From the IMG/VR virus record IMGVR_UViG_3300014835_000073: 64,000 nucleotides of DNA; one strand, 5' to 3'. A program made the position numbers and the translations under genes. This stretch comes from a virus. Under the pieces are notes generated by a model that was given only the letters and a program-made list of their open reading frames with translations, ran no database searches and was not told the DNA's origin. Shown here piece after piece: positions 1 to 64,000 of this stretch (position 1 is the first letter of the stretch; every line of letters starts with the position of its first letter).

Positions 1-2
1 CT

Positions 3-281
3 ATTGCGGTATTATCACCAGCGCCGACTAGTTCTTTTACTATAGTTGGCTGTAATCTATCAAATACTACTGATTATGAGGTAATTGTTGATATAACTAT
101 CACTGATACCGCAGGACATACTGGGAATTATATTAATAAATTAATAATAAATCCATATACTAGTTCAAAAGTGATCACTAATGGTGAAAAATTGATTATA
201 GCAGGTGCTTCAATTATGACAATAGTCAGTGATACAGTAGATAGCATTGATGCAACTATAAGCTACGCTGAAATAGTGTAA
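3..281 (+). CDS. 5'-truncated small virion structural protein
   Basis: Open frame from the window edge to TAA 279-281 (…VGCNLSNTTDYEVIVDITITD…GEKLII…DATISYAEIV); not in the ORF track because the start lies outside the window. Confidence 0.7.
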   Translation: MAVLSPAPTSSFTIVGCNLSNTTDYEVIVDITITDTAGHTGNYINKLIINPYTSSKVITNGEKLIIAGASIMTIVSDTVDSIDATISYAEIV

Positions 282-291
282 GGGATATAAA

Positions 292-660
292 ATGAATAAT
301 AATGTTTTTGGACAAACTGTCAGTGAAGCACTTGGAAATAACATCAGGTATCTTTATGGATTACGCAGAACAGATGAAGGCGATTTGTATTTTGTTAGCG
401 TGGACCAACTAAGTCGGGCGGATTCTATACAGCTAGATTTATCAAGCATATCTGGCAATTATGATGAAACAGGCATCATGAGCGGTTCTGACTTTATGAC
501 CGGACGTGATGCCACTCATAATTTAATAAATCAAAATATAACGTGGGAACAATTGCGATGGGATGATCGCCGAATTTATTATTATATGGATGCCAATGGC
601 GAATTTGTAGCTAGGGTTAACCAAAAATATAACTACAATTCTGAGGATAACAGGCCATAG
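292..660 (+). CDS. hypothetical protein, probably virion-associated
   Basis: 122-aa ORF, preceded by AGGG, in the tail gene cluster. Confidence 0.6.
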   Translation: MNNNVFGQTVSEALGNNIRYLYGLRRTDEGDLYFVSVDQLSRADSIQLDLSSISGNYDETGIMSGSDFMTGRDATHNLINQNITWEQLRWDDRRIYYYMDANGEFVARVNQKYNYNSEDNRP

Positions 661-738
661 TGAGATGTGATATGCGGCTTAGAAGCGGTGAATATATACT
701 AAATAATACTATTATGTTGAAATCAAGGAATTATTAAA

Positions 739-3700
739 ATGGCTGAGTTTAAATTAGGACGATTACGATTTGTATGGCAAGGTGCCTGGGTAACTGCTCA
801 TACTTATGTTAAAGATGATATTGTACGATATGGGTCGCATACATACGTATGTTTAGTGGGTGGTACCAGTAGTGCTGATTTTTACACCGATTTAAATGCG
901 TCAACTCCAGTGTGGAGTTTGATGTCATCTGGTATTGCTTGGCGAGGTAATTGGTCAATTAGTACTTATTATAAAATTGGTGATGTCATTAAGTATGGTT
1001 CTAATACATATGTATGTTACACTGGTCATACTTCAAGTGCTGCCGTTGATAGTGGTTTTTACACTGATTTAACAGCGCATTGGCAAATATTTACAACGGG
1101 TCAATCATGGTTAGGTAATTGGTCAATTAGTACTTATTATAAAATTGGTGATATTATTAAGTATGGTGCCAATACATATACATGTTACACTGGTCATACG
1201 TCTAGTGCCACTGTAAATGGTGGTTTTTATACTGATATGGCAGCGCACTGGCAGCTATTTGTAACTGGTCAGGTATGGTTGGGTAATTGGACAACTAGTA
1301 CTTATTATAAAATTAGTGATATTATTAAATATGGCGCTAAAGATTATATTTGTGTAATCGGGCATACTTCCTCTGGTACTATCGCTGGTGGTTTTTATTC
1401 AGACTTAGCGTTGTCTAATTGGACGTTGATGGTTGATGGCGTTGCGTGGAATGGTACTTGGGCAAATTCTAATTATTATAAAGTCGGTGACATTGTTAAT
1501 TACGGTGGTATTACTTATATCTGCGTGACTGGTCATTCCAGCCAATCAACTTTAGAATTGGATCAGGGTAATTGGTCGGTTTTTGTGCGTGGGATTGATT
1601 ATACGGGTATATGGTCATCAGCTAATGTAATTTACAAAATTAATGATTTGGTTCATTATGGTGCAAATATTTGGATATGTGTTGATGCTCATACTTCAAC
1701 TGTTGTGTTTGAGACCAATAAATTTAGTATATTTGTACAAGGCTTGGAGTATGTCAATACTTGGGATTCAAGTTCGTCATATATCATTGGTGATATTGCT
1801 ACGTTCGGTGGTTACACGTATACATCATTGACTACTGGGAACGTGGCAAATACTCCAGCTACGAGTCCTGCTTCATGGGCACCGTTTACAACTGGTTTTA
1901 CTATGGGCGGTTCCTGGGATGATGTGACTGCTTATTTAGTTGGTACGGTCGTTAATTATGGTGGTTATACTTACGTGGCGATGCTTGACAGTGTTGCGGT
2001 AAGTCCGCCATCTAGTCCTACTGCCTGGTGTTTGTTGAATACTGGGTTGTATAATCGGGGTAATTGGACATCCGGTGATGTATATCATCTAGGTGATATA
2101 GTTTCATTTATGTCTAGTTCGTATACTTGCGTGGCCGAGCATACTGCGTCTACGCCTGTTGATCCAGTGAATGATACACTTGGGGTATATTGGCACATAC
2201 TGGCACAAGGTAGTGCTAATAGTTTTAATACTACTACTGGTGACATTACGTATCGAGCAGCATCCGGTTCAGACGCACGATTGCCGCTGGGAACAGACGG
2301 ACAAGTTTTGCGAGTTACTGCTGGATTGCCCACTTGGGAATATTATGGTGTTATCACCAATGTGCATTATGTTTCAATTACTGGCACCGATGCTGTTGGT
2401 TACGGGCACACGTTAGATAAACCGTGGCGAACTATTCAATATTCATGCCAACAAATTAGTAATGGTACTCACAATCAGAGTGCTGCGTATTTATTAAAAG
2501 CCAACAGATCATGGGCAGTGGCTGAAATGTATTATTGGATGTTAGATCAAATGGCACATAATATTCCACCATTTAATGCCTCATCAGTTTGGTCAGCCAC
2601 ACAGGCACAGTTGGATGCCAGTTATATAGTTGACGCGATAGTATTTGATATGACACGCGGCGGTAATAGTCAGACAGTTGAGACAGCTCTTGCGTATTTT
2701 AATCCAACTGATCCAACTCAGTATTATAATGCAGCTACTGCATCGGCGATCGCGTATTTTAATCCTGCTATTAACAAATTACTAACTTTGTTGACTAACG
2801 CAATGAGTAATAGTGCGCCTGTTACTTCTTATCAATCGTTATATCTTCCAATGACCCCAGTTTCTATCACTGGTATTGTCGGAAATGGTGCAGTAGTTAC
2901 TGTTAGCTTTGCGACTGAGCCTAATGTACTATTTGACATAGGTGGCAATATCACAATTGCTGGCGTAGCTGCATATAATGGTACTTATACGGTAATTGCC
3001 GCTACTACCACCGGGGTGAGTTTTAATAGTAGTGTTACTACTGCTTGGGTTAGTGGCGGTACGGTAGTGGGTGTGCCATTTACTCAAACTATAAATTTAA
3101 GTTATACCACTGAATCTGGTTCTGTTGCGCTTGCGACATCGTTGGTTGGAATCATAACTTCCGCAATAACTGCTGGAAATACGTCAGCTATTCCATTGCC
3201 GAATCAAGGTGAGACTGTTACATTATTTGTTAAAAATGGTACATATGCTGAAATATTGCCAATTAGTGTACCAAATAATGTATCACTAGTCGGTGATGAA
3301 TTGCGTGGTGTGATAGTGGAGCCAATGAGTGGGTACTCTGGGAGTAATATGTTTTATGTCCGAAATGGATCTATTATTCGCAATATGACATTGACTGGAT
3401 TGCATGGCGTATTAAGTGCTCCCAATGCGTATGGTACTAAGCGACCGACTGGTGGTTCATTTATAAGTTTAGACCCAGGTACTGGTCCAACTGATACTAC
3501 TGTATGGATTAAAAATAGATCACCATATATTCAAAATGTCACGAGTACTAATTCATCTGGTACCGTTGGCATGAAAATTGATGGTAAATTGCATAATGGT
3601 GGTAATAAATGTATTTTAGCCAATGATTTCACTCAAATATTAAATGATGGAATTGGGGTATGGTGTACTGGTACTAGTGCACGGGCCGAATGTGTGTCAG

Positions 3701-5547
3701 TATTTACTTATTATAATTACATAGGGTATTTAAGTGAGGCTGGTGGGAATATACGAGCTGCTAATAGTAATCATACATATGGTACATACGGCGGCGTGTC
3801 AGAAGGGTATGATGTCACCGAAACTCCTGCAACCGGGGTAGTCACCAACCAAGCTAGTCAAGCTATTGTGACAAATGTATTAACTAATGGTAATAACATT
3901 CTATGGTTAGAATACTCCAATGCCGGACAACTATATACCGCAGCAACTTATTCAATATCAAGTTCCAATGGATTTGGTGCTTTTGTTAGTTCAATTAATA
4001 CTTACAGTAATGCCGTATGTGAAGTACGTATAACATCAGGTGGATCAGGCTACATCAGTACTATAAATTCGGCACAAACTGGTACTGGAACTAGTATTAT
4101 TTTATCAGCCGCTGATACTTCAACTACTGGCCAATATATTGGTATGCGTATTATAATAACGGCAGGTACTGGTGCTGGCCAATATGGATATATTCAAGCA
4201 TATAATGCCGGTACTAAAGAGGCTATTATATATTCTAATGGCATACTTGGATGGAATATCGCAGTTGCTGGTACGCTAGTAGTGCCAGTATTGGATCAAA
4301 CTACTACTTATTCAATTGAGCCACGGGTAACTTTTACCGGAGTTGGAACTGGTGCGTTAGCTAGAGCATCGGTCGTGAGTGGTGTTATAACTGCCATCCG
4401 GATAATAAATCCAGGCAGTGGATATACAAATGTCCCAACTATTGGTATTATTGATCCCAACGCAACTACTGTTGGAACATACACGCCTAGAATACAAAAT
4501 GGTGTATTAGGTCAGCCAACCTGGAGTAGTCGAGGTACTAATTATAATACTGCCGTGGTAACTGTTGCTGGCGACGGGTATGCTGAATTTTTGCAAATTG
4601 GATTTTATTTAAATATTCGCTCATTAACAGCCATACCAACTGCTGGTGCATCCATTACTATTGCTGGGAATGCCAATCATTATGCGGTAGTTGCGGTGAG
4701 TAACCAAACAGGTTCTGCTGGCAATTATACTGCGACACTTCAAATTAATCCAATGATAGGTAGTGCGTTAGCACCGGTTCACGGAGCTAGTGTTACTATG
4801 CGTTCACGGTATAGCCAAATGCGATTGACCGGGCATGATTTCGCATATGTTGGAACTGGTAATTTGGTAAGTACCAATTATCCAGGTATCCCATTGATTC
4901 CTGGCTCGGCATCGGCTCAAGTGCGTGAAAATAATGGCGGAAGAGTATTTTACAGCGCGACCGATCAGGATGGTAATTTTAATGTTGGCAATTTATTCAC
5001 TATTCAGCAAGCTACCGGGGTGGCATCATTAAATGTGAGTAATTTTAATTTATCTGGTCTATATAGTTTGCAATTGGGCGGTAGTGGTGCCACTGTGACA
5101 CAGTTTAGTACAGATGGTACGTTCACTGCAAATAGCGATGGATTATTGCCAACTCAAAAAGCAATTAAAACTTATATTGCCAGTCAATTAGGCGCGGGTG
5201 GTGCTAATTTGGCGGTCACGAGCTTGAGTGCCGGTAATGTGGTAATAAATGGTAATACTATAGTTAGCATAAATGGGGTTGATCTAACAATTCAAGCATC
5301 GGCTGGCCGTAGTGTGCAATTTCCAACGATGGTGACTCATGGTATAGGGTCACTTACTACGTATACCACTAATTCATCTATCGTTCATGATAGTGGTTCG
5401 ACTGATACCTATTCAACTGGATCTAGTTTAGTTCTAAATGGTACAACAGTGCTACCGGTACTGCCTGTGAATCCAACTGACCTTACTAACAAAAAATATG
5501 TTGACCGGGTATTGTCACTTAACAACCTATGGACGTCTGCTTGGTGA
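739..5547 (+). CDS. large tail/appendage protein with nine CBM5/12-like repeats and a probable beta-helix region
   Basis: Nine WxGxW…YxxGDxVxYGxxxYxC repeats at the N-terminus; central parallel-beta-helix-like segment (VYIRN…SPYIQNVT…NDFTQI…GIGVW); preceded by CTAAATA 699-705 and AAGGA. Confidence 0.75.
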   Translation: MAEFKLGRLRFVWQGAWVTAHTYVKDDIVRYGSHTYVCLVGGTSSADFYTDLNASTPVWSLMSSGIAWRGNWSISTYYKIGDVIKYGSNTYVCYTGHTSSAAVDSGFYTDLTAHWQIFTTGQSWLGNWSISTYYKIGDIIKYGANTYTCYTGHTSSATVNGGFYTDMAAHWQLFVTGQVWLGNWTTSTYYKISDIIKYGAKDYICVIGHTSSGTIAGGFYSDLALSNWTLMVDGVAWNGTWANSNYYKVGDIVNYGGITYICVTGHSSQSTLELDQGNWSVFVRGIDYTGIWSSANVIYKINDLVHYGANIWICVDAHTSTVVFETNKFSIFVQGLEYVNTWDSSSSYIIGDIATFGGYTYTSLTTGNVANTPATSPASWAPFTTGFTMGGSWDDVTAYLVGTVVNYGGYTYVAMLDSVAVSPPSSPTAWCLLNTGLYNRGNWTSGDVYHLGDIVSFMSSSYTCVAEHTASTPVDPVNDTLGVYWHILAQGSANSFNTTTGDITYRAASGSDARLPLGTDGQVLRVTAGLPTWEYYGVITNVHYVSITGTDAVGYGHTLDKPWRTIQYSCQQISNGTHNQSAAYLLKANRSWAVAEMYYWMLDQMAHNIPPFNASSVWSATQAQLDASYIVDAIVFDMTRGGNSQTVETALAYFNPTDPTQYYNAATASAIAYFNPAINKLLTLLTNAMSNSAPVTSYQSLYLPMTPVSITGIVGNGAVVTVSFATEPNVLFDIGGNITIAGVAAYNGTYTVIAATTTGVSFNSSVTTAWVSGGTVVGVPFTQTINLSYTTESGSVALATSLVGIITSAITAGNTSAIPLPNQGETVTLFVKNGTYAEILPISVPNNVSLVGDELRGVIVEPMSGYSGSNMFYVRNGSIIRNMTLTGLHGVLSAPNAYGTKRPTGGSFISLDPGTGPTDTTVWIKNRSPYIQNVTSTNSSGTVGMKIDGKLHNGGNKCILANDFTQILNDGIGVWCTGTSARAECVSVFTYYNYIGYLSEAGGNIRAANSNHTYGTYGGVSEGYDVTETPATGVVTNQASQAIVTNVLTNGNNILWLEYSNAGQLYTAATYSISSSNGFGAFVSSINTYSNAVCEVRITSGGSGYISTINSAQTGTGTSIILSAADTSTTGQYIGMRIIITAGTGAGQYGYIQAYNAGTKEAIIYSNGILGWNIAVAGTLVVPVLDQTTTYSIEPRVTFTGVGTGALARASVVSGVITAIRIINPGSGYTNVPTIGIIDPNATTVGTYTPRIQNGVLGQPTWSSRGTNYNTAVVTVAGDGYAEFLQIGFYLNIRSLTAIPTAGASITIAGNANHYAVVAVSNQTGSAGNYTATLQINPMIGSALAPVHGASVTMRSRYSQMRLTGHDFAYVGTGNLVSTNYPGIPLIPGSASAQVRENNGGRVFYSATDQDGNFNVGNLFTIQQATGVASLNVSNFNLSGLYSLQLGGSGATVTQFSTDGTFTANSDGLLPTQKAIKTYIASQLGAGGANLAVTSLSAGNVVINGNTIVSINGVDLTIQASAGRSVQFPTMVTHGIGSLTTYTTNSSIVHDSGSTDTYSTGSSLVLNGTTVLPVLPVNPTDLTNKKYVDRVLSLNNLWTSAW

Positions 5548-5581
5548 TAAATAATAATAACGATTTAGGAGTATTAAAAAT

Positions 5582-8500
5582 ATGACAACAGCAGCAAAAT
5601 ACGGTGCGCAGGATCTGAATGGTAATCCATTCAGTTATCAACAAATAGTTGCCCCAGTCTCATCGAACAATATAGTAGTCAATGCCACATTTGCTAATCG
5701 AAATGGCGCAGACGCAAAGGTACGATTAGCCGAAACATCAGTGCCATTAGTATCACAATCGGTGGCAAGTACTCAAGGATTATTTCCATTTGCCGCAACT
5801 GCTAGCGCAAATTCAATGATTATACCAACTGCACAAGCATTGACAGTAACTGACACGAGCTTTGGTAGTAACCTAATAACAACTGCTAGTTATGCTGTTT
5901 TTAGTACAATGGTTAATACTAATATAATCACATGTGTGGCTACCAAATCCTTTAATCTAGGTGAACCAGTTGTATTTGTTGGTTCGCTTGGTAATTTAAT
6001 TTCAGGTAATATTTATTATGTGTTGACTATTAATAGTGCCACTACTTTTACCGTTTCGACTTCATTGGGTGGCATTCCATTTGCATTAACTACCGCCACC
6101 GGTACTATACTTGTGCAAGAAACGGTGACCAATTTAGTAATAAATGAACCAATAATGTTTTCAGGTACTGGATTTGGTGGTATTACAAGTGGACTTTCCT
6201 ATTACGTATTGACCATAACTGATATGACATCATTTACTATCTCGACATTTCCAAGTGGTCCACCGGTATCAATGTTTACCGCGACTGGTAATCTTTCAGT
6301 TGGGTATAATCCAATGGTATCGACATTGAATCTATCATCAACCGCAGTTGGTACCAATGTTAAGACATTGCAGACACTGACTATTTCTACTGCAGATGTT
6401 GGTACTAATGTATTCACTTCTGCTAGCATTGCTGTTACCGCGACTACTTTGTCTACCAATTTAATAACTTCGGCTAGCACTGCCACGTTGACAGTTGGAC
6501 AACCAGTTGTATTTACTGGTTCGTTGGGTAATTTAGTTAGTGGTACACTTTATTATGTACGAAGTGTTATCAGTAGTACACAGTTTACTGTGTCGTCAAT
6601 CATTGGTGGTGTTGCTGTAATTTTGACAACAGCATCTGGTAATATCGTTGTTCAGCAATCAACTACTACTTTGGCAGTGAATCAGCCAATAGTATTTAAT
6701 GGTACCGCATTTGGTGGAGTGGTATCTGGAGTTAACTATTATATCTCGGCAATTTCCAGTAATACTACCTTCAAGGTGTCTTCTGTGCCAGGTGGTTCCG
6801 TATTTCAATTATATACCGCATCCGGTAACATGGTATTAGGAACAGCATCCTTGCCAGCCACATTAAGTATCGTTAATACTGCCGCAACAGCAATGCTTGG
6901 CACTGTTGCAGTAACTGCTACCACAACTGGTACGAATTTAATAACCGCAGCGACTACTTCATCATTGGCGATTGGTCAACCAATTGTATTCAGTAGTGCC
7001 ATAGGCAATTTACTAGTAGGTACTACCTATTACGTATTGGCTATTCCAACGCTCACGACATTCAGTGTGTCGGCATATGTTTCTGGATTAGCATTTCCAT
7101 TGAGTGATGCCATTGGTAACGTTACACTAAGTACACAGCAATCATTAAATATTGCAAGTGCCACGACTGGTAGTAATCAATTGACTACTGCCGTTGTTCA
7201 AACAACTAATACTACCGTTACTACTAATTTAATTACCGTGGTGTCTACTGCTGGATTTTATGTTGGTATGCCAGTTGTTTTTGCAGGAACGGTATTTGGT
7301 AATATTGTGGCCAACCAACTTTATTACATATTAACGGTCAATAGTTCAACTACTTTTGCGGTATCTATTAATATTAATGGCCCAGTGCTAGTACTATCTA
7401 CCGCAAGTGGCAGTTTATTAACTGTTCAGCAATCGACCACTGACGTTGGTGTTAATCAACCGGTTGTCTTTTCTAGTAGTACTCCAGCGCAAACATATAA
7501 CATAGCCAATACTACAACTGGTACCAATGTAGTAACTACTCGTGCGATACCGATTACTGCAACTACTACTGGTACAAATGTCATCACTGCAACTGATACG
7601 ACCTCATTATTTATCGGTCAACCGGTTGTATTTAATGGATCATTAGGAAATTTAATTGGTAGTACAATTTATTATGTTCAAAGTATCCCTACTAGTACTC
7701 AATTTACTGTATCTGCCACCTTTAGTGGAGTGGTATTTGCGTTAGATACTGCTGCTGGTAGTATTAATTACCAAGAGGCAACTACTAATTTAATTGTAAA
7801 TGAATTGGTTACATTTAGTGGATCGGTATATGGCAATTTAATAGCAGGCACTAATTATTATATACAAAGTGTGGTTTCAAACACATCATTTACTGTATCT
7901 TCTACTGTAAATGGTAGTATTACTTCGTTGGCAACTGCTACTGGTGTTATGGTAGCAAGTGTCACAATTCCAACTTATTCATTAACGCTTGGTAATACGA
8001 CAGTTGGCACTAATGTTATAACTAATTCAATAGTGGCAGTTACTGCCACTGCCGTTGCTACCAATTTAGTGACAATGAGTAGTACTGCCACCCTGACAGT
8101 TGGGCAACCCATTGTGTTTAATGGTACTGCATTTGGTAATATTGTAGCTGGTACTATTTATTATATACAAGCAATCCCATCTAGTACCACACTTGTCATA
8201 TCAGCCACTTTGAATGGTGAAATTTTTGTATTAAGTACCGCTAGTGGCACAATGAGTGTATCTGGTGCTACTACTGGGTTAGTTTTAAATCAGCCAATTG
8301 TATTTGCTGGTACTACCTTTGGTAATATCATTGCTGGTGCTATTTATTATATACAAAGCGTACCAACTGCACAGACATTTACCGTGTCAATTATGCCAGG
8401 TGGTTCTGCGTTTGCCTTAGTGACCGCAACTGGTACAATGACTAGTAGTATGCCAATTTTTGGCGGAGTATCTGCTAATATTACGTATTACGTTAACAGC

Positions 8501-11500
8501 GTTGTGTCTAATATCGCCTTCACTGTTAGTACTACCCCAGGTGGATCGCAATTTTCATTAACATCAGCAACTGGGTATATGCGAGTGATAGTTGGCCCAT
8601 CAGTAACTGCCAATACTAATATTTTAACTATTGGTGCACTTGCTGTCACTGCTACTACTGCTGTGACAAATGTAATAACTGTTGCAAATGCAAGCACACT
8701 GGCTATCGGACAAGCTATTGTATTCAATGGCAAATTGGGCAATTTGGTTACTGGTACTATATACTACGTATTGACCATACCATCTACTACAACATTTACT
8801 GTATCTGCAATATCGGGTGGTTCGATCTATTCATTGGCGACTGCCACTGGTAATATCACTGTGTCGCAGTCAACTGGTGGGTTGTCGCTGAATCAGCCTA
8901 TTATATTTGCGTCGGCGGCATTGCCATTGACGATTGGTAATACGACACATACAACTAATGTAGTTACTAGTGCAATAGTGGCAGTAACTGCCACCACGAC
9001 TGGTACTAATTTGATCACGGTAACTGATACCGGCACTTTAGTGGTAGATCAACCGGTTGTGTTTAGTGGATCATTGGGTAACTTAATTGGCGGAACTGTA
9101 TATTATGTTCGAGGTATTTCAAATTTAACCAAGTTCACCGTGTCAACTGTGGTTTCTGGTACTGTATTTGAATTAGCGACTGCCACTGGTAGTATTAATG
9201 TTCAACATGCGACCAGCAGTTTAGCAATCAATCAGCCAGTTGTTTTTTCAGGTTCTACTTTTGGTAATATAGTTGCTGGTACTACGTATTATGTTCAAAA
9301 TTTGGTGTCAAGTACTTCGTTCAGCGTGTCAACTTCAATTAATGGAACTGTGTTCGTATTAGCAACTGCTAGTGGAACGATGTCGGTAAATTTATCAACT
9401 GTTGGCGGCATAATTGCTGGAACTACTTATTATGTTCAAAATATTACGAATGATACCTCTTTTAGTATATCCGCGACGTATGGTGGTGGACCATTTATTT
9501 TGACTAATTTTAATGGCCTGATGACCGCGAATGTAACTGCCGTTGTGCCTGTTATAACTATTTCGAATACTACTGTTACCGCCAATGTATTAACGACTGC
9601 GTCAATAGCAGTGTCTGCGACTACTACTGGTACTAATTTAATTACTGCTACTAGTACGCTAACATTGGCGATAGGTCAGCCAGTGGTATTCAGCGGGGCG
9701 TTAGGTGGACTGGTTGCTAATGTATCATACTATGTATTAACTATTAATAGTATAACGCAGTTTACCGTGTCGTCTACGTTTAATGGTGTGGTATATTCAA
9801 TAACAACTGCCACTGGTAGTATTACCGTGTCACAGTCAACCGCAGCACTTGTAATAAATCAGCCATTATTTTTTACTGGAACGGGATTTGGTAATCTTGT
9901 TACTAGTACTACGTATTATGTACGATCGATTGTGTCATTGACACAGTTATCTGTGTCGCAGTCATTTGGTGGGTCAGTATTTATATTAACGACTGCAACT
10001 GGTACTATGGCATTTGGTGGCCCAGCACAAACGATGGTTGCTAGTAATACTACAATTACTACCAATGTTATTACGTTATATGCTATTACCGTTTCTGCAA
10101 CAGCTGCTGGTACTAATATCATAACCTGTGCTAGTACTTATTTCATGTCAGTTAATATGCCAGTGGTATTCAATAGCACGTATGGTGGGATAACTAGTGG
10201 GGTAATTTATTATGTTCAGAGTATACCTAGTTCCTTAACATTTACTGTTTCAATGTTGCCAAACGGGCCACAGGCTATATTGAGCACTGCAGTAACTACA
10301 TCTAGTGTTCAGCAAGCAACTACGAACTTATTACTTAATCAGTCAATTATATTTAGTGGTACCACGTTTGGTAATATCATTGCTGGCACGACCTATTATG
10401 TATTAAATATTGTATCTAGTTCGACGTTTACAGTATCAACTGTGCCTGGTGGAAGTGTATTTGTATTGGCAACTGCGACTGGGTTAATGCCATACTCCCC
10501 GATGTCCACTAGTGTGATTTCTATAAATTCGATTACTACTACACCTATTGCAATATCGAGTACATCCACTGTGACTAATCTAATCACTTGTATCAGTACT
10601 AGTACGTTGGTTATTGGGCAAGCTGTTGTTTTCAGTGGTAATTTGGGTAATTTATTGGGAAATACTATCTATTATGTATTGACTATTCCTAGTAGTACTA
10701 TGTTCACTGTTTCTATTGCATTATATGGTACAGCGGTGTCATTAAGCTCTGCTAGTGGGGTTATTAATGTTCAACAATCAACCTCATCTTTAACGATAGG
10801 CCAGCCAATTATATTTTCCAGTACATTGGCTCCTGTTACTATAGCAAATGCTAGTAGTTCTGGTAATGTTATCACATTAGCTGCCGTGACAGTTACTGCC
10901 ACGACAATAAGTACTAATACAATTACTGCCAGCAGTACTGCTACTTTATTAGTTGGTCAGTCCGTCGTTTTTAGTGAATCATTGGGTAATTTATTAGCAA
11001 ATACTATATATTATGTTCAAACTATTGTGAATTCTACCCAATTTACGGTGTCGCTGCTATTAAATGGAGCAGTAGTTTCATTGGTAACTGCGAGTGGTAG
11101 TGTTACTGTGACGCAATCAACTACTGGTTGGATAATTAATCAGCCGATTGTATTTACTGGAACGGGCTTTGGTAACATAGTTTCTGGTACTACTTACTAT
11201 ATTAACAGTGTACTATCCAGAACAACGTTTGTTATCTCAGCTGGGTATAATGGTACAGCATTTGTATTAGGTACAAGTGGTGGTACGATGACTGGCACTT
11301 TCGTCGCTTTTGGTGGATTGACGGTAAATTCTATATATTACATACAAAGTATACCAAGTCTCACCTCTATTATCGTTTCCAACATAATAGCAGCGCCGAA
11401 CAATGGTAATACAAATATAGTGGCATTGACTGCTGGGACTGGTTCACTTAATGCCACTGTCATATCACCGGTTCCATCATTGCCAATTTCGGCAACTACC

Positions 11501-14416
11501 GTGACGACTAATGTACTTACTACGTCACCTATTACGATTAGTGTCACGGCCATTGGTACAAATTTTATCACTTGTAATGCGACTGATGTATTGGTATATG
11601 GACAGCCGATCGTATTTACCGGTACGGCATTTGGTAATATCGTGGCTGGAACAATCTATTATGTATTAAACATCGTGAATAGTACTACATTTACAATGTC
11701 AACTACTTATGGTGGTGCTGTTTTTGCATTAGTGACGGCATCGGGTACCTTGACAATGAATCCATCTACTACTAACTTAGTAATTGGTCAACCAATTGTG
11801 GCATTTGGAGCAGTTTTTGGTAATGTTGGGTATTCAACTACTTATTATGTTAATTCGATAGTTAGTACTACTACCTTTACTGTGTCAGTGGCTCAGTCAA
11901 TTGGATATTCTGGTACTGCATTGACGTTGGCAACATCGTCTGGTACTATGGTAATGGCTTATGGGCCGATCCAATTGTCATTGATATCTAACACTACTAC
12001 TACCAGTAATTTATTAACTGTTCAGTCAACAATTGTTACATCTACCTCCTACTATGGTACAAATTTAATTGGTTGTTATAATACTTATATGTTAGCACTT
12101 GGTATGCCAGTTACGTTTGGTACTACTGCTAATGGGTTGGTCATTGGTACTATTTATTATATTGCCAGTGTACCATCTGCTACTACGTTTACCGTGTCAG
12201 CTGTGTTAGGCGGTCCAACATTATCGCTGACTTACGGTAGTAGTTTGTCGATATCAATGTATCAAGCAGTTACTAACTTGTGGATCAATCAGGCTATTTC
12301 ATTTTCAAGTAATGTTTCAGGCAGTACAGTCTTCGGTGGCATAGTTGCTGGCATGACATATTACGTTCAGAGTATACCATCATTGTATACCTTTACTGTG
12401 TCAACTCAGCCATTTGGTGCGGTTTATCCATTGGCGACAGCCGCATACAGTTCGTATCAAAAACCCATGAGTTACACAGTGGGTACATTGCCTATCCAAG
12501 TATCAAATGTTTTTATTAATCAATCATTTCCGATAGTTGGTTCTTCGGCAGCTGGAAATATATTAACAGTTGGCAATTTATTAACTGCTGGTAATATTCC
12601 GATCGTAATTACTGCTGCATCTTCAACTACTAATATCTTGACGTGTACTTCGACCGCAACTTTATCAGTTGGCTTGCCGATTGTGTTTAGTTCTGGCTTT
12701 GCTGGATTGACAAATGGTATGACGTATTATATATTGTCTATTTTAAATAATACCCAATTTACTATTGCTAATAGTTGGGGTGGGCAGCAGGCCATTCTAA
12801 ATGTGCAGGGAGTAACTTCTGGTAGTACTACAATGCTTACGATCACTGGGACTAATCAAATGTTTACCAATTCAATTACTACTACCGGTAATACTTATAA
12901 TATATATACTGGATTACCAATTGTGTTTACTGGAACGTCATTTGATTCTGCGTTGGTTATCGGAGTTACTTATTATGTCTTACAAGTAACGAGTGTAACT
13001 ACATTTAGTGTGAGTGCTACATCCGGTGGCACTGTATTGACATTGACTGGTGCAACTGGTAATATGACTATGGTATCGGCTGCGCAATTAACTAACATAG
13101 GTGTTACTATACAACCGTCAACGGCTAATTTAACGATTGGTATGCCAATGTATGCTACTGGTACCACATTTGGAAATATATTAGCGAATGCCACGTATTA
13201 TGTCAATACGATATTAAGTCCAACTACATTCACTGTTACTACTGCTCAATATTCTGCTGTTGCTTTTACATTAACTACCAATTTTGGTTACATGACACTT
13301 ATGGCCAGTACTGGTCAAACTGGTACTGGTAGTACTGGTACTACCAGTTTAATTGCAGCAGCTCCAATTATTTTTACTGGAGCAACTATTATTGTTACGA
13401 GTTGTAATGGAACGTTGTTGACTACTACTGGAAACACCGGTGTATTAGTCATTAACCAAGCATTGATGTTTACCGGCTATACTATTGGCGGTATCCAACC
13501 CGATGTATATTATTATGTACAAAGTATTCCTTCATTTAATACATTTACACTTAGTGCGACCGTTGGTGGGGTGGCTATTAGTTGGGGAACTACTTCTAAC
13601 ATAATGACAGCGCAAGTTGTGACTAGTGATAGTACGGCTATTTTACCGTACAATGTATATTATGTACAATCAGTTCAGAGTCCATATACATTTAGTATCA
13701 CCCCAGTCATTGGTGGTGCCGCAACTACTGTGTCAACAGTGAATGGGGCAGTTATAATACAAAGTAATATTTGTACATTATCAACTGGCGGTTCAACTGC
13801 ATATTTAGCGGCAAACCAATTAGTGACATTTACCGGGGTGGGTTTTGGAAATCTTCAAACATTTCCAGTGACTAATTTGCCATTTATCGTAACGAATACG
13901 ACAATCACTTCCAACTATGTGACAGTGTCAAATACTGCTACGTTATTGGTCAATCAACCTGTCGTGTTTTTGGGTACGACGTGGGGTGGATTAACCGCTT
14001 TTCAGACATATTATGTTTTGGCAGTAGCGAGTAACACTCAATTTACTGTTAGTTTGACGCCTGGTGGGACTGCAGTGGTACTAGCCACGATTGCTGCTGC
14101 GGCTGCGACCCCTTCATTTTTCATGGTGTCGGCTTATTATGTTAAAGCAGTTGTTAGTAATAATCAATTTGTGTTGAGTTCAACGCCAGGTGGTAATATT
14201 CAGCAGTTAACTTCCGCATATGCAATAGGCGGTAATGTTTTACTGGCAAATGGTCAACCAGTCTTTACTGATTTCTTAGAATATGATGCGTTAATTGCCG
14301 GTACTGGGGTATTAGAGCGAACCGGCATTATCGTGCCGCCTAATACATATCTATATGCTTCTAGCAATATTTCACAAGTTACCGCATTGGCAATTGGTAT
14401 TCAGGAGGGCGTGTAA
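5582..14416 (+). CDS. giant Thr/Ser/Val-rich repeat virion protein (2944 aa)
   Basis: About 34 copies, counted by the YY(V/I) motif, of a beta-rich unit TNxIT…GQPVVF…GNL…YYV…FTVS…GG…L.TA.G; ATAAATA 5547-5553 and AGGAG upstream. Confidence 0.85.
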   Translation: MTTAAKYGAQDLNGNPFSYQQIVAPVSSNNIVVNATFANRNGADAKVRLAETSVPLVSQSVASTQGLFPFAATASANSMIIPTAQALTVTDTSFGSNLITTASYAVFSTMVNTNIITCVATKSFNLGEPVVFVGSLGNLISGNIYYVLTINSATTFTVSTSLGGIPFALTTATGTILVQETVTNLVINEPIMFSGTGFGGITSGLSYYVLTITDMTSFTISTFPSGPPVSMFTATGNLSVGYNPMVSTLNLSSTAVGTNVKTLQTLTISTADVGTNVFTSASIAVTATTLSTNLITSASTATLTVGQPVVFTGSLGNLVSGTLYYVRSVISSTQFTVSSIIGGVAVILTTASGNIVVQQSTTTLAVNQPIVFNGTAFGGVVSGVNYYISAISSNTTFKVSSVPGGSVFQLYTASGNMVLGTASLPATLSIVNTAATAMLGTVAVTATTTGTNLITAATTSSLAIGQPIVFSSAIGNLLVGTTYYVLAIPTLTTFSVSAYVSGLAFPLSDAIGNVTLSTQQSLNIASATTGSNQLTTAVVQTTNTTVTTNLITVVSTAGFYVGMPVVFAGTVFGNIVANQLYYILTVNSSTTFAVSININGPVLVLSTASGSLLTVQQSTTDVGVNQPVVFSSSTPAQTYNIANTTTGTNVVTTRAIPITATTTGTNVITATDTTSLFIGQPVVFNGSLGNLIGSTIYYVQSIPTSTQFTVSATFSGVVFALDTAAGSINYQEATTNLIVNELVTFSGSVYGNLIAGTNYYIQSVVSNTSFTVSSTVNGSITSLATATGVMVASVTIPTYSLTLGNTTVGTNVITNSIVAVTATAVATNLVTMSSTATLTVGQPIVFNGTAFGNIVAGTIYYIQAIPSSTTLVISATLNGEIFVLSTASGTMSVSGATTGLVLNQPIVFAGTTFGNIIAGAIYYIQSVPTAQTFTVSIMPGGSAFALVTATGTMTSSMPIFGGVSANITYYVNSVVSNIAFTVSTTPGGSQFSLTSATGYMRVIVGPSVTANTNILTIGALAVTATTAVTNVITVANASTLAIGQAIVFNGKLGNLVTGTIYYVLTIPSTTTFTVSAISGGSIYSLATATGNITVSQSTGGLSLNQPIIFASAALPLTIGNTTHTTNVVTSAIVAVTATTTGTNLITVTDTGTLVVDQPVVFSGSLGNLIGGTVYYVRGISNLTKFTVSTVVSGTVFELATATGSINVQHATSSLAINQPVVFSGSTFGNIVAGTTYYVQNLVSSTSFSVSTSINGTVFVLATASGTMSVNLSTVGGIIAGTTYYVQNITNDTSFSISATYGGGPFILTNFNGLMTANVTAVVPVITISNTTVTANVLTTASIAVSATTTGTNLITATSTLTLAIGQPVVFSGALGGLVANVSYYVLTINSITQFTVSSTFNGVVYSITTATGSITVSQSTAALVINQPLFFTGTGFGNLVTSTTYYVRSIVSLTQLSVSQSFGGSVFILTTATGTMAFGGPAQTMVASNTTITTNVITLYAITVSATAAGTNIITCASTYFMSVNMPVVFNSTYGGITSGVIYYVQSIPSSLTFTVSMLPNGPQAILSTAVTTSSVQQATTNLLLNQSIIFSGTTFGNIIAGTTYYVLNIVSSSTFTVSTVPGGSVFVLATATGLMPYSPMSTSVISINSITTTPIAISSTSTVTNLITCISTSTLVIGQAVVFSGNLGNLLGNTIYYVLTIPSSTMFTVSIALYGTAVSLSSASGVINVQQSTSSLTIGQPIIFSSTLAPVTIANASSSGNVITLAAVTVTATTISTNTITASSTATLLVGQSVVFSESLGNLLANTIYYVQTIVNSTQFTVSLLLNGAVVSLVTASGSVTVTQSTTGWIINQPIVFTGTGFGNIVSGTTYYINSVLSRTTFVISAGYNGTAFVLGTSGGTMTGTFVAFGGLTVNSIYYIQSIPSLTSIIVSNIIAAPNNGNTNIVALTAGTGSLNATVISPVPSLPISATTVTTNVLTTSPITISVTAIGTNFITCNATDVLVYGQPIVFTGTAFGNIVAGTIYYVLNIVNSTTFTMSTTYGGAVFALVTASGTLTMNPSTTNLVIGQPIVAFGAVFGNVGYSTTYYVNSIVSTTTFTVSVAQSIGYSGTALTLATSSGTMVMAYGPIQLSLISNTTTTSNLLTVQSTIVTSTSYYGTNLIGCYNTYMLALGMPVTFGTTANGLVIGTIYYIASVPSATTFTVSAVLGGPTLSLTYGSSLSISMYQAVTNLWINQAISFSSNVSGSTVFGGIVAGMTYYVQSIPSLYTFTVSTQPFGAVYPLATAAYSSYQKPMSYTVGTLPIQVSNVFINQSFPIVGSSAAGNILTVGNLLTAGNIPIVITAASSTTNILTCTSTATLSVGLPIVFSSGFAGLTNGMTYYILSILNNTQFTIANSWGGQQAILNVQGVTSGSTTMLTITGTNQMFTNSITTTGNTYNIYTGLPIVFTGTSFDSALVIGVTYYVLQVTSVTTFSVSATSGGTVLTLTGATGNMTMVSAAQLTNIGVTIQPSTANLTIGMPMYATGTTFGNILANATYYVNTILSPTTFTVTTAQYSAVAFTLTTNFGYMTLMASTGQTGTGSTGTTSLIAAAPIIFTGATIIVTSCNGTLLTTTGNTGVLVINQALMFTGYTIGGIQPDVYYYVQSIPSFNTFTLSATVGGVAISWGTTSNIMTAQVVTSDSTAILPYNVYYVQSVQSPYTFSITPVIGGAATTVSTVNGAVIIQSNICTLSTGGSTAYLAANQLVTFTGVGFGNLQTFPVTNLPFIVTNTTITSNYVTVSNTATLLVNQPVVFLGTTWGGLTAFQTYYVLAVASNTQFTVSLTPGGTAVVLATIAAAAATPSFFMVSAYYVKAVVSNNQFVLSSTPGGNIQQLTSAYAIGGNVLLANGQPVFTDFLEYDALIAGTGVLERTGIIVPPNTYLYASSNISQVTALAIGIQEGV

Positions 14417-14417
14417 C

Positions 14418-15182
14418 ATGGCTCGGTATCAACAACTGCCGGATAGAATAGATACTTTCTGTTCTTATATACCGGATCAAGCAATGTGCATGAGTTATGG
14501 TATGACACAGGATTGCTGTGTCATACCAGCAAATGGCAAATGTCAGGCAAATATCACTACTGCGTGTGCGTGGACAGTGCCGCCAGGTGTGTCGTCGATA
14601 TTTGTTGAATTATGGGGACCAGGTGGCGGTGGTGGTGGCGGCGGTTCTGGTGCTACTTGCGTATCTGGTACCGGCGGCAGTAGTGGTGGTTATTCTGCAG
14701 CTACTATTCCAACTGCGCCAGGGTGTGTTTATACGGTGTGTGCCGGTATTGGCGGCTGTTATGGATGCTGCGGCACTGCTGGCACAGCCGGAACTACCGC
14801 CTACATGTCTGGCTATAATACTAGTACATTTTTATGCGCGGCAGGAGGAACGCCTGGGTGTTCAGTAACGCCGCAAGGATCAATTGGGCTTAATACGTTA
14901 ACAACTCCATCGGCGGTTAGTACCAATTGGTTGGGATACAGTAATAATTATATAGTAACTGGGGGACAAGGTGGTAATGTTATTAACGCAAGTAGTTGCG
15001 CATTAATGTCTAATAGAGGTGGATCATCATCATTTAATGGTGGTATTGGTGGGTATTTTTTCTTATCTGCTACCGCAGATGGTGGTGGTTTCCCAGGTGG
15101 TGGTGGTTCAGCAGCCTGTACAACTACTACCGCTAGTTGCGGCGCATGTGGCGGTAGCGGGTTAGTCAGGATATGGTATTGA
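14418..15182 (+). CDS. Gly/Cys-rich tail-fibre-like protein 1
   Basis: ATG 14418 follows the upstream TAA with GGAGG RBS (better than 14355); motif WTVPxGVxSIxVELWGxGGGGG…GGxGLVRIWY. Confidence 0.75.
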   Translation: MARYQQLPDRIDTFCSYIPDQAMCMSYGMTQDCCVIPANGKCQANITTACAWTVPPGVSSIFVELWGPGGGGGGGGSGATCVSGTGGSSGGYSAATIPTAPGCVYTVCAGIGGCYGCCGTAGTAGTTAYMSGYNTSTFLCAAGGTPGCSVTPQGSIGLNTLTTPSAVSTNWLGYSNNYIVTGGQGGNVINASSCALMSNRGGSSSFNGGIGGYFFLSATADGGGFPGGGGSAACTTTTASCGACGGSGLVRIWY

Positions 15183-15191
15183 GGAATAATT

Positions 15192-16025
15192 ATGGGAAGA
15201 TATAATACACAAGTGGTTTATACTGATGGTACCGCACATACTCAGTGGACCTGTCAACAAACTAGTTTACAAACGCAAGGAACATGTGTTCTTCAGCTTA
15301 CGGGTGGGTTAGGAGGTACTGGCACATGTGGGCCAGGATCTGGCGTATCCTGTCAATGGAATGTTCCAGCTGGTGTGTCATCAGTTGTCATTGAAATATG
15401 GGGTGGCGGTGGCGGTGGCGGTTCGGCAGTTATGTGCCAATGCGATACGATTGGTAATGGTGGCGGTGGCGGCGCGTATGCTAGGAAAACATTGGCCGTT
15501 ACTGCTGGCACATGTTACACCATATGTGTTGGTGCCGGAGGTGCCGGAGGTGGCTTAGGTACATTATTAAGTAATGCTACGAGTGCGACGTGTTGTTGTG
15601 GTGCAAGTGGTGGTACTACTTATATTACTGGTACTGGACTAGCTAATTTATGTGCCGAAGGTGGGTATGGTGGGGAATCACGGATATCTAGTATGACGAC
15701 AGTTTCACCAAATGGTGGATGGGCAGGTACTGGTGGCGATGTTAATGTCAGGGGGTCTGATGGTGGCTCTTATAACGATACCTATTTGAATAGGTATACA
15801 TGGGGTGGCAGTTCACCATTTGGTGGCAGAAATATATATCTAGCATATGATTGTGCTAGTAAATATCAAGATTTATGCTGCACTGGCCGAGCAGGTGGTA
15901 TTTGTGGCTATTATGGAGTATTTCCAGGCGGTGGCGGGACAGGCGGGTTTGCAAGTTGCTGCTGTATTGGGATAGCACCATGCGGTGGCAATGGTGCACC
16001 TGGCGCAATAAGAATTTGGATGTAA
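15192..16025 (+). CDS. Gly/Cys-rich tail-fibre-like protein 2
   Basis: Paralog of 14418-15182 (WNVPAGVSSVVIEIWGGGGGGG…GAPGAIRIWM); GAGGA RBS. Confidence 0.75.
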   Translation: MGRYNTQVVYTDGTAHTQWTCQQTSLQTQGTCVLQLTGGLGGTGTCGPGSGVSCQWNVPAGVSSVVIEIWGGGGGGGSAVMCQCDTIGNGGGGGAYARKTLAVTAGTCYTICVGAGGAGGGLGTLLSNATSATCCCGASGGTTYITGTGLANLCAEGGYGGESRISSMTTVSPNGGWAGTGGDVNVRGSDGGSYNDTYLNRYTWGGSSPFGGRNIYLAYDCASKYQDLCCTGRAGGICGYYGVFPGGGGTGGFASCCCIGIAPCGGNGAPGAIRIWM

Positions 16026-16031
16026 GGACAC

Positions 16032-16667
16032 ATGATGAATAATTTAGAATTGAATATACCCAGTGATGAAGCTGAGCAGCTTGAGCTGGAAAATGAACAG
16101 TTATATAAGATAATATGGTTTGCTGATAGCCCAAATCCAGGATATATTGAACCTGTGACATTTAAAAAATCAGAATTGCCAGTGCATAATCGAGCAGAAG
16201 TACTCGGTATGTATCGAGATTACGTCGAAGTATTGCCGGGATCTAATCTATGGCATTTGTGCGTTGATGGGTCATTGGTGGATCAAACGCATGAGTTGTG
16301 GGACATGAAAGTCATTGGATGGGATTGGGACAAACAAGAAGTGATAGTTGAGCCATTGCCGCCTATTACGTGGGATGATATTAAACTTCGCCGAAATGGA
16401 ATGTTGGCCATAAGTGATACTATGTTTAATTTTGACACCCCAGATCCGCTGAAAACACAATGGCTGGAATATCGTCAATTATTGCGTGATTTACCAGCTA
16501 GAGAAAGTGCGGCAGGAAATACGCCAACTACGGTCTTTTGGAATGATTATATACCGCCATATCCAGTGAGTGCACGAGCAGGTATTGCGATTGCTGATGC
16601 TAAGAAATGTGTGTGGTATACGGCAGAACCAATTGCTAGTAAAACTAGTAAAAATAAATTGAATTAA
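16032..16667 (+). CDS. tail fibre assembly chaperone-like protein
   Basis: WDDIKLRRNGMLAISD…WLEYRQLLRDLP motif typical of phage tail assembly chaperones. Confidence 0.7.
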   Translation: MMNNLELNIPSDEAEQLELENEQLYKIIWFADSPNPGYIEPVTFKKSELPVHNRAEVLGMYRDYVEVLPGSNLWHLCVDGSLVDQTHELWDMKVIGWDWDKQEVIVEPLPPITWDDIKLRRNGMLAISDTMFNFDTPDPLKTQWLEYRQLLRDLPARESAAGNTPTTVFWNDYIPPYPVSARAGIAIADAKKCVWYTAEPIASKTSKNKLN

Positions 16668-16677
16668 AGGAATTAAT

Positions 16678-17697
16678 ATGGCTTATCAAATTTGCATCGT
16701 TAAACGGTCTGCCTGTTGTGCTATGCCATTTCAATGCTGTAATTTATCTGGTGGTAGTGTTTGCACTACTGTACCACAATGTATGCGGTCATTGGAGATA
16801 TATGGATGTACTCCAAATTTGACACAGGGTGAATTTAACGACCGCTGTGTTCAGGGCGTATATGTGCCATCTGGTTCGTGTTGTGCATGGACGGTACCCG
16901 CTGGTGTATGTAGTATCACAGTTGAATTGTGGGGAGCTGGTGCAGGTGGCGGTAGTGGATCATCAACGGTCATTACAAATCCAAGTCGCGGTGGTGGTGG
17001 TGGTACATATGTAAAACGTACAATTCCAGTACTACCGGATGATTTAATAACATTGTGCGCTGGCGCTGGTGGAGTGATGGGTCAGAGTGGTGGTTCATCA
17101 AACAATTACGTTGGGTGGTCATGTGCGACTCCGCAAGGTAGCTGTTCTTATGTAAAACGAAATGGTAATTTTTGTATAGATGCAGGTGGTGGCAGTGCTG
17201 CTACATTTACTACCCCACTTGCGTCACCTGGATGCGGCACTTCTACGATCACCGGTGACAGTGGCTTAGCATATGGACAAACCAATTATTCGGTTGATCT
17301 ACGAGCTAAGCCGACCGTGACTTTTGCAAATTGCAGTTCCAACCTTGTGAACAATCAGCATAATTCATCAGGTGGCACAGCGTTCGGTGGTGATCGGACT
17401 ATGTGGGGCACTGTTTTAAATTGCGGCCAATATTTAAAATGGAATACTACTTGTCGAAATTCTGATGGGGTATATGGACCAGGTGGTGGTTCATGCAGTA
17501 ATAGCACTGCGTATAACGTTGGTATGAATTATAGTTGTTCGACTAATGCTAGTAATTTATTGTGTGAACGTGGAAAAGCAGCGCCGCCTGGTAATTTCCC
17601 AGGGGGTGGCGGTGGCGGTGGTACTGCTACCTGCTGCACTGGCTTGGCAACGGCTGGTGGCAATGGCGCCCCAGGGTATATACGGGTGTATTACTGA
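16678..17697 (+). CDS. Gly/Cys-rich tail-fibre-like protein 3
   Basis: Third paralog (WTVPAGVCSITVELWGAGAGGG…GAPGYIRVYY). Confidence 0.75.
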   Translation: MAYQICIVKRSACCAMPFQCCNLSGGSVCTTVPQCMRSLEIYGCTPNLTQGEFNDRCVQGVYVPSGSCCAWTVPAGVCSITVELWGAGAGGGSGSSTVITNPSRGGGGGTYVKRTIPVLPDDLITLCAGAGGVMGQSGGSSNNYVGWSCATPQGSCSYVKRNGNFCIDAGGGSAATFTTPLASPGCGTSTITGDSGLAYGQTNYSVDLRAKPTVTFANCSSNLVNNQHNSSGGTAFGGDRTMWGTVLNCGQYLKWNTTCRNSDGVYGPGGGSCSNSTAYNVGMNYSCSTNASNLLCERGKAAPPGNFPGGGGGGGTATCCTGLATAGGNGAPGYIRVYY

Positions 17698-17963
17698 TGA
17701 CTATAGGAAATGAAAAACCACTGGCTGTGACATGGATTGATGTGCGTAATCACCGAGATGAATTATTACTTCAGGCTGAAACATTCTACAATTTTGATAG
17801 TCCGGCAAGTATGCGACTATTATGGACTGATTACAAGCAATTGCTTAGGGATATTCCAAGTGTAAATAGTGAACTTAGTGACTTGCGGTTAATACAATGG
17901 CCGCAGTTGCCAACTGAGCATTTGCAATTATTATATCTATCTAGGTTAGCGCCAAATAGTTAG
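17697..17963 (+). CDS. tail fibre assembly chaperone-like protein (short)
   Basis: WIDVRNHRDELL…WTDYKQLLRDIP…WP; TGATG overlap with the upstream gene. Confidence 0.7.
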   Translation: MTIGNEKPLAVTWIDVRNHRDELLLQAETFYNFDSPASMRLLWTDYKQLLRDIPSVNSELSDLRLIQWPQLPTEHLQLLYLSRLAPNS

Positions 17964-17971
17964 CTGTCAAC

Positions 17972-18002
17972 ATAGGGAACTATTATTAAAATAGTTCCCT
18001 AT
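17972..18002 (+). terminator. stem-loop, probable terminator
   Basis: 13-bp perfect stem ATAGGGAACTATT/AATAGTTCCCTAT after the tail cluster. Confidence 0.6.
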
Positions 18003-18034
18003 CTATCATAAAATATCATAAAATAAACTACCTT

Positions 18035-18092
18035 AATTTTAGTCCTATAAATAGATTTATAATCATAAACACTTATAGGACTAAAATTTATG
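18035..18092 (+). promoter_or_regulatory. T4-type late promoter TATAAATA inside an RBS-sequestering hairpin
   Basis: 16-bp inverted repeat 18035-18050/18073-18088 covers AGGA; TATAAATA at 18046-18053. Confidence 0.7.
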
Positions 18093-19016
18093 CACAAAGT
18101 TTTTTTTATTAATGGCGGAACTGGTCGAGTTGTCAGTGCGTTACCCGCGCTAGAGCTATATGCTACTTATCATGATGATTTTTATATAGTATGTGAATCA
18201 GGTTTAGATTTATTTTTCGGTAATCCACTATTGCAGGACAAAGCTTTTGATGTAAATCACAAGGGATTATTTGAGACAGTAATAAAACATGGTGAAATTA
18301 TCACCACTGAGCCATATCGCGATTATGATTATTATAATCAACGCTGTAGTATATCACAATCATTCGACAAACAAATTAATAATCACAAAGAAATCAGAGA
18401 CTTGCCTCTTCCTAAAATTTATTTAAGCAAAGAGGAAGAATTATACGCAATAGCAACCATAAATATTGCCAAAAAAGATCATGGCAAAGACCGGACTATT
18501 GTCATTCAGCCATATGGTAGGGGTGCTGTCAGTAGTGATCAAACTGATATAATTGCCGATATTGGGTCTAGAAGTTTAGAACAAAAGGATTATTTAAAAC
18601 TTGTTGAAAAATTGCGAGAAGATTATAATGTATTATGCATGAGTGAATTTCCGACTACTGGTGATACATTTGCTATAAATCCTAAGAATCTTGATTTGAG
18701 AAAGTGGGCAGCAGTTATTGAAATTGCTGATTATTTTATCGGATGTGATAGTGTGGGGCAACATTTTGCTTATGCCTTTGGAACTCCGGGAACCGTAATA
18801 TTGGGAAGTACCTATGCGGTAAATGTTACATATCCAAATTACTTTAATATTTGGAAAAAGCCAAATTTTGTTAAACGATATGCGCCTATACGAATTAGTG
18901 ATTTTAACGTATGTATGGCAGATAGATTAAATGATCAAGCACTGTCATTGACTGATGCGGAATTTGAAAATTTGTACACTAATATAACGAACGATATTGC
19001 GAGGAAACTTAAATGA
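18090..19016 (+). CDS. glycosyltransferase, GT9 (heptosyltransferase-like) fold
   Basis: GGTGRVV N-terminal motif; LRKWAAVIEIADYFIGCDSVGQHFAYAFGTP C-terminal signature. Confidence 0.75.
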   Translation: MHKVFFINGGTGRVVSALPALELYATYHDDFYIVCESGLDLFFGNPLLQDKAFDVNHKGLFETVIKHGEIITTEPYRDYDYYNQRCSISQSFDKQINNHKEIRDLPLPKIYLSKEEELYAIATINIAKKDHGKDRTIVIQPYGRGAVSSDQTDIIADIGSRSLEQKDYLKLVEKLREDYNVLCMSEFPTTGDTFAINPKNLDLRKWAAVIEIADYFIGCDSVGQHFAYAFGTPGTVILGSTYAVNVTYPNYFNIWKKPNFVKRYAPIRISDFNVCMADRLNDQALSLTDAEFENLYTNITNDIARKLK

Positions 19017-20785
19017 CACAATGGATTGCAGGTATTACACGCGGGCATAACGGGGCTACCTGTTTATTAAAAGATGGTGAAATTGTTTTTTATATTGAGG
19101 AAGAACGGTTATCTAGACGAAAATATGATGGTGGCCCATTGGCTGGTATGTTGAAAATTAAAGAATATACTGATAAACTTGATTATTTAGTAGTGGCACA
19201 TACTCAACCATTGGAGCAAGCTGGAAAAATTGACTTTACTGGTGATGACATGTATACTGGGTGGGCAAGAAAATTAGGTCTTATAAGTCAAAATATTACT
19301 GGAACAACTCATCCACAGGTTATTGATTTAGGGCATATTCATCATGAATTGCATGCTGCGTGTGCATTCTACAATAGTGGATTTGAAACAGCAGCTTGTT
19401 TGATAATAGATGGTGCGGGGACATTTATTCCACTTGGTGATTCTGGTGATACTGGTTGGGAATTGGAAACAATTTTCTCAGCAAAATACCCAGCTGAATT
19501 TTCAACTAAGTATAAACATATAGGTGTGCGTGGGCCACGGGTAGCTTACGCAAAATATAATGTACCTCATGATAACAGAGGAAAACCTGAAGACTTGCAT
19601 GATGTATTATTTTCTGACCATGCTGGTATTACTAAATGTTATGAAGCAATGACTGATTATTGTGGATTTGGCTTTATTGAAGCCGGTAAGGCAATGGGAT
19701 TATCTTCATATGGACAACCAAATGATAAAATTCCAGAAATATTCATGGGAGAAGCAGGACGTAACTTAAGTAATCGCAATTTATTTACGCCTAATTATCC
19801 AAATGGTGCATATATTGATAAAGTTACCTTCCCAGCATTAGATAATGACACACTTGAAGCTAAAATGGATTTGGCATACGCAGTTCAACATGAATGTGAA
19901 AAACAAATAGTCAAATTAATTTTAGATGCTACTGTGAGAACTGGTGAAAAAAATGTTGTTATTGCTGGGGGATTCGGTCTCAATTGTGTTGGTAATTATG
20001 AGTATTTGGCAAATTTACCGGCTGGTATTAATTTATATATTGAACCAATTTCGCATGATGGTGGTACTTGTATTGGTGCCGCAAAATTAGTGTATCATGA
20101 TAGTACCAATGATAATGTCATACGTCCACATAAGCATATCTATTATGGACCCAATTATTTTGAAAAATATGGCAGCTATGCTATTGATTTGCTAGATGGT
20201 GAATCAAGTATTGATGTTACCGCCATTGATATTGCCAAGCTGTTGAGTGAAGAAAATATCGTATGCATGTACCAAGGTGGTTCTGAAGCCGGACCTCGTG
20301 CCCTGGGAAATCGTAGTATTTTATTTGATCCACGAGTTAAAGATGGTAAAGACATAGTTAATGAAGTTAAACATCGAGAATGGTTTCGGCCATTTGCTGG
20401 TACTATTTTGGAAGAAAATGTTCATGAGTGGTTTGATTTGCGCGGGATGAAAAATACGCCATATATGATGTATGCAGTAAATTGTGTTGATGGCGTAGCG
20501 GAAAGTATCCCAAGTATCATTCACGTTGATGGAACATGCCGGATTCAGACAGTTACCGCAGACCAAAATTCTCACTATTACTCGTTAATTACTGAATTTA
20601 AAAATATTACTGGGGTGCCAATCTTATTTAATACTAGTTTTAATTTAGGTGGTGAGCCGTTGGTTGAGACAATTGCTGATGCATTGGATACATTACGCAG
20701 GAGTGAATTGATGTACCTATATCTACCAGAGATTGGTAAATTACTAACTATTCCACGAGTGACCGCTGACGTAGTTGCGCCGTAA
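19013..20785 (+). CDS. O-carbamoyltransferase (NodU/CmcH family)
   Basis: EEERLSRRKY, HHELHA, AGGFGLNC, GPRALGNRSIL, REWFRPFA, HVDGTCRIQTV, NTSFN motifs. Confidence 0.92.
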   Translation: MTQWIAGITRGHNGATCLLKDGEIVFYIEEERLSRRKYDGGPLAGMLKIKEYTDKLDYLVVAHTQPLEQAGKIDFTGDDMYTGWARKLGLISQNITGTTHPQVIDLGHIHHELHAACAFYNSGFETAACLIIDGAGTFIPLGDSGDTGWELETIFSAKYPAEFSTKYKHIGVRGPRVAYAKYNVPHDNRGKPEDLHDVLFSDHAGITKCYEAMTDYCGFGFIEAGKAMGLSSYGQPNDKIPEIFMGEAGRNLSNRNLFTPNYPNGAYIDKVTFPALDNDTLEAKMDLAYAVQHECEKQIVKLILDATVRTGEKNVVIAGGFGLNCVGNYEYLANLPAGINLYIEPISHDGGTCIGAAKLVYHDSTNDNVIRPHKHIYYGPNYFEKYGSYAIDLLDGESSIDVTAIDIAKLLSEENIVCMYQGGSEAGPRALGNRSILFDPRVKDGKDIVNEVKHREWFRPFAGTILEENVHEWFDLRGMKNTPYMMYAVNCVDGVAESIPSIIHVDGTCRIQTVTADQNSHYYSLITEFKNITGVPILFNTSFNLGGEPLVETIADALDTLRRSELMYLYLPEIGKLLTIPRVTADVVAP

Positions 20786-20787
20786 CG

Positions 20788-21534
20788 ATGGGTGTTAAAT
20801 GGCTCAGTAGTGAAAGACCTAATACTAAGTTTGCACCTAATTTACAAGCGCCATTTTACATTGCCGCTGATGGGAATGATGAATTAATTGGTGAACTTGT
20901 AACTGAGATATTAGAGTTAGAAGAACAGATAACAAATGAAACATTGGTATCAGAAGTTCCTCGAAGTGTGTTGGACCCATATCCATATACGCAGCATTGG
21001 AAACAGCATAGCATATTTTGGGATAAATCGGTACTTGATGGTGAACATTTGGTTAGGTTTGCTATGACATCCACTATGGAAAAATTATTTCACATAATAC
21101 GAAAACAATATTTAATATTTCTTAAAGAAATGAATTACCCAAGAGTAAAAATATACATACATGGTTGGGCAAATGTGTTGCGAAATAGTCAATGGATATC
21201 ACAACATTATCATCAAAATAGTGCAGATGCGTATCTTAGTGGGACATATTATTTAACAACGGTCGATACTCATTTAAAATTAATCAACCCACTTAAGCTT
21301 GATTTCGCTGATATGATACCAACAAAAAAAGGAACAATTGTGATGTTTCCAAGTTATGTTCCACACGAAAGTTCTGTGTATAATGGCACAGCTTTGCGAA
21401 TTAGCATTGCGTTTGATTTGGTAACTAGTGCGTTTGCCAAGACAAATCCGTGGCGTCCTTATTGCTTATTTGATGATCCAGCTACTATGGATGGTTTGGA
21501 TATGTATCTTACTAATCGGTCATTGACTAATTGA
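20788..21534 (+). CDS. putative 2OG-Fe(II) oxygenase
   Basis: HxH…LSGTYY…FPSYVPH…RISIAFD pattern. Confidence 0.75.
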   Translation: MGVKWLSSERPNTKFAPNLQAPFYIAADGNDELIGELVTEILELEEQITNETLVSEVPRSVLDPYPYTQHWKQHSIFWDKSVLDGEHLVRFAMTSTMEKLFHIIRKQYLIFLKEMNYPRVKIYIHGWANVLRNSQWISQHYHQNSADAYLSGTYYLTTVDTHLKLINPLKLDFADMIPTKKGTIVMFPSYVPHESSVYNGTALRISIAFDLVTSAFAKTNPWRPYCLFDDPATMDGLDMYLTNRSLTN

Positions 21535-21537
21535 TTG

Positions 21538-21562
21538 AAAAGGGGCATTGCGCCCCTTTTTT
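21538..21562. terminator. bidirectional intrinsic terminator
   Basis: AAAAGGGGC-ATT-GCGCCCCTTTT-type hairpin with A/T tracts between convergent genes. Confidence 0.75.
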
Positions 21563-21566
21563 GTAA

Positions 21567-22100
21567 TTATTGTTGTTGGTCAATCCAATCTAATATTGAA
21601 TTATATGATTGCCATTTAACATGCGGCTTGCCAATATAAACAGGGGTTGCTTGTACTTCACTGGCTGCTAACAAATCATCATCATTATCTGAAAGTACAT
21701 CTATGTTATCCCATACGAGGTTGGTGTTTTCAGATACTCGATGAAACATGCCTGGGTTAGGTACCACGAATGGATCAGTCTTTTCATATCCGGGTGACCA
21801 ATACATACCAGATATTGATACGCCTTGTTGTGAAATATATCCCTCAACTGCTTCAATGAATTTTTTTAACTCATCAAAGCTTGCTGGTTGTTTTTTAAAT
21901 TGGTTAATAAACAATACCACTGATATATTTTTTTCTATTAATTTTTTAAAAAATTCAGTGCTATTATCAAAAAATGTTAGTTGTTCATTTTTTATACTAG
22001 AATTAGTGGGATCTATCAGTAATCCGTATGGAAACAATCCAATAATTTTTTTTGGTACAATGGCATTTTTTATTTTTAGTACGTAACTGTATCTATTCAT
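21567..22100 (-). CDS. GmhB/HisB-like HAD-fold protein lacking the catalytic DxD
   Basis: Retains INQ, MYWSP, PNPGM and SD…DDL motifs; IGLFPYG stands where FLDRDG is expected. Confidence 0.6.
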   Translation of the reverse strand: MNRYSYVLKIKNAIVPKKIIGLFPYGLLIDPTNSSIKNEQLTFFDNSTEFFKKLIEKNISVVLFINQFKKQPASFDELKKFIEAVEGYISQQGVSISGMYWSPGYEKTDPFVVPNPGMFHRVSENTNLVWDNIDVLSDNDDDLLAASEVQATPVYIGKPHVKWQSYNSILDWIDQQQ

Positions 22101-22423
22101 GATAGGTAATCTGTTTTTTCAACAATAAAACCAGCTAATTTTTGTAATTCAGTTGGTGATGCTTCGGAGCGTTTGCCAGTAAGTGGATTTAATAATAGTA
22201 CAATTTCAGCATTAGTCAAAGTTTCATGAAGATTTTCAGTCAATTTTTGATTGACATAGTCAATTTGCTGCTGTTCATGTACACTATATGCTATTTTTGA
22301 ATCAGGCCAGTTAAAGTCGTCATCATAAATTTCGTTAGCAATTCCATCTTCATTCATTACCATGATGTATGCTTCTTCTTTAAAATCATTTGTGTATTTG
22401 AATGTTAAATTAATTCCCCTCAT
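22097..22423 (-). CDS. hypothetical protein
   Basis: 108-aa ORF overlapping the next gene by 4 nt. Confidence 0.6.
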   Translation of the reverse strand: MRGINLTFKYTNDFKEEAYIMVMNEDGIANEIYDDDFNWPDSKIAYSVHEQQQIDYVNQKLTENLHETLTNAEIVLLLNPLTGKRSEASPTELQKLAGFIVEKTDYLS

Positions 22424-22482
22424 TATTTAATTCCTTATTGTGGTATTGAATATTTAGTTGATGCGTCGTACTGCTGGTATTT

Positions 22483-22932
22483 TTAAAGACACTCAATTAT
22501 ATCAATGATTGTTTGTATTTTTGTTTGGATAATTCTATTGCGTAAGCTGAGTTCTAATCCACGGTGTACTGGTTTTGGTAATGCTGCTAGATTGAACCAC
22601 CCCCAGGCAAAATGTTCTTCACTCAGTATTGGCATAAATTCATGTTCTAGTATACAAAAATATGTATGAAAATTGAATATACTGTCATTTGAAACAAACT
22701 TCTCCAACGGAAGGGTTTTTGAAATGTCGGGTAAAAATCCAATTTCTTCTTCGATTTCTCGTTGTAATCCCTGCCAAGGATTTTCATTGATCAAATTCGT
22801 GCCACCGACAAGTCCCCATCGCCCTTGGTGCTTACCGGTGGCTTTTTGAATCAACAAAATTCTATGTGTATCTTTGGCATATAACAATGCTCCACTGCAT
22901 ACTATTGCGTCAGTTATAGTTCTAATCGCCAA
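22483..22932 (-). CDS. NUDIX hydrolase
   Basis: Nudix box GGTNLINENPWQGLQREIEEEIG. Confidence 0.85.
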   Translation of the reverse strand: MAIRTITDAIVCSGALLYAKDTHRILLIQKATGKHQGRWGLVGGTNLINENPWQGLQREIEEEIGFLPDISKTLPLEKFVSNDSIFNFHTYFCILEHEFMPILSEEHFAWGWFNLAALPKPVHRGLELSLRNRIIQTKIQTIIDIIECL

Positions 22933-24410
22933 CTACCTTTCATATAAGTGCCCTCAAATGATTTAACCCATGCAATGCCATTCCATACATATTGTACTCC
23001 CGTGTACGTATTTGTTTGCCAAATCATGGTGTCGGCCTCTTGCGCAGCGTTAAATATAATGTGCCATGTGATGCCATTCCATTCAATTATATCATTGGTA
23101 TGCGCAATAAGATCAGTGTTGGCTATTGATTTCCATGAGTCTGCGCCATCGGAGTTGGTAATATCACCGATGTCTTCAATTAACAAATATCTAATGCCAA
23201 TTATAATTGCTTGGTCTATAGCTTCTTTCAATGGTCTTTTTGGATTATACTTAGTTGGGTCAATAATTGCATCAAATGTGCCTGGACTAGCTGGTCTAAC
23301 ACTAGTTGACAGATTGAAATTAACATCAGTGTCTAGGTTACCATTTGAATCAATGCCAGTATTTGGGATTAGTGAATCAATGTCCCATGATGCTAGTAAT
23401 GTGGTATTATCTAACGCATCAAGTGTCACGGTTCCAGAAATTGATGAACCATTTGGTTGTGTGAGAAATATTCTGCTGGAACCACCCGCGAATTGACCGG
23501 GGTATTGATCTAATAATACTTGCCAATTTAATGGCGGACCTTGCCGTATGCCAATGTGAATTGATGGTTCTCGTGGGATAACACTTTCGGTTGGATTTAT
23601 TAAGACTACTTTATTATCATATACCTGAATGTTAAAATTGCTAATTGTAGTAGGTATAACTGCGATAAGGTCGCTAAGTAGCGCATTTTGACCAGCTGCC
23701 GTTGCACCAGCTAGGTCAAGTCCCTCGATGTATGTTGAGCTATTGTCAAAGGTACTAAACACGTTGGCGATTATGTTAGTGATAACACCTAAATGTTTAA
23801 GTTTAGCTGGTGGACTAATCCATATTGGTGTGCCTAATGTCAGTGTGCCTATGTCAATTGGTGTGTCTACTCCAATTGGTACTTGTTTACTACTCCAAGT
23901 AATGTCATTTAACGCCAGTATTGTCAAACTAGTCCAATCGATATAGTTGTCATTTGTTTGTAATTCTAGATTGGGGTTAAATAATACTAAAATTTGTTCT
24001 AATAATTGTAATTTTTGGTCAGTATTGGCAGTCCATATATCAACCTTCATTGATAACTTAAATGGGGTAGGCATTAGACGTTCTACTGTGTAATTTCTAC
24101 CTTGAGTATTATTGTAACTAGTGTCATCAACACCGCGTTCCCTGATATGAACTTTGCTTACGAAAGTGGCATCTGACAATCGTTCACGATCAAGTGCCAA
24201 TCCGGTAATATATACACTTATTCTTGGTACTGAGTTTATTTTATTTTCAGAATTTTGCCTAATTATACTAGCAACTTGTCTATCAGCATCACCGTATATC
24301 ACTGGTACTCGATGCAATGAGCCATCACCATGTTTAACAGTGAAATTACTGAAGACTCGGATTGTTTGTGTTAGATATCTTCTTATTTGTGAATCGTAAA
24401 AATGTTGCAT
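22914..24410 (-). CDS. tail completion / sheath stabiliser (T4 gp15-like)
   Basis: MQHFYDSQIRRY…RVPVIYG…PRISVYI…MPTPF…DIWT…QLLEQILVLFNP; start at 24410 overlaps the upstream stop (TAATG). Confidence 0.7.
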   Translation of the reverse strand: MQHFYDSQIRRYLTQTIRVFSNFTVKHGDGSLHRVPVIYGDADRQVASIIRQNSENKINSVPRISVYITGLALDRERLSDATFVSKVHIRERGVDDTSYNNTQGRNYTVERLMPTPFKLSMKVDIWTANTDQKLQLLEQILVLFNPNLELQTNDNYIDWTSLTILALNDITWSSKQVPIGVDTPIDIGTLTLGTPIWISPPAKLKHLGVITNIIANVFSTFDNSSTYIEGLDLAGATAAGQNALLSDLIAVIPTTISNFNIQVYDNKVVLINPTESVIPREPSIHIGIRQGPPLNWQVLLDQYPGQFAGGSSRIFLTQPNGSSISGTVTLDALDNTTLLASWDIDSLIPNTGIDSNGNLDTDVNFNLSTSVRPASPGTFDAIIDPTKYNPKRPLKEAIDQAIIIGIRYLLIEDIGDITNSDGADSWKSIANTDLIAHTNDIIEWNGITWHIIFNAAQEADTMIWQTNTYTGVQYVWNGIAWVKSFEGTYMKGSWRLEL

Positions 24411-25795
24411 TATAAATCTGCCTGTGGTTTTAATATTTTTGATAAACTTTGACGTTGCATTTCGCGATGGTTGTAAAACGTAATCGTCCATTGACCATTT
24501 TCCGGGATAGTTTGTTCATCCGGTAAATTAATTTTAAGTTTATTCGTGTTGTAAATCTCGATTATATTATCATAATCGGAAATGACATAATCAAGCACCA
24601 TTGGGCCTAATTTCAACACAATATATAATGCATCCACTACGATCATATTTGTTTCAATAATTGAATCTCCCTTAGTTAGGAAGATTAAATCGCTGCCCAT
24701 TGCTTCAACGTATGTAAAATTGGTATTATTGATAAAGCCTGTTTTAAGAGTATCTCTAGTATCAGTGTTGGTCATAGTTGTCCTAGTGACATCTTCTACA
24801 TTAACCCAGCTAATGTCATCAAACCTGAATAATCTATTTGGTATAAAATCAGTTCGTAAAAAGAAATCATCCTTTCCAGCTGACATGGGAAATTGTATTC
24901 CATGACCAAAATCATAACCATTGTCTGGAAAACCATCTCCCAATAGATATCCAGTATAACCGGATCTAACAGGTCTTCCGTTGTTTTCACTGGCATGGTA
25001 TGAAGCATTGCTAGCATCAAGTGTTGTCATATCTGTTGTATTGATAACTGGTAATCCGGTTAGTGGATCTACTGCTAATGTGTAAAATTGTCTAGTTTCG
25101 TAACCGCTTTTGGGTGCCTCAGCTTCGGCTTGGTTCAAAATAGCATCATTAATTTCTAATTCTTTATTTCTAGTGCTTAGCAATTCACGTAATGTTACGT
25201 CGGTTGCTTCTCCAGCTGGTTGATCAAGGATATCGGAAAATTGTTGACTATCCGTTACTTTTTTAATTTTTAATCTATATAAATGTGGATACCAAGTAGC
25301 AGAAAAACCTTCACTTGCTCTACCTACATCTTCTATGACATAATATCTAGGCAAACTTATGTCAAAATCATTAAGCGCAAAATCATCTTTTAGGTGAGGT
25401 AGTTCTATAACATCACCGCTTATTGGTTTTCTGCCTATATATGTGATAAAATCATTGATATGAACTGACATGTATAATGTATCATTATCTATAAATAGTC
25501 CAAACTGACTTAAGTTAAAATCAACATTTTGTACATTATAAATTCCGCGAATCTTATATATTTCTTGATCATATTTTCTATCACGGTTTTCTAAAAATAG
25601 TAAATCTTGGATGTTTGTTTCCCTGACCGCATCGTATACCGGTTGGTCGGCAGTGCCATCTGTCATTAATTTTGGTCCTAGAAATTTATGAATGTATACA
25701 TCAGTTCCGCCAACTTGAAACATTCTAGATATGTTTCTGTCAATAAATCGATAATTGTTTCCTTTCTCTGGCTGGTATAGACTTAATCTGGGCAT
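24410..25795 (-). CDS. neck / head-closure protein (T4 gp14-like)
   Basis: GGTDVYIHKFLG…DLLFLENRDRKYD…LSQFGLF…GRK…GDVIELPHL; divergent from the gp13-like gene. Confidence 0.65.
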   Translation of the reverse strand: MPRLSLYQPEKGNNYRFIDRNISRMFQVGGTDVYIHKFLGPKLMTDGTADQPVYDAVRETNIQDLLFLENRDRKYDQEIYKIRGIYNVQNVDFNLSQFGLFIDNDTLYMSVHINDFITYIGRKPISGDVIELPHLKDDFALNDFDISLPRYYVIEDVGRASEGFSATWYPHLYRLKIKKVTDSQQFSDILDQPAGEATDVTLRELLSTRNKELEINDAILNQAEAEAPKSGYETRQFYTLAVDPLTGLPVINTTDMTTLDASNASYHASENNGRPVRSGYTGYLLGDGFPDNGYDFGHGIQFPMSAGKDDFFLRTDFIPNRLFRFDDISWVNVEDVTRTTMTNTDTRDTLKTGFINNTNFTYVEAMGSDLIFLTKGDSIIETNMIVVDALYIVLKLGPMVLDYVISDYDNIIEIYNTNKLKINLPDEQTIPENGQWTITFYNHREMQRQSLSKILKPQADL

Positions 25796-26385
25796 TTGTT
25801 AATTCCTGTAGTGTTATGATATTTATCAATTTTTTGCTTACATTTATTAAAATGATATCGTGTCATGTTGCTACCTTTGCCAGCTATCTCGCAGAATGGA
25901 CATGTTATTGTTGCATAGACTCTTTCTTTGGCCGCCTTATACATCCTTAACTTAGTTTCTGCTGATTTAGGTTTAGACATTTTAGCTTTGGTTTTTGCTG
26001 ATATGTTTGGTTGTGCAGCAGACATTCTTGCACGGGATTCTGCTGATGGTATAATTCCGGGACTTCCTTTTATTCCACGATCAGCTAATCCATTTTCTAA
26101 TATTAAATTAGCCCATTCAGTGGAATCAACTATATTATTTTCTTTTGAAAAAAGTTAAGGCGTGTTAAGTTATTAATTTTTTATCGGTATATGGTTCAGA
26201 TAACCAAATAGTTTCCACAAACACTATTCCGTGCTTATTGATATGTTTTTTCCAATATGTTCCTGGAACCTTTGTATTTGATAGGATCTTTTGATTTAGT
26301 CTTGTCGAAGTATTTTAGTTTTATAACTGCGTGTTGTTTTATATAAAACTATGTTGGGGGTAGTGGTATTATCATAAATATTCAT
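25783..26385 (-). pseudogene. decayed GIY-YIG (Seg-like) homing endonuclease with NUMOD3-type tail
   Basis: Stitching frames gives PT*FYIKQH…LKYFDKT…DPIKYKGS/GTYWKKHINKHG…VETIWLSEPY…T*…ENNIVDSTEWANLILENGL, then KMSKPKSAETKLRM…TCPFC…NMTRYHFNKCK; at least two stops and several frameshifts. Confidence 0.85.
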
Positions 26386-26449
26386 AGCGTATTCCATATA
26401 CGCTAGTGTAGATGGGAATTACAGTTCCGTGAACTACATTCTTATTTAT
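26383..26449 (-). promoter_or_regulatory. late promoter plus conserved double-hairpin leader of the GIY-YIG gene
   Basis: ATAAATA-AGA-ATGTAGTTCACGGAA-CTGTAA-TTCC-CATCTACA, then hairpin TAGCGTA/TACGCTA overlapping the ATG; same core as 33946-34015. Confidence 0.7.
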
Positions 26450-26478
26450 CAGATAAATATAGTTGGAGAACTAATAAT

Positions 26479-27249
26479 ATGTCTGAAAGCACATCACTGA
26501 TAGAACGAAATAAAGTATTTGAATATGTAAGAGCTATGTTGGGCGACGGTATGATTTCAATCGATTTAGATCCAATACATTATGAAACCGCATTAGACAG
26601 GGCATTGACTCGGTATCGGCAACGTAGCTCAAATGCAGTTGAGGAAAGTTATTGTTTTATAGAATTGACACAAGACCAGAATGAATATCGATTACCTGAT
26701 GAAATCATTGAGGTCCAGAGTATATTTCGTCGCTCAATTGGTTCACGATCTGGAATGGGTGCCGGTGGTACATTGTTTGAACCATTTAACTTGGCATATA
26801 CCAATACTTACCTGATGAGTGGTAGTATGATGGGTGGATTGGCAACTTATGAAATGTTTGCCGGGTATCAAAAATTAGTTGGTCGGATGTTTGGTAGTTA
26901 TATCGAATTTAAATGGAAACCACAAAGTCACATCCTTACTATTCTCCAACGTCCATTTGCTCAAGGTGAACAAATATTACTAAAAACGCATAATTATCGT
27001 CCAGATTTTGTGTTACTTACTGACATATATGCCAAGCAATGGTTGCGTGATTATACATTGGCGACATGTAAAATTATGCTCGGTGAAGCTAGAAGTTTAT
27101 TTGCTAGTATCGCTGGTCCGACTGGTGGTGGCATTACCCTAAATGGTGCTGAGATGAAAACTTCTGGTAAGGAAGATTTATTGGCACTCGATAAAGAATT
27201 GGAATCATATGTCTCGGGCGGAACGCCTGTGTCATTTATTATTGGTTGA
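26479..27249 (+). CDS. neck protein (T4 gp13-like)
   Basis: LGDGMISIDLD…ALDRALTRY…W(LR)DYTLA..K.MLGEAR..F..I.GP.GG.TLNG. Confidence 0.75.
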   Translation: MSESTSLIERNKVFEYVRAMLGDGMISIDLDPIHYETALDRALTRYRQRSSNAVEESYCFIELTQDQNEYRLPDEIIEVQSIFRRSIGSRSGMGAGGTLFEPFNLAYTNTYLMSGSMMGGLATYEMFAGYQKLVGRMFGSYIEFKWKPQSHILTILQRPFAQGEQILLKTHNYRPDFVLLTDIYAKQWLRDYTLATCKIMLGEARSLFASIAGPTGGGITLNGAEMKTSGKEDLLALDKELESYVSGGTPVSFIIG

Positions 27250-27273
27250 CAATTTTTTGAAATAGTGTATAAT
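27246..27273 (+). promoter_or_regulatory. sigma70-type promoter
   Basis: TTGACA-16 nt-TATAAT upstream of the dNMP kinase. Confidence 0.7.
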
Positions 27274-27298
27274 AACAATTTTAATTTATGGTGTTATT

Positions 27299-27943
27299 AT
27301 GACAAATAAAAAATGTATTATTGGAGTAGTGGGTTTGATAGGTTCTGGTAAAGATACCGTGGCTGATTATCTTGCAAATTTTCATAATTTTAGACGTGAA
27401 TCATTTGCGTCGAGTTTAAAAGATGCTATTTCTGTTATTTTTGGCTGGGATAGGGTATTATTGGAAGGCCGGACTAAACAATCTCGTGAATGGCGAGAAC
27501 AGATCGATGGTTGGTGGTCGGAAAGATTACAAATGCCAAATTTAACACCTCGGTGGATCTTGCAATATTGGGGCACTGATGTATGTCGTAAATCATTTCA
27601 TGATGATATATGGATTGCCAGTCTAGGGCATAAGTTATCAACCAGCGCAGATAATATAGTTATTTCTGATTGTAGATTCCCAAATGAATTTAAGGCTATT
27701 CATGAAGCCGGTGGCATATTGATTAAGGTGGTGCGCGGTGACGCCCCTGTCTGGGTTAATGATGCTATTATTGCCACTAGTTCATTATCTGCCGATGAAG
27801 TCATTGCTGCTACTACACGGCTGTCTGAACTTGGTATACATCATAGTGAATGGGCGTGGGTAGGATTGACTGTTGATACTGTGATATATAATAATGGGAC
27901 AATTGATGATTTGTATAACCAAGTAGCTACTATAGTTGGTTAA
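27299..27943 (+). CDS. deoxynucleoside monophosphate kinase (T4 gp1-like)
   Basis: GLIGSGKDT P-loop; FASSLKD, TPRWILQYWGTDVCR, ISDCRFPNE. Confidence 0.9.
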   Translation: MTNKKCIIGVVGLIGSGKDTVADYLANFHNFRRESFASSLKDAISVIFGWDRVLLEGRTKQSREWREQIDGWWSERLQMPNLTPRWILQYWGTDVCRKSFHDDIWIASLGHKLSTSADNIVISDCRFPNEFKAIHEAGGILIKVVRGDAPVWVNDAIIATSSLSADEVIAATTRLSELGIHHSEWAWVGLTVDTVIYNNGTIDDLYNQVATIVG

Positions 27944-28051
27944 TAAGTTCACTTGATATGCGTAAAATTCATGACTTACTGGCAGTAACGTGAGTTAAAT
28001 GGGTCAAAAATTATAAATACAATCAGAACTTGTATTTTAGGAGATTATAAT

Positions 28052-31000
28052 ATGGCTCAACTTAGCTCACCAGGAGTAAGTGTAACAGTTGTCGATGAAA
28101 GTTTTTATACCCCGTCGGCACCGGGAACTGTCCCGATGATTGTTATTGCTTCAGAGGAAAATAAAACAAACGGAGCTGGTACTGGTACCGCATCCGGTAC
28201 ATTAAAAATAAATGCAGGAAAGGTATATTTACTTACTAGTCAAAAAGATTTATCAGATACTTTCGGTACTCCAAAATTCATAACCGATGTGAGTAATAAT
28301 CCAATACACGCAGGTGAACAGAATGAGTATGGCTTACAAGCGGCATACAGTTATTTAGGAGTTAGTAATCGTGCATATGTAGTACGAGCGGATGTTGATT
28401 TGGCTCAGTTGACAGCACGTACAACACCACCAAGTGGCAATCCTACCAATGGCACTTTTTGGTTTGAAACTGCTGCTACTAAATTTGGCATTTTTGAATG
28501 GAACGCCGCGTCCGCTTTGGTGATAGGTGGTCAAACATTTACTGTCAAACAGCCAGCTGTTATTACATCATCGGTGTATGTTGATAATTATCCATCGGCG
28601 CCTGTTCCAAAATCTAGCTTTGGCGCTACTGGTAGTTATGCAATTGTGGCAGTTAGTACACTACTTAAATTGTGGTACAAAAAACCAATTACCGCAACTC
28701 CTGTTAGTTGGGTAGAGGTTGGTACTACAGAATGGGCAGCTAGTTGGCCAGTTGTGTTAGGTACGGTATCGGCTCCAGTGTTAACATCCGGTGATACGAT
28801 TAGTATTAATGGCACTTTTGTAACTGGTGGTACACTTGATGCTTTAATATCCGACATTAATACTAAGTTAGTTTTAGTTGGTATTACCGCAGCTGCTCCG
28901 CGTGGTAAACTAGAATTGTATTCGGGTAGTGAATCAATTGTAGTTGCTGGCGATGTTGTGGTGCTTGTGAAACTTGGATTAACGGCAGGTACATACGCTG
29001 CTGTTGCATTGAGTATTGGGTCACATACGCAAGTGCCTCAATATAAATCAAGTGCTGGCAATCGACCAACTGGATCAATTTGGGTCAAGACTACCTCACC
29101 TAACTTGGGCGCTGATTGGATTATTCGTCGTTATAACAAAACTTCCGTTATCTGGGAAAATCTACCAGCGCCAATGTATTCCAGTAATGCAGCGGCATTG
29201 GCAGGTATTGATTCAACTGGTGGTGGTATTAATTTACCAGCAAACACTATATATATTAAAACAAATGATTCAGAATCAAATCCACCGTTGGTAAACTTTA
29301 AGTTATATCGCCGTAGTACAGTAGGGACAACTACTATTGTATCTGCGCCAATAACTGCTAGTACATTGGCGGCAAACGCTACTTATTCTTTTACGATTTC
29401 TGAGACCAAGTTAGGCACTGCGGAATATTCAACTCCGGTAACTATTAGTGTTACGATTGGTAGCACCCCAAGTGCCATTGTTACAGCTGAGTTAATTTTG
29501 GCTAGTTTGCAAAATTCACTGAGCGATTCAAATATCGTTGCGACGATGCTTAATGCGACTAATCAAATATCAATAAGTCATGAAAATGGCGGTGATTTTA
29601 AATTGGTTGATGGTGCGGTTCATCCATTGTTATCTCATTTGTTTTTGACTTCAACTACTGCAAATTATTTTGTTGATCCATCCGGTATTCCTAACTCATA
29701 TGTTGCAAGTTTGTGGACATCATTATCTGATGATAAATTAGGTGGATTTGCAATTGCAACTGGTGATGCCCCAGTTTCATCAACTCCAGACGGTGAATTG
29801 TGGTATGATAGCATCGTTGATGAAGTTGATATATTAATTCATAATGGTACTACTTGGGTTGGTTATTTAGATGCTACTGCTGTGACGATGAATCATGCGG
29901 GTATTTCTGGTGAGACAGATACAGACCCGGCTGGTCCATTAGTTAAAGCTGTGCCACCAACTACTCAAAGTGATGGTACGCCGTTGGCAAATGGTGATAT
30001 ATGGGTCAGTACTGCTGATACTGAGAATTATCCAATGATATATCGGTATAATAGAGTTATTGCTAAGTGGGTATTGCTTGATAATAGTGATCAAACTACT
30101 GAAAATGGCGTATTATTTCATGATGTGCGTTGGGATGTGACTGGTCAATCAGCTACTGCTAGTCCAATTCGTGAATTACTATCTAGTAATTTTATTGATT
30201 TTGATGCACCAGATCCTGCGTTATACCCAATGGGTATGTTATTGTGGAATTTGCGCAGAAGTGGTAACAATGTAAAGAGATTTGTGGTTAATTATGTAGA
30301 TGTACTAGGTAGAAATATAAGATTCAATAATAATGAACCTATGCACGATTACTATCCACATAAATGGGTTACTGAAGCAGGTAATCAAGAAGACGGTTCC
30401 GGTACGTTTGGCCGTAGATCACAGCGTAAAGTGGTTGTACAAGCATTGCAAGCATTGGTTAACAGTAATCAGCAAATTCGGGATGAAGATAGTCGAGTAT
30501 TTAATTTGTTAGCATGTCCTGGATATCCAGAATTGGTCGGTGAATTGATTGGGCTTAATACGGATCGTGGATTGACCGCATTTGTTGTTGCGGATGCCCC
30601 AGCTAGATTAACTGCCGACGCTACTTCACTGAGTAATTGGGGCAATAACACTAGTTTGGCGCTTGAGGATAATGATAAAGGGTTGGTATCATACGACGAA
30701 TATATGAGTTTCTTCTATCCTTGGGGTTATTCCAGTGACAATCTTGGTAATAATGTAGTAGTTCCACCTAGTCACATGATGTTACGGACGATTGCGTTAA
30801 GTGATAACGTAAGTTATCCGTGGTTTGCGCCTGCTGGGACACGTCGTGGTGGTATAAACAATGCTAGTTCGGTTGGTTATGTTGATGCTGGTGGTGAATT
30901 CCAAGCAGTTGCTTTGAATACTGGACAACGTGATACATTAGCTAGTATAAAAGTTAATCCATTATCATTTATTACTGGCAGCGGCTTGGTTAATTATGGC

Positions 31001-31354
31001 CAACTTACTCGTGCTAGAAATGCAAGTGCTTTAGATCGTATTAATGTAGCTAGACTGGTTATATATTTACGTAGACAATTGTCACAATTGTCTAAACCTT
31101 ATATCTTTGAACCCAATGACAAGATAACTAGGGATCAATTAAAACAAGCAGTTGAAAGTTTAATGCTTGAATTAGTTGGACAACGTGCTTTGTATGACTT
31201 TATTGTCGTATGTGATACTAGTAATAATACACCTGCTAGAATTGATCGCAGTGAATTATATTTAGATATTGCAATAGAACCAGTAAAAGCAGTGGAATTT
31301 ATTTACATTCCATTACGATTACAAAACACTGGCGAAATTAAAGGTAAGGTATAG
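28052..31354 (+). CDS. gp18: contractile tail sheath protein (gp18-like)
   Basis: LSSPGVSVTVVDES N-terminus; WFAPAGTRRG, RINVARL, FEPND, IEPVKAVEFIYIP; TATAAATA at 28012-28019. Confidence 0.95.
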   Translation: MAQLSSPGVSVTVVDESFYTPSAPGTVPMIVIASEENKTNGAGTGTASGTLKINAGKVYLLTSQKDLSDTFGTPKFITDVSNNPIHAGEQNEYGLQAAYSYLGVSNRAYVVRADVDLAQLTARTTPPSGNPTNGTFWFETAATKFGIFEWNAASALVIGGQTFTVKQPAVITSSVYVDNYPSAPVPKSSFGATGSYAIVAVSTLLKLWYKKPITATPVSWVEVGTTEWAASWPVVLGTVSAPVLTSGDTISINGTFVTGGTLDALISDINTKLVLVGITAAAPRGKLELYSGSESIVVAGDVVVLVKLGLTAGTYAAVALSIGSHTQVPQYKSSAGNRPTGSIWVKTTSPNLGADWIIRRYNKTSVIWENLPAPMYSSNAAALAGIDSTGGGINLPANTIYIKTNDSESNPPLVNFKLYRRSTVGTTTIVSAPITASTLAANATYSFTISETKLGTAEYSTPVTISVTIGSTPSAIVTAELILASLQNSLSDSNIVATMLNATNQISISHENGGDFKLVDGAVHPLLSHLFLTSTTANYFVDPSGIPNSYVASLWTSLSDDKLGGFAIATGDAPVSSTPDGELWYDSIVDEVDILIHNGTTWVGYLDATAVTMNHAGISGETDTDPAGPLVKAVPPTTQSDGTPLANGDIWVSTADTENYPMIYRYNRVIAKWVLLDNSDQTTENGVLFHDVRWDVTGQSATASPIRELLSSNFIDFDAPDPALYPMGMLLWNLRRSGNNVKRFVVNYVDVLGRNIRFNNNEPMHDYYPHKWVTEAGNQEDGSGTFGRRSQRKVVVQALQALVNSNQQIRDEDSRVFNLLACPGYPELVGELIGLNTDRGLTAFVVADAPARLTADATSLSNWGNNTSLALEDNDKGLVSYDEYMSFFYPWGYSSDNLGNNVVVPPSHMMLRTIALSDNVSYPWFAPAGTRRGGINNASSVGYVDAGGEFQAVALNTGQRDTLASIKVNPLSFITGSGLVNYGQLTRARNASALDRINVARLVIYLRRQLSQLSKPYIFEPNDKITRDQLKQAVESLMLELVGQRALYDFIVVCDTSNNTPARIDRSELYLDIAIEPVKAVEFIYIPLRLQNTGEIKGKV

Positions 31355-31363
31355 TACCATTAT

Positions 31364-31395
31364 CTGGGAGAGTGTAGTTAACTACACTCTCCCAG
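31364..31395. repeat. 32-bp perfect palindrome
   Basis: CTGGGAGAGTGTAGTT|AACTACACTCTCCCAG between sheath and tube genes. Confidence 0.9.
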
Positions 31396-31448
31396 TACAC
31401 GTAATTCAGGAATAGGTATGATAAATATAACACAGCAAGGAGTATGCA

Positions 31449-32081
31449 ATGTCAGTAATAGCATCATTAAGTAATTTTACGGTTCCATTAGCCTCAGACC
31501 AAAGTACTGGTACCCAAGGCGTATTAATGCCTAAATTTAAAAATAGGTTTAGAATCACGTTTGAGGGGTTTGGACTTGGGACAGCTGAAAATGTCGAACT
31601 TACAAAACAAGTTGCGGAAGCAGCTAGACCAACTGTCACCTATGGTGATGGTAAAATTGAAATATATAATTCTACTATTAATTTGGTAGGTAAGCCTACA
31701 TTTGGCCCAATTACTATTAAATTGCGTGATGATATTTTAGGTAATGTCAACAAGATAGTTGGGGCACAAAATCAAAAACAATTTGATTTTTATGAACAAA
31801 GTTCAGCTGCTTCCGGTGGTGATTACAAATTTTCCATGCGAATTGAAATGCTAGATGGTGGCAATGGTAGGCATACTCCAGTCGTTCAAGAAACCTGGGA
31901 ATGTGCAGGATGTTTTATTAAGTCAACTACATATGGTGCATTGGCATATGCGGGGCAAGAAATGGTAATGATTGAATTATCAATCCAGCCAGATAATTGC
32001 ATTCAAACGGGTACTGTTGCAGGATTTGGCGTAACAAATACCGTAAGAACAGAAGGTACAATGGCTACTGGTGGTGGTTAA
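31449..32081 (+). CDS. gp19: tail tube protein (gp19-like)
   Basis: PKFKNRFR…ARP…I..KLRDD…YKF…LDG…WE..GCFI; directly follows the sheath. Confidence 0.85.
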   Translation: MSVIASLSNFTVPLASDQSTGTQGVLMPKFKNRFRITFEGFGLGTAENVELTKQVAEAARPTVTYGDGKIEIYNSTINLVGKPTFGPITIKLRDDILGNVNKIVGAQNQKQFDFYEQSSAASGGDYKFSMRIEMLDGGNGRHTPVVQETWECAGCFIKSTTYGALAYAGQEMVMIELSIQPDNCIQTGTVAGFGVTNTVRTEGTMATGGG

Positions 32082-32091
32082 CTAAATTAAC

Positions 32092-32119
32092 AATGAGGTA
32101 TGATTAATCATACCTCATT
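32092..32119. repeat. 28-bp perfect palindrome (probable terminator)
   Basis: AATGAGGTATGATT|AATCATACCTCATT after the tube gene. Confidence 0.85.
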
Positions 32120-32158
32120 TTCACAATCAAGTGTGTGACTTATTTACTAAATAGTAAT

Positions 32159-33148
32159 ATGGCATTTACTCCAACTAATCAATTAACTCCAGATCCACAT
32201 ATCTGGCTTAGAAATCAGCAACATGCGTCACGCATGTTTACTGATGATCAATTTAGGCTAGCTCCAAAAGCAAAATTTTCATTTCATGTATCATTTGGTA
32301 TAAATCCTAACGCATTGCAGGATGTGCAATTAATTCAACGCCATACAAATGAAATCAATATGCTAGTTAAAAGTGTTCAATTGCCAACATTTACTATGAC
32401 GAATGAAACCATGAATCAGTATAATAGAAAAAAAGTTATACAAATACAGCATAAAATTGACAATATTAATATTACATTTCATGATGATAATATGGGGATA
32501 ATTAACGCATTATGGCGTAATTATTATACATATTATTATGCTGATTCCGCATCTGCTGCGAGTGGCAATGCGTATGCCAGAAATGCAACTAAAATTAGTA
32601 CATATATCCATGGAAATTATGGATTGGATAATGGCAGTACCGATCCGTTTTTTACTTATATTAAAGTCTATCAGATGGGCAGACATGAATATATCAGTTA
32701 TCAATTAGTTAATCCAGTGATAGCAACTTGGGTGCCATCTGCGTTATCTTATGCTAGTTCATCTGGTGGCGACTTTGCTGAATATACTATGGGTATTTCA
32801 TGCGAGGCCGTTTCATACGCAAATGGTCAGGTAACACCCGGGACCGTGGAAGGATTTGGCGTGGAACATTATGATACAACGCCCTCTCCGTTGGGGGAGT
32901 CAGCTACTGCGTCAATTAACGCAGGGTCGTTAAGCCCATCATTAGTATCATCAGTGAGGTCACCGGGCAATGCGACCACCGTAACCTCATTAGTCCAAAA
33001 TGCATCGGTGTCATCAGGTACAAGTGGTATTTTGGGCAATATAATGGCATCATCGGTTCAGGGTGTGTCGGGATTACAAGGGGTGGCATTTCCGTTGGTA
33101 TCCGGCAGTACCACAACTCAAGCAACACCAGTTACATTAGGTAATTAA
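32159..33148 (+). CDS. tube-fold baseplate/tail protein (gp48/gp54-like)
   Basis: APKAKFSFHV…LVKSVQLP…NQYNRK…ITFHDDN; start MAFTP after CTAAATA. Confidence 0.6.
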   Translation: MAFTPTNQLTPDPHIWLRNQQHASRMFTDDQFRLAPKAKFSFHVSFGINPNALQDVQLIQRHTNEINMLVKSVQLPTFTMTNETMNQYNRKKVIQIQHKIDNINITFHDDNMGIINALWRNYYTYYYADSASAASGNAYARNATKISTYIHGNYGLDNGSTDPFFTYIKVYQMGRHEYISYQLVNPVIATWVPSALSYASSSGGDFAEYTMGISCEAVSYANGQVTPGTVEGFGVEHYDTTPSPLGESATASINAGSLSPSLVSSVRSPGNATTVTSLVQNASVSSGTSGILGNIMASSVQGVSGLQGVAFPLVSGSTTTQATPVTLGN

Positions 33149-33150
33149 CT

Positions 33151-33516
33151 ATGTCATTAAATCTTCCAATCCAGTCAGCCGATACCACTATTGATGTTAA
33201 GCAATTCTTTGATAAATTCTTTATTAATCAAATTAGTTTTCCCAGTGGGCAAATTGACGCGGTAGTTGGGTTTTTTTTAAAAAGATCATTTGATGTAGAA
33301 AGTGCCAGATCAACTGCTATTGTATTATTGAATCAAGCTAGGACAGATAATGTAAATGTTTTTGAATTACTTGATACCTTAACCGGATTAACTGATCTAC
33401 AATTAAGTCAGGTTGTGGCTCAGGTATTGAATGTATATCGAGAAAACGTTAGTTTATTGGGGTATCGAATTGCGCCATTGATTGATACCTATGAAGTTAG
33501 GAATATATTAATATGA
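33151..33516 (+). CDS. hypothetical protein
   Basis: 121-aa ORF within the structural operon. Confidence 0.6.
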   Translation: MSLNLPIQSADTTIDVKQFFDKFFINQISFPSGQIDAVVGFFLKRSFDVESARSTAIVLLNQARTDNVNVFELLDTLTGLTDLQLSQVVAQVLNVYRENVSLLGYRIAPLIDTYEVRNILI

Positions 33517-33953
33517 GTCATAAATTTGCTAGGGGTAAATTCACCCCAAAGAATCCAGGTAAGTACATTGGTACTAAGATACCGCAATATAGAAGCTCAT
33601 GGGAATTGAATTTTTGTATGTTTTGTGATACGAGCAACAGTATTCAAAAATGGGCTAGTGAAGCAATATCCATACCGTATCGTGATCCATTGACTGGTAG
33701 AAATACCGTTTATGTGCCGGACTTTTTCATTCAATATTTGGATAAGAATAATAAAATTAATACTGAATTGATAGAAATAAAACCATCCAGTCAGCAATTG
33801 TTGGAGAAGGTTGGGAAGAGTAAATTCAATCAAGCGCAGTTTATAAAAAATCAAGCAAAATGGAGTGCCGCGTCAAATTGGTGCAAACAGCAAGGTATTG
33901 TATTTAGGGTGCTAAATGAAACTGATTTGTTTATGAATGGCAAGGCTAAATAA
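33513..33953 (+). CDS. gp4: head completion nuclease (T4 gp4-like, TnsA/PD-(D/E)xK fold)
   Basis: GKFTPKNPGKY…YRSSWE…WASE…IPY…YVPDF…IEIKP…KW.AA..WC. Confidence 0.85.
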   Translation: MSHKFARGKFTPKNPGKYIGTKIPQYRSSWELNFCMFCDTSNSIQKWASEAISIPYRDPLTGRNTVYVPDFFIQYLDKNNKINTELIEIKPSSQQLLEKVGKSKFNQAQFIKNQAKWSAASNWCKQQGIVFRVLNETDLFMNGKAK

Positions 33954-34015
33954 AGATGTAGTTCACGGAATGGGGATTCCTAACTACTTTAATGTCACTG
34001 ATGACATCAACGATG
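33946..34015 (+). promoter_or_regulatory. late promoter plus conserved double-hairpin leader of the HNH gene
   Basis: CTAAATA-AAG-ATGTAGTTCACGGAA-TGGGGA-TTCC-TAACTAC, then ATGTCA-CTGA-TGACAT hairpin before ATG 34013. Confidence 0.7.
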
Positions 34016-34243
34016 ATATTTATCGATAACAAAGATACCAGATGGTATTTCAATATAATTAATAGAGCTAAACCCAGACATCTCACGGAATATTCTGAAA
34101 ACCACCATATTGTACCAAAATCACTGGGTGGAAATAACAGTAAAGAAAACCTAGTTCAGTTAACTGCCAGGGAACATTTTATATGTCATCGATTGTTGAT
34201 TAGAATGCTAGTTGGTGAAAATAAAGGAAAAATGGTATATTAA
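34013..34243 (+). pseudogene. truncated HNH homing endonuclease
   Basis: MIFIDNKDTRWY…ENHHIVPKSLGGNNSKENLVQLTAREHFICH; stops after 76 aa and is followed by an inverted repeat. Confidence 0.8.
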
Positions 34244-34378
34244 TTTTTGAAATAGTGGATAGTGGAATAAGTAACATATCTACTATTTCAAAAAAGATAT
34301 GGATATCTTGGGATAGAATACGATTGATTTTGGACAGACGAACATTATTCGCCGAATAATGAAACGATAAATAATAAC

Positions 34379-34858
34379 ATGAAGAAACTAGAAGATATAC
34401 TCAATTTACCTACCAGTCAAGTGATCATGCGTACTGCCCGTCAGAAGGTACCGCCAGTGATTATCCCTGCTACTAATTTTAGAAATGTATCAGATTTTGA
34501 TAAAATATCAGCGGCATTGCCCCCAGTGACTGGGTTAGGTGACATCAGTGATACCGAATTTGATGAATTATCACAACGGGCAACATCTGCGTATGATGAC
34601 CTCATGGATCTTGGATTAAATGTCGAGGCTAGATATTCAGCTAGGATATTTGAAGTGGCATCAAGTATGCTCAAGAATGCAATTGATGCTAAATCTGCCA
34701 AGGTAGATAAAAAACTCAAGATGATAGAATTACAACTTAAAAAACAGAAATTAGATAATGATGCTAGTTCAGATGATCGAGGCATTGACATACAAGGGGA
34801 AGGTTTTGTCGTTAGTGACCGCAATAGTCTTCTTGAAAAATTGAAAAATATGAAGTAA
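34379..34858 (+). CDS. probable terminase small subunit
   Basis: Helical protein upstream of TerL (DLMDLGLNVEARY…A..MLKNAIDAK…DRNSLLEKL); position-based call. Confidence 0.5.
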   Translation: MKKLEDILNLPTSQVIMRTARQKVPPVIIPATNFRNVSDFDKISAALPPVTGLGDISDTEFDELSQRATSAYDDLMDLGLNVEARYSARIFEVASSMLKNAIDAKSAKVDKKLKMIELQLKKQKLDNDASSDDRGIDIQGEGFVVSDRNSLLEKLKNMK

Positions 34859-34878
34859 ATATATCATGGAATTACAAA

Positions 34879-35502
34879 ATGAAATCATTTAAGGAACATT
34901 TGCTGGAAAGCAAACAAACGTATAATTTTAAAATTAAATTAGTCGGCGATCATGCAGATGAGATATCTGACAAAATGGAATCAGCATTGACGAGATTTAA
35001 AGTTGAAACATTTTCAGCCGCCAAACATACTCCCATTCAAGAAACACAGCTGGATTTTCCATCGCATCAAAATATTGGAGTGACAATGTTTGATGTTTCG
35101 TTATGCTACCCAGCAACAACCGCTCAGTTACAAAATTTACTAGCGGAAGCATTGAATTTGTTACCTGCGTGTATTAAAATACACACACTGCATGAGCATG
35201 AGGAAGAACTTATCAATCATCAATATGATGAAAAATCAGGAAATACCGTGTTGGGTAAAAATTATCCGAAAAGTGATAACCAATCCATCGTTGGTGATAA
35301 GCATACTATGTTGTTATTGAAGGAATTATCAAAAACTAAACATCAAGGCGAATCATATAAGGGTGTTAATGCCGCACTATTAGTCAAAAAATCACCATCT
35401 GAAAAAGTTGCGCCTTCAAAAATCAACAAAAAAGATGGTAGTATTAGTACAGTAGGATCTAGGGATGTGCCAAAACCTACCGCAGATATGGGAAGGAAAT
35501 AA
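34879..35502 (+). CDS. hypothetical late protein
   Basis: MKSFKEHLLES N-terminus; GTAAATA upstream. Confidence 0.65.
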   Translation: MKSFKEHLLESKQTYNFKIKLVGDHADEISDKMESALTRFKVETFSAAKHTPIQETQLDFPSHQNIGVTMFDVSLCYPATTAQLQNLLAEALNLLPACIKIHTLHEHEEELINHQYDEKSGNTVLGKNYPKSDNQSIVGDKHTMLLLKELSKTKHQGESYKGVNAALLVKKSPSEKVAPSKINKKDGSISTVGSRDVPKPTADMGRK

Positions 35503-35503
35503 A

Positions 35504-36124
35504 ATGAATTTCGCAGCATTATATAAAAAAATAGCAAACATAGATAAAAATGTTATATTAAATGAATGTGACTGTATGGATAATACTGAACCAAAGCAAC
35601 CAGTTCAGCAAGATTCGGTTAATATGAATGTGTCAATAACTGGTCAAGGTTCAAATGGTATTCGTGATTTGATAGATATGCTACGTCATATTGAAAAAGC
35701 GCCAGACACAACTACAGAAATGCCGATTAATAGACCAGTTTCATCTGATTATAACAGCGGTGAAGTTATTGTGATTGGTGAACCTCCTATCGAATATGAT
35801 GGTGAATCTACTGATGAGCATCAATATGATAATGACGACGAATCACAATACGGTGATGTTGACAATGAGCCACACTACGGTGACATTGATGATATTCTGG
35901 TAGGTGACATGGATGAGGAACTATCTGACGATTTCGAAAATTCCGCACCTGGTAATTCTGGCCTTAAGACTTACGGAATAGGCGCAGTAGTTGCAATGGG
36001 CGATGATTTATTAAGTAAGGGTAAAGGATCTGTGAAGGTCAATGGTGGTGAAAATCCATTTGCAGTTAAAGAATCATTAGTTAGGGATTTGCGAACGTTG
36101 TACAACGAAATTAAAATTAGATAA
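35504..36124 (+). CDS. hypothetical acidic protein
   Basis: Start MNFAALY immediately after the upstream stop; Asp/Glu-rich. Confidence 0.65.
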   Translation: MNFAALYKKIANIDKNVILNECDCMDNTEPKQPVQQDSVNMNVSITGQGSNGIRDLIDMLRHIEKAPDTTTEMPINRPVSSDYNSGEVIVIGEPPIEYDGESTDEHQYDNDDESQYGDVDNEPHYGDIDDILVGDMDEELSDDFENSAPGNSGLKTYGIGAVVAMGDDLLSKGKGSVKVNGGENPFAVKESLVRDLRTLYNEIKIR

Positions 36125-36148
36125 GCATTTTTAAAAAACATCCATTCA

Positions 36149-36175
36149 AAAAGCAGTCAACAGACTGCTTTTTTT
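36149..36175 (+). terminator. intrinsic terminator
   Basis: AAAAGCAGTC-AACA-GACTGCTTTTTTT. Confidence 0.75.
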
Positions 36176-36188
36176 TGTAAATAAAAGC

Positions 36189-37802
36189 ATGGCAACAAAA
36201 TCATTAGATGGGGCACTAACTAAAAAAGCTCACATAAAACAGCAATGGTCAGAAGAACAGATACAAGATATGCTTTCCTGTATGGACCCAGAACTTGGGT
36301 ATTTGTATTTTGCTAGGAAATTCTTTCATATACAGCATCCAGTTAAGGGCAAATTGCTATTTTCCCCATTTGAATATCAAGAACGACTACTAAGCAGTTA
36401 TCATAATAATAGATTTAATTGTAATCTACTACCACGTCAGAGCGGTAAAGCATTAAGTCTTGATACCAAACTTCCAACAGCGTCGGGCGATTGGGTTACT
36501 ATGGGCACTATTGCGGTAGGTGATCTCATCGTAGGCTCAGATGGTAAATCAACAATGGTCACTTTTGCTACTGATGTGATGCATAATCGCCCATGTTTTG
36601 AGGTGGAGTTTGATACCGGTGAAATTATTGTCGCTGATGCTGAACATTTATGGAAAGTTGAAAGTGTAAACCAAACATTTGGTACAAGTATTCTGACTAC
36701 TGTCGAAATTAATCAGTACATGATAACGCATTTGTCAACTGATACATTGTACATTGACATTACTCATCCAATTCAACGTGTAGAACAGTCATTGGTAATA
36801 CCTCCTTATATATTGGGTGTTTGGTTAGGCGCTGGTGATACTAATAGTGGTAATTATCGACAGTCAATTGAAAACATTGAGATAATTGATTTTATCGCAC
36901 TTAATGGATATTCAGTGTCATCGGTAGTTGGTGTAGTTGATAGTGAAATGTACGTAATTAATGAACTGAATGTGAAATTATCTGACTTTAATTTATTGAC
37001 AAATAAGTATATTCCATCTATATATCTAAAATCGGCAATAAGACAACGAGTGGAATTATTGCAAGGATTGATGGATTCTATTGGTAGTTGTGATTGTCTA
37101 GGTAATTGTGAATTGAGTTATGTTGAAAAATCAATGATATTAAGTATTAGGGAATTGTTATCATCATTGGGTATAAAAACAAACCTCCATACTACGATTA
37201 TAACTGGGATTGTCTGGTATAACCTGACATTTAGAACAATTGATTATGATGTATTCAAATTAACTACTAAGTTGACCAGCCAAAAATCGTGTGCTGATAT
37301 TGTAGAAAATAAACGGCTGTATATTACTGAGATACGATCAATTAATTCAGTTCCGGTAAGATGTATTCAAGTTGATAATGAATCACATATGTTTTTGTGT
37401 GGTGATACAATGATACCAACGCACAATACAACCTGCGCTTCAGCATATCTGTTATGGTACGCGATGTTCCATCCTGATCAAACCATATTGGTAGCTGCTC
37501 ATAAATTCACTGGCGCTCAAGAAATTATGCAACGAATTAGGTATGGGTACGAATTATGCCCTGATTTCTTACGAGCTGGGGTAATTAGTTACAATAAAGG
37601 TTCTATGGAATTTGATAATGGATCACGCATTGTGAGTCAGACGACTACTGGTACCACCGGTCGTGGTATGAGTATTTCATTACTTTACTGTCTTGATGGC
37701 GATTCTACTGTTAAAATACGAAATAAAATAACATTGGTCGAGGAAGATATTACATTACATGCGTTATACGTCCGATTATACAATCCTATACATATTATTT
37801 AA
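36189..37802 (+). CDS. terL: terminase large subunit, N-terminal part, with a cis intein and the N-half of a split intein
   Basis: PRQSGK|intein|TT Walker A; SQTTTGTTGRGMSISLLY then CLDGD… intein start. Confidence 0.9.
   Translation: MATKSLDGALTKKAHIKQQWSEEQIQDMLSCMDPELGYLYFARKFFHIQHPVKGKLLFSPFEYQERLLSSYHNNRFNCNLLPRQSGKALSLDTKLPTASGDWVTMGTIAVGDLIVGSDGKSTMVTFATDVMHNRPCFEVEFDTGEIIVADAEHLWKVESVNQTFGTSILTTVEINQYMITHLSTDTLYIDITHPIQRVEQSLVIPPYILGVWLGAGDTNSGNYRQSIENIEIIDFIALNGYSVSSVVGVVDSEMYVINELNVKLSDFNLLTNKYIPSIYLKSAIRQRVELLQGLMDSIGSCDCLGNCELSYVEKSMILSIRELLSSLGIKTNLHTTIITGIVWYNLTFRTIDYDVFKLTTKLTSQKSCADIVENKRLYITEIRSINSVPVRCIQVDNESHMFLCGDTMIPTHNTTCASAYLLWYAMFHPDQTILVAAHKFTGAQEIMQRIRYGYELCPDFLRAGVISYNKGSMEFDNGSRIVSQTTTGTTGRGMSISLLYCLDGDSTVKIRNKITLVEEDITLHALYVRLYNPIHII
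36450..37427 (+). mobile_element. class-3 (Ala1, W-C-T) intein with degenerate LAGLIDADG endonuclease
   Basis: Starts ALSLDT; block B DAEHLW, block F VRCIQV, block G IPTHN|T; endonuclease motifs LGVWLGAG and GLMDSIG. Confidence 0.85.
37689..37802 (+). mobile_element. split intein N-fragment (37 aa)
   Basis: CLDGDSTVKIRNK…LHALYVRLYNPIHII* at the TerL Walker B site. Confidence 0.8.
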
Positions 37803-37832
37803 GTGACGAGTTTGCGTTTGTATAACTAGATT

Positions 37833-37861
37833 CAACTACCACGACCTGACGGACGTGGTTT
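37833..37861. mobile_element. IS200/IS605-like terminal hairpin remnant
   Basis: CAACTACCACGACCTGACGGACGTGGTTT resembles IS605/IscB-type end hairpins; no transposase nearby. Confidence 0.45.
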
Positions 37862-38074
37862 TACGTGGCAACTGATAAAAAATCTGAAAATGATACCTTG
37901 GGAAGAAAGTTTAGAAAAATCTAGGAATTCGTCAATAAAATTAAATGACCTTGATAGAGGTTAAATATACAATTGAGCAATCGATTGCTCAATTTGAATA
38001 CGTTATTCAGTGTATAACTGAAGCAATCGCTAGTAACTTGCCTGTTAGTGGTGCGTATATTTTGGAAAAATTGA

Positions 38075-39484
<1,410 letters not shown>

Positions 39485-39524
39485 TTGATACATTTTTTTG
39501 GTCGCAACAAGGATAAATATAACC

Positions 39525-41561
39525 ATGAATAATAATTTAGATAACATTGCGTTAGACCTATATGGTAAAATACAAACACGGTTTCCTGATATTACCATTG
39601 GTGATGAAAATGCAGCGGTACTGTCGAAAAAGAGTGATATCCCAAGTGCGAGATTTTTTGAATTTGAGTATGAGGAAAACGGCATACCACTTGGTACCAT
39701 AGCCATTACCTTAGACGAAGTGGACGGGATCGTAATTCAGATAAGTGGGGATTTGGCAAATGATACATCTAGTCACTATCATGATGCGTTTACGTTTATA
39801 AGATCTTTTAGAAAATTTGCCAAAAATCGATTGTTAAATTTTGATGTACAAAACATCGGTAAAAGTAATTTAGATAAACGAGATTATCAATTTCAAGCAA
39901 AGAAGACAGAATTACCACATGAATCCCCTATGATGGAAAGTAAAATGTTCGGAACTAGCCGAATTAGTTATCAAGACTTAGGCGAGGCTAGGTTGATGGT
40001 GAAACATACACAGCCAATAAATCCAGATATAGCAGCCGGTAGATCAATGCATATACGTGGAATTTATATTGAAAATGCCGATGGTGAACGATTTAAATAC
40101 CCGTACAAACATCTGCATGGTGCACGGGCGTTGGCCGAACACATTAAACATGGTGGAAATCCGTATGATGCAATTGGTACGCATATCACTGGTTTAAGCG
40201 AAGAAATGAATCAATTGCGAAAATTTAAAGGATATGTCACACGCCAAGAGCAAGTGTCCGAAGCAATGGGGACTGTCACTGGCAAGGTTTTGGAACGTAT
40301 TGATACGATAAAAAAAGAAATTCATAATTTACAAAGAAGTTCGTATTATGAACAGTTTGCTGAATCATTTCAGATACGCGAACAGCGACTAATACCAGAA
40401 GATATTATGAATGACTGGGTTGACCGCTTAACTGTTCGCACATTTAATGAAGAATTGAAATCAGTATTTCCATATTTATATGATATTATTGCAGAAAATG
40501 AACTTCCAGTTCGTGAAATTGACGCTGATGATTTATTGGGCGAAGCTAACTGCTCAGTGGTCGATGATGCCGCTGCCTATTGGGGTAACCAATCAACTGA
40601 ATCTTTATTGCCAGAATTTGCGTTTGAATCATTTATTGACCAAATTATGAATGAAGACAAGAATGAATTATTTAGTCCACATCCAGGTGCTCAAAATAAA
40701 GCAGTGAAAGATTTAAACATTTTATTGGCATCAGAATTAGCTGGTGGTACATCGGGCATTTTGGCATTGAAAGGTATTATTGATGATCCAGTATTGTTGG
40801 GTAAAATTGAAGTGTTAGGCACCGATGCCGAAATTCGCCAAGAAATAAAAGATTATATTTTAGATAAAAATCCAAAATTGATAAAACTGTTGCCAGAACT
40901 TAATAATCCAGCGCCAGCTGATATAGGCGGTGAAAAAATGCCACCTGCAGCTGGTGAAGAAATGCCACCTGTAGCTGGTGAAGAAATGCCACCTGTAGCT
41001 GGTAAAAAATCACCCATGTCTATGACAGAAGGTGCTAATAAATCATCAAAAATGAAAGCTAAATTTATTAAAGCTAAATTAGCTGGTGCGACATTAGATA
41101 CGCCATTTGCTGATAAAATGACCGTGCGTGATGCTATACGTGAATGTGGGCTGGAGCCAATGGAATGTGGATTTTCTGATAATTCTACTGACTCGAAACG
41201 AAATGGCGTTGGACAATTATTACGGGTAATTGTCGGTTTCTGGAATAAAGCAGAACGTAATTTTACGATTGGCGGAACTAGAGCCAAGATTAAATTAGTA
41301 AAGGCTTATGAAGATGGTGAATGTCCACAAGCATCTGGTTCGGATGTTAAAAAAGTATTATTGCTTATTGATAAAATGGACCCTGGCTCAGATGAAAGTG
41401 CACATCAGCATGATGTTTTACGATTAGCCGGTGTTGCGAATCCTAGTGGATATATGGATACTCGTGAAAATAAACTATTGAGTAATCTAACTGGTATGAA
41501 AGAACAATCATTGGCAGAAAATGTTATGACACAAATTAAAAGGAATGCGGGATTACTATGA
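39525..41561 (+). CDS. hypothetical late protein
   Basis: Long ORF after ATAAATA 39513-39519; contains a 3 x 24-bp GEEMPPVA repeat. Confidence 0.7.
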   Translation: MNNNLDNIALDLYGKIQTRFPDITIGDENAAVLSKKSDIPSARFFEFEYEENGIPLGTIAITLDEVDGIVIQISGDLANDTSSHYHDAFTFIRSFRKFAKNRLLNFDVQNIGKSNLDKRDYQFQAKKTELPHESPMMESKMFGTSRISYQDLGEARLMVKHTQPINPDIAAGRSMHIRGIYIENADGERFKYPYKHLHGARALAEHIKHGGNPYDAIGTHITGLSEEMNQLRKFKGYVTRQEQVSEAMGTVTGKVLERIDTIKKEIHNLQRSSYYEQFAESFQIREQRLIPEDIMNDWVDRLTVRTFNEELKSVFPYLYDIIAENELPVREIDADDLLGEANCSVVDDAAAYWGNQSTESLLPEFAFESFIDQIMNEDKNELFSPHPGAQNKAVKDLNILLASELAGGTSGILALKGIIDDPVLLGKIEVLGTDAEIRQEIKDYILDKNPKLIKLLPELNNPAPADIGGEKMPPAAGEEMPPVAGEEMPPVAGKKSPMSMTEGANKSSKMKAKFIKAKLAGATLDTPFADKMTVRDAIRECGLEPMECGFSDNSTDSKRNGVGQLLRVIVGFWNKAERNFTIGGTRAKIKLVKAYEDGECPQASGSDVKKVLLLIDKMDPGSDESAHQHDVLRLAGVANPSGYMDTRENKLLSNLTGMKEQSLAENVMTQIKRNAGLL

Positions 41562-42367
41562 AAAAACTTACAGAAAAACAACTACACGCAACCGTGGCAT
41601 CATTGCGTGAAACTATGGCTATACTATCACCAGTACGGTTGCGTGAAGGTGCCGCTAAGCAAATGCCGTTGGCAAATGCGACCAAACTAGTGGCATCGTC
41701 TATGTCACCGCAATCAGTTGTGGTGACTCCAGCATTTGCTTCACAACAAAATGAAAGTATTAACCCAGAATTGACGAGGTTAATGACGATAACTAATCAT
41801 TTGAGAAATGTAAATGAAGGTTTACACCCAGATTGGATGGATTTGCCACAAAATTCCATGCGACCACCTGGGTATAAAAAATATTCAGATAATGATCTTC
41901 CGCCTATTAAGCCAGATGAATTTTCAGCTAACGATATCCCTGGTGAAATCCCTGGTCATTATGATCGTGCACCAGTCACTGCTCCTGTGAAATCATCTAA
42001 TTATAATGCTACTCATGGCGGCACTGATGCCAAGCCATACCCAGGACAAACTGGTGTACAAGTTGGTCAATTAAATCAACCAGTCCAACCAATTACCCAC
42101 CCAGCTAAGATTGCTAAAGTTTTGACAACTGCTGCTAAAAAGCCAACTAGACAACCAGACCCAATGGTCAAAGCAGCTCAGCAAGGCTTGATAGCCAATG
42201 GATTTTTACCAACTGGTTCTGATGATGGATTGATGGGTGATAAGACAATTGCTGCCTATGCTAAATTTAGTGAAAAATACCCAACAGTTGTGCCGCCTAT
42301 CCGTGAGCATGTTACATTTGGTCATGCGCCAGAATTGGTTCGGATATTGGAATTATCTAGACGCTAA
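41558..42367 (+). CDS. hypothetical protein with C-terminal peptidoglycan-binding-like domain
   Basis: DPMVKAAQQGLIANGF…DDGLMGDKTIAAY resembles PG_binding_1. Confidence 0.6.
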   Translation: MKKLTEKQLHATVASLRETMAILSPVRLREGAAKQMPLANATKLVASSMSPQSVVVTPAFASQQNESINPELTRLMTITNHLRNVNEGLHPDWMDLPQNSMRPPGYKKYSDNDLPPIKPDEFSANDIPGEIPGHYDRAPVTAPVKSSNYNATHGGTDAKPYPGQTGVQVGQLNQPVQPITHPAKIAKVLTTAAKKPTRQPDPMVKAAQQGLIANGFLPTGSDDGLMGDKTIAAYAKFSEKYPTVVPPIREHVTFGHAPELVRILELSRR

Positions 42368-42377
42368 TAAAAAAGCT

Positions 42378-42406
42378 TGCATTTAGTAAATTAGGTATGT
42401 ATAATC
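42378..42406 (+). promoter_or_regulatory. sigma70-type promoter followed by a hairpin
   Basis: TTGCAT-17-TATAAT; TCACTGACT/AGTCAGTGA inverted repeat at about 42411-42446. Confidence 0.6.
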
Positions 42407-42454
42407 TATCTCACTGACTTGGAAAGTTACTAAAATCAGTCAGTGAGGTTACCG

Positions 42455-42869
42455 ATGTTTGATTGGATTGATATTGATACCAATCAATTGTTAAAAAATA
42501 ACTTGACAAGATAGCAATTATCACATATAATATACGAATGTTTGATTGGATTGATATTGATACCAATCAATTGTTAAAAAATAACTTGACAAGATAGCAA
42601 TTATCACATATAATATACGAATGTTTGATTGGATTGATATTGATACCAATCAATTGTTAAAAAATAACTTGACAAGATAGCAATTATCACATATAATATA
42701 CGAATGTTTGATTGGATTGATATTGATACCAATCAATTGTTAAAAAATAACTTGACAAGATAGCAATTATCACATATAATATACGAATGTTTGATTGGAT
42801 TGATATTGATACCAATCAATTGTTAAAAAATAACTTGACAAGATAGCAATTATCACATATAATATACGA
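42455..42869 (+). repeat. five identical 83-bp tandem repeats, each with a consensus sigma70 promoter and a hairpin
   Basis: Units start at 42455, 42538, 42621, 42704, 42787; each has TTGACA-17-TATAAT and a TTGATTGG/CCAATCAA inverted repeat. Confidence 0.95.
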
Positions 42870-42957
42870 ATTGGTTATCCAATAACCAATTATAGGCAAA
42901 TAAAATTACGATAGGCCAATTAAGGCATAAACTTTCAATCAATTAAGGGAACTACAC

Positions 42958-43971
42958 ATGGCTACATTAGCAGAAATTAGAGCAAAATTAAAACAGTCTG
43001 AACAAGGTGCTGACGGTACTAAGACAAGAACAAATGGCGATAACTCAGTATATCCATTTTGGAATATTAAGGAAGGCGCAGAATCTGTATTTCGTTTCTT
43101 ACCAGATGGCAATGACGATAACATATTTTTCTGGGTTGAACGAGCAATGATTAAACTTCCATTTGCTGGTATCAAAGGTGAAACTGATACCAGAGAAGTT
43201 ATTGTCCAAGTGCCATGCGTTGAAATGTATAATGATGGGTCAGTTTGTCCAATTCTTTCTGAAGTTCGAGGCTGGTTTAAAGATCCATCGCTGGAAGCAA
43301 TGGGTCGGAAATATTGGAAAAAACGTAGTTATATTTTTCAAGGTGTAGTTACTGAAGATGGACTGGCTGAAACAGACGGACCAGCAAATCCGATTCGTAG
43401 ATTCATTATCGGTCCACAAATTTTTACACTTATTCGTGCTGCTTTGGTTGATCCTGAATTAGAAGACATGCCAACTGATTACGTTAATGGTATTGATTTT
43501 CGCCTAAAGAAAGGTAGTAAAGGTGGTTATGCTGATTATTCAACTTCTAGTTGGAGCCGCCGTACTCGTCCATTATCAACTATTGAGTTAGGAGCAATTG
43601 ATCAATATAAATTAACTAATCTGTCTGATTTTTTGCCTAAGAAGCCAACTGCGATTGATTTACAAATGATCAAAGAAATGTTTGAGGCATCAGTTGGTGG
43701 TGAAGCCTATGATGCGGCTAGATGGAGTCTTTATTATAAACCTGCCAGCCTATCTCAGTCAACTGGTGATCCAACTAAAACTGTTGGCTCAAATACCTAC
43801 GCATCGGTTGCTGTAGTTGATTCTGATGTAATACCATTTGTTGTTGATAAATCTCCGGTATTAGAAGTTGAACCGGTGGCTATTCAATCACCTGCAGCAG
43901 TTCCAGCTACCAACGATAATCGTGCGCAAGATATCTTAGCTATGATTCGTAGTCGTAGTCAAGCTCAATAA
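42958..43971 (+). CDS. gp32: single-stranded DNA-binding protein (gp32-like)
   Basis: RFLPDGN…FW…CP…RKYWKKRSY…G.DF.LKK..KGGYADY..S.W; acidic/Pro tail. Confidence 0.88.
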   Translation: MATLAEIRAKLKQSEQGADGTKTRTNGDNSVYPFWNIKEGAESVFRFLPDGNDDNIFFWVERAMIKLPFAGIKGETDTREVIVQVPCVEMYNDGSVCPILSEVRGWFKDPSLEAMGRKYWKKRSYIFQGVVTEDGLAETDGPANPIRRFIIGPQIFTLIRAALVDPELEDMPTDYVNGIDFRLKKGSKGGYADYSTSSWSRRTRPLSTIELGAIDQYKLTNLSDFLPKKPTAIDLQMIKEMFEASVGGEAYDAARWSLYYKPASLSQSTGDPTKTVGSNTYASVAVVDSDVIPFVVDKSPVLEVEPVAIQSPAAVPATNDNRAQDILAMIRSRSQAQ

Positions 43972-43981
43972 CATCACCTAC

Positions 43982-44003
43982 GAGTGGGGGATATCCCCCA
44001 CTC
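43982..44003. repeat. 22-bp perfect GC-rich palindrome (probable terminator)
   Basis: GAGTGGGGGAT|ATCCCCCACTC after gp32. Confidence 0.8.
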
Positions 44004-44048
44004 CTTATAGCCAGGGAGGGCTTAAACTTTCTTTTAAAGAGAAATATT

Positions 44049-44450
44049 ATGAATATTCAAGAACTCCAACAACAAATGTCTATCCTTCAATCACAACTAG
44101 ATCCATTAACTACACAACCTTATGCCTGGGATAATGCTCCAGTAATATGTAAGCTAAACGATGTCAAGTGGCTATTAGGCCCCGAAGCGCCAGAAAAAAT
44201 GAATTGGTATGAGGCTATTGAATGGTGTAGGTCAGTAGGTGGTGAATTGCCGACTCGTGAAATATTGCTAATATGCTACTTAAACACAGAAATCAGAAGG
44301 AAGTTTACAACAGAATGGCACTGGTCAAGCACCGAGTGCTCTGCGGCGTATGCCTGGGGGCAGGGCTTCAGCTATGGCTATCAGGGCAACGGCACCAAGA
44401 CTGGTAGCGACTATGTTAGAGCGGCCCGTGCAATTAAATTAGGAGCATAA
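44049..44450 (+). CDS. DUF1566/Lcl-like C-type-lectin-fold protein with DGR-like variable region
   Basis: MNWYEAIEWC…LPTREIL…WSSTE…AW…F..G…K…YVRAAR. Confidence 0.75.
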   Translation: MNIQELQQQMSILQSQLDPLTTQPYAWDNAPVICKLNDVKWLLGPEAPEKMNWYEAIEWCRSVGGELPTREILLICYLNTEIRRKFTTEWHWSSTECSAAYAWGQGFSYGYQGNGTKTGSDYVRAARAIKLGA

Positions 44451-44452
44451 AA

Positions 44453-44638
44453 ATGAACAAAGAAATACAACAACTAGCAGTTGCTGCCATTACACTACGC
44501 GACCATTTTGCAGGCTGTGCGATGCAGGGTTTGTTATCCGCAGACCCAGAAAATAGATGGGATGCCGCAGACTGTGCTAAGTTTGCGTATCAACAAGCAG
44601 ACGCAATGCTTGAAGTAAGAGAGGCAGCTGATGAGTAA
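44453..44638 (+). CDS. small phage protein (LRDxFAxxAMQG…AY..ADAML family)
   Basis: Recognisable widespread phage small-protein motif. Confidence 0.65.
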   Translation: MNKEIQQLAVAAITLRDHFAGCAMQGLLSADPENRWDAADCAKFAYQQADAMLEVREAADE

Positions 44639-45185
44639 AGAAAAAGAGTTGTTGAAAAGAGTACGAGATACATTGCGTGAATTAAAAGAGACCTATTATG
44701 ACTTATATTGGGATATTCAAGCTGCACTAGACCAACCTGAGCAAGAACCAAGCGTTAAATTACCCGAGTCGGAGGATGAAGCAGCAATGATGAACTTACT
44801 AAGTGATAATTGGTTGAGACATCATGCGCCTCGTAGGTTAAATCAACCTGAGCAAGAGCCTGTGACTTGTAGCCTGTTATCAGATCAGTATATTGAAGAT
44901 AAAAGCCCTAGCTATGACATGACAATCCACGACAATCCAGACGCATTAGCTTGGGCGAGGTTTTTTAGAGAAACAAATCCAGACTGTAATGTAGATGATA
45001 ATACTATGTTTGGCTGGTTTGCTAACGCAATGATGGCGATGCACGACCATACCCGCAGAAATTACACACCACCAAAACGTGAGCCTTTGAGTTTTGACGA
45101 TCTGAATACTATGTGGTGCGAAAACCCCATTGATTTTGCTAGAAGCATAGAATCAATACACGGTATAGGGGTAGCTGATGAGTAA
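44631..45185 (+). CDS. modular hypothetical protein (MSKE…QPEQEP…KREPLS…HGIG)
   Basis: Shares motif blocks with 45178-45522. Confidence 0.7.
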   Translation: MSKEKELLKRVRDTLRELKETYYDLYWDIQAALDQPEQEPSVKLPESEDEAAMMNLLSDNWLRHHAPRRLNQPEQEPVTCSLLSDQYIEDKSPSYDMTIHDNPDALAWARFFRETNPDCNVDDNTMFGWFANAMMAMHDHTRRNYTPPKREPLSFDDLNTMWCENPIDFARSIESIHGIGVADE

Positions 45186-45522
45186 AGAAAGAGAGTTACT
45201 AACAAAGGTAGAGTACTGGTACTCTTATGAGTTTCCGGAAGGCGATCTGTACACAACCATAAAAGCGATTAGAGAGCTACTCGCCCAACCTGAGCAAGAG
45301 CCTGTTACTCTAAATGCAAAGGATACTGAGTTAAGCATTTATGAGGTTTGTTTTAGCACGATGGTTGAGTTGCGCGATTTAAAACAATCACTTTTGAAAC
45401 GTGAGCCTTTGAGCGAAGGCATAATATGCCTAATCTACGACACTACTGATGGTAGTGAGGAGTTCGCTAGAGCCATTGAAAAAGCACACGGTATAGTAGG
45501 AGAACAGTATGACAACAATTAA
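45178..45522 (+). CDS. modular hypothetical protein (MSKE…QPEQEP…KREPLS…HGI)
   Basis: Paralogous scaffold with different inserts. Confidence 0.7.
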   Translation: MSKERELLTKVEYWYSYEFPEGDLYTTIKAIRELLAQPEQEPVTLNAKDTELSIYEVCFSTMVELRDLKQSLLKREPLSEGIICLIYDTTDGSEEFARAIEKAHGIVGEQYDNN

Positions 45523-45853
45523 CGTCACTGAATATTCAGCATGGTTTACTGTACAAACGAATCATGGAAGCAAGCTTGAGTTTGTACTAGAGGCAGCAGA
45601 TCAGAGAAAGGGTGACGCTAGGGACAACTTTCATATATACACAACCTATACTGATCACCTATATAACGCAATAACCAAAGAATTTGATAAGCGCAAAACC
45701 ATTAAAGTATTACGCATAGAGGAGTATGGTGACATAAGTATAGAGATAGCGTCCGAGTCCATCACTACACTAGAAAAAGCATTATGTATGTGTGAAAAGG
45801 TTACTCAGATATGGATCAATAAGTACAAAATTAATAAAATGCTCTTCTGTTAA
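45509..45853 (+). CDS. hypothetical protein
   Basis: 114-aa ORF overlapping the upstream stop; AGGAG RBS. Confidence 0.6.
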   Translation: MTTINVTEYSAWFTVQTNHGSKLEFVLEAADQRKGDARDNFHIYTTYTDHLYNAITKEFDKRKTIKVLRIEEYGDISIEIASESITTLEKALCMCEKVTQIWINKYKINKMLFC

Positions 45854-45891
45854 TTCTATCCGCGCAATTAAGCCAAGAATAAAATAGAAGG

Positions 45892-46030
45892 TATTCGTCA
45901 GGCACCGAGTTCGATGCGACGTAGGCTTGGAACCAGGGCTTTTACGATGGCAATCAGACCAGCTACGGCATCAAGTATGCTGAAAAAGAACACGGTATTG
46001 GAGAAACAAAATGAGTAAAGAAAGAGAAAT
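45892..46030 (+). pseudogene. orphan DGR-like VR fragment fused to an EKxHGIG module end
   Basis: YSSGTEFDAT*AWNQGFYDGNQTSYGIKY/AEKEHGIGETK; aligns to 44319-44400. Confidence 0.65.
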
Positions 46031-46032
46031 GT

Positions 46033-46350
46033 ATGTTGAATAATAAAATGATAGAAGCAATAGTTATATTGAAAGGGTTGGACATTGCAACTAAGATAAT
46101 AGCAATGGAGACAATACAATTTACAACCAAGGTTAAAAATAAGGATATAGTAGCCGGTACATTTGGCGCAAGAATAGTCAAAAAATTTAATCAGCTTTAC
46201 CCTGATATGACTCTTATGGAATGTAATAATATATTTGCATTACTTGATAAATGCCAAGACTATGTGACAGATGAATGGTTATCTAGCATAATCGGTGGAT
46301 ATAATCTAAAAGCATGTATAGAAGAAATGGAATACGAGCTTAATTTTTAG
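46033..46350 (+). CDS. hypothetical protein
   Basis: 105-aa ORF. Confidence 0.55.
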   Translation: MLNNKMIEAIVILKGLDIATKIIAMETIQFTTKVKNKDIVAGTFGARIVKKFNQLYPDMTLMECNNIFALLDKCQDYVTDEWLSSIIGGYNLKACIEEMEYELNF

Positions 46351-46392
46351 AGAAGAACAAGCAATAAAACAATTCCCTAATGCTGTTGATGT

Positions 46393-46578
46393 ATGGGCAA
46401 CTTCTATTGGACAATACAGACACATCCTCAATATCCTTGTTATACTATTGGTGGTCGCAGATCATTAACCTTAGCAGATTTAGATGATTGGGATTTAGTA
46501 GAAGAAATTACAGACCCAGAGTTAATCGCTAAATCGTTAAAATATTTTGAAGCATTCAAAGCTAGTTTAAGAATGTAA
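46393..46578 (+). CDS. hypothetical protein (start uncertain)
   Basis: 61-aa ORF without a clear RBS; may be a frameshifted remnant. Confidence 0.35.
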   Translation: MGNFYWTIQTHPQYPCYTIGGRRSLTLADLDDWDLVEEITDPELIAKSLKYFEAFKASLRM

Positions 46579-46587
46579 AAATAAAAC

Positions 46588-46615
46588 TTGACATCTTCTA
46601 CAGATATAGTATAAT
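46588..46615 (+). promoter_or_regulatory. sigma70-type promoter
   Basis: TTGACA-16-TATAAT. Confidence 0.7.
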
Positions 46616-46642
46616 AACTTATACTTAATAAAAAGAGAAAAG

Positions 46643-46728
46643 AAACACTATGAAAGCAAACACTATGAAAGCAAACACTATGAAAGCAAACACTATGAAA
46701 GCATTAAGCATTAAGCATTAAGCATTAA
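46643..46728. repeat. adjacent short tandem repeats (15 bp x4, 7 bp x4)
   Basis: (AAACACTATGAAAGC)4 overlapping (GCATTAA)4. Confidence 0.9.
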
Positions 46729-46874
46729 TTGTTGATTTGAAATTTCACTTACGCATCCTATTTAATATATTGTTAACAATTGCATTGATGGTTTTTACAG
46801 CATTTAACCCAGTGCCAGTAATGATCACTGCAACTTTTATTCTCATATACTTCGTTAAGTCAGCTAGGAATTAA
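46695..46874 (+). pseudogene. small membrane protein interrupted by heptamer expansion
   Basis: One GCATTAA copy gives MKALIVDLKFHLRILFNILLTIALMVFTAFNPVPVMITATFILIYFVKSARN*; four copies create an in-frame TAA. Confidence 0.6.
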
Positions 46875-46875
46875 T

Positions 46876-47574
46876 ATGTTAACTAAGAAATTATTAGAGC
46901 AATTAGACGCGTGTACTGGTGCCATTGAGTTTTGTAATCGATTTAACTTGTTTGGAATGCCATTGGCGATACTTGATAAGATCGAGGGTGATCATTTAGG
47001 TTATGTAAGATGGTTTACTGATCGTAAATTTGAATTATCAGATGGTAATGTTATTCGGATTGATTATTCAAATGGTTATTGGGAAACTTTTGAATATCAG
47101 GATGGCTTGGTTATCCGGGTTGATAGTTCAGATGGTTATTGGGAAACTACTGAATACCAAGATGGATTAGTTATTCGGGTTGATAGTTCAAATGGTTATT
47201 GGAAGAATATTGAATACCAGGATGGATTGGTTATTCGGGTTGATGATTCAGATGGTTATTGGAAGACTACCGAATACCAAAATGGATTGGTTATTCGGAG
47301 TGATGATTCATATGGTTATTGGAATACTTTTGAATATCTGGATGGATTGGTTATTCGGAGTGATGATTCATATGGTTATTGGAATACTTTTGAATATCTG
47401 GATGGATTGGTTATTCGGAGTGATGATTCAGATGGTTATTGGAATACTTTTGAATACCTGAATGGATTGGTTATTCGAACTGATACTTCAACTGGGTGTG
47501 TTGAGACTTTTAAGTATTGGCCTAGTGGTCAATTAAAACAAATTAAAGACATGTATATTCCATTGATAATTTAA
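46876..47574 (+). CDS. 20-aa tandem repeat protein
   Basis: Eight 60-bp units (47041-47520) encoding DGLVIRxDxSxGYWxTxEY(Q/L). Confidence 0.8.
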   Translation: MLTKKLLEQLDACTGAIEFCNRFNLFGMPLAILDKIEGDHLGYVRWFTDRKFELSDGNVIRIDYSNGYWETFEYQDGLVIRVDSSDGYWETTEYQDGLVIRVDSSNGYWKNIEYQDGLVIRVDDSDGYWKTTEYQNGLVIRSDDSYGYWNTFEYLDGLVIRSDDSYGYWNTFEYLDGLVIRSDDSDGYWNTFEYLNGLVIRTDTSTGCVETFKYWPSGQLKQIKDMYIPLII

Positions 47575-47641
47575 TTTTACAATACAGCGGGGAATATTCG
47601 CTGTTATTAACTCCCACAAACTCTAAAATTAGGAAACATTT

Positions 47642-48721
47642 ATGGCGACTAAGACATTTGATTTGACAAAATTTCGAAAAACTCTTACTAAAAGTATTGA
47701 TGGATTGGGTGTTGGATTCAATGATCCAACCGATTGGGTCAGCACTGGTAATTATGCGTTAAATTACTTAATTAGTTCAGATTTTAATAAAGGTATTCCA
47801 CTTGGTAAGGTTACCGTTTTTGCTGGTGAATCAGGTAGTGGTAAAAGTTTTATTTGCGCCGGTAATATTATTAAAAATGCACAAGAGCAAGGTATTTTTG
47901 TAGTTCTGGTGGATTCTGAAAATGCGTTAGATAAAGCTTGGTTAGAGGCACTTGGTGTAAACACCGCAGAGGATCAATTACTTAAACTTAACATGGCAAT
48001 GATTGATGATGTAGCTAAGACCATTAGTGAATTTATGAAAGAATATAAATTAATGCCCGATGAAAATAGACCAAAGGTGTTATTTGTGATTGATTCACTG
48101 GGTATGCTATTGACACCAACAGACGTTAATCAATTTGAAGCTGGTGATATGAAAGGTGACATGGGTCGCAAACCAAAAGCATTAACTTCATTGGTTCGTA
48201 ATTGTGTTAATATGTTTGGTAGTTATAATGTAGGTATGGTATGTACAAATCATACCTATGCTAGTCAAGATATGTTTGACCCAGATGATAAAATTTCAGG
48301 TGGGCAAGGATTTGTATATGCATCAAGTATTGTAGTTGCTATGAAGAAGCTTAAGCTTAAAGAAGATCTGGATGGTAATAAAACTAGTTCGGTTAATGGA
48401 ATCCGTTCTGCTTGTAAAATTATGAAAACTAGATATGCTAAACCTTTCGAAAGCGTTCAAGTAAAGATTCCATACACAACTGGAATGAGTCCGTTTTCTG
48501 GGTTGGTGGAAGTGTTTGAGCATAAAGGTTTATTGAAAAAAGATGGCAATAGTTTACGGTATGATTCAGCTGATGGTACGTCCATTAAACAATTTCGTAA
48601 GGCTTGGGAACGCAATGATAATGAAACACTAGAAAAAATTATGTTGGAATTAGCCAACGGTACAGCAAATATTGCTGTAACTGATATTAACGTAACCGAG
48701 GAAGATGACTATGCTGAATGA
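47642..48721 (+). CDS. uvsX: RecA/UvsX recombinase
   Basis: GESGSGKS Walker A; VDSENALD; IDSLG; NHTY; GG.G..YASS. Confidence 0.92.
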   Translation: MATKTFDLTKFRKTLTKSIDGLGVGFNDPTDWVSTGNYALNYLISSDFNKGIPLGKVTVFAGESGSGKSFICAGNIIKNAQEQGIFVVLVDSENALDKAWLEALGVNTAEDQLLKLNMAMIDDVAKTISEFMKEYKLMPDENRPKVLFVIDSLGMLLTPTDVNQFEAGDMKGDMGRKPKALTSLVRNCVNMFGSYNVGMVCTNHTYASQDMFDPDDKISGGQGFVYASSIVVAMKKLKLKEDLDGNKTSSVNGIRSACKIMKTRYAKPFESVQVKIPYTTGMSPFSGLVEVFEHKGLLKKDGNSLRYDSADGTSIKQFRKAWERNDNETLEKIMLELANGTANIAVTDINVTEEDDYAE

Positions 48722-48947
48722 AACCCAGATTGGCGATTTTTGGTTATTATTTTCTGATTATATCGATAAGAAACAAGTTGAAGATGTTGCTGAACGGTAT
48801 GTTGAATTATTGGCAGATTATGGAGTGCGGGAAAGAGTATTGCAAGGGGCAATCGGGTCAGATCCAGTACTAGACCAAGCTATCACGTATTATCTTGATG
48901 AGGATGATGATACTGACGATGACGAAATTGAAGATTTGCAATTCTGA
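48711..48947 (+). CDS. hypothetical protein with acidic tail
   Basis: Overlaps uvsX stop and uvsY start. Confidence 0.6.
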   Translation: MLNETQIGDFWLLFSDYIDKKQVEDVAERYVELLADYGVRERVLQGAIGSDPVLDQAITYYLDEDDDTDDDEIEDLQF

Positions 48948-49402
48948 TGAGTTGGTATTCTGATGTAGCTAATGATATAACTAAAATCCCTGCTAGCATT
49001 TCATTTTTTGAAGTTGAATTAATTCAAGCAAAATATGAATGTAAAATTACTGGCAACATTGAACGAGCCACAGCGGCTATGCCAGGTATAGTAGAACATC
49101 GGTATTCACAGCTTCAAGAAATTGACGCAATTTTAGAATACCTTAATATTGAGCATCGCCGATTAAAAAGTCATCATTTTAGAAAATATCTAGAACATTA
49201 TCAACGTGCTTTAAGTAGTCGTGATTGTGAAAAATATATCGAAGGTGAGGCAGATGTTGTCGATTTTGAAAAAATGATTAATGAATACGCACTTCTTCGA
49301 AATAAATGGCTGGGTGTTAGCAAAGCACTAGACCAAAAATCATATGCGTTAAGCAATATTATTCGCTTACGCTGCGCTGGCCTAGAAGATAGCGTTCTTT
49401 AA
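48947..49402 (+). CDS. uvsY: recombination mediator UvsY-like
   Basis: FRKYLEHY.RAL…EKYIEGE…LLRNKWLG..KALDQK; position after UvsX. Confidence 0.75.
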   Translation: MSWYSDVANDITKIPASISFFEVELIQAKYECKITGNIERATAAMPGIVEHRYSQLQEIDAILEYLNIEHRRLKSHHFRKYLEHYQRALSSRDCEKYIEGEADVVDFEKMINEYALLRNKWLGVSKALDQKSYALSNIIRLRCAGLEDSVL

Positions 49403-49420
49403 CTTTTACTAGTTTTCAAC

Positions 49421-49447
49421 GGATGGTAGGTATAATGCCTACCATCC
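49421..49447. terminator. stem-loop after uvsY
   Basis: GGATGGTAGG-TATAATG-CCTACCATCC. Confidence 0.6.
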
Positions 49448-49462
49448 ATTATTGGTGATTCC

Positions 49463-50350
49463 ATGAAATATAATTCAAATGATGTATATATTGTTGATGA
49501 GATTATCCATGTGTCAGTTATCTACAAGAAATCATTGAGTATCAAATTAAATAAACTTTGTGATATGCGTGTACTACGAATGGTTCATGAAAATGACTCG
49601 TATGTTGCCAAATTAACTGAGGAAAATATTGTTATTATTTTAGATGCTATTAAATCTTATAAATTTAATATTTCTGATAATTTACAGCAATACTACGCTA
49701 TAATTAAATCCTGGGACAAAGATACTATTATTAATCAGTTGTGTATTAATAATAATGTGCGTAATTACATCGAATCTGAAAGTAATACTGCGCTTACCGC
49801 ACTTATTGAATCAGACCGCAGTACTAGGTATCAATACACTAGTAATGTATTGCATGATGCCACATTAACTGGTATGATAGCCAATAGGACACATGCTAGA
49901 ATATGGGTAGATGATGCCATTCACTCAATTGGTGATATTATCACTTCGTTGATTGAATTACGGCGTTTGCCAATATTATTTATATTTGATACTAGGCACC
50001 CGTGTCATATGTTACTTGCAAATTTACAACAATTAGCTATTGCATTTGGTGAAAATAATATCAATAACATTGGAATATATGTTACTTTACCCAGGTCAGC
50101 AATAGGTGATGAATTTAATAATTTAATTGTTAATAACCAATATGATAAATCATTAAGTTCTGCGACCGAGGTAGCTGGTATAACCCATGATAAATTGCCG
50201 ACATTCTTTCTTATGAATGATTGGGCGCCAATGAGTGTTGTGTCATTTGCCAAATTGCGACATAGTACATCAGCTATATATGCTTCGCAATGTGACTTGG
50301 TGATAACATATTCAGATTGCGAGCAATTAATTTCACCAACAATTTATTAA
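49463..50350 (+). CDS. hypothetical protein
   Basis: 295-aa ORF. Confidence 0.6.
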   Translation: MKYNSNDVYIVDEIIHVSVIYKKSLSIKLNKLCDMRVLRMVHENDSYVAKLTEENIVIILDAIKSYKFNISDNLQQYYAIIKSWDKDTIINQLCINNNVRNYIESESNTALTALIESDRSTRYQYTSNVLHDATLTGMIANRTHARIWVDDAIHSIGDIITSLIELRRLPILFIFDTRHPCHMLLANLQQLAIAFGENNINNIGIYVTLPRSAIGDEFNNLIVNNQYDKSLSSATEVAGITHDKLPTFFLMNDWAPMSVVSFAKLRHSTSAIYASQCDLVITYSDCEQLISPTIY

Positions 50351-50367
50351 TATCAGAGAGATAATTT

Positions 50368-51831
50368 ATGACAGTGCGATTAGTTATTAGTGATGAGGTA
50401 AACATCAAGTTAGAAAATTTACCATTGGACGCAAGAAAAAAACTAGCAGCTACTTTTAAGTATGAAATTCCATATGCAAAATATCAACCAGCATTTAAAC
50501 TTGGCCGTTGGGATGGTATGGTAAGTTTATTTGGGATAGGTGGTAATGGGTATTTGAGTCAGTTAGAAAAAATACTAGCAATCCTCGATAATATGGGGAT
50601 AACTATTGGTGATGTTGATGATAAACGTATTCCAATCACATTGGCATTTGATAAGGTTACTGAGTCATATTGGGCCGATCGTGGTAATGTATGGCCAGTT
50701 GGGCATCCGGCTGCTGGTGAACCTATTATGTTACGAGATTATCAAGTTGCTGCCATCAATACATTTTTTGAAAATCCACAAAGTTTGCAGTCATTGCCAA
50801 CTGGGTCAGGTAAAACTATTACGATAGCGACTATGGTAAAACAATGTGAAAAATTTGGCCGAACTATTACTATTGTGCCAAATAAATCATTAGTTGAACA
50901 AACTGAAGAAGATTTTGTTAATTGCCAATTGGATGTTGGTGTATATTATGGAGATCGAAAAGATTTATATAAAACACATACGATTTGTACATGGCAAAGT
51001 TTAAATATTTTTGATAAAAAAAGTAAAAATAGTGAAACTGATATATTGACATTGGCTGAGTTTTTAGAAGATGTAAAAACTGTAATAATTGATGAATGTC
51101 ATGTAGCAAAAGCCGAAGTACTGCGGAGTTTATTGACCCAAAATTTAAAAAATGCCCCAGTTAGATGGGGCTTGACCGGTACGATTCCAAAAGAAGCTTA
51201 CGAATATGAAAGTATTTTTGCAAGTTTAGGCCCGGTGGTGGGAAAATTAGAAGCTAGTGATTTGCAAGATATGGGTGTACTGTCTAGTTGTCATGTTAAT
51301 GTTATACAATTAATTGATGTATTGGCATTTAAATCATACCCGGATGAATTGGCGTACTTAGTTACCAATGCCGACCGCATGAAATATATTAGTAAATTAA
51401 TTTCCACTATATCGGAAAGTGGCAATACCTTGGTGTTGGTTAATCGCATTGATTCCGGTAATGCGATAGTTGACGCAATACCCGGTTCAGTATTCATTTC
51501 AGGTAAGATAAAAACTAAAGATAGAAAATCAGAATATGACCAAGTTAGTACCAGTACTGATAAAATCATTGTTGCAACTTATGGAGTAGCTGCTGTTGGG
51601 TTAAATATTGTTCGAATTAATAATCTTATATTATTAGAACCTGGGAAAAGTTTTACTAGGGTGATACAGAGTATTGGTCGTGGCTTACGTAAAGGATTCG
51701 ATAAAGAATCGGTTGAAATTTATGATATCACTTCGACCTGTAAATTTTCAAAACGGCATTTAACAGCAAGAAAGAAATATTACGACGAAGTTAAGTATCC
51801 ATATACAATAAAAAAGGTCGATTGGAAGTGA
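50368..51831 (+). CDS. uvsW: SF2 DNA helicase (UvsW-like)
   Basis: LRDYQ, PTGSGKT, DECH, GLTGT, QSIGRGLR. Confidence 0.9.
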   Translation: MTVRLVISDEVNIKLENLPLDARKKLAATFKYEIPYAKYQPAFKLGRWDGMVSLFGIGGNGYLSQLEKILAILDNMGITIGDVDDKRIPITLAFDKVTESYWADRGNVWPVGHPAAGEPIMLRDYQVAAINTFFENPQSLQSLPTGSGKTITIATMVKQCEKFGRTITIVPNKSLVEQTEEDFVNCQLDVGVYYGDRKDLYKTHTICTWQSLNIFDKKSKNSETDILTLAEFLEDVKTVIIDECHVAKAEVLRSLLTQNLKNAPVRWGLTGTIPKEAYEYESIFASLGPVVGKLEASDLQDMGVLSSCHVNVIQLIDVLAFKSYPDELAYLVTNADRMKYISKLISTISESGNTLVLVNRIDSGNAIVDAIPGSVFISGKIKTKDRKSEYDQVSTSTDKIIVATYGVAAVGLNIVRINNLILLEPGKSFTRVIQSIGRGLRKGFDKESVEIYDITSTCKFSKRHLTARKKYYDEVKYPYTIKKVDWK

Positions 51832-51931
51832 GTAAACGCTATTGTTAGCTATCTGGGGATATAACAAGAACTTGATTAATTTTTTTACTATTTGCTAAAT
51901 TTACAATATACGATACTTATAGGGAGCATTC

Positions 51932-52438
51932 ATGAATATATTAACGCTTGACAATACTACTTTTTCATTAAATAATCTACCAATGGAAGTTGCCGATACT
52001 ACGCGATTTTCAATTTTGGACAATAGCAACCCGCAAGATCCAGATTTTTTCTTTATACCGTTGGTGTATATGGAATCATTTAATGCTCCTGCTATTGTTT
52101 TACGAATTGGCGATGATGAAGTGACGATGCCATTAGATTGGTGTATTGCGGTTGGTGATAGTAGCAGTGCTACTAATATTGAAATATTACCAATGACAAG
52201 CCTCAATGATAGGGGATTTGAAGCATTTATCTTCAATCCAATCAGTTCATTTCGGTTAGAATTTAGACCAATAGAAATTATAAATTTTTATCATGATGTA
52301 AAATGGTATTTCCCCAAAATGAAAAATGGTCATTTATTAGCAACTCCATTGAATGACAAACCGCAGCCAGCTTGTGCTTACTTTGTAAAAGAGGTATCTC
52401 GCCAATGTGAACTGATTCACTTAGATAAATTAATTTAA
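51932..52438 (+). CDS. hypothetical protein
   Basis: 168-aa ORF, GGGAG RBS. Confidence 0.65.
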   Translation: MNILTLDNTTFSLNNLPMEVADTTRFSILDNSNPQDPDFFFIPLVYMESFNAPAIVLRIGDDEVTMPLDWCIAVGDSSSATNIEILPMTSLNDRGFEAFIFNPISSFRLEFRPIEIINFYHDVKWYFPKMKNGHLLATPLNDKPQPACAYFVKEVSRQCELIHLDKLI

Positions 52439-52449
52439 GGTAACTATAT

Positions 52450-53073
52450 ATGACGTTTAAAACTGCTCATTTTTCACCTGTTTCTATTTCAGTAAGTCAA
52501 GTGCCGCCTGTTGAATTTAGTAAATTGTATAATTTAGTAGAAGCATTTCACCAACATCCAGATATATATCAAACTAGTATGTCAGGTAATTTAAAAGGTG
52601 GAACTCAATTACAGATATATCCATGTGCAATTGATTTAGATATACCTTGGTTATTATCTTGGATAACCGGCATGTGTCAGGAATATATGGATATAATTGC
52701 CGCACAATCAGAAGTTAACGATTTAACTTATTGCCACCCAGTTATTACCAATATAAGCACTATTAGACAATGGTCTGGTGGATATCAAGCCATGCACACC
52801 CACGTCGGCAATATCAGTGGGAATATATATATCAGTATGCCTGTTATTAATCATACGCATGATACAGATGGGCAAATTGAATTTAGAATGCCAACTACTA
52901 AAGATATTGGTAAATTTATAATGACTGATAACTGGCGAACTATGCCAGCACCAGCTGCATGCGTGATATTTCCAAGTTACATCCCGCATACCGTATATCC
53001 TTGGACGGGTGCCGGGCATCGTACCGTGGTATCATTTGATGCAATTTTAGTTGCTAATACTACTGATTTTTAA
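52450..53073 (+). CDS. putative 2OG-Fe(II) oxygenase
   Basis: MHTH…ISGNIY…FPSYIPHTVYP…RTVVSFD. Confidence 0.75.
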   Translation: MTFKTAHFSPVSISVSQVPPVEFSKLYNLVEAFHQHPDIYQTSMSGNLKGGTQLQIYPCAIDLDIPWLLSWITGMCQEYMDIIAAQSEVNDLTYCHPVITNISTIRQWSGGYQAMHTHVGNISGNIYISMPVINHTHDTDGQIEFRMPTTKDIGKFIMTDNWRTMPAPAACVIFPSYIPHTVYPWTGAGHRTVVSFDAILVANTTDF

Positions 53074-53087
53074 TTGGGGGATATGAT

Positions 53088-53570
53088 ATGACTGACAAAT
53101 TACAATTGCGCGAGATACTATCTGCTGTAGATATGAATGTCCGGGAATTATGGGATGCAGCTGGTGAATCTCAGCAAAAAGTTATTAAAGGTGATTTATT
53201 TAGACTTAATCGATATATCAGTAATGTTCAACGTGGGAATCGTGAACTAAAAGAACATTTTGTCCTAACGGTTAATGAATATTTTAACAAAGATTGGGCT
53301 ACTATTCAAAAGCATCCAAAGTTATTATGGTTATTATTATGCATGTGTAGTTATGATGGTAAAACAGTCTACTATCATGAATGGATTGGTAATAGTAAAA
53401 AAAATACTACCAATAATAAGAAACTGAAATTTTTAGCTGAAATGTACCCAAGTAAGAAAATGAGTGAGATTGATTTATTGACACTATTAATGCCAGATGC
53501 CGAATTCAAATTACTTGCGTTGGAGCATGGGATGACCACTGTTGAAATTAAAAATTTATTAAAAAAATGA
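53088..53570 (+). CDS. probable clamp-loader small subunit (gp62-like)
   Basis: L..ILSAVD…NRYIS…HPKLLWLLLC pattern; replication context. Confidence 0.5.
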   Translation: MTDKLQLREILSAVDMNVRELWDAAGESQQKVIKGDLFRLNRYISNVQRGNRELKEHFVLTVNEYFNKDWATIQKHPKLLWLLLCMCSYDGKTVYYHEWIGNSKKNTTNNKKLKFLAEMYPSKKMSEIDLLTLLMPDAEFKLLALEHGMTTVEIKNLLKK

Positions 53571-54262
53571 TGGCACTAGTAACTACCGCACCTTATGTCT
53601 GTCAATATTGTAATCATGGCTATACTCGGCATACTACGTTAATAACTCATGTATGTGAACAAAAACGCCGAGCTATTGCAGTTCAAGAAAAGCATGTGAT
53701 TATAGCGTTTGATGCCTTTAATAAATTTTATAAATCAACCAATCCTGGCACACACGATAAAACTTATGCTGATTTTTGTAAAAGTCCATATTATAATGGT
53801 TTTGTAAAGTTTGGCAGTTTCGTTAATAATGTTAAACCAATGTACCCATATAAATTTATTGATTATGTGATAAAAAGTGGAGTTAAGTTAGATCATTGGT
53901 CTCGTGACGCATTGTATGATAAGTATGTAGTTGACCTTCTACGAACTGAAAATGTAGTAACCGCACTTGAAAGAAGTGTTACCCATATGGTAGAATGGGC
54001 AGATGCTAATAATTCAGTATGGGACAATTATTTTTTAGAAGTAAGTTTATCTAGGGCGACCTACGATATTAAAGATGGTAAAATCAGTCCTTGGCTAATT
54101 TTAAATTCATCATCTGGTAAAGCATTATTACAACGATTCAGTGATGAACAATTAAACGCAATTCGTTTTGCCATTGACCCACCTTTTTGGTTGGCTAGAT
54201 TTAAACGAATATCGGTAGATATCGACTTAGTCAAGCAGGTGATTACTGAATCATCGTTGTAA
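53567..54262 (+). CDS. hypothetical protein with N-terminal C2H2-like zinc finger
   Basis: CQYC…H.C motif. Confidence 0.6.
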   Translation: MMALVTTAPYVCQYCNHGYTRHTTLITHVCEQKRRAIAVQEKHVIIAFDAFNKFYKSTNPGTHDKTYADFCKSPYYNGFVKFGSFVNNVKPMYPYKFIDYVIKSGVKLDHWSRDALYDKYVVDLLRTENVVTALERSVTHMVEWADANNSVWDNYFLEVSLSRATYDIKDGKISPWLILNSSSGKALLQRFSDEQLNAIRFAIDPPFWLARFKRISVDIDLVKQVITESSL

Positions 54263-54308
54263 GAACTAACTCATTGCAACACCACAAAAACACAACCGGA
54301 ATGATTAT

Positions 54309-54443
54309 ATGAATAACAACATTAAACAGGCATATGAAAAAGGTTTCATTGAAGGTTATCAAAAAGCATTAGCTGATTTGCTGATGGATGCTTTACACGT
54401 GGAGGCACTACTACTTAACTCAGCACGGGATAGAAATAAATGA
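54309..54443 (+). CDS. small hypothetical protein (44 aa)
   Basis: MNNNIKQAYEKGFIEGYQKAL…; below the ORF-track cut-off. Confidence 0.4.
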   Translation: MNNNIKQAYEKGFIEGYQKALADLLMDALHVEALLLNSARDRNK

Positions 54444-54467
54444 CCAATGAATTAGTGGATTATATGT

Positions 54468-55061
54468 ATGCATAGGCCAGATATTGACATAGATTTCGCC
54501 GATAGAAAGTTAGCATTGGCGCAATTTAAACATATAATAGCTTCACGAACTACTGCCACGGGGTTAGTTGTTCATAATTCTGGGGTATATGTTCATCAAA
54601 TACCCCATGATCCACTTGCTAATTTAAGTACAATTGATTACAAAGATGCGGAAGACCGTGGATATTTTAAACTTGATTTTTTAAATGTTCATGTATATAA
54701 TGGCGTTAAGGATAATGACCATTTATTAAAACTAATGGAGATTGAACCAATATGGGAACTATTGCTACAAGACGATTTTACGAATCTACTATTTCATTTA
54801 AACGGGCATGGCGATATTCTGAGACAGACCCAACCGACTTCGGTGGTACAATTAGCTGCAGTCCTATCAATGATTCGACCAGCAAAACGGTATCTAATTG
54901 GGAAAGATTGGAATACAGTGATGAACGAGATCTGGAACGAACCTATCGTTAGTCAGGGGTATTTTTTTAAACGGTCCCATTCTCATAGTTACGCAATGGC
55001 TATCGTTGTACACATGAATTTGTTGTGTGAACAGATAGAATCCGGTGTATTAAAAATATAG
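54468..55061 (+). CDS. miniature DNA polymerase III alpha-like (C-family) protein
   Basis: PDIDID, HNSGV, KLDFL, IRP and YFFKRSHS..YA motifs in 197 aa. Confidence 0.8.
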   Translation: MHRPDIDIDFADRKLALAQFKHIIASRTTATGLVVHNSGVYVHQIPHDPLANLSTIDYKDAEDRGYFKLDFLNVHVYNGVKDNDHLLKLMEIEPIWELLLQDDFTNLLFHLNGHGDILRQTQPTSVVQLAAVLSMIRPAKRYLIGKDWNTVMNEIWNEPIVSQGYFFKRSHSHSYAMAIVVHMNLLCEQIESGVLKI

Positions 55062-55104
55062 CGTGTGATTTTTTAAATTAGTATCAATAACATTAGCAGA
55101 ATTA

Positions 55105-55479
55105 TTACTTCGTATTTCTAACTAACGTAATTGATGTCCGTTTGACTCGTTTTGTATTTAGCGTCATTAAATTAACTATTGGTCCTAGTATTAAACGAGT
55201 ATCCTTGCTATTAAATGTCTTTATAGTATGTCGGTAAGGGACCAATTGAAATTTACAAAAAATAGAAATTGGAAATTGACGATTGGATTCCCACCACCAA
55301 ATTTCACCAATCTCTAAAAATAATGTTTTTTCTTCGGCAGTTTTGATAGCATTGTAATCGTAAAAACTTGTTACATATTGATCTTGGTTAATTATTATCC
55401 CAATGTATTCATTGCCGCCATATGTTAATACGCTTATGAATGGGAAATTATGTTCTATGTTATTTCTTAAATTTGTCAT
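55105..55479 (-). CDS. hypothetical protein
   Basis: FPF…Y…EYIGIIIN…WWWESNR.FPI. Confidence 0.65.
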   Translation of the reverse strand: MTNLRNNIEHNFPFISVLTYGGNEYIGIIINQDQYVTSFYDYNAIKTAEEKTLFLEIGEIWWWESNRQFPISIFCKFQLVPYRHTIKTFNSKDTRLILGPIVNLMTLNTKRVKRTSITLVRNTK

Positions 55480-55577
55480 GTGTAAGTGATTTCATTGAAG
55501 TATTTAGCATACAACATCATGATAAATATATTAATCAGATAGTTGACAACTATCATACATCAACAGGATTTTGCCAT

Positions 55578-56660
55578 ATGCAAAAAATATCAAGTTATTT
55601 ATACCCAAATAGAATCGAGCTACTTGCCGACCTACCTGGATTCACCGTGGAGTTTACAAACGTGTATCAAAGAAATATAAAAATATATAACGGGATAGAT
55701 AATACCATCGAATTTGATATTAAAAACCCAGACCAAAAACGTATCGATTTATCAACTATAAGTAATTTATCATTGAATATTATGGATTCAGCTGGTAATG
55801 GCTTGCCAAATAGTCCATACTCGATACTAGCTACTTCACTTAAAGGTATTGGTGTGGTAACTATTCCACAAGAAGATTTGGATACGTTGACATCACAATA
55901 CCTTCGCTATAGCGTAAGTGCGGTGAAAGATAATAAAGATTTTATGCTATATGCTGATGCTAAATTCGGTGCAGTGGGTACTATTGAATTAATTGGTGAT
56001 GCTATGCCAATCTTTCGTGATGAACGAATTTATAAAGATTTTGTTGCTGAAATTGATTTACATGGTAACCCAATATACCATTCAAGTTCCATTCCAGTTA
56101 AATTTTATGAAGCAGTTCCAACTGAAGTAGTATCATTTGACATACATGTAACTAATTTCGCCGGTACAGTGTGGCTAGATGCTACTAAACATGATACTAT
56201 TACAGTTGAATCATTTAAGATCGCTGGTAAACCATTTGGTTCTTGGACAAATCGCCCCATTGACGGGTTATATACTGGGGTGATACCTTATGCTACTACT
56301 ATCCCAGTTGGTGAATATTCTTATTTTAGAGTATCATACCAAGCAACGTCGCTTACTGGAATAGGTGCAACATTTGACATTCGCCGCCTAAATGATAGTT
56401 ATTATGTCACTATCCGAAATAGTGGCACTAGTTATATGATTGGTTCATTGATAAAAGTACCAGGCAGTCAATTAGCAGGTGTCGATGGCGTAAATGATGT
56501 GATTATTGTCGTTACTGGCGTTGAAGGAATGGGATCTACTTATTCGATGGGATCAATTGCTGGCATTAGTTGGAGTGGAATTGCAATACCTGGCGATAGC
56601 ACCGATGTCGTGTCTGGTATTAATTATTCTGGAATACTTGACAGTGTAACGGTTATGTAG
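55578..56660 (+). CDS. hypothetical protein, probably virion-associated
   Basis: Start MQKISSYLYPN after ATAAATA 55522-55528. Confidence 0.6.
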   Translation: MQKISSYLYPNRIELLADLPGFTVEFTNVYQRNIKIYNGIDNTIEFDIKNPDQKRIDLSTISNLSLNIMDSAGNGLPNSPYSILATSLKGIGVVTIPQEDLDTLTSQYLRYSVSAVKDNKDFMLYADAKFGAVGTIELIGDAMPIFRDERIYKDFVAEIDLHGNPIYHSSSIPVKFYEAVPTEVVSFDIHVTNFAGTVWLDATKHDTITVESFKIAGKPFGSWTNRPIDGLYTGVIPYATTIPVGEYSYFRVSYQATSLTGIGATFDIRRLNDSYYVTIRNSGTSYMIGSLIKVPGSQLAGVDGVNDVIIVVTGVEGMGSTYSMGSIAGISWSGIAIPGDSTDVVSGINYSGILDSVTVM

Positions 56661-56666
56661 TACAAT
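56638..56666 (+). promoter_or_regulatory. sigma70-type promoter
   Basis: TTGACA-17-TACAAT upstream of the primase. Confidence 0.65.
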
Positions 56667-56688
56667 ATATTAATTAGTAAGGAGGTGT

Positions 56689-57663
56689 ATGTTAATTCCT
56701 ACGATAATACATGAATATTGGATATCTGGTAGAAAAACTAAAAAGACACCATCTGGCTGGATTTCCGGCAATGCTCCATGTTGTGCTGATAACAGACAAC
56801 GGGGTGGTCTGATACTAAATGGTGGAGATGCTATTAGTTTTTCTTGCTTTAATTGTGGATTTAAAGCTAGTTGGCAACCGGGTCGTCAATTGAGTAAGCA
56901 TATTAAAATTTTTATGCGACATCTTGGCATGAGTGATAGCGTGATATCCAAGTTGAGTTTAGAATCACTCAAATTATTAAGCGAACATAGTGCTGTGTAT
57001 GATGGATCAATCTTGCCTATGTTTGATATACGAGCATTGCCACTTGATGCCGTTCCAATACTTAGTCTATTGGATGAGCCACCAGTTAAGGTAATGCCAA
57101 TTGTTGACTATCTAGTGAATAGGCATTTGTATTTGGAAGATTATAATTTTTATTGGACTCCACGTCCTGGATTTAATAATCGACTAATTATACCATTCTA
57201 TCACCAAGGTAAAATAGTGGGATACACGGCAAGATCTGTTAATGACGCAAAGCCAAAGTATCTATCAGAACAACAACCAGGATACGTTTTTAATCTTGAT
57301 AAGCAACATGATTCTAGAAAATTTGTAATTATATGCGAAGGACCAATTGATGCGATAAGTATTGATGGGTGTGCTATAATGGGATCAGAAATAAAAGATA
57401 ATCAACATTGGTCATTGACACAACTAGGTAAAGAACTAGTGTTAGTGCCAGATAGAGATCATGAAGGTCCAAAGACCGTTGAACAAGCTTTGGAGCATGG
57501 CTGGTCAGTTAGTATGCCAGATTGGCCAACTGGCGTAAAAGATATCAATGATGCAGTTGTTAAACTTGGCAGACTTGCCACATTATGGCTAATAATTCAG
57601 ACAAAGCAAACTAATCCACTGAAAATTAGATTACGGGCTAAAAAATGGTTCAGAGAAATCTAA
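56689..57663 (+). CDS. DNA primase (gp61/DnaG-like)
   Basis: CC…CFNC zinc site; RLIIPF…GYTAR…KY; TOPRIM EGPIDA…D.D. Confidence 0.88.
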   Translation: MLIPTIIHEYWISGRKTKKTPSGWISGNAPCCADNRQRGGLILNGGDAISFSCFNCGFKASWQPGRQLSKHIKIFMRHLGMSDSVISKLSLESLKLLSEHSAVYDGSILPMFDIRALPLDAVPILSLLDEPPVKVMPIVDYLVNRHLYLEDYNFYWTPRPGFNNRLIIPFYHQGKIVGYTARSVNDAKPKYLSEQQPGYVFNLDKQHDSRKFVIICEGPIDAISIDGCAIMGSEIKDNQHWSLTQLGKELVLVPDRDHEGPKTVEQALEHGWSVSMPDWPTGVKDINDAVVKLGRLATLWLIIQTKQTNPLKIRLRAKKWFREI

Positions 57664-57711
57664 AAAAATAATTCTTCAATATAACAAACTGCCAAATAGG
57701 AGTAACATTGC

Positions 57712-57924
57712 ATGACATCAATTGACGAGAAATTAATAACCTGGCGTATACGATTTTGGAAAATGATATACCTGATGTTAGTGGCATGTTTGGTAGTTGG
57801 TATAATGACCGGTGTGATGGTATCCATGACAGTTGGTTTGGTAACTTATGCTATCTTAGTGGTAACTGGTATGGTATTATCAGTCATTAGACTATGCTAT
57901 GAAATGGATCAATCATCTAGTTAA
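57712..57924 (+). CDS. small membrane protein
   Basis: Two hydrophobic stretches; AGGAG RBS. Confidence 0.55.
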   Translation: MTSIDEKLITWRIRFWKMIYLMLVACLVVGIMTGVMVSMTVGLVTYAILVVTGMVLSVIRLCYEMDQSSS

Positions 57925-57979
57925 CTGATGTAACAATAGCTATACAATTAAAACCCTTATAATTAATCTGGAGTGTTAC

Positions 57980-58474
57980 ATGTTTTTAACAAACAAAGAA
58001 TCGTTCAATCAACCTGGAACCTTTACCGTTATTAATGGATATGCTGACGGTAGTAAAACTGATATGCTATTTGAAATCGCAACTGATGGAATTGCCGAGC
58101 ATAAAAATATTGTCTTTATCACGTTAGAGCATGATGAAGCATATGTGATTCAGTGCATGAGTGATTTAGGTATCTCTAATACGGCTAGTAAAAAATTTCT
58201 TAATATAAAATGCCTACCAAACAAATCAACTGTCGGAGATATAGTGCAGTACGTAGGTGTTGTTGAATCAAAAAACAATACTATTGTGGACGTTATCTTA
58301 GTTGATGGGTTAGATTTACTGACCTATCGAATGGGATTGGTGTACATTCCAGTGCATATACGGTCAACTCCAAACACAGAATTACAAAAATATGTGAAAT
58401 TGGGTAATTATATATGCGTTGGAACATCGCAGTGTACTAGCGGTGATACAGAATCAGTTATGACATATAACTAG
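57980..58474 (+). CDS. truncated, P-loop-degenerate DnaB-like paralog
   Basis: VFITLE and VDVILVDGLDLL align to the adjacent helicase; Walker A reads GYADGSKT. Confidence 0.6.
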   Translation: MFLTNKESFNQPGTFTVINGYADGSKTDMLFEIATDGIAEHKNIVFITLEHDEAYVIQCMSDLGISNTASKKFLNIKCLPNKSTVGDIVQYVGVVESKNNTIVDVILVDGLDLLTYRMGLVYIPVHIRSTPNTELQKYVKLGNYICVGTSQCTSGDTESVMTYN

Positions 58475-58489
58475 TAACTTAATTTTTAT

Positions 58490-58519
58490 ATATGTAACAA
58501 CGTGTTAGTTGTTACATAT
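58490..58519. terminator. stem-loop
   Basis: 12-bp stem ATATGTAACAAC/GTTGTTACATAT. Confidence 0.5.
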
Positions 58520-58539
58520 TAGCATTGTCATGAGGGAAC

Positions 58540-59943
58540 ATGAAACAAAATATTGAATATGGATATGATATACAGCACTTGTATATGGAAATGATGCTAG
58601 CCGATGTTACTACTTTTGTAAGATGCCAAACTATATTCGACCATACATTGTTTGACAGAAAATTGCAAATTGCGGCTGAATTTTTAACGGTATATGTAGA
58701 ACAATATAGCGTATTACCAACCTATGAAATAATTAACGCAGCAACACATTCTAATTTTAAGCAACCAAAGGATTTGCAAGATGCCAACTTTGATTGGTTG
58801 ATGAATGAATTTGAAACATTTATACGGCATAAAGGCTTAGAACGTGCAATTCTGGAATCTGCCGATATGTTGGAAAAAGGTGAATATGGCTCAGTTGAGG
58901 AAAAGATAAAATTAGCAGTTCAAGTTGGATTGCAGAAAGATATGGGAACAGATTACTTTCTATCACCGCGTGAACGGTTATTGAAAATTAAAGATAAAAA
59001 TGGACAAGTATCAACTGGTTGGAAAGGTTTAGATGACAAACTATTTGGCGGCATGAATCGCGGTGAATTGAATATATTCTGCGGTGGTAGTGGTTCTGGT
59101 AAAAGTTTAGTAATGGCAAATTTAGGAGTTAATTGGGCACTTGCCGGATTAAATGTTATGTATCTAACCCTTGAATTATCCGAAGAATTGGTATCAATGC
59201 GTATCGATTCAATGATGACAGGTATATCTACCAGAGATGTATTTAAACAAATCGATGATGTAGAACTGCAGGTTAAAATGATTGGAAAAAAATCTGGTCA
59301 ATTACAAGTTAAATATATGCCAAGCGGTAAAACTACTAATGATATTAGATCTTATTTGAAAGAATATGAAACTAAAATGGGTAGAAAAGTAGATGTATTG
59401 CTAGTTGATTACCTTGATTTATTAATGCCAAATGGAAAAAAGATTAGCGCAGAAAATCTGTATGTTAAGGACAAATACGTATCAGAAGAACTTAGAAATT
59501 TAGCAATGGAAAAAAAATGTGTCTTCGTAACCGCTGCGCAATTAAATCGTGGGAGCGTTGATGAGGTTGAATTTGATCACAGTCATATATCGGGTGGGAT
59601 ATCTAAGATACAAACTGCTGATAATGTCTTTGGTATTTTTACTAGTAGGGCTATGCGCGAACGTGGAAAATATCAATTGCAACTTATGAAAACACGTTCA
59701 AGTTCAGGCGTTGGTATGAAAATAGACTTAGATTTTAATATTGATAGTTTACGTATTACCGATTTGGATGAAGACTCCAGTTATGATAGCTCAACTACGC
59801 AATCAACCGGGGCATCATTACTCGATAGTATTAAACAACGTAGTACAGTGGGCGAATCACATCAAGAACCAGTTGCAAAAATACGGGCAGATGTAAATAG
59901 TTCACAATTACGATCATTGCTTAATAATCTACCTGCACATTAA
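58540..59943 (+). CDS. gp41: replicative DNA helicase (gp41/DnaB-like)
   Basis: GGSGSGKS, LTLELSE, VDYLDL, TAAQLNR, K.R motifs. Confidence 0.92.
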   Translation: MKQNIEYGYDIQHLYMEMMLADVTTFVRCQTIFDHTLFDRKLQIAAEFLTVYVEQYSVLPTYEIINAATHSNFKQPKDLQDANFDWLMNEFETFIRHKGLERAILESADMLEKGEYGSVEEKIKLAVQVGLQKDMGTDYFLSPRERLLKIKDKNGQVSTGWKGLDDKLFGGMNRGELNIFCGGSGSGKSLVMANLGVNWALAGLNVMYLTLELSEELVSMRIDSMMTGISTRDVFKQIDDVELQVKMIGKKSGQLQVKYMPSGKTTNDIRSYLKEYETKMGRKVDVLLVDYLDLLMPNGKKISAENLYVKDKYVSEELRNLAMEKKCVFVTAAQLNRGSVDEVEFDHSHISGGISKIQTADNVFGIFTSRAMRERGKYQLQLMKTRSSSGVGMKIDLDFNIDSLRITDLDEDSSYDSSTTQSTGASLLDSIKQRSTVGESHQEPVAKIRADVNSSQLRSLLNNLPAH

Positions 59944-60053
59944 TTAAAACTGGTATAATTCTTTAATTTTTTTGGTAAAGTAGTTATTCCTAGGGGGTCG
60001 CATAATTAGTTACTGCTAAATACTGGAAATATTATGAATATGGAAATTACTAC

Positions 60054-61085
60054 ATGAAAATACATGAATTATTATACGAATCATTAGCTGCTACGGTAGA
60101 TACCAAGGTAGATAGCGTACCCGAATTGGGTAAATCTCGGCAAGGGATGCATTATAAAGATGTGACGGTTAGGGTGCCAGAATTAACCGCAGCGGCAAAA
60201 AAAGTAGAAGCTGGCGAAATGGATTGGGAAGAATATCAAGCACTGGTTAATAAACACAAACGGGTAGATCCATATACCTCCGTGCCAAAGCCAGCATCAA
60301 CTGCTGCTATGAAACGTGGCTTGGCAGCTAACAAAGTTGGCAAACTTAATACGCCCCTTGAAGATGGTGTATTCGCCCAATTACGCTTAGATATACCAGC
60401 GTATAAAGATAAAGGAGTGTGGATTCCAACTGTTCATGATGCCAGTGGCACATCAGTGAGACATGGCAGTACTTCGATAATCAATGATGTGACTATTAGA
60501 TTACCACAAAAAGGAGCACTGGGAATCGCTACTGGTAAAACTTCTAAGGTACCAATTGCCACACTTAAAGGCACTTGGGAAAATGCTACACCGAAAGAAG
60601 CATATCGATTAGCCAACGCAGCAATGCATGATCCTGCATGGGTACAAATTGGCATGGACCCAGAACGTCATGCATATTTTTATGATAGAGCCACTCAAGA
60701 ACCAGTAATCGGTGGAGACCGGGTTATTCAGGTTGCTGGCTTAGTTATGCTTAAGAATCCAACATATGGAAAAAAATCAGATTTTATATATGAGGCAGGG
60801 ATGACTGAATTATTTAAAGATTTAGATGAAGAAATCTTTAATGAATTAACATTTCATGGCCGTCAATGTACTAAGGATTGTTCCGGTCATACTGCTGGTT
60901 ATCAATATCAAAAGAAATTTAAAAAAAATCCACCTAGTCATTCACCACATAGCCCAAGTTTTAATGGTGGTGTCGCAGTTGCAGTCAATCATGATGAAAA
61001 AGGTATTAATACTATCAGTACCGGTGTTAGAGGTGATAAAGGTAAATTTGTAAAATATACCGGTTCCCAAAGATTTCCAAAATAA
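60054..61085 (+). CDS. hypothetical multi-domain protein
   Basis: MKIHELLYES N-terminus; C-terminal CTKDCSGH…SPSF module; CTAAATA upstream. Confidence 0.65.
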   Translation: MKIHELLYESLAATVDTKVDSVPELGKSRQGMHYKDVTVRVPELTAAAKKVEAGEMDWEEYQALVNKHKRVDPYTSVPKPASTAAMKRGLAANKVGKLNTPLEDGVFAQLRLDIPAYKDKGVWIPTVHDASGTSVRHGSTSIINDVTIRLPQKGALGIATGKTSKVPIATLKGTWENATPKEAYRLANAAMHDPAWVQIGMDPERHAYFYDRATQEPVIGGDRVIQVAGLVMLKNPTYGKKSDFIYEAGMTELFKDLDEEIFNELTFHGRQCTKDCSGHTAGYQYQKKFKKNPPSHSPHSPSFNGGVAVAVNHDEKGINTISTGVRGDKGKFVKYTGSQRFPK

Positions 61086-61128
61086 TATATTAATTATTGC
61101 CGTGGTGATTCTTCCACGGCAACGCATC

Positions 61129-62049
61129 TTACCCTCGGGTTTGTTGTTCTTTTTCGTATTCGGATTTTTTAATAGCAGCCCATTTTTCTTTCATTGCTCG
61201 GTATATGTCAGTTGTCGAATTCCATGAATGCACTTTCATTGCTCGTATGATCTTTTCTACTTCAGGTCGATTGTGACTATCTGGTTTCCTCGCATTTGCC
61301 ATATCAGTACCAAGACCATAATCCTCCTGTTCGTTATATGACGGTGAATATGATATACTGCCAGCCATCTTATTTGCTTTGTCAGTAAGCTGATTACTGC
61401 TACTCTTTGTTATTAATTCCAGCCAATTTTTTAATGTATTATACTGACTTGGTTTGGTATGTCTTGGTATTTGTATGGGATCACGTAACATATGCGCTAA
61501 TTCTTTAACCGGCACTGCTTTGTTAGTACGTTGATGCAACCATGCCGCTGGATCATTGTATAGATATGTTGGTATACCTTTAACCTTGGCATCTAACATT
61601 AATTTCCTGGCATATTGCGCAGTGTACGCATATGCTCTAGCTTTGCTTGGATTTAAATATATATGAATGGCAGTGACTCCGTCAATTGGTATATTTGGTT
61701 CTTTGCTAAATATTCGATCTTCTGCCTCACTTGTCCTACCACCATACTGGTTATGTCGATCTCCCCAATAATCAACCGGTCCACCTTTGTATTTGGCATT
61801 ATACCAATTGCCATCCAATACAAATAATACCGCATCTGGACCAGGATCTTTGTGATAACCACCAACCTTTGACCTAGTCGTAGATAGGAAATATGGATAT
61901 CCCTTTGGCGCAAACTTTTCTTCTTGTTTGTTGCCAATACTGCTGCCCAGTTTGAATTCACCGGATGATACTATGGTAGCAGCTGGTCCTAATCTAGTGT
62001 AGTGATATACTTCACGACTTATACTTTCAAATAATTCTAATAATTTCAT
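61129..62049 (-). CDS. putative ADP-ribosyltransferase-fold protein
   Basis: VYHYT…FLSTTRS…E.EDR pattern; weak fold guess. Confidence 0.4.
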   Translation of the reverse strand: MKLLELFESISREVYHYTRLGPAATIVSSGEFKLGSSIGNKQEEKFAPKGYPYFLSTTRSKVGGYHKDPGPDAVLFVLDGNWYNAKYKGGPVDYWGDRHNQYGGRTSEAEDRIFSKEPNIPIDGVTAIHIYLNPSKARAYAYTAQYARKLMLDAKVKGIPTYLYNDPAAWLHQRTNKAVPVKELAHMLRDPIQIPRHTKPSQYNTLKNWLELITKSSSNQLTDKANKMAGSISYSPSYNEQEDYGLGTDMANARKPDSHNRPEVEKIIRAMKVHSWNSTTDIYRAMKEKWAAIKKSEYEKEQQTRG

Positions 62050-62058
62050 TTGTTACTC

Positions 62059-63357
62059 CTATGTATCATATCCACTGAATATCATACTAATTGGGTCAAT
62101 TATGACCAAGTGTCCATTTTGTCGCAGCATTATATTGTTAAAATGCATGTCAGGTAGAAAATTGGCGTTTTTAAATAATGGCTCTAGCAATCGCAATGCT
62201 TGTTTGAACCATTTATCTGGGCATGCATGTTGCATTAATGACCTGGTAGATTCATCGTTAAATGCGGTAACAAAAGCTTGTCCAATCGAAGGTTTACGAA
62301 AGCGACTTAACACCTCAGTAAGGCCCAGATCATCAAGTAATTTTTTAATTGCCGTTTCTCCTATAGCATTCAAATCATATAATTTTTCACTTACTATCAA
62401 TAATTGATACGGCTTGTCATCAATAGGTTCCATCACAAAGCTTGGTTGTTGCTCTAAATAATCCAGGTCATCATCTGTCAATGCCTTATTTTTGTAAGAC
62501 TTGTAATTGGTAATTTTTGGAAAGTATGGATTATCTTGATGATTTACACATACTCTAAGAAATTGGTAAGCTGGATCATTAGTACCTGTAACACCGGTCA
62601 TTTTGATAATTGTATTGGGTTTCTTGTTATGCGAAAATACAATAGCTTGTATGCCATTTGCCACATACGTGGCATGTTGGGCAAATTTTGGATTGATTGT
62701 TCCAGACACTTCCTTTTCAGAATGTGGTACGGCTAGTTTCATCTCAGTGACGCGCTTAGTGGCTAATTGGCGATCACTTACCACAAATACCCGCTTCTTT
62801 GACGAAGCATCAGTTGTCCATATCTTATACGCTTTGTTAAATTTTTCAATATCACCAACATCCGACAATTGCAATAATTCATTGGTGGTGAAATCAATAT
62901 AATATACATTAAAATTTTTGGCAAACGCATGATGAATTTGCTTAATCCAAAACTTCATACCCAAGTTAGTTTGTTCTTCATCACATACAACCGTGCTATA
63001 ATTATCAACTAAATCAAAAAAACCAATAGTGGGCAACTTATTCAAATAATTTTTATCAGACCATACCCAACGTTGAACTACATAATTTCCCAATACCGGA
63101 TTGGTATATTGGGAATATTCCATTCTGTAAATGATCCTTTTGTTTGTGTTATCTATCCCAATATATTCGGAATTACTATCATATAAAGTCACATTATCAC
63201 TAATTGGTCTCGAATCAAACTGTCGATCAAACTTAGTTTTTCGCAACAATGACTTGTATTGCTGTTCATTATCGTTAGGATCTGCTGTTGATGGTTCAAC
63301 TGGTTCGATGAGTTGAGACATCTCATATAAGCTCTTGGTGATTTCATTAATTTTCAT
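62059..63357 (-). CDS. multi-domain protein with C-terminal protein-kinase-like domain
   Basis: G…V…IIK, DMHFNNIM catalytic loop, VIIDP. Confidence 0.6.
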   Translation of the reverse strand: MKINEITKSLYEMSQLIEPVEPSTADPNDNEQQYKSLLRKTKFDRQFDSRPISDNVTLYDSNSEYIGIDNTNKRIIYRMEYSQYTNPVLGNYVVQRWVWSDKNYLNKLPTIGFFDLVDNYSTVVCDEEQTNLGMKFWIKQIHHAFAKNFNVYYIDFTTNELLQLSDVGDIEKFNKAYKIWTTDASSKKRVFVVSDRQLATKRVTEMKLAVPHSEKEVSGTINPKFAQHATYVANGIQAIVFSHNKKPNTIIKMTGVTGTNDPAYQFLRVCVNHQDNPYFPKITNYKSYKNKALTDDDLDYLEQQPSFVMEPIDDKPYQLLIVSEKLYDLNAIGETAIKKLLDDLGLTEVLSRFRKPSIGQAFVTAFNDESTRSLMQHACPDKWFKQALRLLEPLFKNANFLPDMHFNNIMLRQNGHLVIIDPISMIFSGYDT

Positions 63358-63998
63358 ATTCTGGTCTCTTTTGTTATATCAGGATCACTGCTGTATTGAC
63401 CGACATTACCAATCGCTGATTTAATTTGATTAGGTGAAAATACCCCAATGGTAGACTCGCCATCTTCAGTGAATGAAATAGAATCAAACTTAAATATTTG
63501 AAATAATTTCTTAATAACCTCACTGCCCTTAGTGCCAAAATACGAATCAGTGTTAAACCAAAATTGGTGCGCGGAATACTGCGGTCCTGAACCTTCTTCA
63601 CTAGCATAGTCCCGTAAGACATTAAGTAATTTTTTAACTAAATTAATATCATATGTAACACCATTGTCTGATGCTTGCGATGCCATTGCCATTACAAATG
63701 ACGCAATGGTATTTGCACCCTTACTCAAATAATCAGCATTAAACGGTCGTTCTGCTTTAATGTATGCCTTTGTTACATTACCACCTTGGCCAGCAGCATA
63801 ATCACGCATGTCAGCGTAATCACTCGCAAATTTTGGAGAATGAGAAAACCAATTTACAAAGCCGGTAAAGGTGTTAATGTCAGATGCAGAACCATGATAC
63901 ATTGGTGCGGGATTGCCCTCTTGGTCAATTGCTATACTATTACCAAACCATGCCTTTAACGCAGGTGGAATTTTTTTTTTGATCTTCGCGTAATCCAT
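63354..63998 (-). CDS. ART-PolyVal-like ADP-ribosyltransferase domain protein (may extend past the window)
   Basis: KAWFGNS…D.EG.P..MYHGS…WFS…ASDYA…V.KAYI…VFSPNQIKSA.GN.G. Confidence 0.65.
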   Translation of the reverse strand: MDYAKIKKKIPPALKAWFGNSIAIDQEGNPAPMYHGSASDINTFTGFVNWFSHSPKFASDYADMRDYAAGQGGNVTKAYIKAERPFNADYLSKGANTIASFVMAMASQASDNGVTYDINLVKKLLNVLRDYASEEGSGPQYSAHQFWFNTDSYFGTKGSEVIKKLFQIFKFDSISFTEDGESTIGVFSPNQIKSAIGNVGQYSSDPDITKETRI

Positions 63999-64000
63999 AA

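Follow-up and report, generated by a model that had tools for sequence, protein, structure and literature searches.

What does a structured leader do that stands, within one phage genome, before two endonuclease genes of different families, and on which strand does it act? In the window, by which we mean the whole 64,000-nucleotide stretch of viral DNA analysed here, the exact 15-mer ATGTAGTTCACGGAA has two matches only, one on the minus strand (copy A) and one on the plus strand (copy B). Both copies consist of an NTAAATA box, a 5-nt spacer, hairpin 1, a second hairpin whose sequence differs between the two, and the ATG. A preliminary description of this DNA took the shared segment for a cis-regulatory RNA, a processing site or a mobility signal of a family of endonuclease cassettes.

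The two copies in the window and their family

Hairpin 1 is built alike in copies A and B: a CAC bulge separates the outer stem of 6 bp from a GGAA/TTCC inner stem, and the loop of 6 nt varies. In copy A it occupies 26408..26437 on the minus strand (GTAGTT / CAC / GGAA / loop CTGTAA / TTCC / C / ATCTAC) and carries one outer-stem mismatch, ATCTAC vs AACTAC, a single U·U at 26412; contigs of two other lake studies have 26412 A>T, the canonical base, which restores AACTAC in those populations. Upstream lies the late-promoter box GATAAATA (26443..26450, minus strand), recognised by its sequence and assigned to the endonuclease mRNA, and downstream lies hairpin 2 (26386..26404, minus strand; AGCGTAT / loop ATGGA / ATACGCT), which adjoins the ATG. 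A second late-promoter box, CATAAATA, is found at 26373..26380 on the plus strand, opposite to the gene; it is the reverse complement of TATTTAT, which forms endonuclease codons 2-4. The antisense RNA predicted for copy A would be ~64 nt long (26386..26449, plus strand), its start being placed 5-6 nt past the box and its end in a U-rich tract. Hairpin 1 as it reads on the plus strand would be the terminator hairpin of this RNA, and the complement of the box at 26443..26450 would form part of its U-rich tail. The gene behind copy A (25831..26385, minus strand) is a decayed seg-like GIY-YIG homing endonuclease with frameshifts and stops. By tblastn it matches the entire L316 endonuclease (residues 1-247 of 247) in two frames, -2 and -3; its N-terminus, MNIYDNTTTP, is typical of its class, and population indels lie at 26177, 26262 and 26353.

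In copy B the late-promoter-like box GCTAAATA (33945..33952, plus strand), likewise assigned by sequence, overlaps the stop codon of an upstream TnsA-like gene (33513-33953); it is a CTAAATA variant, one position off the family consensus ATAAATA and found in 7 of 150 members. Hairpin 1 follows at 33958..33987 (plus strand; GTAGTT / CAC / GGAA / loop TGGGGA / TTCC / T / AACTAC) and hairpin 2 at 33989..34010 (plus strand), with 9 pairs and the loop CTGA. One of these pairs is A·C on the plus strand and G·U on the opposite strand, and the 9-bp helix is retained where the Shine-Dalgarno sequence has been lost. The second late-promoter box, GATAAATA (34017..34024, minus strand), lies in codons 2-4 (MIFI) of the HNH gene, and the predicted antisense RNA would measure ~66 nt (33946..34011, minus strand). 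The gene itself (34013..34243, plus strand) is a 3'-truncated HNH homing endonuclease (Pfam HNH, E = 2e-4), 64% identical to residues 1-76 of full-length relatives of 215-229 aa; it retains ~77 codons, compared to about 215-260 in full-length relatives. Since the gene of copy A is frameshifted relative to the L316 endonuclease and that of copy B truncated to ~77 codons, the earlier statement that both reading frames have decayed holds; both copies have nevertheless kept the fold and both boxes despite their broken genes.

Each cassette has a further late-promoter box GATAAATA at its 3' edge, which would serve the next gene: 25820..25827 (minus strand) for gene 24410-25795 in cassette A, and 34366..34373 (plus strand) for gene 34379-34858 in cassette B. 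Bracketing by late boxes, a property of both window cassettes, was rejected as a rule of the family, where a late box stands at the 3' edge of only 16% of cassettes (1.7% of background windows). Also rejected was a third, degenerate copy in the terminase gap at 37803-38074, where neither sequence reading nor an unfiltered model search found one.

Covariance model R1, which finds 47 copies in five uncultured genomes, scores the two copies at 77.1 bits (E 4e-15) and 72.5 bits (E 5e-14) and gives no other match with E < 1 in the window. The shared leader of the preliminary description is real and beyond chance: 227 stretches of uncultured viral contigs in IMG/VR yielded 181 distinct copies, many of them related by descent, so that the counts do not equal independent events. 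Half of the 15-mer matches in IMG/VR were unrelated, being chance matches or one unrelated coding repeat. The carriers are uncultured lake phages, whose genomes of 259-372 kb contain 4-13 dispersed copies each. The family has two conserved motifs, GTAGTTCRCG and CCAACTAC, and the apical parts differ among all 11 parsed copies of one genome. Nearly every copy on these uncultured viral contigs stands before a homing endonuclease gene, and the enrichment upstream of endonucleases expected of such a leader is essentially total among the collected copies. By their N-termini these endonucleases fall into no fewer than four unrelated classes, two of GIY-YIG type, one HNH and one HNH_3. The module is portable, as had been proposed: all four main endonuclease classes are found with leader subtypes, which vary in the bulge (CAC or CGC) and in the inner stem (many forms), and pairs of HEG-plus and HEG-minus alleles show that it comes in together with the cassette.

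No part of the window matched Rfam at gathering thresholds, and permissive Rfam scans of two copies returned chance-level matches only. Among cultured phages there was neither a megablast match to the 10-kb region nor a blastn match to the leader, and none of T4, Aeh1, RaK2 and Synechococcus phage B23 contained a match to model R1. The nearest virus record (G001), an 11.9-kb fragment, is without a copy. Contigs from the two metatranscriptome runs in which this phage occurs (X19 and X20) cover parts of the sheath gene and its neighbours, and the leaders lie outside their span.

Promoter boxes and the strand of the fold

T4-type late promoters initiate transcription late in infection and depend on gp55/gp33. 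Their mark is an 8-bp box resembling TATAAATA, set roughly one turn of the helix before the start site and followed by an AT-rich segment; at the sequence level the gene-strand box of the module appears to fit this definition (PMC2988020). The box NATAAATA is present on the gene strand in at least 90% of copies, and the AT-rich spacer between it and hairpin 1 is 5 nt long in 165 of 178 members. In the same window NATAAATA also precedes late genes, sheath and tube among them, at a distance of 13-44 nt. A -35/-10 pair of an early sigma-70-type promoter was not found in the module, whose boxes are of the late type.

Read along the gene strand, the module runs from the box NATAAATA over 5 nt to hairpin 1; a hairpin 2 of 8 bp then encloses the ribosome site, and CAGC with the start codon leads on to TATTTAT, the reverse complement of the gene-strand promoter box. 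In 144 of 150 copies TATTTA comes after the start codon, and it occurs there in all three reading frames (MxIY, MIFI and MYL), giving unrelated enzymes a prefix such as 'MxIY' or 'MSS..IY'. This second box lies 5 nt from the conserved CAGC in 112 of 172 copies and 4-6 nt from a conserved G, and its first base is without the G preference seen in the gene-strand box. Together with the gene-strand box, 73-77 nt away, it forms an exact inverted repeat. Judged by its sequence and position, the second box is a putative promoter on the opposite strand, within or beside the beginning of the target gene and pointing towards that gene's own promoter. The preliminary description had missed it.

The conserved structure claimed for the module is genuine and supported by covariation. 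In an antisense alignment (A2), 19 pairs were 97.7% paired, compared to 35-49% in slid controls, and there were 132 double-change cells, compared to 29.8 in shuffles, with none of 500 shuffles reaching 132. The conserved secondary structure belongs to the antisense strand. Hairpin 2 forms a family-wide helix with compensatory changes; in 146 distinct hairpin 2 regions, read on the gene strand, we counted 927 Watson-Crick cells, 224 A·C or C·A cells and not a single G·U or U·G. As all non-Watson-Crick pairs of this hairpin are A·C on the gene strand, G·U pairs exist only on the opposite strand. Furthermore, pair 4, which lies between two A·C positions, covaries (AU 107, UA 12, GC 11); the helix thus runs through these positions, which requires G·U on the opposite strand. 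The invariant A·C pair is itself beyond the reach of the covariation test. The mean folding energy of the hairpin 2 region was -7.1 kcal/mol antisense compared to -3.0 kcal/mol sense, and the antisense fold was the more stable in 171 of 172 copies. G·T wobbles are compatible also with a single-stranded DNA structure of that strand.

Hairpin 1 carries the same kind of signal. Its inner stem covaries through at least 16 variants, and the outer stem and bulge are nearly invariant. The middle base of the bulge is associated with the supposedly unpaired 3' base (G/C 59, A/T 20, A/C 42, G/T 0; Fisher p = 3e-7), and the extra pair that they form is GC, AU or GU only on the opposite strand. The wobbles of hairpin 2, the extra pair of hairpin 1 and the steadier opposite-strand fold of the hairpin 2 region all speak against a 5' leader of the endonuclease mRNA, the term under which the preliminary description had presented the segment, as the best reading. 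Of the Shine-Dalgarno GGAG, one half belongs to the loop of hairpin 2 and the other to its stem, on the 3' arm. Read on the opposite strand, hairpin 1 gives a mirror-image hairpin with a U-rich stretch behind it (5-7 U in the following 9 nt in ~87% of copies). The stem of this mirror hairpin is interrupted by bulges and averages ~-8.4 kcal/mol, which makes termination uncertain, and a simple terminator scan did not call it.

Two other readings of hairpin 1 were rejected. The ATG of an ATG-TAG mini-ORF that would open the conserved 15-mer is GTG, TTG, AGG or another triplet in many copies, and its TAG is altered in compensatory stem variants. A kink-turn at the CRC bulge was discarded on sequence inspection, there being no tandem G·A pairs beside the bulge.

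A predicted antisense RNA and the competing readings

A conserved fold on the strand opposite the gene makes it probable that a small antisense RNA restrains the nucleases. We therefore propose, with a probability of roughly 60%, that the module is a portable cassette of ~90 bp in which T4-type late promoters face each other ~75 bp apart and a predicted antisense RNA checks the nuclease. We base this on the anatomy of the module, its covariation, the strand bias of its wobbles, the frame independence and promoter-like spacing of the second box, and the association with endonucleases. The gene-strand box NATAAATA would start the endonuclease mRNA, with the G that opens hairpin 1 as its predicted first base, and the reverse-complement box (TATTTAT in the first codons) would start a small RNA of about 60-66 nt on the opposite strand. 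This RNA would begin with GCUG, fold into an 8-bp hairpin with the anti-Shine-Dalgarno CUCC at its top, and end in the mirror image of hairpin 1 and a U-rich tract (consensus AUUUUUAUUUAU), together a candidate intrinsic terminator. If both boxes fire and the transcripts start and end as predicted, the small RNA would be the complement of the nuclease mRNA over its whole 5' untranslated region, ribosome-binding site included. Pairing may then block translation of the nuclease mRNA or lead to its decay, and a potentially harmful nuclease would be held low or limited to a time window.

A wider form of this proposal, which we hold more tentatively and at slightly less than even odds, is that freshwater jumbo T4-like phages possess a family of late cis-antisense RNAs (~65 nt) that brake unrelated endonucleases, each RNA being cognate to its cassette and also acting in trans. 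The basal parts of the RNA are common to the cassettes and the apical stem-loops unique, which would provide each nuclease with a cognate antisense partner. A module that outlives its nuclease gene could act in trans on related cassettes, amounting to a multi-copy inhibition of selfish nucleases.

Were the module a 5' leader on the sense strand only, with the opposite strand untranscribed, hairpin 1 would form a stem-loop at the very 5' end of the mRNA, either stabilising the message or offering its invariant outer stem and CRC bulge to a conserved protein of phage or host, and hairpin 2 would partly mask the Shine-Dalgarno sequence and keep translation low. The promoter box stands 5 nt before hairpin 1 in 93% of copies, which would place hairpin 1 flush with the 5' end, and a near-invariant outer stem and bulge with a covarying inner stem are typical of a protein-recognition site. 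The inclusion of GGAG in hairpin 2 also suits this reading, and a late promoter combined with a hairpin at the ribosome-binding site is the known design of I-TevI, segB and mobE (PMC2988022). However, hairpin 2 is weak on the gene strand, where two A·C mismatches sit within the covarying 8-bp helix, and the complete lack of G·U there beside 224 A·C cells runs counter to selection on the mRNA. A sense leader also leaves unexplained why TATTTA recurs in three reading frames at a promoter-like spacing and why the helix survives the loss of both the Shine-Dalgarno sequence and the gene. We consider this reading unlikely. A different role for sense RNA, the gating known from T4, where the late promoter lies inside the hairpin, would have AUAAAUA pair with the UAUUUAU after the AUG, so that a three-way junction hides the start region in read-through transcripts and late transcripts stay translatable. 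The inverted repetition of the boxes would permit such pairing, which is present in the minimum-free-energy folds of several members, and such gating is on record for I-TevI, e and soc (PMC2988022). Yet the box helix has a mean pairing probability of 0.25, exceeding 0.5 in only 23% of copies, the accessibility of the AUG is alike in read-through and late RNA (0.45 and 0.46), and positions beside the boxes do not covary (p = 0.15 and 0.12). Given a weak helix with flanks that lack covariation, and a strand bias of the wobble pairs that it does not explain, we rejected gating by a box-to-box helix as highly improbable.

The module might instead act as DNA, promoting the insertion and swapping of endonucleases by recombination, with a fold that has no function in RNA; it would then be a late-promoter analogue of PeSL cassettes, or a hairpin on single-stranded DNA. 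Its 4-13 dispersed copies per genome, the reassortment of leader types among endonuclease classes and the position of some cassettes exactly at resident late-promoter boxes, with a further late box at the 3' edge, would all agree with such a role; DNA hairpins tolerate G·T wobbles, and PeSLs set a precedent for shuffling via short promoter/terminator motifs (PMC2839356, PMC4122927). Homologous exchange, however, requires sequence identity and not compensatory pairing, and the differing apical parts of all 11 parsed copies in one genome lower recombination. Selection for a fold with strand-specific wobbles suggests a single-stranded molecule, and the fixed geometry to the Shine-Dalgarno sequence and the AUG favours a role in expression. 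An element acting on the DNA level is in our judgement very unlikely, and neither a mobility signal nor self-cleavage gained support.

Known systems and what the module may mean

In P22 sar/ant, a promoter in the 5' end of the gene gives rise to a short antisense RNA over the ribosome-binding region. In IS10, RNA-OUT (69 nt) is antisense to the part of the transposase mRNA where translation begins (PMC5006887). The cassette resembles IS10/Tn10 RNA-IN/RNA-OUT (PMC5006887) and P22 sar/ant (PMC5415839) in having a promoter within the 5' end of the gene that faces the gene's own promoter, and in the short antisense RNA, predicted here, that is complementary to the ribosome-binding region of the mRNA. 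As an antisense RNA of this type is able to act in trans, repression would grow with copy number. The promoters of the cassette are T4-type late boxes, whereas those of IS10 and P22 sar are sigma-70 promoters, and the gene targeted encodes a homing endonuclease, where IS10 has a transposase and P22 an antirepressor. Furthermore, the predicted cassette RNA has two hairpins and spans the whole untranslated region, and the module is common to unrelated genes and has no sequence similarity to either system.

The endonuclease genes of T-even phages (I-TevI, I-TevII, I-TevIII, segB) and mobE of Aeh1 likewise have a late-promoter box directly upstream and a hairpin that involves the Shine-Dalgarno sequence, presumably to limit nuclease expression (PMC2988022). 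In contrast to these leaders, the box of the cassette lies upstream of both hairpins and not inside an inhibitory hairpin, the sense hairpin is weak with the fold selected on the opposite strand, there is a second, facing box, and model R1 gives no match in T4 or Aeh1. Closer in setting are hairpins that, in the accessible part of the account by Dassa et al. (2009), contain TATAAATA and two conserved complementary motifs upstream of metagenomic free-standing endonucleases (PMC2677866). As described there, these loci too come from uncultured aquatic phage-like DNA with GIY-YIG and other free-standing endonucleases, and conserved motifs pair in a 5'-region hairpin next to a T4 late-promoter box; the likeness rests on this description, sequence identity with our family being unproven. 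The module is absent from Rfam, as expected of an uncharacterised motif, but given these related hairpins its novelty is incomplete. The loci in that account are split-intein 'fractured gene' loci, whereas a crude screen downstream of the cassettes gave 0 candidates for C-intein signatures, and the hairpin is read there as a sense translational attenuator, with no antisense RNA considered in the accessible text.

The PeSL (promoter-early/stem-loop) cassettes of T4-like phages (PMC2839356, PMC4122927) share with the module a short conserved composite motif of promoter/terminator-like kind, a high number per genome and a position next to variable genes, where genetic exchange could plausibly take place. 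Unlike the module, they carry early sigma-70-type promoters, have no tie to endonucleases and are proposed to act through recombination, with no antisense product proposed. By its boxes the module would fall outside the PeSLs, in which an early sigma-70-type promoter is joined to a terminator stem-loop. An antisense RNA over a homing endonuclease gene is on record for a T4-like phage: CfrI of cyanophage S-PM2 overlaps such a gene and is co-expressed with it (Millard et al. 2010, via PMC2984593). As summarised in that secondary source, CfrI differs from the cassette in its length of ~225 nt and in being a single locus, which connects the endonuclease gene with psbA, where the cassette is portable and present in many copies; from the same summary, no sequence relation to the cassette is apparent.

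Large phages have homing endonucleases as their main selfish genes, and in T4 these are controlled by promoter choice, hairpins at the ribosome-binding site and autorepression. To our knowledge, how phages outside T4 that tolerate a dozen of these enzymes keep them harmless is poorly understood. If the proposal is correct, homing endonucleases would be subject to a further, new level of control, exerted by an antisense-RNA cassette that they share, and phage biology would gain a multi-copy family of small RNAs. The odd N-terminal prefixes of unrelated nucleases (MxIY, MIFI, MSS..IY) would then be the footprint of an overlapping promoter. The module would also be a compact natural case of a promoter that doubles as the terminator tail of an opposing transcript, and the strand on which selection has acted can be tested directly in strand-specific metatranscriptomes from lakes in which such phages abound.

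The leader in the window and its family

The leader at 26383-26449 (copy A, minus strand) precedes a seg-like GIY-YIG gene, and that at 33946-34015 (copy B, plus strand) an HNH gene. They share the exact 15-mer ATGTAGTTCACGGAA, which has no third exact match in the window, and the same order of parts: an NTAAATA box, a 5-nt spacer, hairpin 1, a short linker, a second hairpin and the ATG. In both, hairpin 1 has an outer stem (GTAGTT/AACTAC), a CAC bulge, an inner stem (GGAA/TTCC) and a variable 6-nt loop, the 3' arm of the outer stem reading ATCTAC in copy A and AACTAC in copy B; the second hairpins are unrelated in sequence. In contigs from other lakes, 26412 A>T regains the canonical stem in cassette A. 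Both genes are decayed with the leader folds kept, as originally described: the gene of cassette A carries a frameshift and that of cassette B is shortened to ~77 codons. One-base indels at 26177, 26262 and 26353 in contigs from other lakes fall within the decayed GIY-YIG gene, which may therefore be intact or broken differently in other populations. The 3' edge of both cassettes is a further late box serving the next gene; such a box was found at this edge in 16% of family cassettes vs 1.7% of background windows. At 26441-26460, two late-promoter boxes stand back to back (TTATTTATC-A-GATAAATA), the minus-strand one directed at cassette A and the plus-strand one at the gene at 26479-27249, and the same divergent pair lies immediately 5' of the host gene in an endonuclease-free allele (contig stretch L041).

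The window belongs to an uncultured myophage of the T4 superfamily, with a dNMP kinase gene (27299-27943), a tail sheath gene (28052-31354) and a large terminase (36189-37802) with ~37% identity to RaK2-like jumbo phages and Synechococcus phages B3 and B23; its DNA turns up in nine studies' metagenomes from lakes and freshwater. The terminase is split over two ORFs (36189-37802 and 38075-39484) with a 270-bp gap between them, and tblastn covers residues 7-500 of the first. A split intein at this place was remarked on in the preliminary description; no leader copy lies in the gap. RNA-library contigs from two runs join opposite strands at 27575-27728 and 31186-31370 (snap-back forms), which suggests that transcripts form strong hairpins close to the dNMP kinase gene and where the sheath gene ends. 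The RNA contigs of this phage lie outside both leaders.

Leaders were collected from IMG/VR contigs with four pattern scans, each fixing another part of the motif and leaving the remainder free. Combined, these yielded at least 181 distinct leaders, and at least 251 instances in at least 227 stretches. Shared descent among copies inflates the counts. A covariance model (R1) built from 70 of the listed leaders scored the two window copies at 77.1 and 72.5 bits and gave no other match with E < 1 in the window; it detected 13, 4, 13, 8 and 9 copies in five viral genomes of 259-372 kb and zero in T4, Aeh1, RaK2 and Synechococcus phage B23. In the 70-sequence alignment, two-sided changes occupied 137 cells vs 35 in shuffles, with 0/500 shuffles as high. 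BLAST against ~50,000 cultured phage records gave no match, and no Rfam family matched the leader. Further homologs and covariation, both proposed as checks in the preliminary description, were thus found, the Rfam comparison it called for matched no described RNA family, and it is virtually certain that the leader is a real, widespread, covarying element.

On the gene strand (mRNA sense), the consensus runs from NATAAATA through a 5-nt spacer (165 of 178 listed copies) into hairpin 1 (GUAGUU, CRC, a 4-bp inner stem with G as first base, a 4-12 nt loop, the inner 3' arm, C/U, AACUAC), followed by YCUAA, hairpin 2, CAGC or CAAC, (A)AUG, 1-2 nt and UAUUUAY. The inner stem has at least 16 different sequences and pairs completely in 166 of 181 listed copies, pairing being no criterion of any scan or filter. 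The outer stem is almost invariant, and its rare variants are compensatory (GCGAUU/AAUCGC, GGUCUU/AAGACC, GCAGUU/AACUGC, GUGGUU/AACCAC, AUAGUU/AACUAU). In one genome, the apical part of hairpin 1 differs among all 11 parsed copies and the basal part is common to them. The 6-nt loops are non-random family-wide, with the loose gene-strand consensus Y-K-G-G-M-A; on the opposite strand the loop is C-rich, recalling the C-rich loops of Shine-Dalgarno-targeting small RNAs.

Endonuclease classes and cassette mobility

We examined 180 ORFs behind listed leaders and sorted the 157 usable ones by N-terminal class. Seg-like GIY enzymes (PHROG 314, homing endonuclease) made up 53/157, GIY-YIG enzymes of the YYIGKG type 40/157, HNH enzymes starting MIFINNKYT (PHROG 655) 27/157 and HNH_3 enzymes 17/157; the remainder formed several small groups, mostly with NUMOD3 or zinc-finger DNA-binding parts. 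The contention that the downstream genes belong to different families therefore extends to at least four main classes. Both bulge types and many inner-stem variants were found with each of the four, so module and enzyme genes have been reassorted. The ORFs are short and decayed behind 15 listed copies, and in one stretch (L317, 142-1900), the sole such case among listed leaders, a short ORF remnant and then a 558-aa terminase-like ORF follow the leader; here the module seems to have outlasted the endonuclease.

Pairs of alleles with and without the endonuclease gene show that the module is part of the inserted cassette. Between L060 and L336, the endonuclease-free allele has only the upstream stop codon in common; in two further pairs (L318 vs L040, L034 vs L041), a GATAAATA box is already resident in the free allele and the cassette lies between this box and the host gene. 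In L060 and L336, a sigma-70-like promoter of the host gene (TTGACA-type -35, 16-17 nt, TATAAT-like -10) lies 3' of the site with or without the cassette, which here inserted 5' of an early promoter and came with its own late box. Three other stretches (L050, L067, L085) represent the L034 locus with the endonuclease reduced by deletion to 20 codons; their gene-strand box and Shine-Dalgarno are degenerate, but they retain the TATTTAT box, hairpin 1 and an antisense hairpin 2 of 7 bp. Many endonucleases (L284, L034, L060, L280, L320) share a C-terminal motif, ~(R/K)(W/Y)HF(D/E)NC, and in L284 an internal deletion fuses the leader's first codon to the motif-bearing end.

The strand of the fold

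Hairpin 2 is an 8-bp helix that includes the 'linker' CUAA and the UCAG of CAGC, and its arms co-occur, UCUAA with CAGC and UUUAA with CAAC. Across 146 distinct regions, the gene strand has 927 Watson-Crick cells, 224 A·C/C·A, 0 G·U/U·G and 17 other; an A·C cell becomes G·U when read on the complementary strand. Flanked by the two A·C positions, pair 4 nevertheless covaries (AU 107, UA 12, GC 11), so the helix is continuous, which is possible on the opposite strand only. Consistent with this strand, RNAfold gave -7.1 kcal/mol antisense vs -3.0 sense for the hairpin 2 region, and the antisense fold was stabler in 171/172 listed copies; hairpin 1 is equally stable on both strands. The base in the middle of the hairpin 1 bulge and the 3' base taken as 'unpaired' read G/C 59, A/T 20, A/C 42 and G/T 0 (Fisher p = 3e-7), again a pair that forms in every case on the opposite strand only. 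When the reverse-complement alignment of 63 sequences (A2) was scored over 19 pairs, 97.7% of its cells were paired, 13 pairs had double changes and 132 cells were compensated vs 29.8 in shuffles (0/500), while slid controls paired at 35-49%. A single-stranded DNA structure of the opposite strand would leave an identical wobble bias.

Two putative facing late promoters and a predicted antisense RNA

In the window, NATAAATA lies 13-44 nt 5' of late genes, among them the sheath gene and its downstream neighbour and the gene of the giant virion protein. T4 late promoters consist of an 8-bp TATA box, roughly a helical turn 5' of the start site, and an AT-rich segment downstream (PMC2988020), which the gene-strand box fits, and the 5-nt spacer predicts the G opening hairpin 1 as the first base of the mRNA. 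Just past the start codon, 144/150 listed copies have a second box, TATTTA, 73-77 nt from the first; TATTTAT is the late-promoter core in reverse complement. It occurs in all three frames (nnT ATT TAT, MxIY; ATA TTT AT, MIFI; TAT TTA, MYL), with MIFI or MYL starts within one and the same HNH family, and the constraint is therefore on nucleotides, not protein. In a subclass with the ATG further upstream, the conserved CCAGC is part of the codons TCC AGC (MSS), 5-6 nt ahead of TATTTAT. The second box is separated from the conserved C of CAGC by 5 nt in 112/172 listed copies, by 6 nt in 26 and by 4 nt in 14, the geometry of the gene-strand box.

We put the probability that the fold belongs to a small antisense RNA from this second, facing late promoter at roughly 60%. 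The portable structured leader first proposed thus stands in outline, with its fold most likely that of an antisense RNA. Read 5' to 3' on the opposite strand, the module has a late box, a 5-nt spacer and GCUG, an 8-bp hairpin with the anti-Shine-Dalgarno CUCC on top, UAGA, the mirror of hairpin 1 (11 pairs, two single-G bulges) and the consensus AUUUUUAUUUAU, the layout of a self-contained small-RNA gene of ~60-66 nt. The tract after the mirror hairpin has 5-7 U in 9 nt in ~87% of listed copies; this hairpin is a candidate terminator, termination there being uncertain, and the predicted tail would be complementary to the promoter that faces it. The complementarity between this RNA and the endonuclease mRNA would be complete across the untranslated region, ending a few bases short of the AUG. 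Copies A and B keep both boxes and both helices next to dead genes, and copy B has lost the Shine-Dalgarno and kept a 9-bp helix, which fits an RNA function independent of the adjacent gene's translation.

The T-even arrangement of a late promoter and an RBS hairpin (PMC2988022) is similar in purpose, but the module does not have its defining geometry. Dassa et al. 2009 report hairpins with TATAAATA and two conserved motifs complementary to each other, 5' of metagenomic free-standing endonucleases, and interpret them as sense attenuators (PMC2677866); these may belong to the same family, and the listed module loci gave no sign of a split-intein context. PeSL cassettes (PMC2839356, PMC4122927) are a parallel as portable promoter/stem-loop motifs, and in cyanophage S-PM2 an antisense RNA is known that overlaps a homing endonuclease gene (PMC2984593). 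The closest analogues of the predicted RNA are P22 sar (PMC5415839) and IS10 RNA-OUT, a trans-acting RNA of 69 nt that brings about multi-copy inhibition and is complementary to the transposase mRNA at its translation initiation region (PMC5006887). By analogy with these two RNAs, we infer that the predicted RNA would repress the nuclease. The module as predicted would be a known kind of cis-antisense control, in a new variant on homing endonucleases.

Follow-up and report, generated by a model that had tools for sequence, protein, structure and literature searches.

A conserved cassette at the 5′ end of phage homing endonuclease genes, with a predicted antisense RNA on the opposite strand

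Introduction

The control that keeps free-standing homing endonucleases harmless is known only for a few genes of phage T4, each with its own hairpin. Reviews of endonuclease regulation in T4 describe gene-specific mRNA hairpins, autorepression and the antisense RNA CfrI, and no cassette shared among genes (PMC2988022, PMC2984593). For a late promoter T4 needs no more than an 8-bp box spanning −13 to −6, and late transcription proceeds on either strand (PMC2988020); in cyanomyoviruses and other distant T4-like phages the late box is NATAAATA (PMC2984593). Outside the homing endonucleases, the selfish element IS10/Tn10 carries two face-to-face promoters, pIN and pOUT, at the 5′ end of a nuclease-type gene. 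Its RNA-OUT, a folded antisense RNA of ∼70 nt, keeps ribosomes from binding the translation initiation region, to which it is complementary. Since RNA-OUT works in trans, more copies of the element mean stronger repression; the antisense promoter also faces outward from the element (PMC5006887).

Here we analyse a 64-kb stretch of viral DNA (the window), for which two copies, A and B, of a conserved structured leader had been predicted, copy B in front of an HNH gene. In our reading, to which we give about an even chance, copy B is a relic of a portable, ∼85-bp cassette that occupies the 5′ end of free-standing homing endonuclease genes and would specify an opposite-strand RNA, at once antisense to the nuclease mRNA and an outward transcript. 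The general kind of control, antisense RNA and two-way promoters on a selfish gene, is known.

Results

Copy B and its surroundings

The elements of copy B, the genes at its borders and the second copy are located as follows.

33513–33953, plus strand: gp4-like head completion gene (Pfam TnsA-like_N, E 2.9e-21); its 3′-terminal codons, the stop included, contribute to the gene-strand late box of copy B
33946–33952, plus strand: late-promoter-like box CTAAATA on the gene strand; its predicted +1, G 33958, opens stem P1
33946–34011, minus strand: core of the predicted opposite-strand transcript (P2′, one base, P1′, U-rich tail), complementary to the whole HNH 5′ UTR
33958–33987, minus strand: hairpin P1/P1′, with a 6-bp outer stem, an internal loop, a 4-bp inner stem and a variable loop
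33989–34010, minus strand: hairpin P2/P2′, 9 bp on the opposite strand in copy B
34013–34243, plus strand: 76-aa stump of an HNH homing endonuclease (Pfam HNH, 21.8 bits with the cut-off at 21.4); the C-terminal, DNA-binding two thirds are missing
34017–34023, minus strand: opposite-strand late box, ATAAATA on the minus strand, within HNH codons 2–4; predicted +1 at about 34011 (minus strand)
34379–34858, plus strand: small terminase-like gene (phrog_445/phrog_16202), right border of the insertion
26372–26451, minus strand: copy A of the cassette, before an endonuclease pseudogene and divergent from a baseplate-like gene (26479–27249)

By Pfam, gp4 of the window is a TnsA-like_N protein of the T4 gp4 type; it has 499 relatives in IMG/VR. 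Its stop codon TAA (33951–33953) is overlapped by the CTAAATA box, from which a spacer of five bases leads to P1. The outer stem of P1 joins 33958–33963 to 33982–33987 (6 bp) and the inner stem joins 33967–33970 to 33977–33980 (4 bp, or 5 bp in the computed fold); the hairpin is able to form on either strand, with one extra pair on the opposite one. On the gene strand, P2 consists of 6 bp (33992–33997 with 34002–34007) and a 4-base loop. The stems of copy B and the overlap of the promoter with the gp4 stop had been claimed in the original prediction and were found so in the sequence, as was the identical distance from promoter to stem in copies A and B (five bases each). The conserved block continues beyond what was then described, past the start codon and into a second, inverted late-promoter box.

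The reading frame behind copy B contains an HNH motif and ends after 76 aa, against 235 aa for the HNH protein encoded at the same site in a relative (locus L196), with residues 1–78 of which the stump aligns at 58% identity. A full-length HNH protein of the same family, from L049, has four NUMOD3 stretches. Translation most likely starts at ATG 34013, as in all relatives, and not at ATG 33992, which lies inside the hairpin. The cassettes of the window and of L196 share 88.7% nucleotide identity over 115 nt, against only 58% amino-acid identity for the reading frame; by this comparison the cassette is better preserved than the nuclease gene. Three of the six bases of the P2 loop have changed in the window, so that the purine-rich Shine-Dalgarno sequence kept in L196 is gone and the stem is longer. 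We regard the frame as an HNH homing endonuclease by descent that is probably not functional, and copy B, to all appearances, as a relic in which an intact cassette precedes a dead nuclease.

Copy A and the phage

Copy A, also with five bases from box to stem, matches copy B by blastn at 26448–26369 with 71% identity over 84 nt (E 7e-7). A covariance model built from relatives has exactly two matches in the window, with 86 and 71 bits (E 1e-17 and 4e-14), copy A being the 71-bit match, and an exact 30-base search gave no match in 100 shuffles. The likeness of the two copies is far beyond chance. The next match of the model in the window, a weak one of 17 bits (36115–36182, minus strand, E 0.59) that lies immediately before the large terminase gene, is probably noise.

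The endonuclease gene behind copy A (25783–26397, minus strand) is a pseudogene in three reading frames with in-frame stops. It is homologous over its full length to a 237-aa gene of the phrog_314 type, and the remaining ORF corresponds to the last 80 codons. Both nucleases of the window appear to be dead and both cassettes intact, a state that may mean that the genes decayed recently, that cassettes correct one another or that the phage benefits from them.

The large terminase of the window is ∼37% identical to the terminases of RaK2-like and cyanophage jumbo myoviruses, and gp4-like, tail-tube, UvsY-like and DNA-polymerase genes are also present; the phage is, by its gene content, an uncultured, distant member of the T4 superfamily. 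Searched against Rfam, the window gave no matches at gathering thresholds, the best one near the site (23 bits against a threshold of 70) being noise. Among the cultured phages of INPHARED there was no near match, and the distant matches cover the HNH coding part only. The record nearest to the window, an 11.9-kb fragment, is without the cassette. A literature search for the stem sequence returned unrelated primer matches only.

The cassette family

Pattern scans of IMG/VR, together with a model search of five long phage contigs, yielded 74 copies of the cassette, 69 of them distinct. The five contigs, of 259–372 kb and two of them with terminal repeats, contain 13, 13, 9, 4 and 1 cassettes. 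The stem pattern had no match in 185,579 bacterial and archaeal species, one genome each. As far as these records tell, the cassettes reside in a group of uncultured, distantly T4-like jumbo phages (lake phages). Single jumbo-phage genomes with up to 13 cassettes are represented by G002 (333 kb), G005 (360 kb, with terminal repeats) and loci L246–L275. Within one such genome the inner stem of P1 varies among copies via compensatory changes, and these differences could limit recombination or cross-talk.

All 69 distinct cassettes precede a homing endonuclease gene or the remnant of one, from at least six unrelated families; a leader in relatives without any endonuclease, the case that would have spoken against the original prediction, was not found. 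Among 63 downstream ORFs, 32 match phrog_314, 20 phrog_655 (HNH), 13 phrog_12324 (HNH_3-like) and 17 a GIY-YIG-like pair of families. Since the downstream catalytic types are unrelated, the cassette is common to several gene families. At two loci (L254:1459–1512 and L258:1459–1512, minus strand) the ATG of the cassette opens a frame of only 17 codons, the stop of which overlaps the start of the HNH gene by ATGA, an arrangement that suggests translational coupling.

The gp4/small-terminase junction

A gp4 relative was present at 80 loci, 78 of which also have a small terminase-like gene. At 73 of these 78 junctions the two genes are 12–77 nt apart, with neither nuclease nor leader between them, as expected if relatives without the HNH gene also lack the leader, the check that the original prediction had proposed. 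Two junctions (contigs of L041 and L084) hold the leader and an intact 235-aa HNH gene in a 780-nt gap, and three bear a deletion scar of 284–294 nt. The junction of the window represents a fourth state, a complete cassette followed by the first 76 HNH codons. Because the junction states pair leader and nuclease (neither at 73, both at two), the two arrived together. Empty sites, intact gene, stump and scars can be read as a full series from invasion to decay at a single site. In the scars (L172:473–766 and L173/L174:3439–3722) the start of P1, altered by two substitutions, is joined directly to the 3′ part of the HNH gene.

Two inverted late-promoter-like boxes

On the gene strand the order of elements is late box, spacer, P1, ∼5 bases, P2, ∼4 bases, ATG and TATTTA, the Shine-Dalgarno sequence being placed in the loop and 3′ arm of P2. 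The gene-strand box is ATAAATA in 61 of the 69 cassettes (CTAAATA in copy B), and the spacer between it and P1 measures five bases in 58 of 69. TATTTA, the opposite-strand box as read on the gene strand, is found at codons 2–4 in 68 of 69; in its own orientation it is ATAAATA in 54 of these 68 and NTAAATA in the remainder. It occurs in all three frames (44, 15 and 8 cassettes), at an offset of 0, 1, 2 or ∼11 bases after the ATG, whereas in 66 of 68 cassettes the gap between it and the P2′ helix is 5–7 bases, usually 6. Since all three frames are used and the spacing is set from P2′ and not from the ATG, TATTTA is best understood as a nucleotide signal, the reverse complement of a late box; a conserved N-terminal peptide was rejected as its explanation on account of the frames. 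Conservation ends sharply outside both boxes, and the position adjoining them varies independently on either side.

Both boxes have the form of a late promoter, an 8-bp A/T box (TATAAATA or NATAAATA) about one helical turn upstream of the start and no −35 element (PMC2988020, PMC2984593). The same motif precedes structural genes of the window: ATAAATA stands 12–43 nt upstream of six of them, including the sheath-like gene, the tail-tube gene and a gene for a 2944-aa virion protein. The full T4 late octamer is depleted in the window, with 7 occurrences on the two strands together where shuffles predict 14; of these 7, three fall in non-coding DNA, two of them 39–43 nt upstream of structural genes. 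No gp55 was found among the ten window ORFs scanned.

The geometry of T4 late boxes would place the start of the nuclease mRNA at the first base of P1 and the start of the opposite-strand RNA one base before P2′. The TATTTA box six bases from the opposite-strand helix, together with the strand asymmetry of wobble pairs described below, leads us to view the cassette as a face-to-face pair of late promoters, both predicted by motif and both expected to fire.

The strand that folds

In the alignment of 69 cassettes (19 pairs), the cells that are not Watson-Crick comprise 142 wobbles of the opposite strand, 4 of the gene strand and 3 others, although three fixed positions and related sequences supply many or most of them and the independent events are far fewer than 142. 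All four gene-strand wobbles are at loop-closing pairs. Both P1 stems show many compensatory changes; the apparent near-invariance of P1 is an artefact of retrieval by exact pattern, and the model search of whole contigs reveals free covariation. In the internal loop of P1, the middle base of the three-base side faces a single base, and on the gene strand the two are A.C in 31 cassettes, A-T in 18, G-C in 20 and G.T in none, so that only on the opposite strand is this pair always formed.

This alignment had been fitted to a model from the same family. A structure-free check, in which 30 cassettes were aligned with MAFFT and the alignment was compared with its reverse complement, gave the same picture. 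One pair of the 8-bp P2 helix reads A.C in every gene-strand copy (29 of 29) and hence G.U on the other strand; at a second pair, an alternation of U-A and C.A on the gene strand corresponds to U-A and U.G on the other; and two-sided changes occur at five pairs. In the same alignment, 98.6% of cells are paired in the outer five pairs of P2′ on the opposite strand, against 80.2% in the full 8-bp P2 of the gene strand. Diverged P2 variants with long spacers have the same strand asymmetry.

The opposite strand is the more stable one in 31 of 38 cassettes (Wilcoxon p 1e-5). For copy B, the core of the opposite strand has a minimum free energy of −17.3 kcal/mol (z −4.5, none of 200 shuffles as good), compared with −15.1 kcal/mol (z −2.7) for the same span of the gene strand. 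Pairing, wobbles and stability all give the opposite strand a conserved, stable fold of its own, and we conclude from the alignments that the conserved fold lies on the strand opposite the nuclease gene. What the original prediction had called a conserved structured leader of the HNH gene is indeed conserved, structured and tied to endonucleases; its placement of the fold in the leader of the HNH mRNA is not supported.

Neighbouring genes

About three quarters of the cassettes (47 of 63) have a divergent upstream neighbour, and these divergent neighbours are of 43 unrelated kinds, all ordinary phage genes. In 31 of 51 cases the nuclease gene runs backwards between two co-directional phage genes; in 10 of 51, copy B included, the cassette is co-directional with both neighbours. 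After P1′ follows a tail with a mean of 7.5 U in 12 nt. Directly behind it, at least 13 of 38 divergent neighbours have a sigma-70-like −35/−10 pair, 11 have a late box only, and 7–8 begin 14–28 nt past the cassette without a promoter motif of their own. As these promoter-less neighbours require read-through of the opposite-strand transcript, P1′ would not be a full terminator everywhere.

At many loci, for example L040:11299–11360, L009:907–964, L029:7907–7969 and L266:1584–1645, the U-rich tail passes into more T's and a near-consensus sigma-70 −35/−10 pair for the divergent neighbour, a layout that resembles PeSL terminator-promoter units. At L034:10029–10051 and L153:3906–3928, a baseplate-like gene without a late box of its own starts 23 nt past the cassette, and the homologue in the window does have one (26453). 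Late transcription of this gene in L034 and L153 may thus depend on the box inside the endonuclease gene, if that box is a promoter.

Alternative explanations

The cassette could act as a gene-strand leader, with the fold at work in the nuclease mRNA: P1 would be a 5′-terminal stabilising hairpin, P2 would half-hide the Shine-Dalgarno sequence, and a helix between the gene-strand box and TATTTA would close read-through transcripts, which would confine translation of the nuclease to transcripts from its own late promoter. Late-box geometry (PMC2988020) puts the predicted +1 on the base that opens P1 in 58 of 69 cassettes, a purine-rich Shine-Dalgarno sequence lies in the loop and 3′ arm of P2, the P2 stem covaries, and T4 offers precedents in I-TevI, segB, soc and e (PMC2988022). 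The box-TATTTA helix forms with a probability above 0.9 in 8 of the 38 read-through models, among them the intact relative of copy B, but with one close to 0 in about 20 of the 38 cassettes; copy B is predicted to lack it, it shows no covariation at the flanking position, and RNAalifold does not predict it on the gene strand. As the main mechanism, this long-range helix was rejected for want of covariation, its restriction to a minority of cassettes and its absence from the predictions for copy B. Against the leader also stand the wobble asymmetry, which favours the other strand, and the P2 pair that is A.C in every gene-strand copy. On the gene strand P2 has little stability (−1 to −5 kcal/mol) and, lying downstream of the late start, would be present in all transcripts, late ones losing the box-TATTTA helix only; an I-TevI-type hairpin that sequesters the ribosome-binding site and has a late promoter inside it is not what we find. 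A leader of this kind is compatible with the explanation we prefer, yet does not account for what is conserved, and we think it quite unlikely to be the function of the cassette.

The opposite-strand fold might instead work without a promoter of its own, as a PeSL-like terminator or insulator: phage transcripts crossing in antisense direction would be stopped or attenuated at P2′/P1′ and the U-rich tail, before the promoter of the neighbour. The 31 backward insertions would suit it, as would the sigma-70-like pairs behind the tail, often with further T runs, and the PeSLs of T4-like phages, a stem-loop plus an early promoter, have proven terminator activity (PMC2839356). It leaves unexplained, however, why TATTTA is invariant, independent of frame and fixed at six bases from P2′. 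A real terminator would silence the 7–8 promoter-less neighbours, and the stems are A+U-rich, a terminator scan came back empty, the early promoter falls outside the conserved block and the co-directional cassettes do not fit; we consider this reading unlikely. More improbable still is a module that acts as DNA only, whether a recombination handle or a shared ancestral 5′ end for swapping promoters among unrelated nucleases, with inverted repeats that have no role in RNA. Such a module would agree with the sharp ends of the conserved block at two inverted boxes, with its occurrence before unrelated ORF families with different junction frames and in several copies per genome, and with the shuffling mediated by PeSL cassettes (PMC2839356, PMC4122927). 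Plain DNA homology predicts neither freely varying loops on stems that change by compensatory pairs, nor mismatches that are nearly all of the G.U type in the RNA of one strand. A small protein encoded across the cassette, on either strand, was rejected by eye, the loop lengths being out of frame and an opposite-strand ATG present in some variants only.

Discussion

The explanation we prefer is an opposite-strand RNA, and the conserved fold most likely yields an RNA antisense to the ribosome-binding region of the nuclease gene. The left box would start the nuclease mRNA exactly at the foot of P1. The right box, over codons 2–4 and on the other strand, would start an RNA one base before P2′, with its +1 just 5′ of the complement of the start codon; this predicted promoter overlaps the translation initiation region in silico, and the transcript would span the 5′ UTR including the Shine-Dalgarno sequence. 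It would pass P2′, the loop of which in intact relatives is the complement of the Shine-Dalgarno sequence, then P1′, and run into the U-rich tail. It is the fold of this RNA, and not the one of the nuclease leader, that selection would preserve. Being complementary to the entire 5′ UTR, the RNA is expected to pair with the nuclease mRNA, which would block ribosome binding, lead to cleavage or both, and a potentially harmful enzyme would be held at a low level, as RNA-OUT does with the IS10 transposase. Antisense repression is the simplest function to propose, since the layout matches that of RNA-OUT against RNA-IN in IS10. With both promoters late, the regulatory logic would be one of ratio and not of timing. 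All steps of this function are predictions. In copy B itself the working nuclease to be regulated is no longer there.

The same transcript points outward and probably also feeds or attenuates expression of the neighbouring gene. The inverted box may serve as an outward promoter, by analogy with pOUT and with the promoters embedded in the seg and mob genes of T4. The consensus terminator scan called nothing at P1′, and the A+U-rich stem with its internal loop makes a discrete small RNA less than assured; the product may be mainly a short antisense RNA, the leader of a late mRNA of the neighbour, or both.

A further-reaching version, possible but on the doubtful side, holds that a single portable module of the pIN/pOUT type is common to the six or more unrelated nuclease families, with antisense repression that acts genome-wide and depends on copy number, and with an outward promoter that captures transcription of the neighbour. 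Homing endonucleases would then be subject to 'multicopy inhibition', with up to 13 cassettes per genome, and a phage whose neighbouring gene has been taken over by the outward late promoter could not easily lose the insert. Dependence of the neighbour and multicopy repression would also explain why both cassettes of the window have outlived their nucleases.

If the cassette is a mobile means of control shared among these genes, regulation itself becomes a transferable part of selfish genes, IS10-type antisense control has arisen in lytic phages, and the cassette is a compact natural two-way late-promoter unit. For annotation, it is a sequence tag for endonuclease insertions in jumbo-phage metagenomes, marking the true start codon of the nuclease genes and flagging dead copies.

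Among described systems, the control of I-TevI, I-TevII, I-TevIII, segB and mobE of Aeh1 resembles the cassette in its late promoter directly upstream and its hairpin touching the Shine-Dalgarno sequence, and the common purpose would be nuclease expression that is low and late (PMC2988022). In T4 the inhibitory hairpin is on the mRNA, with the late promoter inside it so that late transcripts escape, and hairpins are gene-specific (PMC2988022); the cassette differs in a fold that is kept on the other strand, in a further late box of inverted orientation and in being shared among genes. CfrI of cyanophage S-PM2 (Millard et al. 2010, as described in PMC2984593) is likewise an antisense RNA opposite a homing endonuclease gene and co-expressed with it. 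In that description it measures ∼225 nt, links the endonuclease gene to psbA and belongs to a single locus, whereas the cassette is repeated, portable and confined to the 5′ UTR.

The PeSL cassettes of T4-like phages are similar in size (∼100 bp) and are also repeated, conserved and built from a promoter and a stem-loop; like the cassette they are found beside accessory genes, recur many times within a genome and are probable recombination hot spots (PMC2839356, PMC4122927). PeSLs combine a sigma-70 early promoter with G/C-rich terminator stems and lie next to ORFans of any kind (PMC2839356, PMC4122927). The cassette has two late boxes and A+U-rich stems, includes the Shine-Dalgarno sequence and start codon and is found only with endonuclease genes (69 of 69); sigma-70-like pairs accompany it at only 13 of 38 divergent neighbours, outside the conserved block. 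The promoters embedded in the seg and mob genes of T4, such as those of gene 32 within segG, show that a promoter within an endonuclease coding region can serve the adjacent phage gene and make loss of the endonuclease costly (PMC2988022). Those are displaced host promoters, co-directional with the endonuclease (PMC2988022), whereas the box of the cassette is mobile and points the other way.

The IS10 pIN-pOUT system parallels the proposed arrangement: a selfish element has two promoters that face each other where its nuclease-type gene begins, and a folded antisense RNA covers the translation initiation region (PMC5006887). The cassette as predicted here differs from it in having T4-type late boxes and belonging to homing endonucleases of lytic phages, in an overlap that takes in the whole 5′ UTR (∼66 nt) with two hairpins, and in being common to at least six unrelated gene families.
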